From positions 9,062-73,061 of the forward strand of contig DATFRZ010000063.1 of assembly GCA_035262885.1 (NCBI GenBank): a DNA stretch of 64,000 bases, in the 5' to 3' direction. Positions 1-64,000 of this stretch are shown in pieces (positions within the stretch are counted from its first letter, which is position 1; each line of letters opens with the position of its first letter). Under the pieces are notes generated by a model. It worked only from the letters and a program-made list of their open reading frames with translations, was not told the origin of the DNA and searched no databases. This stretch comes from Candidatus Acidiferrum sp. (GTDB taxonomy: Bacteria; Acidobacteriota; Terriglobia; Acidiferrales; UBA7541). The position numbers were made by a program, and so were the translations under genes.

Positions 1-86
1 CAAATGGCATCCACGACGGTCTGCGCCATTTTTGCGGTGGCTGAGGTGTCCGGTGGATAGTAAAGATTGAGCAGAAGAATTCGCAA
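1..86 (-). CDS. Glycosyltransferase family 4, N-terminal part only (runs off left edge)
   Basis: Manual translation from TTG at 86: MRILLLNLYYPPDTSATAKMAQTVVDAI, a typical GT4 N-terminus; same strand as neighbouring glycan genes. Confidence 0.75.
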   Translation of the reverse strand, partial: MRILLLNLYYPPDTSATAKMAQTVVDAI

Positions 87-298
87 TCGTCTTCAGCCGC
101 ACAGCGGATTCAAGAATGTCTATGATGCGTCGTATTGCGCACGTATGTCGAACTGTTTCTGTTGGCTGGTGGAAATCGGCACGGTCTCATGTAAGGCTTC
201 CCCGACGCTGGTCGAGCAGCGGCGGCGGCGGCTCGTATCCGCTTCGCATCAAGCGGGTACGTACGCGGTTCAGCGCATGAGTCAAGGACCTTTGTGAT

Positions 299-2047
299 TC
301 ACTGACGCGTGATCAGCAGATCGCCCAAGACTAGCGCGTCCATTTGCGTGCGCTCGAAGCAGCCAATGGCTTCTTCCGGGCGGCAGACAATTGGCTCGTT
401 GTCGTTGAAGGACGTGTTCAGGACCACCGGGACACCCGAGAGATCGCCAAACGCGGAAATCAGAGCATGATAACGAGGATTCGCCTCTCGCGAGACGGTT
501 TGCAGGCGCCCCGTCCCGTCTACGTGCGTGGGTGCGGGAATTTTGTCGCGCTTCTCCGGACGAACGGAATACGCCAAAGTCATGAACGGCGAAGGATGGG
601 ATTTTTCAAAATACTCTGAAGTGGCTTCGGCGAGAATGGAAGGAGCGAACGGCCGGAAGATTTCGCGATGTTTGATGCGTCGGTTGAGAATCTCTTTGAT
701 TTCCGGGCGGCGCGGATCGGCTACGATGCTGCGGTTGCCCAGCGCGCGCGGGCCCCATTCCGCCCTTCCCTGAAACCAGCCGAGGATTTTGCCATCGGCG
801 ATGATGGCCGCGGCGCGAAGCGCTAATTCTTCTTCCTTGAGTTCGGCGATCGCACAACCATTTTGTGCCAGGCCGCTCGACTCGACCGCCCGAAGAATTT
901 CTTCCCGCGAATACTCAGGGCCCCAGTAGGCATGATCCATCACAAACGACCGCGGTTTGCCAAGAATCTGGTGCCACACGAAGAACGCGGCCCCGACGGA
1001 GAGCCCGCCGTCACCTGCCGCCGGATGAACGTAGACCCGCTCGAAGGGCGTCGCATCAAAAATCTTCCCGTTGGCCACGCAGTTATATGCAACGCCCCCC
1101 GCCAGGCAACCGGCTTTCAATCCTGTCCGGTCCGCAAGTTTTTTCAGCATGCCAAGATAGACTTCTTCCAGCCGCATCTGAAGAGAAGCCGCTAGGTTGC
1201 GATGGCGCTGCTGCAACGCCTGGTCCGCAGAGCGCGCGGGACCGAGCCGACGTTCCATCCCTTCGGAAAACAATTTGCCCAGCGTTGGCGTCTTGTCCGC
1301 TTCCGCCCAAGACATCTCCGGTCCCGTGCGATGGTGAGAAAAGTAATCCAGCCCCAACCGGAACCCGTTTCGACTGGAACCATTCTCGAAACGCAGGATG
1401 TCACGAAATAGTTCCAGTTGTTCCGGCTGCCCGTAGGCCGCCAGCCCCATGACTTTGTATTCGTCGCCGAATTTCAAGAAACCCAGATATTGCGTGACGG
1501 CGCTGTAAAAGAGGCCCAAGGAATGCGGAAACGCGATGGCCCCTTCAATCTTCATTTGGCTGCCACTGCCCGTTCCCCACATGGTGCTTGCGAAGTCGCC
1601 GAGACCGTCGGCGGAAAGCAGCGCCGCGCAGTCGAAAGGTGAGCAATAAAAGCTGCTGGCAAGATGCGCCTGGTGGTGCTCGATGCGATGAAACTTCGCG
1701 CGGATTTTCTTGGGATCGGCATCGAACGCCTGCGCCAGCGATTCACGAATTCCTTGGAATTTCACAAGGACTTTGGCGCGTTCGCGCGCGAACGAAGGCA
1801 TGCGCAGCGCGTAAAAAAGCTTGGTTGCCAGTCGCGCGTAAGGATTTCGCGGCACCCCGACGTGGTCAATTTCGTTGAGCGTCAGACGGGCCGCTTTCAA
1901 GCAATAGCGTATCGCTTGCGCGGGAAATCCGGCAGCGTACTTGACGCGGTTGAATCGTTCCTCTTCCACGGCTGCGATCAGCTTGCCGTCACACACCACC
2001 GCCGCGGAAGCGTTGCCGTGGTACGCATTGATCCCTAAAATGTTCAT
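299..2047 (-). CDS. Carbamoyltransferase, NodU/CmcH/TobZ family
   Basis: Motifs ILGINAYHGNASAA, AVEEERFNR, IEHHQAH, EWGPRALGNRS, RPFAPS, HVDGTGRLQTV, LNTSFN. Confidence 0.95.
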   Translation of the reverse strand: MNILGINAYHGNASAAVVCDGKLIAAVEEERFNRVKYAAGFPAQAIRYCLKAARLTLNEIDHVGVPRNPYARLATKLFYALRMPSFARERAKVLVKFQGIRESLAQAFDADPKKIRAKFHRIEHHQAHLASSFYCSPFDCAALLSADGLGDFASTMWGTGSGSQMKIEGAIAFPHSLGLFYSAVTQYLGFLKFGDEYKVMGLAAYGQPEQLELFRDILRFENGSSRNGFRLGLDYFSHHRTGPEMSWAEADKTPTLGKLFSEGMERRLGPARSADQALQQRHRNLAASLQMRLEEVYLGMLKKLADRTGLKAGCLAGGVAYNCVANGKIFDATPFERVYVHPAAGDGGLSVGAAFFVWHQILGKPRSFVMDHAYWGPEYSREEILRAVESSGLAQNGCAIAELKEEELALRAAAIIADGKILGWFQGRAEWGPRALGNRSIVADPRRPEIKEILNRRIKHREIFRPFAPSILAEATSEYFEKSHPSPFMTLAYSVRPEKRDKIPAPTHVDGTGRLQTVSREANPRYHALISAFGDLSGVPVVLNTSFNDNEPIVCRPEEAIGCFERTQMDALVLGDLLITRQ

Positions 2048-2072
2048 GGCGTGATGAGTCAGTTTACCTCAC

Positions 2073-2114
2073 GGGGACGGGGATTCGGGACAAGGGGTTA
2101 GGGAACAAGGAATT
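2073..2114. repeat. Degenerate heptamer tandem repeat (6 units)
   Basis: ggggacg gggattc gggacaa ggggtta gggaaca aggaatt; 7-nt period, at the stop of the four-helix-bundle remnant. Confidence 0.65.
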
Positions 2115-2470
2115 AAGAAGCGGAGATTCTTTGGATCAGTGTAGTTAGCATCCGGCCGATTTGGCCCGTTTGTTGAAGAGCAGATTTCATATCCGGTTCT
2201 TGAACGTACTCGAGGCGGGCGGCAATGAAGAAATGAGTTTCAAGCTCCGCAACAGAACCAACGGCGATCCGCAAATGATGCATGTATTCCTTGCGATGCC
2301 AGCGGTCAAACGCCTCAGCAGTGTTCGCTCGAACAGACACGGCGCGCGCTGCCTTTGGGCCCGCAAACCAAAAAGCGCTTGTTGAGCAAGCCTGCTTGCG
2401 GGTTTATAGGTTTCGGCCATACGCGCAAGTCCCGGTAGCTCTTGGGCTTTTTATTCTCGGTACGAGCCAT
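2113..2470 (-). pseudogene. Four-helix-bundle protein (S23/IVP family), frameshifted
   Basis: Three pieces in different frames: MARTENKKPKSYRDLRVW / AETYKPASRLAQQALFGLRAQRQRA / VSVRANTAEAFDRWHRKEYMHHLRIAVGSVAELETH; matches family pattern SYRDL.VW...GL..Q..RAAVS...NIAEG...IA.GS..ELET. Confidence 0.85.
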
Positions 2471-2529
2471 TTTCCGTTCACGCCGAGCACACGTCAGGCA
2501 ACAGCGAATCCCTAGTTATCCCCCATCCC

Positions 2530-4482
2530 TTAAAAGAATTTTCGGCACCATTCGTTCAGCACATAAAGCGACCACGGGCGGGACCAAGAGGTTTTCCCCG
2601 CGAGGAAATCGCTCCAAACGCTTTCGACTCCGCCTGGCCGCAGCACTGGCGCAAGCGAAGGCGCGGGACTCGCGAAGCTAGCCTCCAGCTTTTTTTTCAG
2701 CGGCCCCCGCAGCCATTCTCCCCACGGCAGCGTAAACGTGCGCTTTTTCTGTCCGAGAATTTCTCTCGGCAACAAATCTCGAATCGCTTCCACAAGCAAG
2801 GCTTTCTGCATTCCCGGTTGCTGACGCACGGGGTCCGGCAGGGCGCTCACAAATTCCGTCAGCGGGGTGTCCAGCAGCGGCACGCGCACTTCGAGTGACT
2901 GCGACATGCTCACGGAATCCGTGTCCCGCAGCAGCGTGCTCGCCATGTAACTGCGCATCTCCAGCCAGGAGACTCCGGCCACTGGCTGCAGCTTCCGCGC
3001 TTCGTCGGCGGCGCTTTGCTGCCATCCGAGCCAGGTCGGCTCGAGTGTTACGCCGTCCGGTCCGATCGTACTGGGCCGGAATCGCGGCTCGATAATTTGT
3101 TCCAGTTTTCCTGGCGGAAAAAGCGTGCGAGTGAAGAAATACGGATGCGGGAGAGCGTCGGGAGAAACCCAGGCGGCAAGTGCTTTGCGCCCCGCATCCG
3201 GTGAACCGCCGTTTCCGGCGAGCATAGCAACAAGCAGCTTTGTCAATCCCCTTGCGAAAGCAGGCACAAACCAGGCCGTGCGAATCAGTCTCGCCATTCG
3301 AGGAGTGTCGGCAAACGTTCGGTATCCGGCAAAAAGCTCATCGCCTCCCAGACCAGAGAGCGCTACTTTCAGCCCGACTTTCCTCGCTGCCCACGACACA
3401 AAATAGGTGTTTACTGCATCCATCGTGGGCTGGTCTAGCGCGGCGACGGCTTCGTTGAGGCGCTCCACGACCGCTCCGCCGTCAAGCGGCACTTCGGTGT
3501 GCTTTGTCCCGCAGTGCCGCGCAATCACGCGAGCTGCTGGTCCCTCATCAAAAGCCGTGCCTGGAAACGCAAGCGTAAAGCTCTGAATTCCCGCTTGCGC
3601 TTTTGCGGCCAGCGCGGCGATGGCACCCGAATCCAGCCCACTTGAAAGGAACAATCCCACCGGAACATCCGCGATCAAATGCGTGTTCACGGCATCCTCG
3701 AGCATCGGTCGCAACCTCTTGGCTGCGGAAGCCAAGTCGCGCGGTTTTCGCGAGTCCCTAGCCGCCGGAGAAAGCGCGGGGTGCCACCATTGCCGAGCGC
3801 GCGGCACTCGGCGGCGCTCGGGAACGTGCAGCAGCATTCGGTGACCCGGAGGCAGGCTGAACACGCCTTCGACCAACGTCACGGGCTCGCTGACGCTGCC
3901 GAATAATAGGTAAGAGGTCAGAGCGTCCCGCGATAGGCTTTTTTGCGCCACGCCGGCCGCAAGAAGCGCCCGCATTTCCGAAGCAAACGCAAATCCTTCG
4001 GGCGTTTGCGTGTAATAGAGCGGCTTGATCCCCAGGGGATCCCGCGCCAGAAAAAGGATAGGGGCGGTGGCGTAGCGCTTGCGCAGGTCAAGCAGCGCGA
4101 ACGCAAACATTCCGCGCAGCTCGTTCAGCGCATCTTCGCCCCACTCTTCCCAGGCATGGACGAGGATTTCCGTGTCGGATTGCGTTGCGAAGCGGTGTCC
4201 GCAAAGGAGCAGGCGCTCGCGCAAGTCGCGGTAGCCGTACAACTCACCGTTGAACACGACCGCGACGTCCTTGGTTTCGTTCCAGAGGGGCTGGTGGCCG
4301 CCGGCCAGGTCGATAATGCTCAGCCGGCGCATTCCCAGAGCAAGCCCCGGCGCGCGGGCCTCGCCAAGGAGGAACCCTTCTTCATCCGGGCCGCGGTGGC
4401 ACATCGCGGCGCACATGGCCCGTACTCGCGATTCTGCCTCGGCATTGCGCGAAGTGAAGGCGACGCCGCAAATCCCGCACAC
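2530..4482 (-). CDS. asnB: Asparagine synthase (glutamine-hydrolysing)-family amidotransferase
   Basis: N-terminal MCGICG, RRLSIIDL, FNGE, SDTE, RDPLGIKPLYY, LSSGLDS, SGLGGDELFAGY, SLEVRVPLLD. Confidence 0.95.
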   Translation of the reverse strand: MCGICGVAFTSRNAEAESRVRAMCAAMCHRGPDEEGFLLGEARAPGLALGMRRLSIIDLAGGHQPLWNETKDVAVVFNGELYGYRDLRERLLLCGHRFATQSDTEILVHAWEEWGEDALNELRGMFAFALLDLRKRYATAPILFLARDPLGIKPLYYTQTPEGFAFASEMRALLAAGVAQKSLSRDALTSYLLFGSVSEPVTLVEGVFSLPPGHRMLLHVPERRRVPRARQWWHPALSPAARDSRKPRDLASAAKRLRPMLEDAVNTHLIADVPVGLFLSSGLDSGAIAALAAKAQAGIQSFTLAFPGTAFDEGPAARVIARHCGTKHTEVPLDGGAVVERLNEAVAALDQPTMDAVNTYFVSWAARKVGLKVALSGLGGDELFAGYRTFADTPRMARLIRTAWFVPAFARGLTKLLVAMLAGNGGSPDAGRKALAAWVSPDALPHPYFFTRTLFPPGKLEQIIEPRFRPSTIGPDGVTLEPTWLGWQQSAADEARKLQPVAGVSWLEMRSYMASTLLRDTDSVSMSQSLEVRVPLLDTPLTEFVSALPDPVRQQPGMQKALLVEAIRDLLPREILGQKKRTFTLPWGEWLRGPLKKKLEASFASPAPSLAPVLRPGGVESVWSDFLAGKTSWSRPWSLYVLNEWCRKFF

Positions 4483-4483
4483 G

Positions 4484-5341
4484 CTATTCTTTGATCTCCG
4501 GTGTGGAGAAGAACGCTAGGCCCGCACGCATCAAGTTTTCCCGAAAGTGGAAGCGGGGAATTCGCAGCATGCTGTCGGCGTACCACGCCAGGACTTGCCG
4601 GAACAACAGAAGAAGCAGAAAGGCCGTTGAGGCTAGCACTAAATAAAAGAAGGATTCGCGTTCCAAGAGCAGGCCCCAATCCACTGCTTCTTCCCAGGTC
4701 GGGTAGATGAAATCGAGAACCTTTCGCAAGTGGAACCCCTGGAACGGCAGGCGGGCCAATCGCACGTGGGCGACGTGCTCGTAGGTGTACTCGCTCGGGT
4801 AGTTTGGGATGGCGCCGGTCGCTTCCGCGAACAGTTCCGGCCGTTGCAAATCCGCGCGTGTCAGCATCCTTCCGCGCGCATCGCGCATAATCATCCGGTA
4901 CGTAGGATCGACAACAATCCAGCGCCCGTCGATCAGCACTTCGGCGACAACGTGCTTGGTGTTGGCATCAGCCGTCAGCAGCAGCAATCTGCGCACGCGC
5001 AAATCATCCTCACGCGCTAGATTCAAGAAAGCATTCGTCGCCGTGCCGCACACTTGTAATAATTTTTGGTAGTTGAGAGTGACGTGCGGATCGCGTGTCG
5101 AGAGACCATCGGGGTTGCCTGGTGCGCGGGACGGTTCGACGCGCATCCAATCCAGAATGGCTTGAACCTTAGGTTCCGGCGGCAGAATGCCGGGTACGAT
5201 CGCGTCCGAAAATCCGTCCAGATACCAGCGGATGGCAAATTCCCGCACTCCGGTATAAGCCACAGCGACAAGCGCCACAGCCAAGAGTAGGTTGCAACTC
5301 CACCATACCGCGCGGAAAACAGGATGTTTTGGTTTGGGCAC
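4484..5341 (-). CDS. Membrane-anchored transglutaminase-like protein
   Basis: Cys-His-Asp motifs VCGTATNAF / KHVVAEV / WIVVDPTY between two hydrophobic helices. Confidence 0.8.
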   Translation of the reverse strand: MPKPKHPVFRAVWWSCNLLLAVALVAVAYTGVREFAIRWYLDGFSDAIVPGILPPEPKVQAILDWMRVEPSRAPGNPDGLSTRDPHVTLNYQKLLQVCGTATNAFLNLAREDDLRVRRLLLLTADANTKHVVAEVLIDGRWIVVDPTYRMIMRDARGRMLTRADLQRPELFAEATGAIPNYPSEYTYEHVAHVRLARLPFQGFHLRKVLDFIYPTWEEAVDWGLLLERESFFYLVLASTAFLLLLLFRQVLAWYADSMLRIPRFHFRENLMRAGLAFFSTPEIKE

Positions 5342-5348
5342 CGCAAAC

Positions 5349-6548
5349 CTACTCTAGTTGCTGGGTTTCGGACACACACCCACGGTACAAGAACTCCATT
5401 TCGCGGATAGGACCTTCCCATCCCAGGTCCAACGCGACTTTAGCGCATCCCGACTGGAGATGTCCATGAAGTTTGCTATCGGTCAAAATATGGCCAAGCG
5501 CCTCCGCCAGATCGCGTGCGTCGTGTCTCACCACCAGCCCGGCTCGATCTGCAAGTAGAGGAGCGATCCCACATTGTTCCGTCACAATTACCGGCGTGCC
5601 GGCCACAACGGCCTCCGCCGCGGTATTTCCAAAGTTTTCGTTTTGTGACGGAAGGACAAAAATGTCGGCGTCCCGGTAAGCCGCCCACTTATCCAGGTGA
5701 AACACCGGGCCGGCAAATTGAACGTCATGGCTGACATCCAGTCGCTTCGCCATTTGCTCCAGTCGCGCCTTCATCGCGTTCTCGTCGGGTCCCACAAAAG
5801 CCAGCTTGATTCCTTCCAATCGTTTTCTTACTTCAGCGAAAGCCCGCAGCAACAACTCTGGACTCTTTTTCTCAGATAGACGTCCGAGAAAGAGCACAAG
5901 TTTCGTATCTTTTGAAATCCGGAGCATGCTCCGAAATGCTCCGAACTCCGGCAACGATTTCGGCGTTTCCACCCCGTTTCTGCGCATGATGATTTTCTCT
6001 CGCGGGATTCCTCCGGACGCCATCTCTTCGATCTCCTGCTCCGAAGTGGCCACAATGGCGGATGCTCCTCGGAGCATTCGTCTCCCCCATACCCGGTGGT
6101 AAATGCGTTTCAGCCAAAGGCTTCGCACAATGGGAACAAACATCCCGATGGGCTCGACTACGTAGGGGATCGCTCGTTTCCGGCAGGCCGCCGCGACCGT
6201 CGGACCTAGCAGATCGTACAAACCAAAGATATGCGCGACGTCGAAATTCTCCAGCTGCGCCCGGCAATATCGATCCACAGCGGGGTTCCAGCTCACTTGC
6301 CGGTAATGCAGCCAGGTCGGCAGGTAAATCGCCTCGACACTATTCTCTTTGCGTCGGTAGCCGTAAGGCGACCGCTCCGCGGCGCGTTTCTCCCACGCCG
6401 GGCGCTTTGCGAACCCCCAGTCGGCCGTCAGCACGGTTACTTGATGTTCCTTTCGGGCCAGGCCTTCGGCAAGCGCCCGCACCTTCACGGGCGGCCCTCC
6501 AAATTCAAGAAATGGCGCGTAGGTTTCCGTGACGTTCAGGATTCGCAT
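5349..6548 (-). CDS. Glycosyltransferase family 4
   Basis: LFLGRLSEKK, FVLPSQNENFGNTAAEAVVAGTPVI (EX7E motif). Confidence 0.93.
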   Translation of the reverse strand: MRILNVTETYAPFLEFGGPPVKVRALAEGLARKEHQVTVLTADWGFAKRPAWEKRAAERSPYGYRRKENSVEAIYLPTWLHYRQVSWNPAVDRYCRAQLENFDVAHIFGLYDLLGPTVAAACRKRAIPYVVEPIGMFVPIVRSLWLKRIYHRVWGRRMLRGASAIVATSEQEIEEMASGGIPREKIIMRRNGVETPKSLPEFGAFRSMLRISKDTKLVLFLGRLSEKKSPELLLRAFAEVRKRLEGIKLAFVGPDENAMKARLEQMAKRLDVSHDVQFAGPVFHLDKWAAYRDADIFVLPSQNENFGNTAAEAVVAGTPVIVTEQCGIAPLLADRAGLVVRHDARDLAEALGHILTDSKLHGHLQSGCAKVALDLGWEGPIREMEFLYRGCVSETQQLE

Positions 6549-7645
6549 TGATCGCGCAGGATTTTTTTTAGAGCTTTCACAAAGTTCTGGAAGCGGTATT
6601 CGTGATCCACGGTTTGGCGGCCGCGCGCGCCCATTTCCCTAGCGTGTTGCGGATCCGCGAGCAGGGTCTGGAGTGCCGTAGCGAGTTGCATGGGATCCCC
6701 GTGGGGTACCAAATAGCCGGTAACGCCATCTTGAATCAGCTCCGGCGCTCCCCCGTGTGTCCCTCCAATCACGGGCTTGCCGCAGGCCATGGCCTCCAAA
6801 TACACCAGCCCGAATCCCTCGCCTCGACTGGGCAAAGCGAAAATCTCGCACGCTCGGTAGCACGCCGCCAATTCTTCGTTACTCAGCCCATTGAGAAAAT
6901 GCACGTGGCGCTCCACGCCATTTTTCTCCGCAAAGTCTTCGAGCCACGCCCGATCGTCTCCGGATCCGGCCAGGACCAACTGCAGCTCCGGCCAGGTCGT
7001 CAGAAGCCGCGGCAGCGTCGTAATCAGCGTATCCATACCTTTGTAGCGTTCCGCCGCCACCCAGCGTCCCGCCGTTAAAATGATCCGCCCGTTTGGGAAT
7101 TCTCGCGGCGGTTTCGATGCTGTATTCGCAAGCAGCACCTCGAATTGCGGGTCGAGTGCCCAGGGCAGCACGCGAATTCGCTCGCGCGCGACTTCCTGTT
7201 GCGTAGCCACTTGCTCTGCCGTGTCACGGCTCGGCGCAAGCACGAGATTTGCCCGCCGCAGCGCCGCCCGCCGCAAGCGTCCGAGCGGTTCCCACACTTC
7301 GACGCCGTGGGTGCAGACGATACTCTTCATCCTCGGGGCAACCACGCGCATGGCCTGAACCACCGGCGCGAGGTTCGGATGTGCGGTCAGGACCATCTTC
7401 GCGTCCCGTTTCGCGGCGCGCAGCGCCGTCACCGCGAGGCGCGCTTTGGCCCTCTGGCAACCGGTAAACACAAATTCCCGCCCGCCTACCGAGGCGCGGT
7501 GCAATTCTGGCGAGTCATTTAGACTGAGCAACCGGCAATCCCACCCGCGGCTGGAAGCAAACTCCGTCAGCACCGCCGCCAGATGGCGCCCCACGCGCTG
7601 CACCCCACCGGGTGCATCCAGTTCTGGGAACAGACCTATGACCAC
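6536..7645 (-). CDS. Glycosyltransferase family 4
   Basis: GGVQR, RYKGMD, FALPSRGEGFGLVYLEAMACGKPVIG. Confidence 0.93.
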   Translation of the reverse strand: MVIGLFPELDAPGGVQRVGRHLAAVLTEFASSRGWDCRLLSLNDSPELHRASVGGREFVFTGCQRAKARLAVTALRAAKRDAKMVLTAHPNLAPVVQAMRVVAPRMKSIVCTHGVEVWEPLGRLRRAALRRANLVLAPSRDTAEQVATQQEVARERIRVLPWALDPQFEVLLANTASKPPREFPNGRIILTAGRWVAAERYKGMDTLITTLPRLLTTWPELQLVLAGSGDDRAWLEDFAEKNGVERHVHFLNGLSNEELAACYRACEIFALPSRGEGFGLVYLEAMACGKPVIGGTHGGAPELIQDGVTGYLVPHGDPMQLATALQTLLADPQHAREMGARGRQTVDHEYRFQNFVKALKKILRDQCES

Positions 7646-7844
7646 GCGCTGAGTCTGCCAACTGCCGCGCCTATTAGCAAGTACATCTCCAGGGAAAGTG
7701 GTTCAAAGCCAATGACACTTCGCGCGGCCGAAGGTTGTTCCCGCGACTGGGCCGGGCGAGTTTGTTGGTCCCCCTCCACTGGGTCAGAGTTCGAAGGTTT
7801 GCTCTCCCTTCACTCGAATGTTAGACTCCGTTCGATTCTCTCCT

Positions 7845-9974
7845 ATGAAACAGGTAACTTCGCCTCCCCGGTCCTTCCCTGCATTTGCGTCTTTTCTTCT
7901 AGGTTCCTGCTTGCTATTTGTGGAGTTCTCCTCCACGGTTTTTTCCCAGTCCGGCAGACCAAGAGAAAGCCTTCACGGCGTTCTATCACGCGTCCAGTTA
8001 ACCCCACCCCTGCGCAGCGGCTCGTTCTATGTGCGGTTCAGCTCCGACGGCCGATACCTACTGGCGAAGGATTCCACAGGAGTCTCTGTCTTTTCCACCG
8101 ACCAATTGAAGTTTGTCGTGCACATCGAGGCGGATAAGCTCTATCACGCTTCCTTTACCCCCGATTCGCGAGCCATCCGGATTGTTGCTCGCGATCTGCG
8201 CGTGGCTACCAGAAATCTCGAGAACCTGGAACAACTCGATCTCAAGACTTTGGCGACAACGGAAGGCTGCTTGAGTGTCGCCGTTTCATCGAGCGGAACG
8301 CGACTCGCGTGCACCCAACCCGACTTCTCGCTCAGAGTTTTTGACCTTGCGACCAGCGAAGAGGTCTACAGCGGTCCCCCGGACAAGGTTCTTACCGATA
8401 ATGCAAGGACGGTGTTGCCGTTGGATACAAACGGCGTCTATGCAGGTCCCATAGGATTCATCATGGTTAATTCCTGGGCGCCCCTGGCCGATCGCGTTGG
8501 GCAGATTGTTCCCATGCTTTTTTCTCCGAACGCCCAAGAACTAATAGTCGGGAGCCCTCGCGGGGGCGGCTTTCGTATTGACCTGCAAACCCAGAAAAAA
8601 TTGAATCTTCCCGGCTCCATCAAGGACCACCTGCATTCTTCCCTGGCTTGGCTGGATGGAAATCGCGTCTTGGCTTCTGAGCGGGAAAAACCGCATACGC
8701 CCAAGATTTTTTCGCTGGAAAGTGGCGCGACCCTGTCTGCGCTTCCGTTCACATCCAATTCGTTTCGAGCCTGCAGCAACCCGCGATATCTGCTCCTTCA
8801 TGATTTCGGGACTTCGGGCGGACGCATTTTTGATATGGAGGAGAACGGCCTCTTGGATATTCCTGAGAACATCGGCGTTGACGTGTTCGGTTCAATCATG
8901 GCGCTGCTAATCGAGGACGGAGAACTATACCTGTACCATATTGGGGATAAACTTCCATACAGGATGGCCCATCTTCCGCTGGGCAACTTACCGGAATTGC
9001 GCGTCGCTTCGGTTGATTCCGGTCTTAAATTCCTTAACCTCGCCGTTGATGGCCGAGGTGCTGTTTTTTCCATCAGCGCCGGCGGCCGCATAGGAGATTT
9101 TGCAAAGTTTCTGGCCGCTTACACCAGAGATGCTTCTGCAAGCTTCTTGACTGTGCCGCCTACTCCACTGGGGCCGGCGAAGATTCTGCGCCTGGATAGC
9201 ACGCTGCGCACTCTTTCTACCGTTGCACCTCTTAGCGACGAGATTCTGCGTTCCGGCGGCTCCATCCTTCTCGAATATTCCCTCGATAATCCCCTGGGCA
9301 AAGGGATGATGTTCAACATGGAGGGCGATGTCCGCTATCGGCTGCGCGCTCTCGATCCGCAGACCGGAGCCGTCCTTTGGAAGCGCTCGTTCTTTCGAGA
9401 CACTCCCGTGCCGTTCCCGGACCCGCAAGGCACCCGTCTCGTGCTGGGCTGGCGGGCACAGAGCGATGAAGCGAAAGACGCCGCCGGCCACTTCCCGGTA
9501 GCCAAGCAAATCTTTAAGAGAGCCAAACTCGACGAACACGATACCTTTTTTGAGGTGCTGGACACCCGCTCCGGCAAATCGCTAGGCGGAGTGTTGGTCC
9601 AAGTGGGAAACCATGCGTCCAGCTTTGACGCCGCCTTCTCTGAAGGCGACACACTGTTTCTGCTCAAGGATGGAATGCGCGTTTCTCTCTATTCGTTGAG
9701 CGCTGGTGCCCTCAAAGCAAAACTTGTAGGAGACCGACCGGCAGCGAACGGCTTGAGCAATTTCCTCGCGTTGAATGAAGGTGCGGGTAAACTGGCGCTC
9801 TACGATGCCAATACCGGGACAAAACTCGACCAGCTTTTATTTCCGGATGGCATCGCCTATTCGCACTTCTCTGAGGACGGAAAGCGTCTTTTTGTCCTCA
9901 CCGAGCGTCAAGTGGCATTTGTGCTGGACGTAAGCACGGTCCCACGCCCCCACTCGGTTTCATCGGTAAATTAG
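7845..9974 (+). CDS. Secreted WD40/beta-propeller repeat protein
   Basis: Hydrophobic N-terminal signal; repeated FSSDGR, FTPDSR, FSPNAQ, FSEDGK blade motifs; start could be 7818. Confidence 0.7.
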   Translation: MKQVTSPPRSFPAFASFLLGSCLLFVEFSSTVFSQSGRPRESLHGVLSRVQLTPPLRSGSFYVRFSSDGRYLLAKDSTGVSVFSTDQLKFVVHIEADKLYHASFTPDSRAIRIVARDLRVATRNLENLEQLDLKTLATTEGCLSVAVSSSGTRLACTQPDFSLRVFDLATSEEVYSGPPDKVLTDNARTVLPLDTNGVYAGPIGFIMVNSWAPLADRVGQIVPMLFSPNAQELIVGSPRGGGFRIDLQTQKKLNLPGSIKDHLHSSLAWLDGNRVLASEREKPHTPKIFSLESGATLSALPFTSNSFRACSNPRYLLLHDFGTSGGRIFDMEENGLLDIPENIGVDVFGSIMALLIEDGELYLYHIGDKLPYRMAHLPLGNLPELRVASVDSGLKFLNLAVDGRGAVFSISAGGRIGDFAKFLAAYTRDASASFLTVPPTPLGPAKILRLDSTLRTLSTVAPLSDEILRSGGSILLEYSLDNPLGKGMMFNMEGDVRYRLRALDPQTGAVLWKRSFFRDTPVPFPDPQGTRLVLGWRAQSDEAKDAAGHFPVAKQIFKRAKLDEHDTFFEVLDTRSGKSLGGVLVQVGNHASSFDAAFSEGDTLFLLKDGMRVSLYSLSAGALKAKLVGDRPAANGLSNFLALNEGAGKLALYDANTGTKLDQLLFPDGIAYSHFSEDGKRLFVLTERQVAFVLDVSTVPRPHSVSSVN

Positions 9975-10019
9975 TCCCGCCTGAGGAAGCAGTCGTTTCC
10001 CAGCGGGCGAAGCAAGGCG

Positions 10020-10691
10020 CTATTTCCGGCCGTCATGAAGCAATGCCGCCAGCTCTGTCAGCCGATCCAAATAGATATCCGCGGGATGGGCTTCTCGGTC
10101 GTAGGTCCCGAATCCATAATTCACCACAGCCGCAAGAGTTCCGGCGTTTCGAGCGGTCTCGACGTCCACCGCGGAATCACCCACCATGAGCGCTTCGGCC
10201 GGAGCGGCCTTGAGTTCTTCAAGAATTTTCTTCGCGCCCAGCGGATCCGGCTTCTTCGTTTCAAAACTGTTCCCGCCATAGACCGCACGGAAATATTTCG
10301 CCAGCCCCAATTCTTCCAGAATCTTCCGGCTCACTCGCACCGGCTTGTTGGTCAGCACGGCCTTGGGAAATTCCCGCAGCTCTTCCAATGCCTCCGCAAC
10401 TCCCGGATACGCGCGTGTCGCATCCAGTTTGTGCTCTTCATAGTGCGCCAGAAAGAACTTCAGCGCTCGCTCACAGTCCACTTCCGTGGCTCCATTTCCC
10501 AGGGCTCGCGCCACCAGTCGCGGCGCTCCATGCCCGATGTAGCTGGAAACGGTGTCTTCGTGCAGAGGCTCGCGCCCCATCTCTACGAGCATCGCGTTGA
10601 CGGAACGAATTAAGTCTTGCTTTGAATCAATCAGCGTGCCGTCCAAATCGAAAATCAACGCGCGAACCGAAGACCAATTGGGAGCCGTCAT
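10020..10691 (-). CDS. gph: HAD-IA hydrolase, phosphoglycolate phosphatase-like
   Basis: FDLDGTLIDS, LTNKP, KKPDP, MVGDSAVD. Confidence 0.88.
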   Translation of the reverse strand: MTAPNWSSVRALIFDLDGTLIDSKQDLIRSVNAMLVEMGREPLHEDTVSSYIGHGAPRLVARALGNGATEVDCERALKFFLAHYEEHKLDATRAYPGVAEALEELREFPKAVLTNKPVRVSRKILEELGLAKYFRAVYGGNSFETKKPDPLGAKKILEELKAAPAEALMVGDSAVDVETARNAGTLAAVVNYGFGTYDREAHPADIYLDRLTELAALLHDGRK

Positions 10692-10823
10692 AAACCACTA
10701 TTTTAATATGCGGAGGATCCCGCGCCACTTTTGGCGGCTGCCCGCTACGCATCCGGCGAAGAACTTCGTGCATCCAATACCCGTCCCGGAGATGGACTGA
10801 TGCACAACACGGAGCTGCTTTTC

Positions 10824-10852
10824 TTGACTTCAATGGAAAGCCGTTCTAAACT
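10824..10852 (+). promoter_or_regulatory. Sigma70-type promoter of the dksA/traR gene
   Basis: TTGACT-N17-TAAACT about 50 nt upstream of ATG 10902. Confidence 0.65.
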
Positions 10853-10901
10853 ACGGAGTTTTTAGATGGCCCCAAATAGTATCCAGAGGGGCGGGACTTA
10901 A

Positions 10902-11255
10902 ATGGACAAGAAACGACTCGATTACTACAAGAAAAAACTGCTCGCGCGAAGGGAAGAACTCACAAAGACCATCGCACGCACTCAGGAAGAGGGAAGAACG
11001 GCGGACGAAGACCCCACCGTGGACTTGGCGGACAAGGCTGCCAACTCTTATACCAAAGAGTTTCTCTTCGGCATGACTAATGCCGACCGGTCGCTCCTGA
11101 ACTTGATTGATGGCGCTCTCAAACGCATCCAGGAAGACGAATACGGGGTGTGCGCCAACTGCCAGGAAGAAATGCAGCAGAAGCGGTTGGAAGCGGTGCC
11201 CTGGGCTAAGCACTGCATCGCGTGCCAGGAGAAGATGGAACAGGGCTTGTTGTAG
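10902..11255 (+). CDS. dksA: DksA/TraR family C4 zinc-finger regulator
   Basis: DLADKA (DxxDxA) coiled-coil tip, YGVCANC...RLEAVPWAKHCIACQ. Confidence 0.9.
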   Translation: MDKKRLDYYKKKLLARREELTKTIARTQEEGRTADEDPTVDLADKAANSYTKEFLFGMTNADRSLLNLIDGALKRIQEDEYGVCANCQEEMQQKRLEAVPWAKHCIACQEKMEQGLL

Positions 11256-11354
11256 GCGTTCCATTTATCGTTCCGCCAAGCTCCTCGCCATTTGATTACT
11301 GTACGGTAATTTACATCTTTGAGGCGGAAGAGCAAGAGTGTAGATTTTCCGGCT

Positions 11355-11904
11355 GTGGAGGAAGCGCGCAGATCGAGGCCAATCGCTGCGCTTCAAGGCC
11401 CTCCGGCTAGAAGGCGAGGCCTTCTCGAAGGTCTGCTACTCCTGGACTCGCGGTGTGTGCCGATCTGCCAAAATTGTCTCGGATTCTTTCGCACGGATCC
11501 CTCCAACCGTTTGGGAAATTTCGGTTGCCCTCTTTTCGGATTGCAGCTGAGAGAAGCGCAGCCGCGCTTCTGCCCAGCTTGCCCAAACAAAACGTATGGA
11601 TTTGATTGCGTGCAGTTTCGTGATTAATCCAGGACCGCTGGTTCGCGCAGTTCTCTTGGTCAAGTTCGAGCAAATCGAGCCTCTGGGCGCCTGGCTCGCG
11701 GAGTCGGTACGTGGCGCTTTTGCCACGCGCCCGGGCGGCCAAGTTGACAGTCTTCGCGTCCTACTGGTAGATGATGTATGGAAGACCGGAGCGACCTTGG
11801 ATGCCCGCGTGCGGGCGGTACGCGAAGCTGGCGCCAAGTCGGCAGTCGGCCTTACCGGGGCCCGCGCGATAAGAAATCCACTGCCAAGCTCCGTAGAATG
11901 GTAG
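11355..11904 (+). pseudogene. comF: ComF-family (zinc ribbon + PRTase) remnant
   Basis: PICQNC and FCPAC in one frame; frameshift near 11610-11627; then VRGAF...VLLVDDVWKTGATLDA; central VPVPLH/RGYNQ block absent. Confidence 0.82.
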
Positions 11905-11923
11905 AATACTTCCAGAAAGCTCG

Positions 11924-12568
11924 ATGGGATCAAACCGGCACATGGCGGCCGATTCCCGGGGGGCTCATACCCCCGATGCGGCCCGCGTGGCTGCGCCCGC
12001 TTCGGAAGCTCCCGCTGGCAGTAGAATCCACAACTCGATTTCGCGCCGGGCATCGTTGATGCAGGAACCCGTGCTGGTCCTGAATGCCACTTACGAGCCC
12101 ATCAACGTGACCGCCGTCCGCCGCGCGATGGTGCTGATGCTGAAAGGCGTAGCGCAGGCCGAGGAATTGCACAGCGCAGAGGTCCACTCCGCCGCCCACG
12201 CTCACCAGGTTCCTTCGGTGATCCGGTTGCTTGCCTACAGACACATTCCTCAGCAGAGCCGCGCGCTTTCACGCAAAAACATTTTGCTGCGCGACCGCAA
12301 CACGTGCCAGTTTTGCGGGCGCGTGTTTCCCAGTTCCGAGTTAACTCTGGACCACGTATTGCCCCGTTCTCGCGGCGGCCGGTCTTCCTGGGAGAATCTG
12401 GTCGCCTGCTGCTACCGTTGCAATAACACGAAAGGGGACCGCACTCCGGAAGAGGCCGGGCTAAAGCTAGCGCGCAAGCCCCGGCCTTTTACGCTGCATA
12501 CTTCCCGTCAATTAATGCGGCTGATAGGCCACCGCGACGATCGCTGGCGCAAATACCTGTTTTATTGA
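11924..12568 (+). CDS. HNH endonuclease (McrA-like)
   Basis: [52 protein letters not shown]; true start may be 11942 or 12059. Confidence 0.92.
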
Positions 12569-12616
12569 GATTTGCCCTACTAAATCGATTTTTCCAAAAA
12601 ATCTTTCTGCCCCTAG

Positions 12617-12643
12617 GAAACCTTTTTCGCTCCCGTACATCTA
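12617..12643 (+). promoter_or_regulatory. ECF-sigma-like promoter with no downstream CDS
   Basis: GAAAC-N16-CATCTA, similar to GAAAC-N17-CGTCTA at 14394. Confidence 0.4.
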
Positions 12644-12676
12644 ACATTACAAAACCACTTCGAGGACACACCCCGG

Positions 12677-12716
12677 GAAGCGGTTAGGGCTAGCCCCTAA
12701 CCGCTTCTCTCCTTTT
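12677..12716 (+). terminator. Intrinsic terminator
   Basis: Perfect 13-bp stem gaagcggttaggg/ccctaaccgcttc, 5-nt loop, then tctcctttt. Confidence 0.75.
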
Positions 12717-12750
12717 ATGTGCCAATTTCTCTCCGTTAGATTTTTTTCCC

Positions 12751-13113
12751 TCATACCCGGGATTCCGGAAAACTTTGTAACGCCTCTTCTTCGCTCGGGA
12801 ATTCAGGGAAAACCCTGAATAGCTGGGTAATCTTCAGAACCTCTTCCACCTTCGCCGACAAACCGACCACTTTCATCTCGCCGCCCTTTTTCACCACGGA
12901 AACGTAGCTTCGGGCCAATTCCCCGATTCCCGAGCTGTCCAGATAGTCCAGGGCCCCCAGATTCAACACCACTTTCTTGCGGCCTTCCTCTAAGAGCCGC
13001 GTAATGGCATCTCGTAGTGCGCTAACCTCGAACGACGTCAGCCGTCCGGCAATATCAAGGACAGTGACTTCACTTCTTTTTCGAATGGAAATCGTGAATG
13101 AGCGGTGCGGCAA
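12751..13113 (-). CDS. STAS-domain anti-sigma-factor antagonist
   Basis: VVLNLGALDYLDSSGIGEL phospho-Ser motif. Confidence 0.9.
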   Translation of the reverse strand: MPHRSFTISIRKRSEVTVLDIAGRLTSFEVSALRDAITRLLEEGRKKVVLNLGALDYLDSSGIGELARSYVSVVKKGGEMKVVGLSAKVEEVLKITQLFRVFPEFPSEEEALQSFPESRV

Positions 13114-13413
13114 CGTGGGTCCTCTCCGCTGGGAAAAAGATTGTACTGCGAGAACCGGTCAATGTGGAGATAACTTCCTCCGGCGCGGAACTTCGCGACA
13201 TTATTGCCGCATAACCACGTGCAGGCCACGCCTCCAACTTTTTGCCATGCCCACGCACGCGAGTTCAAGTTCCGGCCACAAAAATCTCAAAATTTCATGC
13301 GTCGAAGGGTGGAAGCGCAGCGCTGGCGCCACAAGATACACGAGCGGAGGAATCTGCTGAAGTTCGACCCCGGGAAAATAGCCGTAACGCGAGATCTCTC
13401 GGCGTTCCAGGTG

Positions 13414-14157
13414 CTATCGGCCAACCATCAACCGCTGAACCAGCGGCTCGGGAAGGCGAGCGGAACGCATTCGTTTTTGCACTGCCGGGATGTCGTAGGG
13501 CACGCGCCAGAATTGCACCACGTTGTGCTCGAGGTCGGCGATGGCAAAGGCTGCGCGCGGGTCTCCGTCGCGCGGCTGCCCAATCGAGCCGGGATTCAAT
13601 AAATACCGCCGCGCGGGCTCGACGCGCAGCGCGGCATAGGATTCTGCCGGGCGCGGCCGGATCTGTAACACCTCCAGCTGCGAATCTCGATACGAAAAAC
13701 CTCCTTGATGATGGGTGTGCCCAAAAAACGTGACTAAGGCGTTCGAATCCAGCAACCCATCGAGCGCTTGTTCCGGTGTGAATACATATTCATCTTCGTC
13801 CTGAAGCGCGCCGTGAACGAGCACGACCCCGTCCGACTCCAGCGGTCCTTTGGGCAAAGCCGAGAGCCACGCCATGTGCTCCGCTTTGAGTTCCGTTCGC
13901 GTCCAATCGACTGCCGCCTTTGCCACCGGATTGAAATCTTCAGTGGCCATTAAACCGGTCACTGCTTTGTCGTGATTGCCTCGGATCGTCTTTGTGCCCA
14001 ATTCGCGCAGCTTCGCCGTAACGTAATTTGGGTCCGGGCCATAGCCGACCACGTCCCCCAAGCAAACCGAAGAGTCCCAATGGTCCTTGGCCGCATCAAG
14101 AACAGAATCTAGCGCCGTGCCGTTCGAATGCAAATCGCTCAGAATCAGAATCCGCAT
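13414..14157 (-). CDS. Metallophosphoesterase family protein
   Basis: SDLHSN, LGDVVGYG, RGNHD, GHTH, NPGSIGQPRDGDPRA. Confidence 0.92.
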   Translation of the reverse strand: MRILILSDLHSNGTALDSVLDAAKDHWDSSVCLGDVVGYGPDPNYVTAKLRELGTKTIRGNHDKAVTGLMATEDFNPVAKAAVDWTRTELKAEHMAWLSALPKGPLESDGVVLVHGALQDEDEYVFTPEQALDGLLDSNALVTFFGHTHHQGGFSYRDSQLEVLQIRPRPAESYAALRVEPARRYLLNPGSIGQPRDGDPRAAFAIADLEHNVVQFWRVPYDIPAVQKRMRSARLPEPLVQRLMVGR

Positions 14158-14393
14158 CGTGGTCCTTGAAAAAAATGACCTAGAGTATAAATGAACAAGC
14201 TAGCCCATGCACGAAGCGATGAAACCTATGTGAAGAACGGCAATCCAATCTCTCGGAGGGGTTGTGGGTTGTCTTCTAATTCTTTTTTAGGTGAATTTTA
14301 TTCTCAAGAGCGGAAAAGATTCTTTTTTGAGGGAAAAGCAATCTCTCCAGCCGCAATTTTCTGCATCTTTGCAAGATTTTATTGAAAACCGGC

Positions 14394-14421
14394 GAAACAT
14401 TCCCCACGGTAATTTCGTCTA
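14394..14421 (+). promoter_or_regulatory. ECF-sigma-like promoter
   Basis: GAAAC-N17-CGTCTA about 225 nt upstream of ATG 14647. Confidence 0.45.
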
Positions 14422-14465
14422 TACAGGCGCAGCTCCTTACCGGGCTTGCTAAAGGCGAGATTCAG

Positions 14466-14494
14466 AAAAAACCCCGCGGTGGCAGCCGCGGGGT
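14466..14494 (-). terminator. Intrinsic terminator (minus strand)
   Basis: accccgcgg-ctgcca-ccgcggggt followed by a T run on the minus strand. Confidence 0.75.
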
Positions 14495-14546
14495 CATGAC
14501 ACGCAATCTTTCCGGCCGTTAGTCCAGGAAGAAGAGGTGTCTTCAT
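14466..14546 (-). ncRNA. Candidate ~80-nt small RNA
   Basis: Bounded by TTGACA-N17-TAGTCT (14580-14552) and a terminator hairpin plus T6 (14494-14466); internal imperfect hairpin. Confidence 0.55.
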
Positions 14547-14551
14547 GGCGG

Positions 14552-14580
14552 AGACTACCCGTCCGCCCCCTGCGTGTCAA
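14552..14580 (-). promoter_or_regulatory. Sigma70-type promoter
   Basis: Perfect TTGACA, 17-nt spacer, TAGTCT. Confidence 0.65.
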
Positions 14581-14646
14581 CTCATTCTTGCCGCGGCATC
14601 CTGCTATCGGCTGACTCGATCCTGTTCCGAAAGGAATTTGACACGC

Positions 14647-14979
14647 ATGAGAAACAACTCCTTTTTCCGCTGCGTGGCCCTGCTCGCCGCCATCGCGCTG
14701 GCAGTGCCCGTTTTCGCCAAGCCCTTTTCCAAGAATATTAGCCTCGCTCAAACCGCTAAACTCGGCAAAGCCGAGCTCCAGGCCGGCGAGTATCGCCTGC
14801 TGATCGACGGCAACAAAGCCACCGTGCAGAAGGGCGGCAAAGTGGTTGCCGAATCCGAAGGACGCTGGGAAGACCGCAGCGCCAAATCCAGTTACGACTC
14901 CGTGCTCATCAGCGAAAATGGCCAGGTGAAGGAAGTTCGTTTTTCCGGCCAGTCTCGGGTATTTGTCTTCAGTGAGTAG
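14647..14979 (+). CDS. Small secreted beta-rich protein of unknown function
   Basis: RBS aagga at 14631; signal peptide MRNNSFFRCVALLAAIALAVPVFA; LQAGEY motif. Confidence 0.8.
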   Translation: MRNNSFFRCVALLAAIALAVPVFAKPFSKNISLAQTAKLGKAELQAGEYRLLIDGNKATVQKGGKVVAESEGRWEDRSAKSSYDSVLISENGQVKEVRFSGQSRVFVFSE

Positions 14980-15019
14980 GATCTCTTCTTTAACCCCTTT
15001 CCCAGCGACGAGAGAGAGG

Positions 15020-15043
15020 GAGGCTGCAGCCCGCCGCAGCCTC
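15020..15043. terminator. Hairpin between convergent genes
   Basis: gaggctgc/gcagcctc 8-bp stem. Confidence 0.45.
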
Positions 15044-15090
15044 TCACTTGTCCAATCCTTTTCTAGAAATTCGTCCTGCTTCTCCCTTGC

Positions 15091-16188
15091 TCACCGAATC
15101 AGCATGCAATCTCCGTAGCTATAGAATCGGTAGCCTGCTTCGACCGCGTGCCGGTAAGCTGCAAGAACATTTTCGCGGCCGGCAAACGCGCATACCAACG
15201 CCAGCAGTGTGGACCGCGGTAAGTGAAAGTTGGTCAGCAGGCAGGTGACGACGCGAAAACGAAATCCGGGCGTGATGAACAACTTTGCTTCGGCCTTTCC
15301 GGCGCTCACGACGGTCGAAGACCCTGATTCCGCCGCGCGCACGGCCGAATCTTCCAATGCCCGCACGACCGTCGTTCCAACGGCGAAAACCGGGCGTCCC
15401 TCCGCGTTCGCGGCATTGATCCGTTCGGCTGTTTCACGTGGAACTTCATAAGATTCGGAATGCATCACGTGGCCTTCCAGCGTTTCCCCATGAATTGGCT
15501 GAAACGTGCCAAGCCCCACATCCAGCGTTAGCTCGCAGATCTCCGCACCTCGCGCGCGGATTCGTTCCAGTATTTCCTCGGAAAAATGTAGACCCGCGGT
15601 CGGCGCAGCAATCGCGCCGGGATTCTTCGCAAAAAGGGTTTGATAGCGCTCCCGATCCGCCGTTTCCTCCGCGCGTTCAATGTACGGGGGCAGCGGCACG
15701 TGTCCCAGCCGCTCCAAATGTTCGTTCATCGTCCTCTGGTCGCGAGAAACGAACCGCAGTGTTCGCAGGCCGAATTTCCCTCGCGTGGTTATTTCGGCCT
15801 CCAACTCGCCTTCGCCAAAAAGAACACGCTCCCCAAGGTGCATCTTGCGCCCTGGCCGGACCAGCGCCTCCCAAGTGTCATCCTTGATACGGCGCGTTAG
15901 CAGGATCTCGACTTTCCCGGTCAAGTGCTCGCCTCGCGTAGACCGGGAAGGCTTCTGCGAGTGCACCCCCGCGCGCCGTCCAAAAAGCCGTGCGGGAATC
16001 ACCCGGGCGTCGTTCAAAACCAGGAGCTCATTGCCTGCAAGAAGATCCGGGAATTCCGCAAATTCCCGATCCCCGAACTCGCCCGAAGAACGATTCAAGA
16101 GCAGGAGGCGCGAGGCATCTCGGCGGTCTAGGGGCCGCTGCGCGATTCGCTCTGGTGGCAGGTAGTAGTCAAGCTCGTCCGGGCGCAT
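15091..16188 (-). CDS. queA: S-adenosylmethionine:tRNA ribosyltransferase-isomerase
   Basis: DYYLPPERIAQRP, VIPARLFG, PLPPYI, AAPTAGLHF, AVGTTVVRALE, TNFHLPRSTL, YRFYSYGD; start trimmed to ATG 16188. Confidence 0.96.
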   Translation of the reverse strand: MRPDELDYYLPPERIAQRPLDRRDASRLLLLNRSSGEFGDREFAEFPDLLAGNELLVLNDARVIPARLFGRRAGVHSQKPSRSTRGEHLTGKVEILLTRRIKDDTWEALVRPGRKMHLGERVLFGEGELEAEITTRGKFGLRTLRFVSRDQRTMNEHLERLGHVPLPPYIERAEETADRERYQTLFAKNPGAIAAPTAGLHFSEEILERIRARGAEICELTLDVGLGTFQPIHGETLEGHVMHSESYEVPRETAERINAANAEGRPVFAVGTTVVRALEDSAVRAAESGSSTVVSAGKAEAKLFITPGFRFRVVTCLLTNFHLPRSTLLALVCAFAGRENVLAAYRHAVEAGYRFYSYGDCMLIR

Positions 16189-16469
16189 GAGCAGCCATAA
16201 GTCTAACAAGAACCTCCCACCGATTTGCGAACCTGAGCCTGCGGCGGCCTCCGGATGGTCTGGACTCTTCCCTCTTCTGGAACCTCGTAGCGTCACCCCT
16301 TTCCAAGGCCAGTGATTCCTTCGCATGACTAGCTTGCGCTGCAAGCTCGCTTGCAAGTGACCGCGCGGGGCAACCACCTCACATCTGATTCATTCATTGC
16401 GGGCGGGCTTAGGCTCCAGAATTCCACTATCTTATTGTATATAAGCTACTTGTAGTAAGACATAAAGTT

Positions 16470-16499
16470 CTTGACAGTTGTACACTCATATCTTATGAT
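16470..16499 (+). promoter_or_regulatory. Sigma70 promoter overlapped by a HAIR-like operator
   Basis: TTGACA-N17-TATGAT; CTTGACA-N7-ACTCATA versus HAIR consensus CTTGAGT-N7-ACTCAAG. Confidence 0.65.
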
Positions 16500-16533
16500 G
16501 TCACTACAATCACCTATGGAGGTGCTTACAACT

Positions 16534-17013
16534 ATGAGAACAGTAGCCCGATGGGAACCCTCCCGCCGCGTTTCTACCCTGCAGGAACAGATCAATCGCC
16601 TGTTCCACGAGACGTTTGAACGGACCGGCGAGCAATCCAGCCTCAGCGCGTGGGCGCCAGCCGTTGACATCTACGAGAACGAGCATGAACTCGTGGTGAA
16701 GGCGGATCTCCCCGATGTCGATCCCAAGGATCTCGACATCCGTGTGGAGAACCATCTCCTCACGATTCGCGGGGAGCGCAAGTTCGAGAAGAAAGTAAAC
16801 GAAGAAAACTACCTGCGCGTCGAGCGCTCTTATGGTTCCTTCGCCCGCAGCTTCACCCTCGCGAATACCGTGAATCCCGATGCGATCAAAGCCGATTATC
16901 AGCACGGGGTGCTGACGCTGAGTATCCCCAAGCGCGAGGAAGCGAAGCCGAAGCAGATCAAGGTGAATGTAAACGCTCCGGCGGTGGCCGCCGCGGCTGC
17001 CTCAGGCAAGTAA
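16534..17013 (+). CDS. Small heat-shock protein Hsp20
   Basis: WAPAVDIYE, ADLPDV, LTIRGER, ERSYGSFARSFTL, GVLTLSIPK; RBS GGAGG at 16518. Confidence 0.95.
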   Translation: MRTVARWEPSRRVSTLQEQINRLFHETFERTGEQSSLSAWAPAVDIYENEHELVVKADLPDVDPKDLDIRVENHLLTIRGERKFEKKVNEENYLRVERSYGSFARSFTLANTVNPDAIKADYQHGVLTLSIPKREEAKPKQIKVNVNAPAVAAAAASGK

Positions 17014-17062
17014 GGGCTACGCAGCGAAAAGGCTGCAAAGCAAGTACGCAAGCTGTAAGAAT

Positions 17063-17091
17063 AGGGGCTGGCGGTCGGCCAGCCCCTTCTT
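17063..17091 (+). terminator. Hairpin (terminator or stabiliser) between hsp20 and clpB
   Basis: aggggctggc/gccagcccct 10-bp stem plus tctt. Confidence 0.55.
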
Positions 17092-17124
17092 GCGACCGAT
17101 ACACAGAATTGGATCGAGGGTCCG

Positions 17125-19749
17125 ATGTTGCGATTTGAAAAAATGACGGTGAAGGCGCAGGAGGCTGTGCAAGGCGCCCAGGAAGTGGCTGCACGGCACG
17201 AGAATCAGCAGATTGAGCCGATTCACCTGTTGTCGGCTCTGGTAGCCCAGACCGACGGTGTCGTGCCTCCTTTGCTCGCCCGCTTGGGAATTCACGGCGA
17301 GGCGCTCACTCAGGAAATTGAGCGCGAGATCGCGCGCCTTCCCAAAGTGCAGGGCTTCGCCCAGCAGCACATGGGCCGTCCGCTCAACGACATCCTCGAA
17401 CAGGCATTCAAAGAGGCGGACAGCTTCAAAGATGAGTTCGTTTCGACCGAACACTTGTTTTTGGCGATTGCCAAGCGCGACCGTGATCCTGCCGGGCAAT
17501 TGTTGAAGCGGCACGGAGCTTCGCATGAAGCGATTCTGCAGGCGCTGGCTGGCGTGCGTGGAACGCAGCGCGTGACGTCTCAGAATCCCGAAGCCACCTA
17601 TGCGGCCTTGGAGAAATATGCTCGCGACCTAACCGAGCTGGCGCGGAAGCAGAAACTCGATCCGGTCATCGGCCGCGATGAAGAAATTCGCCGCGTGATG
17701 CAAATCCTCGCGCGGCGCACAAAAAACAATCCGGTATTGATCGGCGAACCCGGGGTCGGAAAGACAGCCATCGTCGAAGGTCTTGCCCAGCGCATCATTT
17801 CCGGCGACGTTCCGGATGTGCTTAAGACAAAACGCATTGTTGCCCTCGATCTTGCAGCCCTCGTGGCAGGAGCGAAATTCCGCGGCGAATTTGAGGACCG
17901 CTTGAAAGCCGTTCTCAAAGAAATCACCGAAGCCGAAGGACAAATCATTCTTTTCATCGACGAGCTGCACACGCTCGTGGGAGCCGGCGCAGCCGAAGGC
18001 GCCATGGATGCTTCCAACATGCTAAAGCCGGCGCTGGCCCGCGGTGAACTGCGCGCCATCGGCGCCACCACTCTCAACGAGTACAAGAAGCACATCGAAA
18101 AAGATCCGGCGCTCGAACGCCGCTTCCAGCCCGTGCTGGTCTCCGAACCGACCGTGGAAGACACGATTGCGATTCTGCGCGGGCTGAAAGAGCGCTACGA
18201 AGTGCACCACGGCGTGCGCATCAAGGACTCGGCCATCATCGCCGCGGCAACGCTTTCCAACCGTTACATTTCAGACCGTTTTTTGCCGGACAAGGCCATC
18301 GACTTGGTCGATGAGGCCGCCGCAAGCTTGCGGATGCAGATTGATTCCATGCCTGTGGAGATTGACGAAATCGAGCGCCGCATTCTACAGCTCGAAATCG
18401 AGCGCCAGGCGCTGTTGAAAGAATCCGACACGCATTCCAAAGAACGGCGCGGGCAGATTGAGAAGGAGCTTGCCAAACTGAAAGAAGAATCGAGCGCGAA
18501 AAAGGCGCGGTGGCAAAACGAGAAAGAAGCCATTGGCAAAATTCGCAAACTGAAAGAGCAAATCGAGCAGCTCAAGGCCGAGGCGGAGCGTTACGAACGC
18601 GCGGGAGAACTGGCCAAGGTCGCGGAGATCCGTTATGGAAAGATTGCCGCGGCAGAACGCGAACTGCAGCAAGCGCAGCAGCGCTTTGCTTCCGTGCAAA
18701 AAGATGCTCCTATGCTGAAAGAAGAGGTCGACGAAGAAGATATCGCGAAGCTCGTCAGCAAATGGACGGGGATTCCAGCGGGCCGCTTGCTCGAGGGCGA
18801 AGCACAAAAGCTCGTGCACATGGAGGAACGCCTACGGCAGCGAGTGGTTGGCCAGGACGACGCGCTGGCGCGGGTTGCCAATGCTGTCCGCCGTAGCCGC
18901 GCGGGGCTTTCCGACACGAAGCGCCCCATCGGCTCGTTCATTTTTCTTGGGCCGACCGGGGTAGGAAAAACGGAACTGGCTCGGGCCCTGGCGGAATTCC
19001 TCTTCGACGATGAAAAGCTGATGATTCGCATTGACATGAGCGAGTACATGGAAAAGCACAGCGTTTCGCGGCTGATCGGCGCGCCTCCGGGCTATGTCGG
19101 CTACGAAGAAGGCGGACAGCTTACCGAACAGGTCCGGCGCCATTTGTATTCCGTCATCCTTTTTGACGAAATCGAGAAAGCGCATCCCGATGTGTTCAAC
19201 GTGTTGTTGCAGATTCTCGAGGACGGGCGCCTCACCGACGGCAAAGGCCGCACGGTGGATTTCCGGAACACCGTGTTGGTGATGACCAGCAACGTCGGCT
19301 CCGGAGCCATTTCGGAATTGGCGGGCAAGGATCCGGGGCGCGCGCGAAAGGCAGCAATGGAAGCCTTGGGCGCGTCGTTCCGGCCAGAATTTATCAACCG
19401 GATCGATGAGATCGTGATCTTCAATCCGCTCGGCAAGGAACAGTTGGCGGAAATCGTGGGCCTGCTCATGAAGAACGTCGAGAAGCTGCTCGCCGAACGG
19501 CAGATTACTCTGGAACTGAAGCCAGCAGCGCAAGAACTGCTGCTGCGCGAAGGCTATGATCCGGCTTACGGCGCTCGGCCTCTTCGCCGCACGATTCAAC
19601 GGTTGGTCCAGGACCCGCTCGCGTTGCAGATCCTGGAAGGCCAGGTGCTGGCGGGCGATCACGTAATCGTCGATCGGGGTGGGCAGAAGGACATCCTGCG
19701 CTTCGAGCGCAAGCCGTCAAAACAACCCGCGGCCGCAGCGCGTATCTAA
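17125..19749 (+). CDS. clpB: ATP-dependent chaperone ClpB
   Basis: Two AAA+ modules ([16 protein letters not shown]), middle coiled coil, GAPPGYVGY. Confidence 0.97.
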
Positions 19750-19850
19750 TCTAGAGGGGAGAAATGTGGCAGAAGAAGCTGATTTACCCCTCAATCATGG
19801 AGAGTGACACTTCGTACGCGAATGGCGCACGCATAGAATAGAAGGAAATC

Positions 19851-20714
19851 ATGAGAGTCTTTCGAACAACTTTTTTGCTAGTAGCTCTTACGCTTTTGTT
19901 GATGCTGATTGGGCAGTATTTCGGTGGCCGCAACGGCATGACTCTTGCGCTCGGCTTCGCGGTGGTCATGAACGCTTTTGCCTATTTCTTTTCGGACAGG
20001 ATTGCCTTGATGTCTAGCAGGGCCAAATCGGTAACGCGCGAACAGTTGCCGCGCCTCTATGCCGTGATGGACCGCCTTGCGGCGAAAGCAAATTTGCCGG
20101 TCCCGAAACTCTATGTCGTTCCCGAAGCCGCACCCAATGCCTTTGCCACCGGAAGAAATCCGCGGCATGCGTCGGTTGCCGTAACGCAGGGCTTGCTCGA
20201 ACTGATGAATGACGACGAACTTGAAGGCGTCATCGCTCACGAGCTATCTCACGTGCGAAATTACGACATTCTGATCAGCTCGATTGCCGCAACCCTAGCC
20301 GGAGCGATTTTCCATCTCGCTACCATGGGCCGCTGGGCCATGATTTTTGGGGGATACGGAGGGGACCGCGAGGACCGCGACGGCGGCGGAATCGCTGCGA
20401 TCCTGATGCTGATTTTGGCGCCGATCGCCGCAATGCTCTTGCAGTTAGGCCTCTCCCGGCAGCGGGAATACTCTGCGGACGCGACCGGCGCGAGGATGGT
20501 CGGCAATCCCTACGGCTTAATGAGTGCTCTCGAAAAGCTGGGCGCATACAACAGCCGCATCCCAACGACCGCCATTACGCCTTCTACTTCGTCTCTGTGC
20601 ATCGTGAAACCCCTCTTTGGGGGCGGGTCGTTGGCGACGCTGCTGAGCACGCACCCGGCGCTCCCAGACAGGATTGCCAAGCTCCGCGATATGACCATCA
20701 TTCCCGAAAGGTAA
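19851..20714 (+). CDS. htpX: Zinc metalloprotease HtpX (M48)
   Basis: PNAFATGR, AHELSH, SRQREYSAD, STHP. Confidence 0.93.
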   Translation: MRVFRTTFLLVALTLLLMLIGQYFGGRNGMTLALGFAVVMNAFAYFFSDRIALMSSRAKSVTREQLPRLYAVMDRLAAKANLPVPKLYVVPEAAPNAFATGRNPRHASVAVTQGLLELMNDDELEGVIAHELSHVRNYDILISSIAATLAGAIFHLATMGRWAMIFGGYGGDREDRDGGGIAAILMLILAPIAAMLLQLGLSRQREYSADATGARMVGNPYGLMSALEKLGAYNSRIPTTAITPSTSSLCIVKPLFGGGSLATLLSTHPALPDRIAKLRDMTIIPER

Positions 20715-20869
20715 GGCATGCGCGGCTCGTCGAATCCGTGCTCATTTTGTCCATTTGGGGTGTAATCTTTTCAGAACGAACTCTCTCCTGCGGTTTACAT
20801 GGCCCGTGCTAGGATTAGCTAAGCCTCTTTGTTTCAGCATCTTGAGGCCTTGAGCTCTCCCGGCCACCT

Positions 20870-20886
20870 TTGGCGTCGCAAATGCA
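20870..20886 (+). promoter_or_regulatory. Sigma54-like promoter
   Basis: TTGGCGTCGCAAATGCA (GG-N10-GC); IHF-like TTTCAGCATCTTG at 20832-20844. Confidence 0.5.
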
Positions 20887-20939
20887 CGGTCAAATAGCGC
20901 CTAGCTGTTTCTATTGGGGGAAAGCTGGGGGCAAGGGTA

Positions 20940-21140
20940 ATGAGCTGTCGCGATACAATCCACCTGATTTGCTGGTACTTAGAGGGGCGTTTGTCTTCGG
21001 TGGTCGAAACCGAGATCAGGCGTCACCTCGAAAGCTGCTCGGACTGCCGTCTCGTACTTGAAGCGGCGGTGAACACGCTTGACTGCTACTTTAACGCAGA
21101 GCGCGGTGAAGTGACTGCTGACGCTTTTCGCGCAGCTTAG
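20940..21140 (+). CDS. Stand-alone zf-HC2 (zinc anti-sigma-like) protein
   Basis: MSCRD...YLEGRL...HLESCSDC (HxxxCxxC). Confidence 0.8.
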   Translation: MSCRDTIHLICWYLEGRLSSVVETEIRRHLESCSDCRLVLEAAVNTLDCYFNAERGEVTADAFRAA

Positions 21141-21287
21141 TCCGCTCGCTTTGTAAGCCCATCAATCCAAAGCTGTTAACCGTTCTCTCCGTACGCACCA
21201 CCCTCCGCTAAATACGCGGACGTCAGCTCAGAAGCCCGAACAGTCAGAGAGTTTCAAGCGCCTTCTACCTACTTGCGTAAGCTTTAC

Positions 21288-21373
21288 ACGTACTAGTACG
21301 TATAGAATCTGGCTTCTGCACTTCTTTCTGACGGTCATCAACCTGATTCGGCTTGATTTAGCTAGTACTAGTA
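21288..21373. promoter_or_regulatory. Pair of TACTAGTA palindromes (candidate activator sites)
   Basis: Perfect 14-bp palindrome ACGTACTAGTACGT at 21288-21301 and CTAGTACTAGTA at 21362-21373. Confidence 0.5.
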
Positions 21374-21386
21374 GCATTAGGCCCAT

Positions 21387-21403
21387 TTGGCTTCAGGGAT
21401 GCT
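21387..21403 (+). promoter_or_regulatory. Sigma54-like promoter
   Basis: TTGGCTTCAGGGATGCT (GG-N10-GC) about 50 nt upstream of ATG 21454. Confidence 0.45.
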
Positions 21404-21453
21404 GCTTCCCCGGCAAGGCCAAGTCGCCTATGCAAAAGGAGAGACGAACGTTT

Positions 21454-22293
21454 ATGAGCGAATTCCAAGAGTTTTCTCACACGACTAACTCAGGGACGCC
21501 TCGTTGGGTCGGATTAGCGCTGGCCGCCCTAGGTGGCCTTTCCCTGATCGGATTGGGAATTGGCTGGAGCGCCTTCAATCAGGCGAAGAGCCTGGAGCAG
21601 GCAACGGTGGCCTCGAAACAGGCCAATGAAGCGCTGAGCCAGCGTCTGGCGAAAGCAGACGAAATCAATCAGCAACTTCGCAGTGATCTGAGGGTCATTG
21701 CGGACAAACAGAACGTTACCCAGGGAGAACTGGTCACGGCCCGCAAGCAGGACAAGAGCGCCACTCATGCGATAGACCAGAAGGTCGACAACCTCGCTAC
21801 GTCGGTGAAGGCGGAGCTAGCCACCAAGGCAAGCGCGGATGACGTCACCAAGCTGAACGGCGATGTCACGGGAGTGAAGGGCGACCTCGACGCCACTAAG
21901 AACAGCATCCAGATGGCCCGCAGCGAAATGGGCACCTTGATTGCCCGCAACCACGACGAAATCGATCAGCTTCGGCGTATTGGCCAGCGCGATTATTTTG
22001 AATTCACCGTGCAGCGCAAGGGCGGAGCCACCAAGGTGGGCAGCATTCAACTGGTGCTGAGAGACACGAACCCCAGGAAGAACCAATACACCATGAACGT
22101 GCTGGCCGATGACAACAGCTTTGAGAAGAAGAACCGCTCGGTCAACGAACCCATCTTCTTCTACACGGGAGGCAGCCGCTCCGCGCTGGAACTCGTGGTC
22201 AACAAAGTCACCAAGAGCAGCGCTAGCGGCTACTTGAGCATGCCCAAGGGCGCGACCACCTCGGCGGCAAGCACGGCGACTTCTGGCCAGTAA
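21454..22293 (+). CDS. Membrane-anchored coiled-coil protein of unknown function
   Basis: One N-terminal TM helix, long heptad region, C-terminal beta domain; RBS aaggag. Confidence 0.8.
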   Translation: MSEFQEFSHTTNSGTPRWVGLALAALGGLSLIGLGIGWSAFNQAKSLEQATVASKQANEALSQRLAKADEINQQLRSDLRVIADKQNVTQGELVTARKQDKSATHAIDQKVDNLATSVKAELATKASADDVTKLNGDVTGVKGDLDATKNSIQMARSEMGTLIARNHDEIDQLRRIGQRDYFEFTVQRKGGATKVGSIQLVLRDTNPRKNQYTMNVLADDNSFEKKNRSVNEPIFFYTGGSRSALELVVNKVTKSSASGYLSMPKGATTSAASTATSGQ

Positions 22294-22347
22294 GTCTGAA
22301 AACTTTGTGTAAGCGGCTTCAGATACAGTGGGATACAGGGGCCGACC

Positions 22348-22379
22348 AGGGGAGGATTGCAGAGGAGTCCTCCCCTTTT
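22348..22379 (+). terminator. Intrinsic terminator
   Basis: aggggaggatt/agtcctcccct stem plus T run. Confidence 0.7.
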
Positions 22380-22518
22380 CCTTTGCGCTGGTCCGGGAAT
22401 AAAGTTGGCACTTCGGGCGGTTTAGGAAGTGGCTGGACACCGGAGCCGTGGCTATGCGAAGCTAAAGAAACGGCCCGGCAACTCAACCACCACGAATGGA
22501 CTTCTGGAGGGGGGAAAA

Positions 22519-22842
22519 ATGAAACCAAGACTCTCAATGGCAATTGCGGCAACTCTCTTCGCGGGAACGCTTGCAATGGCAGCGGACAGCTCCCTGACGG
22601 GCTGGATTTCCGATAGCCAGTGCGGGGCAAAGGGCGCGAACGACAAGGCCGGCGAGTGCACGACAAAGTGCGTCAAGGAGCATGGCGCGAAGTATGTGTT
22701 CGTGAACGACGCCGACAAGAAAGTGTACGTGGTCGATGCTCAGGACAAGGTAGCGGCGCATGCCGGCCATCACGTGACCGTCAAGGGCACGGTAGAGGGC
22801 GACACGTTGAAGCTGACCAGCATCGACATGGCCGGCAAGTAA
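22519..22842 (+). CDS. Small secreted protein (DUF5818-like)
   Basis: Signal peptide; GWISDSQCG...CTTKCVK...HAGHHVTVKG; RBS ggaggg. Confidence 0.8.
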   Translation: MKPRLSMAIAATLFAGTLAMAADSSLTGWISDSQCGAKGANDKAGECTTKCVKEHGAKYVFVNDADKKVYVVDAQDKVAAHAGHHVTVKGTVEGDTLKLTSIDMAGK

Positions 22843-22870
22843 GCAAAAAAGCATTCTATATTCGGAACCG

Positions 22871-22909
22871 GCGGGCAGGCTGAGTCATTCGGCCTGCCCG
22901 CTTGGTTTT
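22871..22909 (+). terminator. Intrinsic terminator
   Basis: gcgggcaggctga/tcggcctgcccgc stem plus ttggtttt. Confidence 0.65.
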
Positions 22910-22946
22910 GCGCCGCCCCACATTTCCGTTACGATGTTGCACGGCC

Positions 22947-24113
22947 ATGCCGACCACGTTGATCCATGCGGGACGTGCTTTGACTCCCACTTCGGAAATC
23001 GGTGACGCCGGGATTCTGATTCGGGATGACGTCATCGAGGCGATTGCACCGCGCAGCGGCTTGACCCTGCCCGCTGCCGGGACGGAGCTCAAAGCGACTG
23101 AGAAAACGGCGATTCCGGGATTTATTGACATTCACATTCACGGCGCGGGGGGGCGCGACGTAATGGAAGGCAACGGCGATGCGCTGGGCGTTGTCGCGCG
23201 GAAGGTGGCGGAGTTTGGCACCACCTCGCTGTTGGCCACCACGGTGACGGCGGCACCTAACGCCACGGTTCGAGCGACGGCGGCAATTTCGTTGTACATC
23301 AGTCAGCAACATGCGGCAAGGGAATCCCGCGCCGAAGTTCTGGGGATTCATTTCGAGGGGCCGTTCATCAGCAGAGAGCGGCGTGGCGTGCACCCCGTGG
23401 AATGGATTCAGCCTCCGTCACAGGACTTGCTCAACCGTTTCCTTCAGGCGGCGGAAGGAAAGGCGCGCCTGATTACCATTGCTCCGGAAGTGTTCGGCGC
23501 GGCTCCGTGCATCGATGCCGCACGCAAGGCAGGCTTAGTCGTTTCCGTGGGCCATACCGATGCCAATTACGAGCAAACGCGCTTTGCCATCGCCCACGGG
23601 GCGCGCAGCGCTACGCACACCTATAACGCCATGCGGCCGTTCACGCACCGCGATCCGGGGGTGATCGGCGCGGTGCTGACTTCACCGGAAATCAACGCGG
23701 AGCTGATCGCTGACGGAGTGCACGTCGAAGAAGGTGCGATGAAGCTGCTCTTAAGAGCGAAGGGGTATGAGCGGGTTACGCTGGTAAGCGACGGGCTCTC
23801 CGCCACAGGCATGCCGGATGGAAAATACATGCTGGGCGGTTTTGAGGTAACGGTGACCAACGGCGTCTGCCGCAACGCCGCGGGAATCCTAGCCGGCAGC
23901 ACTTTGACACTTGACCGCGCGCTTCGAAACATCGTGAACCTGGGTGTTCCGCTGGCGGACGCGGTCCGTATGCTGACGCTGAATCCGGCGTCTTTGCTGG
24001 GGATCGAATTCAAGAAGGGATCTTTGAGGGTGGGGGCGGATGCGGATGTTTTGCTTCTGGATCAATCTCTGCGTGTGACGGATGTTTGGGCGCGCGGGCT
24101 GCCGATGCATTAG
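22947..24113 (+). CDS. nagA: N-acetylglucosamine-6-phosphate deacetylase
   Basis: PGFIDIHIHG, GIHFEGPF, GHTDA, THTYNAM, ADGVHV, LAGSTL. Confidence 0.95.
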   Translation: MPTTLIHAGRALTPTSEIGDAGILIRDDVIEAIAPRSGLTLPAAGTELKATEKTAIPGFIDIHIHGAGGRDVMEGNGDALGVVARKVAEFGTTSLLATTVTAAPNATVRATAAISLYISQQHAARESRAEVLGIHFEGPFISRERRGVHPVEWIQPPSQDLLNRFLQAAEGKARLITIAPEVFGAAPCIDAARKAGLVVSVGHTDANYEQTRFAIAHGARSATHTYNAMRPFTHRDPGVIGAVLTSPEINAELIADGVHVEEGAMKLLLRAKGYERVTLVSDGLSATGMPDGKYMLGGFEVTVTNGVCRNAAGILAGSTLTLDRALRNIVNLGVPLADAVRMLTLNPASLLGIEFKKGSLRVGADADVLLLDQSLRVTDVWARGLPMH

Positions 24114-24139
24114 ACGAAAGTTTGAGTTTTCTCGGCGAA

Positions 24140-24403
24140 TCACGGATTCAGCGGGAGATTGAGCTCCTCAGCAAGCTCTGCGGGATCAAACGGACTGCAA
24201 GCAAAATAGCGGCCGTCTACTTCGAGAGTTGGGACTTTGCGCAGGCCGTGGTTTGCTTTTAGAACGATTTCTTCAGCGGCCTCATTCTCTTCGATATTCA
24301 CCTCGCGATAGGCCACGCCCCTTTGCCGCAGAAACGCCTTCGTGTAGCGGCAATCCGGGCACCAAGCCGTGGTGTAAATCGTGATGGGCTCCATAGGTTC
24401 CAT
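24140..24403 (-). CDS. Glutaredoxin/NrdH-like redoxin
   Basis: IYTTAWCPDC, KVPTL; start may be 24394. Confidence 0.85.
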   Translation of the reverse strand: MEPMEPITIYTTAWCPDCRYTKAFLRQRGVAYREVNIEENEAAEEIVLKANHGLRKVPTLEVDGRYFACSPFDPAELAEELNLPLNP

Positions 24404-24474
24404 ACACAATTAGATTAGATGAATTAGCCGGATTCCGCGTCACCAACTTGACGGGGAGCCGCGAATCGCAAACG

Positions 24475-24906
24475 TCAGTGAGAATTGGCAGGCACGCCGC
24501 GGAATTTGCGCGCAACCTGAATGCGAATGAGAGCGCGCTGAAGCGCCACGCTAGCGCGGTCCCAATCGATGTCGGGAGCGCCTGCGGCAAGCCTTTTTTC
24601 GGCGCGCGCCCTCGCGGCTTCTGCACGCTCAAGGTTGATTTCGGCTGCCAGCTCAGCGGTTTCCGCGAGAACCGTAACGCGATCCGGCAAAACCTCCGCG
24701 AAACCGCGAACGATGGCAAGAGGCGCCCCCTGCGCCGCGCCCTGATACGTCAGTTCGCCGATGCCTAACTCGGTCATCAACGGAGCGTGGCCCGGAAGAA
24801 CTCCGAGGTAGCCATTTGCGCCTGGCAGAGTGACCTCCTTCGTGCGCGCTCGCACCAGTTGCCGCGTCGGCGTGACGATAACCAATTCCATGGCTTCCGG
24901 AAGCAT
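24475..24906 (-). CDS. atpC: ATP synthase F1 epsilon subunit
   Basis: IVTP, GVLPGHAP, GFAEV; follows atpD. Confidence 0.95.
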   Translation of the reverse strand: MLPEAMELVIVTPTRQLVRARTKEVTLPGANGYLGVLPGHAPLMTELGIGELTYQGAAQGAPLAIVRGFAEVLPDRVTVLAETAELAAEINLERAEAARARAEKRLAAGAPDIDWDRASVALQRALIRIQVARKFRGVPANSH

Positions 24907-24912
24907 TTTGTC

Positions 24913-27248
<2,336 letters not shown>

Positions 27249-27270
27249 GGTCTTTCGTCAGTCGCTATCC

Positions 27271-28803
27271 CTAATTCGCCGCCGCGGCAGTCACGGCAAA
27301 GCGTTCTTTGAACCCGTCGACAGCCGTTTTGATTTCCGCCTTGATCCCGTCGTCCAGCGCTTTCTTCGCCGCAATGTTCTTCAGCAATGACGGGTAATTC
27401 GTCTCGGTAAACTGCAAGAACTCGCGTTCGAAACGGCGTACTTCACTTACCGGCAAAGTGTCGAGTGCTCCGCTTGTGCCCACCTGAATAATCAACACCT
27501 GCTTTTCGGCCGGAAGAGGGACGTACTGGTCCTGCTTCAAAACTTCTGTCAGCCGCTGGCCACGCGCAAGCTGACCTTGCGTCACCTTATCGAGCTGATC
27601 TGCACCGAACTGAGCGAACGCCGCCAATTCGCGGTACTGCGCCATGTCCAACCGCAATGAACCCGCCACCTGGCGCATAGCCTTGATCTGCGCGTTGCCC
27701 CCCACGCGGCTTACGCTGATGCCCACGTTGATGGCCGGACGAATGCCTGCGTTAAAAAGGTCCGTTTCCAGATAAATCTGCTCGTCGGTAATCGAAATGA
27801 CGTTTGTCGGAATGTAAGCAGAAACGTCGCCGGCCTGCGTCTCAATCACCGGCAGCGCGGTCAAGGAACCTGCGCCCAACTTGTCATTCAATTTTGCTGC
27901 GCGTTCCAGCAACCGCGAGTGCAGATAAAACACGTCGCCCGGAAACGCCTCGCGTCCTGGTGGACGCCGCAGCAGCAAGGAAATCTCGCGGTACGCCTGC
28001 GCATGTTTCGAAAGGTCGTCATAAAACGCCACCGCATGCCGCTTGTTATCACGGAAGTATTCTCCCATGGCGCACGCGGCGTACGGCGCAATGTATTGCA
28101 GCGAAGCGGGCTCCGCGGCTGAGGAAGCTACCACAATCGTGTAATCCATGGCGCCCGCGTCCGTCAGGGTCTTCACCACCTGTGCGATGGTCGAGCGCTT
28201 CTGGCCGATGCCGCAGTAAATGCAAATAACGTCACCGCCCCTCTGATTGATGATGGTGTCGAGAATCACCGCGGTCTTGCCGGTCTGGCGGTCGCCGATG
28301 ATCAGTTCGCGCTGACCGCGGCCGATAGGAATCATGCTATCAATCGCCTTGATACCGGTCTGCAGCGGTTCGCGCACAGGCTGGCGGTCGAGCACGCCCG
28401 GTGCAATGCGTTCGAGGGGATTACGCTGCTTCGTGGCGATGGGGCCTTTGCCGTCCAGCGGCTGTCCCAAAGGATTGACCACGCGTCCTACCAGCGCGTC
28501 GCCCACCGGCACAGACATAATCGTATTCGTGCGCTTTACGACGTCGCCCTCTTTCAGCTCCGTCGTCTCACCGAGCAACACGACGCCGACTTCCTCTTCT
28601 TCCAGGTTTAGCGCGATGCCGTATACGTCATGCGGAAATGCCAGCATCTCGCCGGCCATCACCTTTTCCAACCCGTACACGCGCGCGATCCCGTCGCCGA
28701 CGCTGATGATCGCGCCCACTTCATCCACGGCAAGGGTTTGCTCGTAATTCTCAATCTGCTCGCGTAGAATCTTGCTGATTTCGTCTGCCTTGATGTTTGC
28801 CAT
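27271..28803 (-). CDS. atpA: ATP synthase F1 alpha subunit
   Basis: [27 protein letters not shown]. Confidence 0.98.
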
Positions 28804-28865
28804 GCCTGCTCCGTCGCTTCCCCGAAGACTTTCTCACCACACCCGTAAACGCTGCTTTTAAGCCC

Positions 28866-29402
28866 CTATTCCCCGGCGAGCCGGGCGCGCATCTCATTCA
28901 ATCGGCTCCGCAGCGAGCCATCGTAAATCGTGTCGCCGATGCGCACCACCGCGCCGCCTAGTAATGCCGGATCGAGCGAATACTTCGGCTCGATTTTCTT
29001 TCCCGTCACCCGCGCCAGCGTTGCCGCCAGATCTTTTTTCTGCGCCGCGCTCAATTCCACCGCCGAGGCAATCGCCGCTTCGGCCACACCCTGGCGCTGC
29101 CGCAACACTTGCTGAAACGTCGCAACAATTTCCGGAATCAGTTGCGTCCGCCGATGGTCAGCAATCACCAACAGAAAATTGCGAAGAATCTTGCTCGCGC
29201 CGATGCGACCCGCGATCTTTTCAATCACCGCGTGTTTTGCCTCCACACTGACGGCCGGGCTTGCGAGGAACGTGCGCAGTTCCGCCGATTGCTCGTACGC
29301 CGCGCCAAAACTCTCCAGTTGCTTGGCCGCGGGCTCGGCAGCGCCTTGTTCTAGAGCGATGTCCGCCAGCGCGTTTGCGTATTGCAGGCTCGCGGATTTC
29401 AA
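28866..29402 (-). CDS. atpH: ATP synthase delta subunit
   Basis: YANAL, DPALLGG, IYDGSL; operon position. Confidence 0.93.
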   Translation of the reverse strand: MKSASLQYANALADIALEQGAAEPAAKQLESFGAAYEQSAELRTFLASPAVSVEAKHAVIEKIAGRIGASKILRNFLLVIADHRRTQLIPEIVATFQQVLRQRQGVAEAAIASAVELSAAQKKDLAATLARVTGKKIEPKYSLDPALLGGAVVRIGDTIYDGSLRSRLNEMRARLAGE

Positions 29403-29983
29403 TTCGGCATCCCTTCCAGGCTTTTCACGAAGTTGCTAATGAGCCCCGCCTGCGCCTGTGCGTTCAACTGCTTCGCCAGGAGCGATTCCGCGCCGTCCAC
29501 GGCCAGCTTTGCGGCCAGCGCTTGCAATTCCAACCGCGCTGCCCGCTCCGCCGATGCGATTTCCGCTTTTGCCGCGGCGCCGATTTTTTCCAGGTCGGAC
29601 AGCGTTGCCATGCGAATTCGCGCGACCTCGGCGGCAGCTTCGCGCTCGGCAAACGCGCGCAATTCCGCAACTTCCTTGTCGAGATTCGCAAGCTTCGTTT
29701 CGGCGTCGCGGAGTTGCGCGTCGGCGGCCGCTTTGGCGCTGCCAGCTTTGCTGATCGCGGAGCTGATGGCCTCCGCGCGCCCGCGGAAAAACCGCGGCCC
29801 CTTTTTCAAACACGCCCACAAGAGCGCGCCCGCCACGACGCCGAAGTTAATCCACTTGAAGATTTCCGTGGCCGTTTCCACGCCAGCCGCGCCGCCCTCT
29901 TCGGCGGCGTGCACCGTCAGAGTTAAGAAAAGCGCCGCAATCGCGGCGCTCGAAGCGACCAATATGTGGCGCTTGGCCCTCAT
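29399..29983 (-). CDS. atpF: ATP synthase F0 b subunit
   Basis: WINF TM helix plus Ala/Glu coiled coil. Confidence 0.88.
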   Translation of the reverse strand: MRAKRHILVASSAAIAALFLTLTVHAAEEGGAAGVETATEIFKWINFGVVAGALLWACLKKGPRFFRGRAEAISSAISKAGSAKAAADAQLRDAETKLANLDKEVAELRAFAEREAAAEVARIRMATLSDLEKIGAAAKAEIASAERAARLELQALAAKLAVDGAESLLAKQLNAQAQAGLISNFVKSLEGMPN

Positions 29984-30456
29984 CCGGCCTCTCTCGCCGG
30001 CGCGCTTGGACGCGGCGGTGCTTGCAGGACGCGCTTCGCGATTTCCGCGGCAAGCTGCGGCACGGACGCTTCCACGTCGCGCCGCGCGGCCGCAAGTTCC
30101 TTGGCAACGTGTTCTTTTGCTTGCGTGACTTCACCGGAAGCCTTGGTTCGCCCGTCTTTCAGCTGCGCCGTGCGCTCGTCGAGCAGTTTCTTTCGCGCGA
30201 CCTCCTGCTCCGCATACACCTTGCCTCGCGCCTGCTTCAAGGCTTCTTGGTATTGCTTGACCTTCTCAGCTGCGGCGGCTTGCGCGGCTTCCGCGGCCTT
30301 CTGTGCGCCCACCGTCCGCGCGTCGCGGTCCGCCATCACCTTCAGCAGCGGCTGAAAGAAAAGTGTCCGTAAGATGAAGTAAAAAATGAGGATAATCAGG
30401 ACTGTGGGCGCAGCCCCAAGGAACAGTTCGCCAAGTTGGTGACCGATGGAAGGCAT
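29980..30456 (-). CDS. ATP synthase F0 b' subunit
   Basis: TM helix, FFQPLLKVMADRDART, coiled coil. Confidence 0.88.
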   Translation of the reverse strand: MPSIGHQLGELFLGAAPTVLIILIFYFILRTLFFQPLLKVMADRDARTVGAQKAAEAAQAAAAEKVKQYQEALKQARGKVYAEQEVARKKLLDERTAQLKDGRTKASGEVTQAKEHVAKELAAARRDVEASVPQLAAEIAKRVLQAPPRPSAPAREAG

Positions 30457-30588
30457 TGATTCAATTGTAACGCCTAAATTTCCGTCGCCTCTGACCCGGA
30501 TCCGCGCGGGGCGGTCGGGTTGGCAGCCGCGCCTCGCTCCAGCCGGGGGAGCGTACGGTGGGCTTCAGACCGCCGCTTTGAAATGTAC

Positions 30589-30617
30589 TTTATAGCATCC
30601 GCCGCGCCGGGCGTCAA
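30589..30617 (-). promoter_or_regulatory. Sigma70 promoter of the atp operon
   Basis: TTGACG-N17-TATAAA. Confidence 0.65.
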
Positions 30618-30934
30618 CGCGGCATCCTGAGTGGTCTACTCGCTCGGGAACTCGTTTTTGCGGTAGGGCCATGCCATTCTCGAGTAGTCCTTTTGCCCTG
30701 ATCGGCGCGATCATCGCCGCCGGTTTTTGTCTGGTTCTCGCGTTCCAAGCCGGCGCACTGCTGCTCCCTTTCCTTCTGTCCAGCCCGTATCAATGGGCGC
30801 CCTTGTGCGAGCGCGGAAAAGACGCAAGGGCTTCTTGCAAACTCGTTAGGCACGGCCGCTGCCAGAGAAACAAAAAGAAAGAGGCGCAGAAAGTCGCGCC
30901 CTCGAGTTGACCCACCAAGCTTCAAAAGAACGGC

Positions 30935-31654
30935 TCACTGCCTGGTTTGCGCGGAAATATCGTACACGTAGTGCATCTCCAGCGTGCGGTTATTTCGCCC
31001 GCTGCCCTCGATGTGCAGGTTTTCGTAGAGCTGCCGGCCGTCGGGAGATAATTCAAATGAGCGGCTCATCTTTCCGCCGCGCGGGCTTTTTTCGTCGGTG
31101 ACCAGCCGGTTGCCATCCCACTTCGCGGCGATTTCCTGGTAATGGTCATCTTTTGATTTTTTCAGCTTGCGCCCGTCCGTCATGAACGCGCGCTTGCGAT
31201 CGTGGTCATCCTGCAAATCCACTTCCGCTCCGGTCATCGAGAGGGTCATCGTCGCCGGGGGGCTCAGGAGTTCGTGCATCTTCTGACGCTCTTCACCACT
31301 TTCGCCGGTGTATCCGCCACGTCGCCCGCCGTATCCTCCGCCGCCAGGCCACCCTCCGCCGCCGCGTCTTCCTCCATAACCTCCGCCGTTCGGATCGCGC
31401 GAGTCTTGCATTCGCTGGCGGGGATCGTCGCTTTCATCGCGGTTCATTCTCCACCCGCCCAGGATGCTTTGTCGAGGAGGCGGCAAAGGAGCTTGCTCTT
31501 GCGGCCGGGCAGTCGGAGCGCTTTGCGTTGGCGCAGCCGTCACCGGCCCCGGCGGCGCCTGCGCCTACACACTCTGCGAGCACGCCAGCAGCGCTCCCGT
31601 CATTCCAAGGAATGAAAAAGCCAGCAGGTCCTTCATCTTCAAGGGCGTTTTCAA
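30935..31654 (-). pseudogene. Secreted Gly/Arg-rich beta-strand protein with an in-frame TAG at the end of its signal peptide
   Basis: GGAGG plus TTG at 31654: MKTPLKMKDLLAFSFLGMTGALLACSQSV*AQAPPGPVTAAP..., continuous with ORF 30935..31543; TAG at 31567-31565. Confidence 0.7.
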
Positions 31655-31768
31655 GGGTTCCTCCGCTTCTCTCCCGAAGAAAGCAGAGGTCAGGAAATGT
31701 CACTTCTTAGAGTCGGTAGTTGACTGGAAGGATGCTTTCCGCATTTAGGCTCCGGGCTTTCCAGACCC

Positions 31769-32857
31769 TCAGCTTTTCGGCGTCGGCCCGGCCCTTACTG
31801 CATCGCAGACGTCGCGGATTGCAGCCACCACCGCGTCAGGCCTTTCCATGGGGATCATGTGCGTGCTGTCTGGCACCACAATCTGCTTTCCGTGCGTGGA
31901 GAGCCGCGTCTGCCGCAGCTGAAGATCGTTAACCCAGGTTTTCCTGAACTCTCGCATCTCCTCCGACGAGACGCCTTTCGGAAGATCTTTTGCGTCCATG
32001 TCCTTGCCCGCCGTAAGCACCACCAGCGGCCGGTCTCCCAGGTTTCCCGTGCGGCGAACTTCCTCGGCGCTCTGCGAGAAGCTCTTGATTTCCGAAAACG
32101 CTGCATCGATGAATTTCGTTTGCAGTTCCAAATATTTCATCTTGTCGCGGAAATCTTTGCTAAGCTTGCTGTCGCTTTCATCACCCGCCGTGAGCCGAGC
32201 TATCCCAAAGAAAATGAGAATGGGCATCAGACGCCTTTGTGAGTCCAGTTGCTTGACCTGTTCCTCTGTGAGTTTTTGCAACGATGGAGGCATCATCTGC
32301 TCCTGATCTTCGTGCGAGGTGTCCACCAGCACGAGTCCGGCCACGTCCGCTGGATACTTGTCTGCGTAAACGCGCACGTTATAGCCGCCGAACGAATGAG
32401 CCACAAGCACGTACGGCCCTTTCTCTCCGGAAGCCGCAAGCAGTGCGTGCAACTCCTTGACGATTTCGTCGGTGGTTTGCGGCATGGGGCCGGCGCTGCT
32501 CCAGCCGTACCCTGCGCGATCGTACGAACAAACGCGCGTAAACTTGGCGACGTCGGGCATGACCAAATCCCATCCAGCGGCGGGAACGCCCAGCCCGCTC
32601 TCTAAAATCACTGTTGGCGAGCCTTGCCCCACGCAATGCAGATTTAGCGAGACCCCGGGGAACTCAGCGCCAAGCGCAATCGAACGCCCCTCTTGCGGAA
32701 AGCGGCGCCCGTCTCTCCAATTCGCGATCGCCTGGTAGGCGGCGCCCGCCAGAGCCGCACAGACCAGCAAAAGGACCAGCCCGATCAACACGCGCTTCAC
32801 AAAGCGCACCCAGCGGTTTTTCTTCGGCGGCGCAGGAATCGGTGACGCGGTGGCCAT
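31769..32857 (-). CDS. Membrane-anchored alpha/beta hydrolase
   Basis: YDRAGYGWS, AHSFGG nucleophile elbow, STHMIP. Confidence 0.9.
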   Translation of the reverse strand: MATASPIPAPPKKNRWVRFVKRVLIGLVLLLVCAALAGAAYQAIANWRDGRRFPQEGRSIALGAEFPGVSLNLHCVGQGSPTVILESGLGVPAAGWDLVMPDVAKFTRVCSYDRAGYGWSSAGPMPQTTDEIVKELHALLAASGEKGPYVLVAHSFGGYNVRVYADKYPADVAGLVLVDTSHEDQEQMMPPSLQKLTEEQVKQLDSQRRLMPILIFFGIARLTAGDESDSKLSKDFRDKMKYLELQTKFIDAAFSEIKSFSQSAEEVRRTGNLGDRPLVVLTAGKDMDAKDLPKGVSSEEMREFRKTWVNDLQLRQTRLSTHGKQIVVPDSTHMIPMERPDAVVAAIRDVCDAVRAGPTPKS

Positions 32858-33011
32858 TTTTCTTCCTCCTCCATCAGGCGCAGGCATCTTAGTGCGGTCG
32901 CAATCCAAGGTCAAAGACCCAGTCGCGAGAGGATCAGAATGAAGCGAAAGGAGGTTCTGCACCGCGGCTACGGGAGCGCCTTGTCTATGGAGATTGCTTT
33001 CGGTTCGGAGT

Positions 33012-33749
33012 TCACGCCAACCAGTGATTCAAATCCGTGGCGCGGGGAAGCAGCGCAAGCGCGCCCAATTCGCGGAAGCACGCAGCACGTTCGCGATATC
33101 CGTGTTCGTGGCGGGCAATAACTGCGAGGAACGGCACGCCTGCTTCGCGAGCGGCCAGCGCATCATCAATGTTGTCGCCGAGGTATAGCGCCGTTGCCGG
33201 ATCGCGTCCGGCAAGAATCATCTCCAAGCCCTCCGGACGGGGCTTCTTCGGCGCGTCGTCCATGGTGACGATCGTTCGGAAGAATTTCGTTGCGGGCCAG
33301 CGTTCGAACGTGTGCGCCAATTCTTGGCGTGTCCGCCCCGTGAATAAATTCAGCTCGAAGCGCTGCGCCCATTTCTCGATCTGCTGCGGGTTCACCAAGA
33401 TTTCTTCGTTGCGGACGTTTCCCGGCCTTCCGTCGCTGCCCCAGTAAAACCTTTCGAAGGCAACTCGCGCCTCTTGGTAAGAAAGTGGTCTGCCTAACGC
33501 CGTCACCCATGCGGCTACCATGCTCCAGTCGTCGTTGAAGCCCGGCTTGCTCTTCCATTTGTGCAGCTCGGCGTAAGTCACGCGCTTGCCCGTGAGGTGA
33601 CGAACCGTTTCGAGCGCCGAGCGCCAGTACGTACCGCTCACGTCCACCAGAACGCCGTCCACATCAAAAATCAAGATTTTCGGCTGCGTTGAGAGCGTCT
33701 TACTGCGTCGCATGGCTCGCTTTCGCGGGGGAGAAGATTTTTTCGGCAC
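33012..33749 (-). CDS. HAD-family hydrolase
   Basis: IFDVDGVL, FTGR, KKPRP, YLGDNIDD; start uncertain. Confidence 0.85.
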   Translation of the reverse strand: MPKKSSPPRKRAMRRSKTLSTQPKILIFDVDGVLVDVSGTYWRSALETVRHLTGKRVTYAELHKWKSKPGFNDDWSMVAAWVTALGRPLSYQEARVAFERFYWGSDGRPGNVRNEEILVNPQQIEKWAQRFELNLFTGRTRQELAHTFERWPATKFFRTIVTMDDAPKKPRPEGLEMILAGRDPATALYLGDNIDDALAAREAGVPFLAVIARHEHGYRERAACFRELGALALLPRATDLNHWLA

Positions 33750-33898
33750 GGGTTCCTCATTCGAACGACAAACGAAAAGTTTCGCCGCTGCAGAACCTTG
33801 CGTCAAGCCAACTCAGCCCCCTTCCGCCTCACGGCGTAACATTGCTGGCAAATCCGGCGCGTTGTTACACTCTAGGGACGCTCGAAAGGAAGCCTCGC

Positions 33899-35071
33899 AT
33901 GGCCAAATTTGGCGGAGTGGACTACATCGACTTTGATTCGCAATTGAACGACGAGGAGAAACTCGTCCGTCAGACCGCGCGCGAATTCGTCGAAAACGAA
34001 GTCATTCCCATCATCGAAAAACACAGCCGTGAGGCCACTTTTCCGATGCATCTGATTCCGCAACTGGGCGAACTCGGATTTTTTGGCGCCAATTTGCACG
34101 GCTACGGCTGCGCCGGCATGTCCAATGTCTCGTACGGGCTGATGACCCAAGAACTCGAGCGCGGCGACTCCGGCCTACGCAGTTTTGTTTCCGTGCAGGG
34201 CGCGCTGGTCATGTATCCGATTTCTTCCTATGGCAGCGAAGCCCAGAAGAACAAATGGCTGCCGCTTCTGCAGCCGGGAAAGGCCATCGGATGTTTCGGC
34301 CTTACGGAGCCGCAATTCGGTTCGAATCCCGGCGGCATGCTCACACGTGCGGTGAAAAAAGGCGGCAAGTACATTTTGAACGGCGAGAAAATGTGGATCA
34401 CCAGCGGCTCCATAGCGGATGTTGCCGTCGTGTGGGCAAAAGGCGAAGACGACAAGGTCCGCGGGTTTCTCGTCGAAAAAGGCACGCCGGGATTCAAATC
34501 GTGGGACGTCCACGGCAAGTGGTCGCTGCGCGCATCCGTGACTTCCGGCTTATCCTTCACCGATTGTGAGATTCCCGAAGAAAATCTCCTGCCCGGAGTC
34601 GTGGGGTTGCAAGGCCCGTTGAGCTGCTTGAACCAGGCGCGCTACGGCATCGGCTGGGGCGCGCTCGGCGCGGCCATGGCCTGCTACGATACCGCGCTGC
34701 AATACGCGAAAACGCGCAAACAATTTGCCAACAAGCCCATCGCTTCGCACCAGCTCGTTCAGGAAAAGCTCGCCTGGATGATCACGGAAATCGTGAAAGG
34801 CCAATTGCTCGCGTTGCACGTCGGCCGCCTCAAAGATCAAACAAAAGTCGATTCCTCGCACATCTCCATGCTGAAAATGAACAACGTCGGCATTGCGCTC
34901 GAAACCGCGCGAAAAGCTCGCGACATCCTCGGCGCCAACGGTATCGTGGACGATTACTGCATCATGCGGCACATGAACAATCTCGAAAGCGTTTACACCT
35001 ACGAAGGCACCAACGACATTCACAAGCTGGTGATCGGCGAACGCGTCACCGGCATCTCCGCGTTTGTCTAG
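33899..35071 (+). CDS. Acyl-CoA dehydrogenase (glutaryl-CoA dehydrogenase-like)
   Basis: ERGDSGLRS, FGLTEP, KMWIT, LGANGI, TYEGT. Confidence 0.92.
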   Translation: MAKFGGVDYIDFDSQLNDEEKLVRQTAREFVENEVIPIIEKHSREATFPMHLIPQLGELGFFGANLHGYGCAGMSNVSYGLMTQELERGDSGLRSFVSVQGALVMYPISSYGSEAQKNKWLPLLQPGKAIGCFGLTEPQFGSNPGGMLTRAVKKGGKYILNGEKMWITSGSIADVAVVWAKGEDDKVRGFLVEKGTPGFKSWDVHGKWSLRASVTSGLSFTDCEIPEENLLPGVVGLQGPLSCLNQARYGIGWGALGAAMACYDTALQYAKTRKQFANKPIASHQLVQEKLAWMITEIVKGQLLALHVGRLKDQTKVDSSHISMLKMNNVGIALETARKARDILGANGIVDDYCIMRHMNNLESVYTYEGTNDIHKLVIGERVTGISAFV

Positions 35072-35164
35072 GCCACTTCACTGTAAATTTTTCGAGCAAC
35101 AACGGCCCGTTCAAATCTTGTAAGCCAGTTCGCCGCGATGTATCGTGCCTCCCGGGAGATTCGC

Positions 35165-36463
35165 ATGCAACCTCGTCGTGGATGCCACGTTTTTGCGTTC
35201 ATCGCACTTATAGCTTACTTTGCCACCACTTCGGCACGCCCTGCGCAAGCGCAACCGAGGCCCGCGCCCGCACAACAGCCCGCAAACTCCGCCAATCCCA
35301 AGATCCGCGCCATCACCGCGTTCATCAACTTGGATTGGCGCGACTACCAGCGCCAGATCGCCGACGCCCTCAATCTGTTGCACCGGGCACAGGTGACCTT
35401 CGAATCCCGAGGTTACCAGGTACAAACGATCCGCATCGCCACGCAGCCTTTCCCGGAATACATCCAGGGAATGAACACCCAGCAGGCAGTCGCCTTCTTC
35501 AAGCTTCTGGACGCGCTCGCGGAGCAGCAAAAATTTGCAATGTCCATCGGTCCGGCGATGCTCAATGCCAATGATCCCCCTTCACAGGCCGATCTTCTTG
35601 GGGAAATCCTCGGCGGCACAAAAAATCTGAACGGCACGGTGGTCGTGGCCGGCGAAGATGGAGTTCGCTGGGGCGCCATCGCTGCGGCGGCGCGCGTCAT
35701 GAAAAAACTCGAAAACTCCACCGAGCACAGCCAGGGCAATTTCCGCTTCGCCGCCATCGCCAATGTGCCGCCGCTCTCGCCGTTTTTCCCCGCCGCGTAT
35801 CACGCCGGTTTCGGCCACCAGTTCGCCATCGCGCTTGAGTCCGCCCCGGTAGTTGCCGCCGCGTTCAAAGATGCTCCGGACCTTCCCTCGGCTCGCCAGC
35901 GCCTTACTGACGCGCTCGCCGCTGTCGCCTTTGACGTCGAGCATCACGCCGGACGCGTGGACTCCGAGACCGGCTGGACGTACATGGGCATCGACCTCTC
36001 TCCGGCGCCGTCGCCCGCGAAAGACGCTTCGATTGGCGTAGCCATCGAGAACCTGACCAAGCAGCCGTTTGGGATGAGCGGCACGATGACCGCCGCAGCC
36101 ACGATTACCGCAGCCATCAAGGACGTGAAAGTAAAGCAGACTGGCTACTCTGGACTGATGCTGCCGGTGCTTGAGGATGCGCGTATCGCGCAGCGCTGGA
36201 GCGAAGGCCGCATTTCCGTGGACGCGCTGCTTGCTTACTCCGCCGTTTGCGGCACTGGCTTGGACACAATCCCACTGCCGGGCGACACCAGCGCCGATCA
36301 GCTTTCGCTCATCATCGCCGACATGGCCAGCCTGTCGGTCAAGTGGCACAAGCCGCTTTCCGCCCGCCTCCTGCCAGTCGTAGGCAAGGGCTGGGGCGAA
36401 ACCACAGAGTTCAACAACCCGTTCCTGGTCAACGTCACCCTCCAACAATTCGGCCAGAAGTAG
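35165..36463 (+). CDS. DUF711 (UPF0210)-family protein with signal peptide
   Basis: KIRAIT, PFFPAAYH, GIDLSPAP, GYSGLMLPVLED, SAVCGTGLDTIPLPG, KPLSARLLP. Confidence 0.82.
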   Translation: MQPRRGCHVFAFIALIAYFATTSARPAQAQPRPAPAQQPANSANPKIRAITAFINLDWRDYQRQIADALNLLHRAQVTFESRGYQVQTIRIATQPFPEYIQGMNTQQAVAFFKLLDALAEQQKFAMSIGPAMLNANDPPSQADLLGEILGGTKNLNGTVVVAGEDGVRWGAIAAAARVMKKLENSTEHSQGNFRFAAIANVPPLSPFFPAAYHAGFGHQFAIALESAPVVAAAFKDAPDLPSARQRLTDALAAVAFDVEHHAGRVDSETGWTYMGIDLSPAPSPAKDASIGVAIENLTKQPFGMSGTMTAAATITAAIKDVKVKQTGYSGLMLPVLEDARIAQRWSEGRISVDALLAYSAVCGTGLDTIPLPGDTSADQLSLIIADMASLSVKWHKPLSARLLPVVGKGWGETTEFNNPFLVNVTLQQFGQK

Positions 36464-36562
36464 TGGCGCGTGTATTTTAGGGCGAGGCTTCTTGCCAAAG
36501 CCACATCCTTGTCTCGCTGCGGTCAAGTTGCGTAGTGCCGCGCAGGGTCGCCGTCTTTATTT

Positions 36563-36589
36563 TGGAGTGCGACAGCCTTGCTGACGTTT
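36563..36589. repeat. Degenerate REP-like element
   Basis: tggagtgcgacagccttgctgacgttt, an imperfect hairpin with a GGAG foot between convergent genes; only copy seen here. Confidence 0.35.
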
Positions 36590-36646
36590 ATCTTCCTTGC
36601 AACCGCTTCGAGGATGGCCCGCCAGCTTCTCGTTGACCGGGACAGA

Positions 36647-39600
36647 TTAAATCTGGCGCGCCTCCACCTCCGTGGCCATCTCCCGGTACGCGCACAACGC
36701 ATTCGCCAACTGCATCTGCCGCGGCGTCCGGCACTCCGGCTCAAACAATCTCGGGCTCCCAACGACAATCACCGCGGTTTTCGCGCGTGACGTCGCAACA
36801 TTCAGCCGGTTCAAACTGTACAAAAACTCCATCCCTCGCGGCGCATCCTCCGGCGACGACGTCGTCAGCGAATAAATCACCACGGGCGCCTCCTGCCCCT
36901 GAAACTTGTCCACGGTCCCGATGCCCATCTTCGGCAGCCGCGCGGACAAGTCCGAAACCTGCGCGTTATACGGCGCCACGATCAAAATGTCGTCTTGCTT
37001 CAGTCTCCTGGTGTTTCCCGCCCCGTAGAGCCATTTCACTTCTGGCTTCAGCAAACCGTCCACAATCCGCGCGATCACCTCCACTTCTTCTGCGCTTGAG
37101 TTGCGGTTTCCCTCATGCTCCACCGGAGCGAACCATAATCCTGCTCCCTTCAGCCAAACGTGCCCCTCTAACACTCGGCTCTTTGCACTCGCATGCGAGC
37201 TCAGTTTGCTCTCATAAAAAACTTCCGAAGTAAACTTGCAGATCTCCGGATGCAATCTCCAGCTTTCTGGCAGCAAAAATCCCATGTCATCAGGAATGGT
37301 CTTCTTGCCGTTCAGCAAATGCTCCAACGCAGATTTCTCAGCGCCATCCGGATGGCTCCCCTTCGTTGGGCGTTCCAATTGTTGTGGATCCCCCAACAGC
37401 ACGAGCTTCTTTGCCGCCTGAGATACCGCCAGCACATCCGCCAGCGACATCTGCCCCGCTTCATCGATAAAGAGCACGTCCACACATTCAAACGCCGCCT
37501 CCGGTGCCCATAGCCAGGAAACACCGCCGACCACGTTCGCTCTGCCTGAAATCAGGGCGCTCCACGCCTCTTCATTCTTTTCGTTCGCCACGGCTACGCC
37601 GTCGCTCTCCTCTCCGCCCGGCTGCCGGTGCAGGCAACGCAGGTTGTCGACATCCTTCTCGCCTGCGGCCTCCACCACGTCGTCGAGAAGTTTCCGGATC
37701 ACCTTATGGCTTAGTGCGGTGACGCCAATCTTCTTGCCCTGTTTGACAAGCTCGCAAATCATCCGCGCGCCGGTATACGTTTTCCCTGAACCGGGCGGCC
37801 CCTGAATGGCAAAGACCGAATCCTCGAGCGCCAAGGCAATGCGGCTCGCTGTGTTTGCGGGCTTTTCAGAAGCCAGTGGCTTCAGCGTCTCTCCTGCCAG
37901 AAGACGCGGCGGTTTGCGGAGCAGCAAATCTCGCCCCGCCCGGTATTTTCCCGCGGCGTCAATGCCGTTTGACGCGACCCACGCGCCTATTCGATAGAGA
38001 GAGCCTGCATGCGGAGCTGTGTTGAGCGGGGCATCCCACATATACACCGTCGGAGGATGGATTTCGGCCGTCTTTTTGGTTTTTTTGATGTCCACCATTC
38101 CCTTTACGTGGTCGATCACAATGACTTCGCCGAATCTCTCATCTCCGAAATACACATCCTTGCCGGCCCGTACGTTGGTCTTTTGCGGATCAAACGAATA
38201 GCGGTCGGTCGGCGCTTGCCAACCTGAATCAACTCTTTCCACAAAGCGCAGCCTGGTCAAACCGACTCGCTCGTCGAGCAGGTCCTCATCGCCCATCTCC
38301 GCGAGGCGATAGCCTTCTTGCCAGGCACTCTTGTCCTCGCGGCGATGCCAGCTTAGAAGCTGCGCCAGCAGCCATTGTGCGGATTGCTCTTTTGACCGCC
38401 CTTCCGGATCCGCTGGAATTCCTTCGCAAAGCTGCAGGGTCAACGCCTCCGCTCGATCCAGTTTTTCTTGTAACTTGTCTGATGGGGCTCCGCTCTTTTC
38501 TGGCGGCCGTGGCACGGCCATGCCACGGCTCACCAGCGTCCCCCGCTCATCCTCGAGCCAATCCCGCAGTCTCGCCGTCGAAACGCAGTCCTCCCGGTTG
38601 TATCCCTCCATCACCTCGCGAATCTCCTCGGGCAACACCTCGTCGCCCCAGCCCAACTCCAACCGATGCTCGACGTACCTCATCGCGCTCCGCGAATTCT
38701 CCAGCGGAGTCTCGCGCTTGAATCCGTAAAACGCTTCAATCTTCTTCAGCGAATACTCTTCAACACTTGCTCGTACGCCCTGCTTGAACGCCCGATGCAA
38801 ATCCACCAGCATCTGGGAGCGCAGCATGCGATCGACCTCGTCCTCCCGCGTCGCGTGCATACCCATCAATCGCTTCAGCGTCCCCGGCTCGTATCCGCCG
38901 AAATGATAGACATGCATCTTCGGGTCGGCCTCCCGGCGCCGCGAGATTTCATCCACCAGCCATCGGAAACCTTGCTTTTCCTCTTCGCGATTCAAGGCCC
39001 ATCGCTTTTCGTAAACCAGGTCCCCGGCCGCATCGCGAAACGCAAACCCAAACAAATATTGCAGTCCCTGCTCACCCACGAACGGGTCGCCTTCGAAATC
39101 CATGAACAGATCGCCCGCCGACGGCTCCGACAGGCGGCAAAATCCCATCCCTTCCGCGACGGGCAAGAGCAGTTCGTGCACCAACCTGTTTTCGGTGCGC
39201 CCTTCTACTTGAACGCGCGCCTGCTCGCGCCTGTTTTCATACGTTTGTTTTGCCCCCTGCCTCGGCCTTTCTTTCAGTGGGATCGGCAGCGCCGCCAGCT
39301 TGGCCATGGTTCCGGCGTTCCAAACCTCAAATTGATCCCGTTGCTGCCGCCGAATGTCCGCAACCAAAGACAAATGATCATCCGTACGCCTTTGGGCGTC
39401 ACACTCGCGAAACCATTTGCAGATGTTGCAGTGCTCCACCGGCTCCGGATAGGTCGTTTGTTCCGTTTCCGGCTCAAACGTAAACGCATACTGCCCGGGG
39501 GTTGCGGACACCGCTTTCGGAGGGTACCCGCGGCGGCGCAAACCCTTGAGCGCTCGCTGGCCATCCTCGCTGCAAGCGCAGCTGACCGCCTCAACCAAAC

Positions 39601-40189
39601 GTCTCTTCACATACCGGTAGAACGCCGCATACTCGGACACGCGGTATTTTTCGCCAGCAAACCCTTCTCCAGGCGGCACCACCCACAAAAACTCTGGGGC
39701 CGTCCCCTGAATTTTGCAAAGCAGCTCCGAATACAGCGAAAGCTGCAGAATCGTGGTCGCCTTGGTTTCCCGCGCCAGCTTTGTGTCGGCCGCTTCGTAG
39801 GACCACGCCCACCGCTTGCTCGGCCTCGGAACACGTCGCAACACATCCGGCCGCCCAAACCACTCCCCGTCGCTCAGCGCTCCCTGTGCAATGACTTCAG
39901 CACCGCGCTCCATCAGCGCCAGTGTTTCTTCAATGAGCGGCTTTTCTTCCTTTTGGGGGATTTGGCTCAGGTTCTCGACCGTCAATCCTCGAGCGCACAA
40001 GTGCGCCAGATACTCTCTCTCGTGCCTCTCGCCCCGTTCTCGGATTACCACCAAGTCGGGGGCAGCCCAATCTGGTTCGGCTCGCTGCCCCTGAGCAACC
40101 TGCAGGTCCAGTGTCGTCAAGTGACGGCAAGCCGAATGATTGCTCAGGTCCGTGGCGCTCAACCGAATTTGTTTCCCAACCAATTTCAT
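36647..40189 (-). CDS. TM0106-family RecB-like nuclease / RNase H-like / SF1 (DNA2-like) helicase fusion
   Basis: GRPDVL...DTKL...QLSLY; FMDFEGDP, YSLKKIE, YNREDC; QGPPGSGKT, IDEAGQ, GDPQQL, VDKFQGQE, NRLNVATSRA. Confidence 0.92.
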   Translation of the reverse strand: MKLVGKQIRLSATDLSNHSACRHLTTLDLQVAQGQRAEPDWAAPDLVVIRERGERHEREYLAHLCARGLTVENLSQIPQKEEKPLIEETLALMERGAEVIAQGALSDGEWFGRPDVLRRVPRPSKRWAWSYEAADTKLARETKATTILQLSLYSELLCKIQGTAPEFLWVVPPGEGFAGEKYRVSEYAAFYRYVKRRLVEAVSCACSEDGQRALKGLRRRGYPPKAVSATPGQYAFTFEPETEQTTYPEPVEHCNICKWFRECDAQRRTDDHLSLVADIRRQQRDQFEVWNAGTMAKLAALPIPLKERPRQGAKQTYENRREQARVQVEGRTENRLVHELLLPVAEGMGFCRLSEPSAGDLFMDFEGDPFVGEQGLQYLFGFAFRDAAGDLVYEKRWALNREEEKQGFRWLVDEISRRREADPKMHVYHFGGYEPGTLKRLMGMHATREDEVDRMLRSQMLVDLHRAFKQGVRASVEEYSLKKIEAFYGFKRETPLENSRSAMRYVEHRLELGWGDEVLPEEIREVMEGYNREDCVSTARLRDWLEDERGTLVSRGMAVPRPPEKSGAPSDKLQEKLDRAEALTLQLCEGIPADPEGRSKEQSAQWLLAQLLSWHRREDKSAWQEGYRLAEMGDEDLLDERVGLTRLRFVERVDSGWQAPTDRYSFDPQKTNVRAGKDVYFGDERFGEVIVIDHVKGMVDIKKTKKTAEIHPPTVYMWDAPLNTAPHAGSLYRIGAWVASNGIDAAGKYRAGRDLLLRKPPRLLAGETLKPLASEKPANTASRIALALEDSVFAIQGPPGSGKTYTGARMICELVKQGKKIGVTALSHKVIRKLLDDVVEAAGEKDVDNLRCLHRQPGGEESDGVAVANEKNEEAWSALISGRANVVGGVSWLWAPEAAFECVDVLFIDEAGQMSLADVLAVSQAAKKLVLLGDPQQLERPTKGSHPDGAEKSALEHLLNGKKTIPDDMGFLLPESWRLHPEICKFTSEVFYESKLSSHASAKSRVLEGHVWLKGAGLWFAPVEHEGNRNSSAEEVEVIARIVDGLLKPEVKWLYGAGNTRRLKQDDILIVAPYNAQVSDLSARLPKMGIGTVDKFQGQEAPVVIYSLTTSSPEDAPRGMEFLYSLNRLNVATSRAKTAVIVVGSPRLFEPECRTPRQMQLANALCAYREMATEVEARQI

Positions 40190-40367
40190 TCGCAAAAAGT
40201 CTCCGACCACAACTTTCGTGGATTCTGGCCCATCCCAAGTGGCCAGTAACTATGATCCAGCGTCTGGGGAGCCGTGGACGCGATCACGAACAGGCGCATG
40301 ACGCATGAACCGCCACCAATAACTTACAACGGAGAAGGGTATACTGCTGCCCCCGAGGGAGGGCAGT

Positions 40368-40841
40368 GTGAGTCCTACGAAAACGCAAACGGCAAAATTG
40401 TTACTGGCCCTGCTGGACGAGGCGTACGAGAAAAAAACATGGCATGGACCAAACCTGAAACAGTCCCTCAAGGGGGTTTCCGTGGTGCAGGCCGCGTGGC
40501 GGCCGGGACCTGGGCGGCACAACATCTGGGAGCTGGCGCTGCACGCCGCGTACTGGAAATACGTGGCTCGGCGCAGGATTGAGGGCAGCAAGCGCGGCAC
40601 GTTTGCGTTGGAGGGCAGCAATTTTTTCACTCGTCCGCAGAAAGGCAACGCGACGGAAGCCGCCTGGGCCGCCGACAGGAAGTTGCTCGAGCGCGAACAC
40701 CGCGCCCTTCGCACGGCGGTTGCAAAGGTCTTGCGCACACAGAGCGGCGCCAAGTTCCTGGGCCACGTTTACGGTGTTGCGTTTCACGACGTCTACCACG
40801 GCGGGCAGATTCGTCTGCTCCGGCGTTTGCAGGAACGCTGA
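40368..40841 (+). CDS. DinB-family protein
   Basis: WHGP, HNIWELALH, HDVYHGGQI. Confidence 0.85.
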   Translation: MSPTKTQTAKLLLALLDEAYEKKTWHGPNLKQSLKGVSVVQAAWRPGPGRHNIWELALHAAYWKYVARRRIEGSKRGTFALEGSNFFTRPQKGNATEAAWAADRKLLEREHRALRTAVAKVLRTQSGAKFLGHVYGVAFHDVYHGGQIRLLRRLQER

Positions 40842-40867
40842 GAAAGGGGATGGAGACGGAGATCGGC

Positions 40868-41647
40868 CTAGCGCAGGTTTTTGAGGGCACGGACTACGGC
40901 ATGCATCTCTGGCGCTTCCTGAAAAAGGCGAATGGCGGCGATGCCGGACGCACCGGCCGAAAGGCAATCTGCAGCATTTTCCAAGGTGATTCCGCCGATG
41001 GCCAGGACCGGAAGTGCCACCGCGCGGCAGACTCCAGCGAGGCACTCGAGCCCTTGCGGAGCGCCGTAAGCCGCTTTCGACGGTGTGGCGAACACCGGGC
41101 CAAAAAAAACGTAATTCGCGCCGCCGCGCTCTGCCGCTCTCGCCGCTTCGAGCGAATGGCAGGAAACGCCGATCAGAAAATCTTCTTGGCGAAGGGCTTT
41201 CACTAAGCGCCGCGCCTCTTCCGGCGGCAGGCTCTTGTCGCCGAGGTGCACGCCGCCACCTTGTGCAGCCAACGCAACGTCGAGCCGGTCGTTCACCAGA
41301 ATGCGCGTGGAACCGCGCCCACGCGCCCGCGGCGCTTTGCTTGTTGCCGAGAGGGGAGCCTTCGCATCAGCGGCTTGGAGAGGGTTTGTCGCGAGATCCA
41401 CGGCCACGCTGGCGAGCGAGCTACATTCTTTCCCAAAGAGATCCTTCTCTCGAATTTGAACCCAGTCGATGCCTGCCGCAACCGCCGCTGCGATTTTTTC
41501 GATGAGAATTTTGCGCGCATCGAAGGGCTGACGCGCTCCGGAGGTTTCCGCGAAAACAAGACTGCGCCGGTCAGTGACGTAACAAAGCAGCGGAACGCGC
41601 CGTGGGCTACTGATGCGGGACACGGTCCGGATCCTGGCGCGCGCCAA
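40868..41647 (-). CDS. Thiamine-phosphate synthase family (ThiE/TenI-like)
   Basis: VQIREKD, VNDRLDVA, GVHLG, GVSCHS, GPVFATPSK, AIGGI. Confidence 0.88.
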   Translation of the reverse strand: MARARIRTVSRISSPRRVPLLCYVTDRRSLVFAETSGARQPFDARKILIEKIAAAVAAGIDWVQIREKDLFGKECSSLASVAVDLATNPLQAADAKAPLSATSKAPRARGRGSTRILVNDRLDVALAAQGGGVHLGDKSLPPEEARRLVKALRQEDFLIGVSCHSLEAARAAERGGANYVFFGPVFATPSKAAYGAPQGLECLAGVCRAVALPVLAIGGITLENAADCLSAGASGIAAIRLFQEAPEMHAVVRALKNLR

Positions 41648-41852
41648 TCCATCCGATGGCCAGAAGGATGTCCAGGACGCCGATGCCGCTTACCGCGCCG
41701 CGGAAAGTAGGATGGAGGACAACGTGCATGAGCCAGGGGTAGTGGCTGAGAAAATAGTTATTCTCCCAATAGATGGACCACGGCAAATAGAGCAGCAAAG
41801 CGCCCATTTCGAACGCGAGCACCACGAGAAGTGCGCGATAAATCCGGCTCAT
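41607..41852 (-). CDS. Small membrane protein
   Basis: Two hydrophobic helices, LPWSIYWENNYF, RGAVSGIG; co-oriented between TPR and ThiE-like genes. Confidence 0.7.
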   Translation of the reverse strand: MSRIYRALLVVLAFEMGALLLYLPWSIYWENNYFLSHYPWLMHVVLHPTFRGAVSGIGVLDILLAIGWIGARQDPDRVPHQ

Positions 41853-41890
41853 TGAGGCGTGGAAATCCGTCCCGCTGGATGCATCTCAGA

Positions 41891-44821
41891 TCAGCGGATG
41901 GGCTTCTGAAGAGCTGCGATGCGTTCGGCTACGTCGCGGTAGTCGATATTCATCGCGTAAACCTGGGAGAAACTCTTTAGCGCCGCATCCGGCTCGCCCG
42001 CCGATTCCTGGGCAACACCCAAATCATACCGCAAGGCGAGCGTACTTTCCGGGTCCATTCCGGGAGTGCGCAACGCGCGCTCATACCAAATGGCGGCGAT
42101 GGCTGGCTGGCCCTTTTCCATAAACGCCAGCCCCAGCAGGGTGTAGCACTGCATGGTGTAGCGGAACGCGCGGCCGTTGTCGCTGGCTTTGGCGACTTTC
42201 TGAAATTCGCTAATCGCTTCTTCGAGGAGGCCCATCTCTCGGAAAGCGATGCCAAGATTGTAGTGCGTTTCGAGATCTTCTTCTTCGCCGCCCATCTCAC
42301 CAAGTTCGGCGCGAAACTCTTCGAAGACTTCCTTGAGTGGGCCTGACTCGGCAGGAGCCGCAGGCTTAGCGGGAGCTTTCGGCTTTGCCGCGGGTGGCTC
42401 CGGAGCGCTTGGTTTCGAATTCGAGAAAGACGGAGCCAGAGAGTCCATGCCGAGCTGATCGATTTCTGCGGCCAAGTCGGCCAGGAATTGGTCGGATTCG
42501 AAGCCGTCAGCAGGAAGAGCCGCTGCTTTATTTTGCGCCACGGGACGCTGCGTTGGCGGCGGAGCCACAGGTGGCTGAGGAGGCTTCTGATCGTAAGCGG
42601 GAACCAGCGGTTCCTGCTGGAGCACGAGTTCGTACTCTTGCTCCAATTCGAGTTCGGGTTCCGCCGGCTTCGGCAGCTTCTGCGGAACTTTTGCCGCAGG
42701 CTTTTCCTTGGGCTTGGGAGCGGGGACGTTGGCGGCGGGTTTCTCCAAAGGAATCGTCGGAGCCGCCGCAGCGGGCATTCCGTCGGCCGCAGCCGGGGCC
42801 GGTTCTTCGGCGATATGAAATTCTTCGACGTGCGCAGGCGGTGCTGGGTGCGGCGGAGCGGCGGGAGGCTTCGCTGTCAGAGGAGGAGTCTTTACAGGTG
42901 GCGGCGGAGGCGCAGCGGCGGCTGGCTCGTGAGTTTCTTCGAGGAGGTTGGCCCATTCATCAGACAAGTCCACTTCGTGGACTTCTTCTTCCTCCGCTTC
43001 TTTTTCAACCGGGGCTGCAGCTTTCACCGGTTCCGGCTGCGCTTTCGCGTCGGGAGGAGCGGGCGACGCATTCACGGGAGCGGGAGCGGGTTCTGGCGCT
43101 GCGGGTACGGCCGTGATTTCCGGAATACCCATTTCTTCGGCCGCCGGTTTCGCGGACGCAGGCTCGGCAGTTCCAACCACACTGGCCAGGTCCTCGTCGG
43201 ACATGCCGGCGGCGCGCTGGAAACGGCGGCGCAACTCCGCAAAGCGCTCGGCGCTGCGCTTGTCGCCAGTATCGGTGTGAATTTTTTCTAACTGCGCGGC
43301 CAGCTCCGCGGTGCGGCGGTCGTCCCCGGCGCCGAGGACAAAGTCGAGCAGCTTTTCGAGCGTGGGTGTATGGCGCGGCGCGCGGCGGAGAATCGCTTCA
43401 AGAAGGCCAATGGCTTTCTGCGTGAGGCCGTAACTTGCGAACAGGTCCACATCCGTGAGCGACTGAGAGATGAATTTCTGGGTCTCCTCGTCCAGTTGAG
43501 GATCGGCCGTGAATGGCTGGGTTTCCGGACCGAAGCCGGTTACATCCGAGCGCAGTCTGGGAGTGGGAGCCTTAGGTATTTCCGCGCGCAAGTGGTCGTC
43601 AGGAATCTTGGGAGCTTCGCCAATTTCTTCAACGGAATGAGCCGGGGGCATGCCCATCTGGCGAAGAACGTTATTGAGTTTACGCTTGGCGGAATCACTG
43701 TCGGGCTGGCGCTCAACAAGCTGCTCGAAAATCTCTTTCGCGCGGTCGAGCTGCTCATTCTCGACCAGAGCATCACCCAATCGGGCCAGGGCATCGGGCA
43801 TGTGGAAGGAATCGCTGGTGCGGCCGTAGAGCTCAACAAGCCACTCGAGCGGCTCCACCTGACCCGGCATCCTGTCGGCCAGGGCATTGAGCATTTTTCC
43901 GACGGCCTCCTGCTCGCCGGCATCGATCAAAGGGATGCGCGACTGCTCGAGAATTCCCTTGGCCTTTTGTGTTTGCCCGGCATCGAGTAAAGATTCGACC
44001 ACTTTTTGTATCGGGCCGTAGTTTTTCGCGTCGGCTTCGAAGACCTGCATTGCCAGAGTGACGGCTTGGTCCCAACTCGAATTCTTAAGATGGAAGTCCA
44101 GCAGAAGTTCGGTCTGCTCGCCGCCCTTTTCAAGATCTGGGACCTTCTCGAGGAGGTGCGCGGCCTTTGCCGTGTCACCCTGCAAAGAATAAGAACGCGC
44201 CCGAACGACCAGCGCGGCCGCGTTGTTGGGCTCGAGTTTGAGAGCTTTGTCTGCCAGCTTTTCGCTTTCCGCCTGGTCACCACGGGCAAGCGCGCGCTGC
44301 GCCGCCGAAACATAGGCTTCGACCGCATCGCTTTTCTGCCCCATTGCCTGATACAAATCGGCGAGGCGAACCTGGATGCGGAGATTATCGGGTTCGGCCT
44401 GTAATAGCTTTTTGAGAAGGCCAACCGCCTCCGCCTGGCGATTTTGCTTTAGGTGAATTTCAGCCAACTGGAGAAAGAGAGGCCGCGCCTCGCTCATCAC
44501 GCCCTGCTGGACGTAGAGGTCGGCTAACTTTTCGAGCGGGCGGATTTCTTCGGGAGCGAGTTTGGCAATGCGCTTGTAGACGGCGATCGCTTTCGTGAGA
44601 AACCCGTCACCCACAAAGATCTGGGCCAGGCGCTCGAAGTAATCGATGGCCTGGAAGGTTTCGCCCTGGCGGATGTACAGCTCGCCGATGGTCATCAGGG
44701 TGACCTGGTCGCGAGGTTCATACTTCAAAATGTTCTGGTATTCGGCGATGGCCTGGGCGACTTTGCCCTGATTCAGCAGCTTTTGTGCGGCTTCGACGTA
44801 TTTGCTTTTGGTGTAAGCCAT
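41891..44821 (-). CDS. Large TPR protein with Pro/Ala/Glu linker
   Basis: N-terminal TPR array, low-complexity linker, C-terminal THYNLGIAFREMGLLEEAISEFQ TPRs. Confidence 0.88.
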   Translation of the reverse strand: MAYTKSKYVEAAQKLLNQGKVAQAIAEYQNILKYEPRDQVTLMTIGELYIRQGETFQAIDYFERLAQIFVGDGFLTKAIAVYKRIAKLAPEEIRPLEKLADLYVQQGVMSEARPLFLQLAEIHLKQNRQAEAVGLLKKLLQAEPDNLRIQVRLADLYQAMGQKSDAVEAYVSAAQRALARGDQAESEKLADKALKLEPNNAAALVVRARSYSLQGDTAKAAHLLEKVPDLEKGGEQTELLLDFHLKNSSWDQAVTLAMQVFEADAKNYGPIQKVVESLLDAGQTQKAKGILEQSRIPLIDAGEQEAVGKMLNALADRMPGQVEPLEWLVELYGRTSDSFHMPDALARLGDALVENEQLDRAKEIFEQLVERQPDSDSAKRKLNNVLRQMGMPPAHSVEEIGEAPKIPDDHLRAEIPKAPTPRLRSDVTGFGPETQPFTADPQLDEETQKFISQSLTDVDLFASYGLTQKAIGLLEAILRRAPRHTPTLEKLLDFVLGAGDDRRTAELAAQLEKIHTDTGDKRSAERFAELRRRFQRAAGMSDEDLASVVGTAEPASAKPAAEEMGIPEITAVPAAPEPAPAPVNASPAPPDAKAQPEPVKAAAPVEKEAEEEEVHEVDLSDEWANLLEETHEPAAAAPPPPPVKTPPLTAKPPAAPPHPAPPAHVEEFHIAEEPAPAAADGMPAAAAPTIPLEKPAANVPAPKPKEKPAAKVPQKLPKPAEPELELEQEYELVLQQEPLVPAYDQKPPQPPVAPPPTQRPVAQNKAAALPADGFESDQFLADLAAEIDQLGMDSLAPSFSNSKPSAPEPPAAKPKAPAKPAAPAESGPLKEVFEEFRAELGEMGGEEEDLETHYNLGIAFREMGLLEEAISEFQKVAKASDNGRAFRYTMQCYTLLGLAFMEKGQPAIAAIWYERALRTPGMDPESTLALRYDLGVAQESAGEPDAALKSFSQVYAMNIDYRDVAERIAALQKPIR

Positions 44822-45035
44822 TCGCGAAAAGAGACAAATCTCCCCAGGGAGCGGTCCCCAACACACTCCCCCGGTTGGCCGCGGGCGGAAAATGGCCCTC
44901 GGAGCTACTCTGGTAACGCTAGCAGGCGAGAAAAAGGCAAGTCAACGAACCCAAAGTTTGTTGTGAGCAGGCAGTTATCCCCGTGCTGCTTAGGAACTAC
45001 CAAGGCGAATACATAGCGAAAAAGGCAGGCGCCGT

Positions 45036-46406
45036 TTAGCGAGAGGACGCGGCCCGGTAGAGGCCGGACGCGTGGGGCTGCAGAGTGACGGTAAACGATT
45101 CAAATGAACCCAAGTCCTTGCGCTCCCAGAGGTCGCGGAGACGGTACTTTCCATCGGGCAACTCGAGGTCTTTCCAGGAGTAGTGGAGTTCCTGGGAGAG
45201 GGCGTCAAGATTGAAGATGGCCAGGTAATACTCTTCGCTTTCAGCGGCGCGAGCGACCCAAGCAGCCGCCTTGTCCGTGGTAAGAACCGCGTGATTGCCG
45301 GTGGAGCGCTGGTCCACGGCGATGACCTCGGGGTTGGTGAGCAGCGACTCGGTCCATTCATCACACAGCGTTAGATTTCCACCCATAAGAAGAGGCGAGC
45401 GAAAGATGGACCAGAGTGTGAGCTGCGTGCGCTGCTCATCGTGGGTCAGGCGCGTGGCACGCGGCTTGCCCCAGCCAGCGGCGGGCTCGAGTCTGCCAAT
45501 GGGAAGCATGTCGGCGTCGGGCCAATGACCGGGGCCGGAAAAAGTCGCCCACTTCGCGGCCCGCTCGAATTGGTTCTGAATGCCTGAGGGAAACTCCGTG
45601 TGGCTGTGCCAGAGGTCCCAAACGTCATCGGAGATGCGCCACATCTGTGCGTACTGGCGAACCTCATCCGCCTTTTCGAGCGCGGTGGGACCGGGGGAAA
45701 GGCTGAGCACGATGGGGCGGCCGGTTTTGCGGATGGCCCGGCTGATCAGCCTGATCTCATCGCCCTTGTAGGGATGATCGGAGATGCAATCCACTTTCAG
45801 GAAGTCCACGTGCCAGGGTGCGTAAAGCTGGGCGATGGAATCGTAATATGCCTGAGCTGCGGGCTTGGCGACATCGAGCCCATAGTTGAAAGGATTCCAG
45901 GGGCAAGTGTCGGAAGTATTCGCCGCATCCGAGGCATGGAAAGAGACACCGGCAATCGGAAGATTCTTGCGCACAGCTTCCTTTGGAATTCCGCGCAGAA
46001 TGTGCAAGCCAAATTTCAAGCCGAGCGAATGGACAAAATCAGCGAGCGGCCCGAAGCCGGCACCTCGGCCAGCAGAAGGAAAAGTGTTCGCTGCCGGCGT
46101 GTAGCGCCCGAAATCATCCAGACTGAATTCTGCGTTCGCTGCGTTGGTCCCCGCGGTGTGATTCGTGACGTACCAGCCGGAATCGACAACGATGTATTCC
46201 CAGCCGAACTTGTTGAGATGCTCTGCCATCCATCTTGCGTTCGCGCGAATGTCGGACTCGCTGACCGTTTCTGCATAGGCATCCCAACTGTTCCAGCCCA
46301 TGGGAGGAGTTGCGGCGAGTTCAGAAGTCTTGTCGGGCAAAGCAGGTCGAGTCACAAAGAGTATCGCAGCAACCGGCAAAAGTGTGATGCACGCTGCTCG
46401 TCGCAT
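45036..46406 (-). CDS. Glycoside hydrolase family 27 (alpha-galactosidase / beta-L-arabinopyranosidase-like)
   Basis: TPPMGWNSW, VDSGW, FLKVDC, MWRISDD, WPDADML; signal peptide. Confidence 0.92.
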   Translation of the reverse strand: MRRAACITLLPVAAILFVTRPALPDKTSELAATPPMGWNSWDAYAETVSESDIRANARWMAEHLNKFGWEYIVVDSGWYVTNHTAGTNAANAEFSLDDFGRYTPAANTFPSAGRGAGFGPLADFVHSLGLKFGLHILRGIPKEAVRKNLPIAGVSFHASDAANTSDTCPWNPFNYGLDVAKPAAQAYYDSIAQLYAPWHVDFLKVDCISDHPYKGDEIRLISRAIRKTGRPIVLSLSPGPTALEKADEVRQYAQMWRISDDVWDLWHSHTEFPSGIQNQFERAAKWATFSGPGHWPDADMLPIGRLEPAAGWGKPRATRLTHDEQRTQLTLWSIFRSPLLMGGNLTLCDEWTESLLTNPEVIAVDQRSTGNHAVLTTDKAAAWVARAAESEEYYLAIFNLDALSQELHYSWKDLELPDGKYRLRDLWERKDLGSFESFTVTLQPHASGLYRAASSR

Positions 46407-46446
46407 TTCCCTCTCCGGACTCAATGAAAGCATTGGCCGAGGAATG

Positions 46447-47097
46447 CTAAAAAATTGGAAGCGGAGTTTGCGTGGCCCCTACGGCCCAGCAGCCGGAATC
46501 GCGTACAGGCGCAAACGAATAGCGATGAAGCGGCGTGGGCCCGTGCAGGCGCAAAGCTTCCAGATGGTCCGGAGTGGCATATCCCTTGTGGCGCGCGAGT
46601 CCGTATTGCGGATAAACGGCGTCCCACTCTTCCATGCGCGTGTCGCGGTGCGTTTTCGCCAGGATGGACGCAGCAGCAATGGAAACGCTGCGCGCGTCGC
46701 CTTTGATCAGGGATTTCTGCTCGATCATCACATCGAGCTGCAGGGCGTCGATCAGCAGATAGTCCGGCGGGATGGAGAGCTGCTCAAGCGCGGCAGTCAT
46801 GGCCTGCCGCGAAGCCTGATAAATGTTCCAGGCATCGATGCGCTGCGCGTTGATTTCCGCGACGGCCCAGGCGAGGGCGTGTTCGCGAATCCGTTCCCGG
46901 AGTTCGCTGCGGCGTTCGGCGGTGAGTTTTTTGGAGTCGTCGAGGCCGACAATGCGGCGCTTGGGATTCAGAATAACCGCGGCGGCAACGACAGGGCCGA
47001 ACAAAGCGCCACGCCCGGCTTCGTCAATGCCGGCGATGCGCGTCCAACCCAACTTGCGCGCCGCTCGCTCGAAACGGGAAGAGCAGAGCCGGCTCAT
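46447..47097 (-). CDS. rnhB: Ribonuclease HII
   Basis: GIDEAGRG, DSKKL, LIDA, KGDA, AAASILAK, HKGY. Confidence 0.96.
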   Translation of the reverse strand: MSRLCSSRFERAARKLGWTRIAGIDEAGRGALFGPVVAAAVILNPKRRIVGLDDSKKLTAERRSELRERIREHALAWAVAEINAQRIDAWNIYQASRQAMTAALEQLSIPPDYLLIDALQLDVMIEQKSLIKGDARSVSIAAASILAKTHRDTRMEEWDAVYPQYGLARHKGYATPDHLEALRLHGPTPLHRYSFAPVRDSGCWAVGATQTPLPIF

Positions 47098-47235
47098 CGG
47101 GTGGGGATTTTAGCACGATGTTGCGGCTCCGCTCTGGGCAGTTTTCTTGACGGAGGGAATTGCGCGTGACACGATACTGCCCCGCAAGGTGGGCGGGGCG
47201 ACCGCGGAAATGGAATTCCCGGCAGGAGAGAACGT

Positions 47236-49320
47236 ATGAACAAACACACGGGAAGAGAGCGGTGCGGGGCTGCGCATCATCGAATGGAACGATCGGCAAA
47301 CTCCTCACGCCGGTCCCGAAGCGGGTTTTTGCTCCTGGCGGCGCTCGTCGCCGGAGCTTCACCGGTTTCCGCGCAATCGCGACACATCGAACTAAATGAT
47401 CTAGCGAAGATCGTTTCGGTTTCCGACCCGCAGATTTCGCCGGATGGGAAGACCATCGTGGTCGTGGTGGGCCGGCAAAACCTCGAGCAAGACCGCACCG
47501 ATCGCGAGTTGCTGCAAATTGACATTGCCAGTGGGGCGCAGCACGCCCTGACCTACGAACGGAAGACGGCTGGCTCGCCTCGGTGGTCTCCAAACGGGGA
47601 CCGGCTTGCATTTACCGCCAACGACGGTGCGGGAAAAGACGCGAAGCCGCAAATTTTCGTTTTGCCGATAGGCGGCGGCGAAGCAAGGAAAATCAGTGAC
47701 GCCCCGAACGGCATCGAGCAATTCGCGTGGCGTCCTGATGGACGGGAAATCGCCTACGTAACTTCGGACGAACCGGTGAACAAGAAGGAAATTGAAAAGC
47801 ACAATGACGCGTTCGAAGTCGGCGACAACGATTACTTGACCACGGAAGCGCCGCAGCCTTCACACATTTGGCTGATTTCTGCTGATGGCGGAAACCCGAA
47901 ACGATTGACGTCGGGGGTGTGGAGCCTGCCGAAGAGCGCACCTCCCAGTTCTCCCGCTTCACCGATTTCCTGGTCACCGGACGGAAAGTCGCTGCTTTTC
48001 ACCCGGCAAGAACATCCGCATCAGGGCGACGCCGACCTGACGACGCTGCAAATTCTGAACATGGATTCCGGGGAATACCACAGGCTCACCAAACACCAAA
48101 AGTTCGAGAGTTTCGGGGCGTTCTCGCCGGACGGCTCGCGAGTGGCGTACTGGTATCCGCGCGACGGCGATCCCAACAACGAAAATGAGATTTTGGTGAC
48201 GCCGACTGCGGGAGGAGATGGAACCGATGCAACTCGCGCAATTGACCGTGACCTTTTGCGGGTTATCTGGATGCCTGATGGCAATTCTTTGCTGGTGGGG
48301 GGAAATGACGGCACACAAGTCTCGATGTGGCTTCAGCAGCTAGACGGGTCCGCAAAAAAACTAGCGCTGGGCGACGTCAGCCCCTCCTGGCTTTTCTGGA
48401 TTGATGCGTTCGTCGGACGAAAGGGCGAGATCGCCTTCACCGGCAGCACACCGAGGCAGCCTTCTGAGCTGTACTACATGGCATCCGCGAATGACACACC
48501 GAACCGGCTCACCAATTTCAATCGTGAGATTGCAACATTGGATTTGGGAGTAGCCGACGCAATTGCTTGGCAAGGCCCGGATGGATTCAAGGAAGACGGT
48601 GTGCTCGTCTATCCGCCGGATTTCCAGAAGGATCGGAAGTATCCGCTGGTACTGATTATTCATGGCGGGCCACAAGCCGCGTCCTCGACGGCTTTTTCTT
48701 TTCTGCCACAGCTCATGGCCACCCACGGATATGTGGTTTTTTCGCCGAATTATCGTGGCAGCGACAATCTGGGCAACGCCTACCAGCGCGCGATTTGGAA
48801 CGACGCCGGGGATGGCCCGGGCCGCGATGTAATGGCGGGCATCGATGCCGTCAAGAAGATGGGATTCGTCGATGAATCCCAAATCGGCGTGACGGGCTGG
48901 AGTTATGGGGGCTTCATGACTTCCTGGCTCATCGGCCATTACCAGATTTGGAAAGCGGCCATGGCCGGCGCGCCGGTTACGGATATGTACGACGAATACA
49001 ATCTGGCGGATGGCAATGTGACGGGGCGCTACAGTTTTCGCGGATCGCCATATATTGGAGACAACCTGAAAAACTTTCGCACGCAATCGCCCATTACGTA
49101 CGCATCGCACATAAAAACGCCCACTCTCATCATGCACGATACGGGCGACGCACGCGTGACAGTCACACAAGGGTATTCGCTCTACCACGCCCTGAAGGAC
49201 AATGGCATTCCCGTAAAATTCATTGCCTACCCGGTCGGCAGCCATTTTCCGAGCGATCCCCTTCGTCGTATGGATGTGAATCGGCGCTGGGTCGAGTGGA
49301 TGGACCAATATTTGAAGTAG
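47236..49320 (+). CDS. S9 (prolyl oligopeptidase family) peptidase, secreted
   Basis: WSPDG propeller repeats, IHGGP, NYRGS, GWSYGG. Confidence 0.92.
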   Translation: MNKHTGRERCGAAHHRMERSANSSRRSRSGFLLLAALVAGASPVSAQSRHIELNDLAKIVSVSDPQISPDGKTIVVVVGRQNLEQDRTDRELLQIDIASGAQHALTYERKTAGSPRWSPNGDRLAFTANDGAGKDAKPQIFVLPIGGGEARKISDAPNGIEQFAWRPDGREIAYVTSDEPVNKKEIEKHNDAFEVGDNDYLTTEAPQPSHIWLISADGGNPKRLTSGVWSLPKSAPPSSPASPISWSPDGKSLLFTRQEHPHQGDADLTTLQILNMDSGEYHRLTKHQKFESFGAFSPDGSRVAYWYPRDGDPNNENEILVTPTAGGDGTDATRAIDRDLLRVIWMPDGNSLLVGGNDGTQVSMWLQQLDGSAKKLALGDVSPSWLFWIDAFVGRKGEIAFTGSTPRQPSELYYMASANDTPNRLTNFNREIATLDLGVADAIAWQGPDGFKEDGVLVYPPDFQKDRKYPLVLIIHGGPQAASSTAFSFLPQLMATHGYVVFSPNYRGSDNLGNAYQRAIWNDAGDGPGRDVMAGIDAVKKMGFVDESQIGVTGWSYGGFMTSWLIGHYQIWKAAMAGAPVTDMYDEYNLADGNVTGRYSFRGSPYIGDNLKNFRTQSPITYASHIKTPTLIMHDTGDARVTVTQGYSLYHALKDNGIPVKFIAYPVGSHFPSDPLRRMDVNRRWVEWMDQYLK

Positions 49321-49344
49321 ATGACGGAAAGATGAGGAGGTTCG

Positions 49345-51417
49345 ATGTATCCGCGAACACGGCACGTGCGTTTGCGCCCTGATTGCTTTCTGGCTTGGCT
49401 GCTTGCGCTTCTAATGATTTCTCCTCATTGCATCGCGCAGGGGCTGGCCAGTAGCGATCTTTCGAGGCTGCGCTCCGTCGGCGGTGTGGCGCTTTCGCCG
49501 GATGGGCGGCACCTGGCGTATTCGGTGGCCATGCGCGACGAGCCGGGGCGTCCTTACGGGCAACTCTGGGTCATGGACCTCAGCACGCAGAAATCGATTC
49601 GCTTCGGCGGCGACAAGGACCGCAGCGGCGGAGCGGTGTGGTCGCCGGACGGAAAGTGGATTGCGTTTTTCGGCAGACTCGGGGACAAGCACGGGTTGAT
49701 GATCGCGAAACCGGACGGCGCGGACGTCACGGTTCTGGCATCACCCGAAGGCACGAACAGCCCGCTGCCCGGCACGGGAAATGAACTGACATGGTCGCCC
49801 GACGGAAAGCAGATTGCTTACATTTCATCAAAGCCGGACAGCCGGGCGGCGGAGGCCAGCGCGGATCCGATGGTGATTACGCGCTATCTCTACAAGCCTG
49901 ACGCGGGCGAAGGCATGACGCGGTTCAACGACAACCAGCGGCTGCACATTTTCGTGGTGGATCTGGCCACCACGCAGACGCGGCAGCTCACAAAGGGTGA
50001 TTCGGATGAGCATTCGATCGACTGGTCGCCGGACGGCAAAGAAATTTTGTATTTGACGAATCCGGAGCCGAATGAGGATGAGTTTTTCAATTACGACGTT
50101 TTTGCGCTGAAGGTGGCGGACGGCAGCGTTCGCCGGATCACCTCGACGGAATTCAACGAATATGACCCGTTGTGGTCTCCCGACGGGAAGAAAATCCTTT
50201 TTCGCGGAACGCGCCGCGGGCTGACCGACCGAGAAACCACGATGGAAGACACACATGTGTGGGTGATGAACGCCGATGGAAGCGAGCGGCGCGAAATCGG
50301 CGCGGTGATTGATAACCGAGCAGGCTCGCCACAGTGGTCGCCGGACGGAAACTCTGCCTATTTCACGGTGCAGGAGCGTGGCAGCAACTATTTGATGCGC
50401 CTGCCGACTTCGGGAGGAAAACCTGAATACGTCGTCAAGGAGCCAGGGTTTGTCGGGTCTTTCTCGGTCGCGAAAGACGGTTCCGTTTTCTTCAGCTACG
50501 CCTCGCCGCGGGACTTGTCGGAACTTTACGTAAAGAGCGGGAGCGGAGCGCCGCGCAAGCTGACAGACTTAAACTCGCAAGTTCTCAGCGGAAAGCAAAT
50601 TGCCGAAGTGGGATCGTTCACGTTTGTCAGCAACGACAATAAGTACGAGGTCGAAGCGTTCCTCACCAAGCCTCTTGGGATGACGGCTACGTCCAAGCAT
50701 CCGATGATCGTAAACATTCACGGTGGCCCGCACGGGCAGAATGGTCCTGCGTTTAACTTCAAGAACCAAGTGTATGCGGCGCAAGGCTGGGCCACGCTGA
50801 ACGTGAATTATCGAGGTTCAACGGGCTACGGGCAGAAATTTGCGGATGCCGTCTTTGGCGATCAGAACGGAAATGAAGGGCAGGATGTTTTGTACGGCGT
50901 TAGCGCGGCGGTGCGGCGCAATCCGTGGATTGATCGCGAGAGGCTGGGCATCGAAGGCGTCAGCTACGGCGGGCAATTGACGGACTGGCTGATCACGCAG
51001 ACAAACCAGTTCAAGGCGGCCATTCCCATCGCCGGGATCGCCAACCTGGTGAGCTACAACTACATGACGTATTACAACCAGTATGAAGAGATGGAGTTTG
51101 GGCAGTTCCTCCATCAAGGCAATTTGATGGACGTGGCGTGGGAACGCTCGGCGCTGAAGCACGTGGCCGCGGCGCACACGCCCACGATGCTGATGCACGG
51201 CGAAAACGACAACGATGTGCCGATCGCTGAAGCGGAGCAGTTTTTTATTGCGTTGAAAGACGTAGGGACGGAGGCGATTTTCGTGCGCTATCCGCGCGAG
51301 GGACACGGCCTTTCCGAAACCGGGCACAACATCGATTCCATTAATCGATGCATGGCGTGGTATGAGAAACATTTCCCGAAGCCGGGCGCAGAGGGGATCA
51401 CGAACGTCCAACCATAG
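49345..51417 (+). CDS. S9 peptidase, secreted
   Basis: WSPDG repeats, IHGGPH, GVSYGG, HGENDNDV, YPREGH. Confidence 0.92.
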   Translation: MYPRTRHVRLRPDCFLAWLLALLMISPHCIAQGLASSDLSRLRSVGGVALSPDGRHLAYSVAMRDEPGRPYGQLWVMDLSTQKSIRFGGDKDRSGGAVWSPDGKWIAFFGRLGDKHGLMIAKPDGADVTVLASPEGTNSPLPGTGNELTWSPDGKQIAYISSKPDSRAAEASADPMVITRYLYKPDAGEGMTRFNDNQRLHIFVVDLATTQTRQLTKGDSDEHSIDWSPDGKEILYLTNPEPNEDEFFNYDVFALKVADGSVRRITSTEFNEYDPLWSPDGKKILFRGTRRGLTDRETTMEDTHVWVMNADGSERREIGAVIDNRAGSPQWSPDGNSAYFTVQERGSNYLMRLPTSGGKPEYVVKEPGFVGSFSVAKDGSVFFSYASPRDLSELYVKSGSGAPRKLTDLNSQVLSGKQIAEVGSFTFVSNDNKYEVEAFLTKPLGMTATSKHPMIVNIHGGPHGQNGPAFNFKNQVYAAQGWATLNVNYRGSTGYGQKFADAVFGDQNGNEGQDVLYGVSAAVRRNPWIDRERLGIEGVSYGGQLTDWLITQTNQFKAAIPIAGIANLVSYNYMTYYNQYEEMEFGQFLHQGNLMDVAWERSALKHVAAAHTPTMLMHGENDNDVPIAEAEQFFIALKDVGTEAIFVRYPREGHGLSETGHNIDSINRCMAWYEKHFPKPGAEGITNVQP

Positions 51418-51485
51418 GCGAACAATGAAAACGTCCCCGGAAAACCGGGGCCTGCTTGGCCTTGTCCTGAACTCCGGAACACCGC

Positions 51486-51905
51486 TTAGGCTTTTGCTTC
51501 CGTGCCTGCGGCAGCGGTAGCCGCAACGGGCGTGGCTTGCTCTTCCTCGCGGCCTGCGCGCTTGATGCGGGCGGCCTTGCCCCTCAAATCGCGAAGGTAA
51601 TAGAGGCGAGCGCGGCGAACCTTGCCTTTGCCGACGACTTCGATGGAACTAATCGTGGGGGAATGCAGCGGGAAGATGCGCTCGATGCCGATGCCAAAGC
51701 TGACGCGGCGAACGGTGAAAGTAGCGCTGGAGGCACGGCCTTTCTTCGAGATCACCACACCTTCAAAAGCCTGGAGGCGTTCCTTTTCCTTCTCGCCTTC
51801 GCCTTCTTTGAGTCGGACGTTCACGCGAATGGTATCGCCCGCGCGGAACTCGGGAAGGTCTTTGCGCAGCTGCGCTTCATGCAATTTACGAATTGCCGGG
51901 TTCAT
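51486..51905 (-). CDS. rplS: 50S ribosomal protein L19
   Basis: [41 protein letters not shown]. Confidence 0.96.
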
Positions 51906-52072
51906 GTTCTTGCTTCCTTTTAGACCCACTCAGGCGGGGCCAGCTCTCTTAGGGCAAACTCTAATTATAGAGAAAACGCGGCAAAATGCCTAGCAGAATC
52001 AGCGTCGACCGTTCGACCCACCTCATTCTTCAACCGTTTAAATTACTGATTCTTAGCCTTCATTAAAAAACC

Positions 52073-52486
52073 GTGACTGCTATTGACGGCACCTTGTACC
52101 TGAAATTTACGGATGAATACGTAGAAATCAACACAAGCTCCTTCGCGTTAAGTCGCAAGAAGCTTGACGAGGGCGTAGTTCAAGGCGGAAAATCCAGTGG
52201 ATTGGCGATTACGGATGATGGCAGGGTCTACGCGAGTTTCAGCGCTCACGGAATGGGTGGCCCGTCAAGACTAACGGGTTTGTACGAAATCATGGCCGAA
52301 GCCGGAAATCCAGTCGCTCGCCTTCTTCCGGTCATGGGTACGTTGAATTATTTTGATGGCAAGCAGAGAGACGACGGAACCTTCCTACTTCTTTGGGGAG
52401 CGGAGGGCCATCAATTGGCGGTCTGGCGCACCGGTGAGCGTGACGTGTCCTGGGTCGATGTGATTGGCGAGGAAAGAACCGACTAA
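52073..52486 (+). CDS. Hypothetical protein, possibly a C-terminal beta-propeller fragment
   Basis: 137-aa ORF filling an intergenic gap; lower GC, no clear RBS. Confidence 0.45.
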   Translation: MTAIDGTLYLKFTDEYVEINTSSFALSRKKLDEGVVQGGKSSGLAITDDGRVYASFSAHGMGGPSRLTGLYEIMAEAGNPVARLLPVMGTLNYFDGKQRDDGTFLLLWGAEGHQLAVWRTGERDVSWVDVIGEERTD

Positions 52487-52489
52487 CCA

Positions 52490-53533
52490 TTAAGCGATCG
52501 CTGAAGCCGAAGTATGTCTGCGGATGACGGTTTCCGCGAAACGTTCCATTTCTTCAAGTTGCGGGCTGAATTGCAGCAGGAAGAGATCCACGCCTGCTGC
52601 GTCAAATTGGGAGAGGCGCTCGGCAACTTGTTCGGGCGTTCCCACCAGACCGGAGCGCAACCCGCGGTTTGAAACGGAATAGTCTTCAAGAGAAACGCGC
52701 TGCTCCAGCTCCGTTCCTGCAAGCCATTGCTGGAAATTCGCGTAGCCCGCGGCCGTCTGCTTCACGTCCGTGATGCGCCGAACCTCGTCCTGCGCTTCGC
52801 GCTCGGTTTCGCGGACAATGGCGTAGCCGGCAACACCGAATTTCAGCGAGGCCAGGTTGTACTTCGCGCGGCGTCCGCAAAGATCCGCGATTTTCTCTCG
52901 TACGCGTTCGGGCGGATCGCCGTGCATCAAGTAGGCGTCGCACTTTGCGGCGATCAATTCCTTTGCCGCGGGGGACTCGCCCCCCGCATAAAGCGTGGGC
53001 CGCGGTTTGGCCACCGGCTTGGGTTCGAGAACGTTATCTTCCACGCGGTAATACTTGCCGGAGTACGAAAAATGATCTTGCTTCCACACGCCATCGAGAA
53101 CGTCGAGCCATTCGCTGGTGCGCGCGTACCGGTCGTCGTGCTGCTCGAACACCACGCCGTATTTGCGGGCTTCGTCGGCCCACCAGGAAGAAACGACATT
53201 CAGCGTGAGGCGCCCGTTGCTGATGTGATCGATGTTGGCCGCTTGCTTTGCCAGCAAAGCGGGCAGATGGAACGTAGGACGCACCGCCACCATCAACTCA
53301 ATTTTCTCGGTGACTGCAGCCAGCGCCGCCGTGGTCGACAAAGCATCGAGTGAGTCGGCCTCCACGCCCTTGATGTCATTCAAATTGAGTTCCGCGATGA
53401 GCGTCACGTCGAAGCCGATTTGTTCGCTGCGCTGCGCGAGCCGTTTCACGTACGGCCACGTCGCTTGCATGTTTTCGTTTTCGACGTTGCGCAGCCATCC
53501 GCCAAAAACAGGCAGCCAGTATCCGTATCTCAT
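52490..53533 (-). CDS. LLM-class flavin-dependent monooxygenase (SsuD/SfnG-like)
   Basis: YWLPVFGG, AVRP, IDHISNGRL, YAGGES, LVGTPEQVAERL. Confidence 0.9.
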   Translation of the reverse strand: MRYGYWLPVFGGWLRNVENENMQATWPYVKRLAQRSEQIGFDVTLIAELNLNDIKGVEADSLDALSTTAALAAVTEKIELMVAVRPTFHLPALLAKQAANIDHISNGRLTLNVVSSWWADEARKYGVVFEQHDDRYARTSEWLDVLDGVWKQDHFSYSGKYYRVEDNVLEPKPVAKPRPTLYAGGESPAAKELIAAKCDAYLMHGDPPERVREKIADLCGRRAKYNLASLKFGVAGYAIVRETEREAQDEVRRITDVKQTAAGYANFQQWLAGTELEQRVSLEDYSVSNRGLRSGLVGTPEQVAERLSQFDAAGVDLFLLQFSPQLEEMERFAETVIRRHTSASAIA

Positions 53534-54552
53534 CGTGGGCCTCCCGTGGCGGCAACGCGATCCACGTCGCTGGCTGCGTGGCGCTGAGCTTCTGCAATCA
53601 GGAAATCTGCCAGCCGCGCGTAGGGATTGAATCCAATGACGCGGACCGGGTCGGCGACAAAATTCGAAAGTGCGTTCACGTCGTAGTAAAGCTGGCGGCC
53701 GGTCCGTTCGTCAAAAACGTATTCAATGCCGCCCACTTCCACTCCGGCGAGCTCGACAATGCGCTCGACATCTTCGATGACTTGACGCGGCGGCTCGTAA
53801 CCCTCGACTTTCATACCGGTCTTGGGCGCGTCCACCGGGCAGGCGATGCGCGTCAGTTCGTCGCCGCGAGTGTTTTGACAAATGTCTGCCGGACAGAGGT
53901 TGAAACTCTCACCGGTGACGTGAATTCGAATGGCGTAGAGATACTTGCCGCCGAGCACTTCAACCCGCGTGATGATCCCGTCGCGGGCGGTGAAGGCCTC
54001 CTGTACAAGTGCGGTCGAATCGATGCCGAAGTAGAGGCGATCCTCTTTGACGGCGGCGCGCAACTGCTCGCGAGAACTAAACCTCTCAATTCCTGCGCCG
54101 CTCCCTCCAATGTTCGGCTTCAACACAACTGGATAGCCGACGGCCTCGGCCGCCGCCAATGTCTGCGAGGAGTGATGGATGACCCGAGCTTTGGGATAGG
54201 GCAGACCAAGTTTTTCCAGATTGGTTAGCTGCAGAGCTTTGGAAGTCTCGTGCAAAAAACAGCGATAGCCATTCACCACGCGCACGCCCTTTGCTTCGAG
54301 GTGCGCGAGATAATTCAGGGTATAGAAGATTCCGTGAGCCAGCCCGCGCTGCCACGCGGAAGGGCTCATGCGGTTGAAAAGCAACGAGTGTTCGCGTTCG
54401 GGTGAAGCCGCGTCGTAGTGATGATGACGTGCGTCAAGCTTGACCCAGTTCACGCCGCGCTCGTCGAGCTGCTGAAATAACGGACGGAACCAATCCGGAT
54501 GCTCGTAATAAATGGCGATGGGCTTGTTCAACTTGAAGCCGTTGTCGTTCAT
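53530..54552 (-). CDS. ATP-grasp protein (RimK / glutathione synthetase-like)
   Basis: NRMSPS, YPVVLKPNIGGSGAG, LVQE, GGIEY, YDVNALSNF. Confidence 0.85.
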   Translation of the reverse strand: MNDNGFKLNKPIAIYYEHPDWFRPLFQQLDERGVNWVKLDARHHHYDAASPEREHSLLFNRMSPSAWQRGLAHGIFYTLNYLAHLEAKGVRVVNGYRCFLHETSKALQLTNLEKLGLPYPKARVIHHSSQTLAAAEAVGYPVVLKPNIGGSGAGIERFSSREQLRAAVKEDRLYFGIDSTALVQEAFTARDGIITRVEVLGGKYLYAIRIHVTGESFNLCPADICQNTRGDELTRIACPVDAPKTGMKVEGYEPPRQVIEDVERIVELAGVEVGGIEYVFDERTGRQLYYDVNALSNFVADPVRVIGFNPYARLADFLIAEAQRHAASDVDRVAATGGPR

Positions 54553-54609
54553 TTTCGCACTCGTATTGACTGTCTCATCAGATAGGAAAGGACTGCAAGC
54601 CGTTCGTTT

Positions 54610-55395
54610 TTATTCCGCAGAGAGAAGATCGGGCCGGTTGCGGCGCGTCTTTTCGATGGCGGCGGCACGGCGCCACTTGGCGACTTCCGCGTGGTTTCCG
54701 CCCATAAGAATTTCCGGCACTTTCCAGCCCCGGTATTCGGCGGGACGTGTGTAATGTGGAAAGTCCAGGAGCATGTGACCCGTGACTCGTGACTCGTGAC
54801 TCGCGAGTTGCGACTCGATCTCAGCCTTGCCCCGCAAGTCTTGGCGGGCACCAAAAGATTCGTTCTGCGAAGAGGCTTCATTGCCGAGCGCTCCTGGGAT
54901 AAGCCGCGTGACGGCATCTAGGACAAGCAGGGCGGGCAGCTCGCCGCCGCTCAAGACAAAATCGCCGATGGAAATCTCCTCAGTGGCCAAGTGCTCGGCC
55001 ACACGTTCGTCCACGCCCTCATAGCGCCCGCAGATCAACACGACGCGATTGAAACGTGCATACCTTTGCGCCCTCTCCTGATCGAAGAGTTTTCCCGCAG
55101 CGGACATGAGCACGATTGCGGTACGCGGATCTGGCGCCGTCTGCGCCGCCGCATCGCCGACACGGTGGCCCAACAAAGACTCGACGGCTTCAAATAGCGG
55201 CTCGGGCTTCAACACCATGCCTTCGCCACCGCCAAAGGGCCGGTCGTCCACGGTCCGGTGACGGTCTTTGGTGAACTCCCGCAGATCCTGAACGTGCACG
55301 TCGATCAGCTCGGCTTCGCGCGCACGGCGGACGATCCCGTGCTCGAGCGCTCCCGTAAAAAACTCAGGAAAAATGGTAATAAGATCAAAGCGCAT
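54610..55395 (-). CDS. trmD: tRNA (guanine37-N1)-methyltransferase
   Basis: [41 protein letters not shown]. Confidence 0.96.
54775..54816. repeat. Heptamer tandem repeat inside trmD
   Basis: gtgaccc gtgactc gtgactc gtgactc gcgagtt gcgactc (42 nt, frame-preserving). Confidence 0.85.
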
Positions 55396-55618
55396 ACTGT
55401 TACGAGTGTAGACAATTCCGGTCATCGCTCCAACCCTCTGGCAGCATTCGAGAATCCGCTTGCGCCATTACGCCGTAAACGCTTACGATGCCCCGAAGCG
55501 ATGGCCCTATTCTGGACTTCAGGACAGCTTGTGCGCTCCATGGTGCGGCCTTAACCTCTTGTTTCTGTTGAGGATACCTGCTTGGGCAGAGACGTTTGGA
55601 ATAGCGAGATCAGGCGAC

Positions 55619-55640
55619 ACGCGCGGCTAGATTTGCAACC
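55619..55640 (+). repeat. Direct repeat, left copy
   Basis: acgcgcggctagatttgcaacc. Confidence 0.7.
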
Positions 55641-55676
55641 CTGCGGTTCCCGCATCTTGCAGCGGAGGCAATTTCC

Positions 55677-57938
55677 ATGGTCTTCACGTCCCGTTTCCGC
55701 CGACTGATCGCGTTTCTTATCGTCACACCGGCTTCGCTCCCGCCCGTTGGATGTGGTGGCGCGTACGGCGGAGGAGGCAACGGCAGTCGAGGGGCCAACC
55801 CGCCAGGAGCGCCGACCGGTTTGACGGCGACGGCAGGCAACGCCGTGGTGAATCTCTCCTGGACCGCCGGTTCCACTGCGACCGGCTACTACGTGAAGCG
55901 CTCGACCACCGCAGGCACGGAGGCACAGATCGCCAGCGTCACTGCGACCGCTTATGCGGACACCTCGGTCAACAACGGCACGACCTACTATTATGTGGTC
56001 TCGGCCTACAATTCCTATGGAACGAGCGCGAATTCGAACGAAGCCAGCACCACGCCCTCTGCGCCAGTCAATCCTCCGTCCGCACCAAACGGCCTGCAAG
56101 CCATGGCCGGGCCTGGCCAGGTCAGCTTGAGTTGGACCGCTAGCGCCGGAGCTTCGAGTTATCACGTCAAGCGCTCCATTACGAACGGCAGCGGGTACGT
56201 CCAAATCGCTGCCCCCACCTTCACGAGTTATACCGATACTGGGTTGACCAACGGGACGACCTACTACTACGTCGTGTCAGCACTAAACACGGCAGGTGAA
56301 AGCTCGAACTCGACGCAAGTCTCGGCCACGCCTGCAAACGCCGCTGCGGACGTGACCATCACCATCGATCCCACGAATTCCAAGCCAATCTCGCCGTGGA
56401 TTTACGGTACGAATTTCTATTCGGGAAACACCAGCCCGCAACCAAACTTCACTTTCGACCGTGCCGGTGGCAACCGTTGGACGGCCTACAACTGGATCAA
56501 CAACGGTTCGAATGCAGGCAGCGACTACTTCTACGAGAATGACAATTATTTATGCAATGGGAGCTGCGATGCGAGCATTCCCGCGGAAGCCGTGCGCACG
56601 TTCATCGCCGGCGATCAAACTGCCGGGCTGGCAAGCTTGGTGACGCTGCAACTACAAGGCTATGTGTCGGTAGACACGACAACGGTTCAGGTGCCCCCAC
56701 CCTTCCCGAACCTGACGTATTTCCGGCCGGTGGTTTCCAAAAAAAGTACGGCATCCCCGGCCCCTTTCACGGTTACGCCTCCGCCGGCAACCACCGATAA
56801 CAATGTGTACATGGACGAGTTCGCCTGGGCATTGGATCAGAAGTTCCCAACCATGAACATTTTTGCGGCCAATGCGACGCATCCCACCTTTATCAGCCTG
56901 GACAACGAGGCGGATCTGTGGAATTCCACTCATCAGGAGATTCAGGGCTCAACCAATGTCTCGACGGCCAACTTCATCACCAAGACGGTTACCCTGGCAA
57001 GAGCTTTGAAGGATCTGCGACTACAGTTTCCGAACCAATTCTCCAATGTAGTGATCTTTGGCCCTGTGAACTACGGCTTTAATGGCATTTACAGTTGGCA
57101 AGGCGACCCTACATTGAGCCCGACTCCGACCGGAACGAACTGGTTCGCGGACAAATACTTAGCCGGTATCTATGCTGCTTCGGCCACGTATGGAGCGCCG
57201 CTCGTGGATGTTTACGACTTCCATTGGTATTCGGAGGCCACAGATGGCACAACCCGAGTGATTAACATGACTGGTTCCACCCTGACTGATCCTCAGGTCC
57301 AAGCTATCGTTCAGAGCCCGCGCAGTTTATGGGATACGACCTTCAAAGAGGACTCCTGGATCACCAACAATGTCCTTGGCGGTCCGATCTACATCCTGGG
57401 CCGTCTCCAGGCGAAAATTGCCGCCGCGAATCCAGGAATGAAAATCGCCATCACCGAATATGAAAACGGCGGTTTTAACCACATCGCCGGGACCATCGCC
57501 CAAGCCGACAATCTAGGCATCTTTGGCAGCATGGGAATCTTTGCCGCGAACTTCTGGCCGCCCAGCGGCACCTATTCATATACTCTCGCGGGCTTTCGCG
57601 CCTATCGCGATTTTGATGGAGCTGGCTCAGACTTCGGTGACACTTCATTGGCAACAACTTCCAGCGAGGTCGCCGGCGTGGTTGTTTACGCCAGTACGGA
57701 CACAACCGCTCCCGGGCGCGTTGTGTTTGTGGCGATCAACCGTTCCAATTCACAAAAGGTGACAGCCATCAACGGCCAGGTGCTATCTGGCACCGCCCAC
57801 GTGTATCAAATGACGGCGGCTACAGCCGCAGCGCAAACCGTGGTCCAACCCGTCTCCCTCGGAACGCTGGCGGCAAGCGGCACGTCTCTGACGGTCACGC
57901 TTCCCGCCTATAGCGTCACAACCATTGACGTTCACTAA
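55677..57938 (+). CDS. GH44 endoglucanase/xyloglucanase with two FN3 domains, probable lipoprotein
   Basis: VGCGG lipobox-like; two FN3 (NGTTYYYVVSA); RAGGNRWTAYNW, LDNEADLW, DFHWY, ITEY. Confidence 0.88.
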   Translation: MVFTSRFRRLIAFLIVTPASLPPVGCGGAYGGGGNGSRGANPPGAPTGLTATAGNAVVNLSWTAGSTATGYYVKRSTTAGTEAQIASVTATAYADTSVNNGTTYYYVVSAYNSYGTSANSNEASTTPSAPVNPPSAPNGLQAMAGPGQVSLSWTASAGASSYHVKRSITNGSGYVQIAAPTFTSYTDTGLTNGTTYYYVVSALNTAGESSNSTQVSATPANAAADVTITIDPTNSKPISPWIYGTNFYSGNTSPQPNFTFDRAGGNRWTAYNWINNGSNAGSDYFYENDNYLCNGSCDASIPAEAVRTFIAGDQTAGLASLVTLQLQGYVSVDTTTVQVPPPFPNLTYFRPVVSKKSTASPAPFTVTPPPATTDNNVYMDEFAWALDQKFPTMNIFAANATHPTFISLDNEADLWNSTHQEIQGSTNVSTANFITKTVTLARALKDLRLQFPNQFSNVVIFGPVNYGFNGIYSWQGDPTLSPTPTGTNWFADKYLAGIYAASATYGAPLVDVYDFHWYSEATDGTTRVINMTGSTLTDPQVQAIVQSPRSLWDTTFKEDSWITNNVLGGPIYILGRLQAKIAAANPGMKIAITEYENGGFNHIAGTIAQADNLGIFGSMGIFAANFWPPSGTYSYTLAGFRAYRDFDGAGSDFGDTSLATTSSEVAGVVVYASTDTTAPGRVVFVAINRSNSQKVTAINGQVLSGTAHVYQMTAATAAAQTVVQPVSLGTLAASGTSLTVTLPAYSVTTIDVH

Positions 57939-57958
57939 CGCGCGCTGGATTTGCAACC
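57938..57958 (+). repeat. Direct repeat, right copy
   Basis: acgcgcgctggatttgcaacc. Confidence 0.7.
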
Positions 57959-57970
57959 GGCAAAGAGAAA

Positions 57971-58585
57971 TCAATGTTCCGGTTGGTTGAGTTCGCGCAG
58001 GCCTTCCGGCAGCATCACATCGATGCGACGGGCGCGCGGATCGATTTTTGTGCAGATATCTCCCGCCAAAGGAATGAGCAGTTCCCCCTGCGAAGTGTCC
58101 ACTTCGAGGAGCGGCGTTCCTGCGATCTCTTCGCCGGGAAACTGAACATCGCGGACCGTGCCGAGCAAGGCAGGAGCTTCGGCAAGCGAGCACGGTGAAG
58201 AGGCCGCGACCGGTACGTTTGAAGGCGTTTCAAACACGCTGCAGCCAATAAGGTCGGATACAAAATGCCACCCTTCCGGCAAACTCGCGCGTTGCTCGAG
58301 CGGCAGCAGGACTTCGAATCCGCGCAGCTTCTCCGCTTCAGAAATCGAGTTCACACCTGCAAAATGAAAAACCATCTGGCTGCGATGGTTCTGGTTCAAC
58401 CAGCAGGATTTGAGCACGGTGCGCTGCGGCTTGCTATTGTCTTGGGGCGCACCAAGAAAAACTTCCTGTAATCTCGTGAGCCGTTCGGGAAAATCGGTGA
58501 GGACTTCTGCAGCGACTTCGCCTTTATTTCCTCGCGCACGAAGGATGCGCGCCACCAAGACCCAGCGTGGAGTGTCAGAGCTCAA
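57971..58585 (-). CDS. rimM: Ribosome maturation factor RimM
   Basis: RARGNKGEV, AEKLRG, DLIGCSV, LLIP, LPEGL; start uncertain. Confidence 0.92.
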   Translation of the reverse strand: MSSDTPRWVLVARILRARGNKGEVAAEVLTDFPERLTRLQEVFLGAPQDNSKPQRTVLKSCWLNQNHRSQMVFHFAGVNSISEAEKLRGFEVLLPLEQRASLPEGWHFVSDLIGCSVFETPSNVPVAASSPCSLAEAPALLGTVRDVQFPGEEIAGTPLLEVDTSQGELLIPLAGDICTKIDPRARRIDVMLPEGLRELNQPEH

Positions 58586-58646
58586 GGTTTTGCAGATTTT
58601 GATGCGAAAGTTGCAGCGGCGCAAACCCGAGGCAGCAACAGGAACG

Positions 58647-58880
58647 TCAGTCTTCGAGAATCTCGAGTGTAAACCGTTTCTTTAGTTTCATCCCCGCCGC
58701 GCCGAGAAGCGTGCGAACCGCCTTGGCCGTCCGCCCCTGGCGGCCAATCACTTTTCCCAAGTCCTCGGGATGGACGCGCAGCTCGAGCACCGTCACCTGC
58801 GATCCTTCCACGGACTTCACTTGAACGTCCTCGGGATGATCCACGAGCGCTCTGGCGATGGATTCGACCAGTTCCTTCAT
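58647..58880 (-). CDS. khpA: KH-domain RNA-binding protein
   Basis: [26 protein letters not shown]. Confidence 0.93.
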
Positions 58881-59041
58881 TTGGGCAACTCCGCTTGAGC
58901 TTATTTCCAGCGGCAACTTGCTGCGCCCTCCAGAAACGGTCAACGCCTCACTGGCACCATGGGGTAGTGAACCCTAACCGCCGTGGAATGGCGTCCGGGC
59001 CGGAGCGGCACGCCCAATGTTCAGGGAGCTGGGATGTGCGT

Positions 59042-59281
59042 TTACGCGATTTTCTGCTGACGTAGAAAACTGCGTACTGTATCACTGGGCTGCGCGCCCA
59101 GGCCAATCCAATGTTTGATGCGCTCGGCGTCGAGCTTAATCTCCGCGGGCTTTTTCAGCGGATCGTACGTTCCCACCGCTTCCTTGATGCGGCCGTCGCG
59201 TGGCCGGGTCCTCTCGATGACCACCACGCGGTAATAGGGCTTTTTCTTCTTGCCAATCCTGGACAAACGAATCGTGAGCAC
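59042..59281 (-). CDS. rpsP: 30S ribosomal protein S16
   Basis: IRLSRIG, PYYRVVV, PRDG, GTYDP, GAQPSDTV; RBS aggagg, GTG start. Confidence 0.96.
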   Translation of the reverse strand: MLTIRLSRIGKKKKPYYRVVVIERTRPRDGRIKEAVGTYDPLKKPAEIKLDAERIKHWIGLGAQPSDTVRSFLRQQKIA

Positions 59282-59512
59282 TAACTCAATCCTCCTAAAC
59301 TTTGACATTGTAGCCTGTCTCGGTGCCTTGCAGCAACAAAGTTTCATAGGGGTAAAACTATTTACGTCGTACCGGTTGTTGGGCTGGAATTACCCAGCAG
59401 AAGGGTCGGGGCGCTTCGGCTCGGGGTCAAGCCCAGGAACCCAGCCGACGGAAGCAGGCCGGTGCTTCATACGACTCCCTTTGCCGCCATGCGGTTGTCT
59501 AACCAACGGGGA

Positions 59513-61642
59513 ATGCATAGACTAGCCTCAGTCTTAGCGAGGTCGCCCTTGCTACCCTCCAGCAAGTTTTCTCAATTGGTCCTCGCGGTTGCTTCCTTGC
59601 TCACCGTCTTGGTCATCCTTGTTGTAAGAGAGGCGGACCATCTGGCGAAGAGCCAACTCCTTTCCGATCTTCTGCAAACAGCGCTGGTCTTGTGTTCCGG
59701 GGTCTCTGCCATCCGGGCGACCCTGCGTTCCTCCGAATATTTGCGCCGTCTCTGGCGGCTGTTTACGGTTTCATTGTTTCTGGTGGTTGTCGCCCAGGTT
59801 GTTGAAACCTATTACGAGAGCATGGCCTTCCAGCCGTTCGCAACGCCCTGGCCTTCGGACATCATTTTTATTCTGTGGGTGATTCCAGCACTGATCATGT
59901 TGCTGCCACGGCCCGATGAAAAGTCCGTCAGCATCCCTTGGGAAACGATGCTCGACTTTTCGCAAGTGGCCATCGTCGCCCTCACTGCCTACCTATATTT
60001 CTTCTACCTCACGTCCCGGTGGGAAGCCGAAGGGCAGCGGCTCGTCATGAACGAGATTCAGCTGCAATTGTATCGGGACCTAGCCATAGCCGTCGCGTTT
60101 CTGATCCGCTCCCGCAGCGAATCTCAGCCCGTCAGAGTACTGTTCCGTCGTGTTTCGCTGTTTTTTCTCCTAAGCGTGGCCTCCTCGCTCGCCTATCTAA
60201 TCAGCTTGCCTGCGCCCGTCTACCGAGCAAACTGGTATGACGTCGTGTGGTGCGTCCCCTATCTCTTTGCGACGGCCTTCGCCTCCGGATGGAAAACAGA
60301 ATCGGCTGCCACGGCGAAGGAACAAGCGCCTTCGGGAAGAACCAAGATTTTTTTGCGAGTGTTACCGGCTGCCGTGCCGCTTCTCGTCCTGGCGATGAGC
60401 CGGCGAATCGCACAGGAACAAGTTACGCTCGCCTGGGCAGCAATCACGGCATCCTTCCTCATCTCTACGGCGCGCTTGATTTTGACGAATGAGAAGCAGC
60501 TGCGCATCGCAGACAATTTGCGCAAAGCCGAAGCCGCTCTTCGAACGAGCGAGGAACGTTTCCGCACACTCGTTGAGAACTTGCATGTCGGCGTGGCTCT
60601 GATGGGACCCGGAGCAGAGATTCTGTTTGCGAATAGCGCGGCACTGAAGATGTTTGGTCTCTCTTCCGAGCAGGTCATTGGAAAAACCTCAGAGGAGCTG
60701 GGACTAATCGCGCTTCGCGAAGATGGAACGGAATATCCGTTTGTCACGCGGCCTGCCCTACGGGCCTTGGCGACAGGACAGCCTCTGCGTGGCGAAGTCA
60801 TGGGTTGGCGGCGTCCCGGAGAGGAAGAGATACTCTGGATCCTCGGCGAAGTCGTGCCTCTATCGAGCAAGGACGGCCAGCCGGACCGGCTGGTTACCGC
60901 CTTCAGCGACATCACCAAACGCAAAGAAGCGGAAGAGGCCTTGCACCATCTTTCAGCCCGTTTGCTTCGCCTTCAGGACGAGGAACGCCGAAGGCTGGGT
61001 CGGGAGCTTCACGACAGCCTGGCGCAGAGCGTGATGGCCGTGAACCTGGATCTGGTGCAGGTAATGCGTTCGTCGCTACCGCTAGACAAGACCGCGCGGA
61101 ACGCGTTGGCCGAAGCTCGGAAGGTGCTGCGGGAAATGTCGCGAGAGATTCGTACTCTTTCCTATTTGTTGCATCCACCAGTGCTCGACGAATTGGGCTT
61201 GGCCTCCGCTGTGAAGGAGTATGCGCAGGGATTCAGTAAACGAAGCGGCATCGCCTTGGAAATTGATATCCAGCCCGATTTCCCCAGAATGCCGCAAGAA
61301 GCGGAAACTGCGTTTTTCCGCATCGTGCAGGAAAGCCTGGCGAACATCCAGAAGCATTCCGGAAGCTCGACCGGAGCGATTCGCTTGTGGAACGGTCAAG
61401 GCCGCGTCCAGCTTGAGATCAGGGATCAGGGCCGCGGAATAGCCGCCAAATCCCGACGGGACGGCAGCGACGTCCCAAGGGCCTCTCGCTTGGGGGTCGG
61501 AATTCTCGGGATGCGCGAACGAATGGCGCAGTTGGGAGGAACCCTTGAAGTGCAATCTAATGCCTCGGGAACCGCAGTTCACGCTACAATCCTTTTAGTG
61601 CTCGAGGGAACCCATGGCGCCCCTTCGGATCCTGGTGGCTGA
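59513..61642 (+). CDS. Membrane PAS sensor histidine kinase (HisKA_3, NarX-like)
   Basis: Many TM helices, PAS domain, ERRRLGRELHD, QESLANIQKH, DQGRG, GMRER. Confidence 0.92.
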   Translation: MHRLASVLARSPLLPSSKFSQLVLAVASLLTVLVILVVREADHLAKSQLLSDLLQTALVLCSGVSAIRATLRSSEYLRRLWRLFTVSLFLVVVAQVVETYYESMAFQPFATPWPSDIIFILWVIPALIMLLPRPDEKSVSIPWETMLDFSQVAIVALTAYLYFFYLTSRWEAEGQRLVMNEIQLQLYRDLAIAVAFLIRSRSESQPVRVLFRRVSLFFLLSVASSLAYLISLPAPVYRANWYDVVWCVPYLFATAFASGWKTESAATAKEQAPSGRTKIFLRVLPAAVPLLVLAMSRRIAQEQVTLAWAAITASFLISTARLILTNEKQLRIADNLRKAEAALRTSEERFRTLVENLHVGVALMGPGAEILFANSAALKMFGLSSEQVIGKTSEELGLIALREDGTEYPFVTRPALRALATGQPLRGEVMGWRRPGEEEILWILGEVVPLSSKDGQPDRLVTAFSDITKRKEAEEALHHLSARLLRLQDEERRRLGRELHDSLAQSVMAVNLDLVQVMRSSLPLDKTARNALAEARKVLREMSREIRTLSYLLHPPVLDELGLASAVKEYAQGFSKRSGIALEIDIQPDFPRMPQEAETAFFRIVQESLANIQKHSGSSTGAIRLWNGQGRVQLEIRDQGRGIAAKSRRDGSDVPRASRLGVGILGMRERMAQLGGTLEVQSNASGTAVHATILLVLEGTHGAPSDPGG

Positions 61643-62258
61643 TGATCACCAGGTTGTGAGGACCGGGCTCCGAACTTTGCTGGAGTCCAAAGCCGGGTGG
61701 CAGGTTTGCGCCGAAGCGGCCAATGGGCGAGAGGCCGTAGAAAAAGCTGGCGAGCTGCAGCCCGACGTGGCCGTACTGGACATTGGAATGCCCTTGTTGA
61801 ATGGCGTGGAGGCCACACGCCAGATCCGCAAAGTATCTCCTCAAACAGAAATCCTCATTTTGACCATGTACGACTCGGAGCAAATGATCCAAGGAGTCTG
61901 GGAGGCAGGGGCGTGCGGGTACATCCTGAAGGACGACGCGGACAGAAACCTGCTTGCAGCCGTGGATTCCTTGCGCCGGCACAAGCCGTATTTATCCTCC
62001 CGCGTTTCCCTGCCTGCCGCATCCGTTCAACCGGATGCCGATGGAGTGGAGCGCCCGGGTCGGCGCTTGACTCCACGCGAGCGTGAAATCGTTCAACTGC
62101 TCGCGGAAGGAAAAACCAACAAAGAAATCGCTACTTTTCTCAACATCAGCGTGAAAACCGCGGAAACCCATCGCGCCAACATCATGCTCAAAATGAATTT
62201 CCATTCGGTTACGCAATTAGTCCGCTACGCAGTGAAAAACAAAATCATCCAACCTTAA
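61614..62258 (+). CDS. NarL/LuxR-family response regulator
   Basis: VADDH, VLDIGMP, LTPREREI, KTAETHRANIM. Confidence 0.94.
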   Translation: MAPLRILVADDHQVVRTGLRTLLESKAGWQVCAEAANGREAVEKAGELQPDVAVLDIGMPLLNGVEATRQIRKVSPQTEILILTMYDSEQMIQGVWEAGACGYILKDDADRNLLAAVDSLRRHKPYLSSRVSLPAASVQPDADGVERPGRRLTPREREIVQLLAEGKTNKEIATFLNISVKTAETHRANIMLKMNFHSVTQLVRYAVKNKIIQP

Positions 62259-62296
62259 CTGGCCCGCCTCAGCTCCACCCTACTCCAACGTTCTAC

Positions 62297-62322
62297 AGGG
62301 AAACCCCTAGGGAATCCGCCGA
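62297..62322. promoter_or_regulatory. Candidate tandem NarL/LuxR-type binding boxes
   Basis: AGGGAAACCCCT overlapping TAGGGAATCCGCCGA, upstream of the next receiver gene. Confidence 0.35.
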
Positions 62323-62403
62323 ATTTCAAAAGCGCGCGACGGCGTGCATCCTTTTGTTACAGACGCGTTACAAATTTGCCCCCACGTGTCAGGAGCGTAT
62401 GCG

Positions 62404-62808
62404 ATGAAACCCAGCGATCGCCCCATTCGCGTCCTCGTGGCAGATGATTCGCCATCGGCGCTGGCTTGCATTTGCCGGTACCTCGAGTTCGAAGGAACGT
62501 TCGAAATCGTCGGAACCGCTTCGGATGGTCTTCGTCTGGTGCAAAAAGCAGGGCGCCTGCGTCCCGACCTGGTGCTCACGGACTTAAGCATGCCGCTCCT
62601 TAACGGCCTCGAGGCGACAACGGAGTTACGAAGGCTTTTTCCCGAACTTCGCATTGTTGTCATCACGCAGCTCAGCGGGCTGTCTCTGAGGGAAGAATGC
62701 GTGCGGCGCGGGGCCGATGCGCTGGTTGAAAAAAGCCAAATGCCTGGAAGACTTATGGAGGAGGTTAGCAAGCTTTTCCCAAGAGATTCCGCCCTCGAAC
62801 AAGGGTGA
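62404..62808 (+). CDS. Single-domain response regulator
   Basis: VADDS, LTDLSMP, VEKS; no output domain. Confidence 0.88.
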   Translation: MKPSDRPIRVLVADDSPSALACICRYLEFEGTFEIVGTASDGLRLVQKAGRLRPDLVLTDLSMPLLNGLEATTELRRLFPELRIVVITQLSGLSLREECVRRGADALVEKSQMPGRLMEEVSKLFPRDSALEQG

Positions 62809-62869
62809 ATGCCAGCGAGGTGGATGCGAAGGCAAGTCCCGAGTCCAGCCAGGAAGAGCAAGTCAGACC

Positions 62870-64000
62870 ATGCAATCGCAGCGTTATCAAATTCTGTTGA
62901 TTGGAGAGGATCCTTCTCGGACACAGATCTACGTGGAGATGCTGCAGGGTGCCGAAGACGCTTCTTTTGTTGTAGGGAAGGAGACGAATTGGCAATCGGC
63001 TTTGTCACGGTTTGCTTCCGCTAAGCCTGACTCGCCTCTGTTTGACGCGATTTTGTGGGAGCCTCCTTCCTTGGATCCGACCGCCTTGGCGTTGCTGAAA
63101 GACGCTGCTTTGCAATCGCTCTCTGTTCCCTGCGTGGTCCTGGTTTCTGAGAGTCAAGAATCGGCGGGAAAGCAAGTGCTTGAGGCGGGAGCCAGCGAAT
63201 TCCTTGTCAAGGAGACGCTCGGCAAGGATTTGCTCCAAAGAGCTCTGCGGTACGCGATTGAGCGCAACCGGGCGGAGAGCTCCGTTCGACAGTGGGAGAA
63301 GCGCTTCGAGGATTTCTTCGAGAACACGAAAGACATCCTGTTCATCCTGGACCTGGAGGGCAATCTCACGTCGGTGAACAAAGCGGCCGAGGAAATAATG
63401 GGCTGGCCGCGAAACGAGGCTTTGCGGAAAAACATCAAGGGCCTGGTCGCGCCGGAGCACGCTGCGTTGTGCAATGAAGTGATGCGACGCATCGTGAGCG
63501 AAGAGCCGCTGCAGCATTTCGAGATCGCCATGTTGCGAAAGGACGGACGCAAAGTCCTGCTGGAAATCAGCGCTCGCCTGCTTCGTTCGAACGGAAGGAA
63601 GGATTGCGTGCAGGGAATCGCCCGTGACGTCACCGAGCGGCGGCAATTGGAGAACATGGTTCGCCAGTCGCAGAAGCTCGAGGCTATCGGCAGGCTCTCA
63701 GGGGGATTGGCGCACGATTTCAACAACCTGTTGTGCGTCATCAATGGGCACACGGAGCTATTGACCGAAGCGCTCCAGCCGGGCGACCCGCGGATGCGCA
63801 GCGTCACACAGATTCGAAAGGCCGCGGACAGCGCCGCCGCCCTGACTCGGCAGCTGCTGGCCTTCAGCCGCCGGCAGGTTTTTCATCCGCAGGCTGTCGA
63901 TCTCAACGCCATCGTGACGGAAACCGAGAGGCTTTTAGGCCGGCTGATTGACGAGCACATCGAGTTTTACACGGCCCTCGATCCCACGCTAGGCCGTGTG
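62870..64000 (+). CDS. Pseudo-receiver/PAS sensor histidine kinase, partial (runs off right edge)
   Basis: Manual translation MQSQRYQILLIGED...RALRYAIER, PAS domain, QSQKLEAIGRLSGGLAHDFNNLL; missing from the ORF track because it has no stop in the window. Confidence 0.9.
   Translation, partial: MQSQRYQILLIGEDPSRTQIYVEMLQGAEDASFVVGKETNWQSALSRFASAKPDSPLFDAILWEPPSLDPTALALLKDAALQSLSVPCVVLVSESQESAGKQVLEAGASEFLVKETLGKDLLQRALRYAIERNRAESSVRQWEKRFEDFFENTKDILFILDLEGNLTSVNKAAEEIMGWPRNEALRKNIKGLVAPEHAALCNEVMRRIVSEEPLQHFEIAMLRKDGRKVLLEISARLLRSNGRKDCVQGIARDVTERRQLENMVRQSQKLEAIGRLSGGLAHDFNNLLCVINGHTELLTEALQPGDPRMRSVTQIRKAADSAAALTRQLLAFSRRQVFHPQAVDLNAIVTETERLLGRLIDEHIEFYTALDPTLGRV

What the first reader, a model, noticed from the sequence alone, without database searches (positions are those of the whole stretch)
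14394..14649. Candidate antisense sRNA and three-element RNA switch at the start codon of a secreted-protein gene
Seen: (a) a minus-strand unit with TTGACA-N17-TAGTCT, about 80 nt of structured sequence including CCUCUUCUUCCU, and an intrinsic terminator; (b) an opposing ECF-like promoter at 14394 whose ~220-nt leader would overlap it fully; (c) TGACACGCA three times within 150 nt: A 14497-14505 (+), B 14571-14580 (inverted, also the sRNA -35 box) and C 14638-14647 (+, ending on the A of the ATG); (d) the RBS sits in a ttcc-GAAA-ggaa hairpin (14625-14636). Inference: in the leader, B pairs with either A (start free) or C (start blocked). The antisense RNA covers A and itself carries UGCGUGUCA complementary to C, so it would favour OFF either way. 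This resembles type I toxin-antitoxin logic but controls a signal-peptide protein. Alternative: the three copies are DNA operator sites.
Basis: partly seen in the sequence, partly recalled or inferred. Interest (0 to 1): 0.72.

Follow-up and report, generated by a model that had tools for sequence, protein, structure and literature searches.

The report
Antisense sRNA inside an ECF-driven leader
In the uncultured soil genus Candidatus Acidoferrum, a small secreted-protein gene is preceded by a conserved stress-sigma-type promoter and a long leader that contains, on the opposite strand, a conserved ~83-nt small RNA gene; the leader can fold back over its own start codon, so this looks like an undescribed but fairly conventional antisense-RNA control module.

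Summary

- **sRNA gene (minus strand, ~83 nt, 14546->14464).** It hits in 140 of 151 genomes of the genus. It has TTGACA, a 17/18-nt spacer of free sequence, a TANNNT -10 box, two stems and a U-tailed terminator.
- **Plus-strand promoter.** GAAAC-N17-CGTC precedes it in all 157 loci that could be scored. It would give a ~221-nt leader fully complementary to the sRNA.
- **Gene order.** Phosphoesterase / module / queA is fixed.
- **TGACACGCA.** The three copies are the only ones in the window.
  - A is the 3' strand of the sRNA's own stem.
  - B is the sRNA -35 box plus 3-4 nt.
  - C abuts the ATG.
- **B':C helix.** A leader helix closing the start region is the best-supported pairing. It has a compensatory C-G to U-A change in at least three lineages, and different but still complementary sequences in two sister genera.
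- **A-versus-C switch.** It is plausible in folding models only.
- **RBS mini-hairpin.** Not conserved.

There is no Rfam family and no paper. No expression data exist. The scan noted an orphan copy of this sRNA in another genome.

The parts
14394..14424 (+). ECF-sigma-type promoter: GAAAC (14394-14398), 17-nt spacer, CGTC (14416-14419), extended -10 region TTCGTCTATAC
   Evidence: GAAAC-N17-CGTC is present, always with a 17-nt spacer of free sequence, in all 157 loci that could be scored. The consensus is GAAACATT / (T/C)TCGTCTATAC. The same motif drives a second conserved small RNA in the genus.
14426..14646 (+). Predicted ~221-nt 5' leader of the secreted-protein mRNA. The start point is inferred and not mapped.
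   Evidence: It is conserved at DNA level from the promoter to the ORF end in 23 of 24 congeners. No other promoter-like site lies between B and the ATG (reading).
14429..14449 (+). 5'-terminal hairpin of the leader (GCAGC / GCUGC). The same GCAGC can also pair with the distal GGCUG box.
   Evidence: Complementarity is conserved in 135 leaders, with some G-C / G-U / A-U exchange.
14464..14546 (-). Small RNA, ~83 nt. P1 is GACAC/GUGUC. P2 is UCUU.CCUGG/CCGG.AAGA with a variable 8-nt loop. A terminator follows.
   Evidence: The covariance model hits 140 of 151 genus genomes, mostly as a single copy. On 77 distinct sequences 98.5% of cells are paired, and 10 pairs have changes on both sides. The G-U pairs would be C-A mismatches on the other strand. 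MFE z is -4.1. No Rfam family reaches its gathering score.
14466..14495 (-). Intrinsic terminator of the sRNA (stem 14472-14493, U tail 14471-14466)
   Evidence: The stem is nearly invariant, and there are 5 or more U in 133 of 134 leaders. On the plus strand no U run follows it, so plus-strand transcription should read through.
14552..14580 (-). Sigma-70-type promoter of the sRNA: -35 TTGACA (14580-14575), 17-nt spacer, -10 TAGTCT (14557-14552)
   Evidence: TTGACA is present in 134 of 135 leaders. The spacer is 17 nt (101) or 18 nt (33) and its sequence is free. The -10 box keeps TANNNT through 12 different hexamers. The promoter is also present upstream of the model hits in sister genera, although the model does not include it.
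14526..14537 (-). CU-rich stretch CCUCUUCUUCCU of the sRNA; most of it is the 5' strand of P2
   Evidence: It is conserved but largely base-paired in the predicted fold.
14497..14505 (+). Element A (TGACACGCA). On the minus strand it is the 3' strand of sRNA stem P1.
14571..14580 (+). Element B' (TGCGTGTCAA). It is the plus-strand copy of the sRNA -35 box plus 3-4 further nt, and lies outside the sRNA-covered part of the leader.
   Evidence: GTGTCAA is invariant, the G two positions upstream is kept in at least 90%, and the position between is C or T. It is complementary to C and to A.
14608..14622 (+). Conserved leader box CGGCTGACTCGATCC; role unknown
   Evidence: It is complementary to the leader's 5' GCAGC and to CAGCCG in the mirror of the terminator.
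14629..14636 (+). Shine-Dalgarno region GAAAGGAA. In this window it sits in a ttcc-GAAA-ggaa hairpin.
   Evidence: GAAAGG is conserved. The hairpin is not.
14638..14647 (+). Element C (TTGACACGCA), ending on the A of the ATG
   Evidence: It is kept in most leaders, altered in some and lost in a small subclade (L014, L011, L102).
14647..14979 (+). Gene for a 110-aa protein with a signal peptide (..VFA/KP..) and an all-beta mature part; function unknown
   Evidence: It is adjacent to the sRNA in every genus locus, with the ATG 89-126 nt beyond the sRNA 5' end. Alignment A4. No Pfam or NCBIfam family. The AlphaFold model has pLDDT 83, and no PDB match stands out.

Best explanation
This is a conserved chromosomal control module of Candidatus Acidoferrum (Acidobacteriota subdivision 2), also found in at least two sister genera.

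**The parts**
- An ECF-sigma-type promoter transcribes a ~221-nt leader and the gene of a small secreted beta protein.
- Inside the leader, on the other strand, a housekeeping-type promoter makes an ~83-nt terminated RNA. This RNA is perfectly complementary to leader positions ~+39 to +121.

**The leader on its own**
- It carries a stretch B', which is the transcript of the sRNA's own -35 box plus a few nt.
- B' can pair with the 9 nt just before the AUG (C) and so close the start region.
- In Acidoferrum proper, B' can instead pair with an identical 9-mer (A) that lies inside the sRNA target.

**Most likely working**
1. The sRNA, made constitutively, captures leaky or low-level leader transcripts by loop-loop contact and full duplex formation.
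2. This removes A as a partner, so B' closes the start codon.
3. The long duplex is a likely RNase III substrate.
4. When the ECF sigma is switched on, leader transcripts outnumber the sRNA, and transcription across the sRNA promoter may also reduce its firing. The protein is then made.

**Shown by comparison:** both promoters, the terminator, the sRNA fold, the fixed gene order and the B':C complementarity.

**Inferred:** that both RNAs are made, that they pair, the OFF direction, RNase III, and the threshold behaviour.
For: **The sRNA gene**
- The covariance model finds one copy in 140 of 151 genus genomes, and in 78 of 81 high-quality ones.
- The promoter shows the signature of function, not of RNA: TTGACA in 134 of 135, a spacer of 17 or 18 nt with free sequence, and TANNNT kept through 12 different hexamers.
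- The terminator has a U tail in 133 of 134.
- The stems are 98.5% paired, with 10 pairs changed on both sides. G-U pairs (8-57 in 14 sequences, 64-87 in 47) fit only the minus strand.
- The hairpin loop is the least conserved part. This suits a cis-antisense RNA, whose complementarity is automatic, better than a trans seed.

**The plus-strand promoter**
- GAAAC-N17-CGTC is present in 157 of 157 scorable loci, with a variable spacer sequence.
- The two most divergent congeners carry TGAAC-N17-CGTC.
- The same extended motif precedes a second, highly conserved ~70-nt hairpin RNA in 55 of 60 other congeners searched.

**The locus**
- Phosphoesterase(-) / module / queA(-) is found in 119 of 133 loci.
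- The whole module is duplicated as a unit in G255.

**The B':C helix**
- The core is 91% paired. One pair reads C-G 49, U-A 15, U-G 5.
- The U-A state appears at three separate places on a CDS tree.
- Sister genera keep complementarity with other sequences: CGGACGU/ACGUCCG in G284, and GCAGCC..UGUCA / UGACA..GGUUGC in G255. Both have a duplex p of 0.007 against shuffles. The sRNA-to-start pairing is not significant there.

**The switch**
- In 134 leaders, P(B':C) exceeds 0.5 in 43% and P(B':A) exceeds 0.5 in 50%.
- Masking the sRNA site raises mean P(B':C) from 0.36 to 0.61 and lowers the unpaired fraction of SD-AUG from 0.38 to 0.29.
- In this window, the leader alone prefers A:B' by 3.3 kcal/mol. 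The cofold with the sRNA gives an 83-bp duplex plus B':C.

**Specificity**
- TGACACGC at a start codon occurs only at this gene in the assembly.
Against: - There are no transcript data of any kind. The genus is uncultured, and the paper library holds nothing on its RNAs.
- Most stems are invariant, so much of the structural support is thermodynamic.
- The covariation in B':C rests on one position and few events. There are also uncompensated changes: C-A in about 5 sequences, a central U-U in one clade, and C lost altogether in L014/L011/L102 and in copy 1 of G255.
- A's conservation is explained by the sRNA's own stem, so the third element of the switch has no independent support. A:B' is weak in genus g14.
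- The predicted balance between B':A and B':C shifts with the chosen 3' end of the folded RNA (disagree for this window).
- One genome (G223) keeps the sRNA between the same flanking genes without the secreted-protein gene or the ECF promoter. The sRNA can therefore exist without this target.
- The cognate sigma factor was not identified.
Confidence: 0.55

Rival explanations
1. The sRNA is mainly a trans-acting regulator of other mRNAs. Its overlap with the leader serves at most as a sponge that the ECF response uses to titrate it.
For: - An orphan copy lies between the same flanking genes, without the secreted-protein gene or the ECF promoter, in G223.
- A similar orphan was noted by the scan in another genome.
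- The CU-rich stretch resembles anti-Shine-Dalgarno seeds. It gives weak Rfam likeness to Betaproteobacteria_toxic_sRNA and anti-hemB (21.7 and 19.6 bits).
Against: - The CU-rich stretch is mostly paired in P2, and the only loop is the least conserved part.
- The other conserved single-stranded motif has no further start-codon match in the assembly.
- In 130 or more loci the sRNA and the gene stay together, and they duplicate together.
Confidence: 0.2
2. The three TGACAC(GCA) copies are DNA operator sites of a transcription factor that controls both promoters. No RNA switch exists.
For: - There are three copies of one 9-mer within 150 bp, and one overlaps the sRNA -35 box.
- Concerted change of B and C, and of all three copies in L089, would also fit a factor with altered specificity.
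Against: - The copies form inverted pairs 57-65 bp apart rather than a compact palindrome.
- A and the core of B are already explained by the sRNA stem and by the -35 hexamer.
- In sister genera the part of B' outside the -35 box and the start region stay complementary while sharing no motif with Acidoferrum. This fits pairing, not a shared binding site.
- Where B' carries U, the partner is G (wobble) or A.
Confidence: 0.1
3. Control is by transcriptional interference between the two convergent promoters only. The RNA-RNA complementarity has no function of its own.
For: The two promoters face each other about 160 bp apart. ECF-driven polymerases must cross the sRNA promoter. The sRNA terminator stops about 45 nt short of the ECF promoter (coordinates).
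Against: Interference alone does not explain three things: the conserved sRNA fold, the B':C complementarity, and a well-formed terminator that yields a discrete stable RNA.
Confidence: 0.1
4. There is no minus-strand RNA. The conserved block is a structured element of the plus-strand leader, and the promoter and terminator look-alikes are by-products.
For: Nearly all stems are invariant, so they fold on either strand. No expression data exist.
Against: - G-U pairs become C-A mismatches on the plus strand.
- The TANNNT and fixed-spacer pattern and the U tail are constraints at DNA and terminator level.
- The unit survives without any leader in G223.
Confidence: 0.05

Closest known systems
[quoted passage not shown]
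   Same: A small RNA is made from inside the leader on the opposite strand. The leader has mutually exclusive helices. Antisense binding to the upstream partner frees the middle element to form the inhibitory downstream helix.
   Different: - The inhibitory helix here closes a start codon and is not followed by a U run, so the output would be translational, not termination.
- The locus is chromosomal.
- The target promoter is of ECF type.
- The middle element is the transcript of the antisense RNA's own -35 box.
bsrG/SR4 of Bacillus subtilis (PMC3834814)
   Same: A cis-encoded antisense RNA binds away from the ribosome-binding site. This changes the mRNA structure so that a helix over the Shine-Dalgarno sequence is extended. 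It also promotes decay.
   Different: - SR4 overlaps the 3' end of a toxin mRNA, whereas here the overlap is in the 5' leader.
- The product here is not a small hydrophobic toxin.
- Nothing here has been tested experimentally.
hok/sok-type type I toxin-antitoxin loci (my own knowledge)
   Same: An antisense RNA acts against the 5' part of an mRNA whose long-range pairings decide whether the start is open.
   Different: - There is no small membrane toxin, no leader ORF coupling and no plasmid or prophage context.
- The locus is a fixed core-genome site.
Envelope-stress sigma-E regulons with their own small RNAs (MicA, RybB; PMC1851643 for MicA)
   Same: An ECF-type promoter motif is shared by a protein gene and by a small structured RNA (the second element found).
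   Different: In this locus the sRNA is driven by a housekeeping-type promoter and opposes the ECF transcript. No sigma factor has been assigned.
Rfam RF02278 Betaproteobacteria_toxic_sRNA and RF02837 anti-hemB
   Same: Both are short RNAs with a CU-rich stretch followed by a GC-rich terminator.
   Different: The scores are 21.7 and 19.6 bits against gathering scores of 50 and 49.5. The likeness is of composition and terminator only.

Membership tests
cis-encoded antisense RNA to a 5' UTR | Own promoter on the strand opposite to the target | tested here: met
   TTGACA-N17/18-TANNNT is conserved as a pattern, with free spacer and variable -10 letters, in 134 of 135 leaders.
cis-encoded antisense RNA to a 5' UTR | Defined 3' end giving a discrete small RNA | tested here: met
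   An intrinsic terminator with 5 or more U is present in 133 of 134.
cis-encoded antisense RNA to a 5' UTR | The opposite strand is transcribed as part of an mRNA | tested here: inconclusive
   An ECF-type promoter is conserved upstream in 157 of 157 loci, and no plus-strand terminator or second promoter lies in between. No transcript has been mapped.
cis-encoded antisense RNA to a 5' UTR | Both RNAs are expressed and the antisense RNA changes target expression | not testable with these tools
   The genus is uncultured and no RNA data are held.
ECF-sigma-dependent promoter | AAC in the -35 element and CGT in the -10 element at 16-17 nt spacing | tested here: met
   GAAAC-N17-CGTC. That this is the ECF signature is from my own knowledge of the ECF literature.
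ECF-sigma-dependent promoter | The motif recurs at other conserved targets in the same genomes | tested here: met
   A second conserved RNA lies behind (A/G)GAAAC(A/T)TTT..CGTCTATAC in 55 of 60 other congeners searched.
ECF-sigma-dependent promoter | A cognate sigma / anti-sigma pair, often autoregulated from the same motif | tested here: inconclusive
   Of 38 sigma-70 region-2 genes in G126, 30 were inspected. None has the extended motif upstream.
pT181-type antisense attenuation | Mutually exclusive leader helices, one partner lying in the antisense target | tested here: inconclusive
   Present in folding models of Acidoferrum leaders. A:B' lacks independent covariation and is weak in genus g14.
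pT181-type antisense attenuation | The inhibitory helix is an intrinsic terminator | tested here: not met
   B':C is followed by AUGAGAAAC.., not a U run.
Type I toxin-antitoxin | The target encodes a small (usually under 60 aa) hydrophobic toxic peptide | tested here: not met
   The product is 110 aa with a cleavable signal peptide and an all-beta mature part.
Rfam families RF02278 / RF02837 | Score at or above the gathering threshold | tested here: not met
   21.7 against 50 bits, and 19.6 against 49.5 bits.

The most novel reading that the evidence does not exclude
The -35 box of a small-RNA promoter has a second job. Read on the other strand as part of the ECF-driven leader, it is the anti-start-codon arm of a translational switch. 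The small RNA made from that same promoter flips the switch by taking away the competing arm. Together with the second ECF-dependent RNA, this would be the first described RNA-based layer of an ECF stress response in Acidobacteriota.
Probability: 0.3. Interest if true: 0.7.

Novelty: new variant of a known kind. Interest (0 to 1): 0.55.

Why it matters
Acidobacteriota are among the most abundant soil bacteria, yet almost nothing is known about their RNA regulators. This module is core to a genus of more than 150 species-level genomes. It gives a concrete, testable example of how an ECF response is buffered at the RNA level. It also shows an economical design in which one DNA stretch serves as a promoter element on one strand and as a regulatory RNA arm on the other. 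The secreted protein it controls has no known family or fold, so the regulation is also a first lead to when that protein is needed.

Tried and rejected
- **Rfam.** An E-value scan of 13000-16000 found nothing near any gathering score. The second RNA also has no match.
- **Coding potential of the sRNA.** The 55-aa ORF from 14546 and a mini-ORF at 14496 are not kept in relatives. Start codons are absent and indels shift the frame.
- **In-frame upstream ATG at 14545 for the protein.** Not conserved.
- **A second promoter between B and the ATG.** None was found by scan or by eye. I also considered sigma-54 and sigma-70 readings of the GGCTGACTCGATCC box and dropped them.
- **Trans targets of the GCGUGUCA motif.** There are no other start-codon sites in the assembly, and controls give more.
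- **Cognate sigma.**
  - The GAAAC-N17-CGTCTA hit upstream of a 184-aa ORF turned out to be a DinB_2 protein.
  - No sigma gene of G126 among the 30 inspected has the extended motif.
- **Column-pair covariation scan of the whole leader.** It was dominated by phylogenetic signal from one clade and I did not use it beyond helix-level stacks.
- **Fold of the secreted protein.** Foldseek found no PDB match at E <= 0.001. The best VIA-align Z was 4.2, over 37-70 residues.
- **Weak model hit in G296 (31 bits).** It has no promoter and lies in coding-like sequence, so I treat it as false.

Full report
**What is in the window**

Reading 14100-14900 confirms each item of the finding.
- On the minus strand, TTGACA (14580-14575) is followed by 17 nt, then TAGTCT (14557-14552).
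- About 83 nt follow, ending in a GC-rich hairpin (14495-14470) and a U run.
- On the plus strand, GAAAC (14394-14398), 17 nt and CGTC (14416-14419) lie 221-230 nt before an ATG at 14647.
- That ATG opens a 110-codon ORF with a signal peptide.
- TGACACGCA occurs three times here and nowhere else in the 64 kb. The expected count is 0.42, and 0 of 100 shuffles reach three.
- The ttcc-GAAA-ggaa hairpin is at 14625-14636.
- The flanking genes are a calcineurin-like phosphoesterase (13414-14157, minus) and queA (15091-16377, minus).

**Organism and distribution**

The window lies in a 62%-complete assembly. Contig titles of close relatives name Candidatus Acidoferrum / Acidiferrum, Acidobacteriota subdivision 2.

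The DNA from the plus-strand promoter to the ORF end is conserved in 23 of 24 congeners and in no other family of the order.

I built a covariance model of the minus-strand RNA.
- It finds one copy in 140 of 151 genomes of the genus, and in 78 of 81 high-quality ones.
- Outside the genus it finds only members of the same family.
- One unpublished genome (G080, locus L028) is among the 89 aligned hits and the 135 leaders. No claim depends on it.

**The small RNA gene is real as a gene**

Across 135 distinct leaders:
- the -35 hexamer is TTGACA in 134;
- the spacer is 17 nt (101) or 18 nt (33), with free sequence;
- the -10 hexamer keeps T-A-N-N-N-T through 12 different versions;
- the terminator has at least five U in 133 of 134.

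This is the pattern of promoter and terminator function, not of RNA sequence conservation.

The RNA folds into P1 (GACAC/GUGUC), P2 and the terminator, at -35.4 kcal/mol and z -4.1. On 77 distinct sequences, 98.5% of cells pair and 10 pairs change on both sides. The G-U pairs (14 at pair 8-57, 47 at pair 64-87) would be C-A mismatches on the other strand.

No Rfam family comes near its threshold. No paper in the library deals with RNAs of this group.

**The plus-strand promoter is equally well kept**

GAAAC-N17-CGTC is present in all 157 loci with enough flank. The spacer is always 17 nt, with variable sequence. The two most divergent congeners carry TGAAC-N17-CGTC. The AAC...CGT signature is that of ECF sigma factors (my own knowledge).

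The same extended motif precedes a second, very well conserved ~70-nt hairpin RNA, with compensatory changes in its stem. It is found in 55 of 60 other congeners searched and was not found in this incomplete assembly. It has no Rfam match. The motif therefore defines a small regulon.

I could not assign the sigma factor.

**The locus**

Phosphoesterase / module / queA is the order in 119 of 133 loci. The ATG always lies 89-126 nt beyond the sRNA 5' end.
- In G255 the whole module is tandemly duplicated.
- In G277 it is complete.
- In G223 the sRNA with its promoter sits between the same two genes, without the secreted-protein gene or the ECF promoter. A homologue of the protein with a decayed upstream remnant lies elsewhere.

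**The three repeats**

- **A** is the 3' strand of the sRNA's P1 stem, so its conservation needs no further reason.
- **B** is the -35 box plus G-(C/T)-G. The extra letters are conserved although the rest of the spacer is free.
- **C** fills the space between the Shine-Dalgarno sequence and the ATG.

In the plus-strand leader B' can pair with C.
- The 7-bp core is paired in 91% of cells. One pair reads C-G 49, U-A 15, U-G 5.
- The U-A state appears in three separate places on a CDS tree. In one, a sister keeps the uncompensated C-A.
- The sister genera keep complementarity between the stretch next to the -35 copy and the start region, but with unrelated sequences:
  - CGGACGU/ACGUCCG in G284;
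  - GCAGCC..UGUCA with UGACA..GGUUGC in G255;
  - GCAUGU/ACAUGC in G277.
- The first two are significant against shuffles (p 0.007).
- The pairing of the sRNA's own motif with the start region is not significant there.

Against this:
- several leaders carry uncompensated changes;
- one clade has a central U-U;
- a small subclade and one G255 copy have lost C.

A:B' is 93.5% paired, but it is broken at the variable position in 15 of 77 sequences and is weak in genus g14.

**Does the sRNA flip a switch?**

In partition-function models of 134 leaders, B' pairs with C (P > 0.5) in 43% and with A in 50%. Masking the sRNA target raises mean P(B':C) from 0.36 to 0.61. It lowers the unpaired fraction of the SD-AUG region from 0.38 to 0.29.

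For this window:
- the leader alone prefers A:B' by 3.3 kcal/mol;
- the cofold with the sRNA gives the full 83-bp duplex, with B':C closing the start.

With a slightly shorter 3' end, the same leader preferred B':C. The balance is therefore delicate and the models cannot settle it.

Only the B':C arm has comparative support.

**What is not supported**

- The RBS mini-hairpin forms fully in only 5 of 135 leaders.
- The sRNA's GCGUGUCA has no other start-codon match in the assembly.
- The product is not toxin-like. It is a 110-aa secreted all-beta protein with no family and no clear fold match.

**Verdict**

The locus holds:
- a well-supported, undescribed sRNA gene lying antisense within a well-supported ECF-type leader;
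- a probable start-codon-closing helix whose upstream arm is the transcript of the sRNA's -35 box;
- a plausible but unproven three-element switch.

It is a new variant of cis-antisense control rather than a new kind of system.

Noticed in passing
L189:1500-1600 (G126), likewise L236-L247; not found in this assembly: A second genus-wide element: the same ECF-type promoter, (A/G)GAAAC(A/T)TTT..CGTCTATAC, is followed by a ~70-nt RNA, GCAAGACCACUCGCGGGGUAGGAG..CUCCUACCCC. Its stem shows compensatory changes. There is no ORF and no Rfam match. This is a candidate ECF-dependent sRNA.
   Followed up: partly
L055:1501-1620 (G223, genus g14): An orphan copy of the sRNA, with its TTGACA-N17-TAGTCT promoter, lies between the phosphoesterase gene and queA. 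It has no secreted-protein gene and no ECF promoter. The protein's homologue lies on another contig behind a decayed remnant of the terminator.
   Followed up: partly
L233 / L234 (G255, genus g14): The whole module (ECF promoter, antisense sRNA, secreted-protein gene) is tandemly duplicated. Only the upstream copy keeps B'-to-start complementarity.
   Followed up: partly
window 14608-14622 (+): A conserved leader box, CGGCTGACTCGATCC, has no known role. It is complementary both to the leader's 5' GCAGC (14430-14434) and to CAGCCG (14483-14488) in the mirror of the terminator. GGCUGAC also occurs in the loop of the second ECF-dependent RNA.
   Followed up: partly
window 14671-14676 (+): A fourth B'-like stretch (TGCGTG, codons 9-10) pairs with C in the minimum-energy fold of this window's leader. 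It depends on a Cys codon that relatives lack, so it is probably specific to this window.
   Followed up: partly
window 14647-14979 (+): The secreted 110-aa protein is confidently modelled (pLDDT 83) as an all-beta domain. It has no Pfam or NCBIfam family and no convincing PDB neighbour. Its invariant residues include G40, G47, Y49, W74, E75, R77, K80, E96 and R98.
   Followed up: partly
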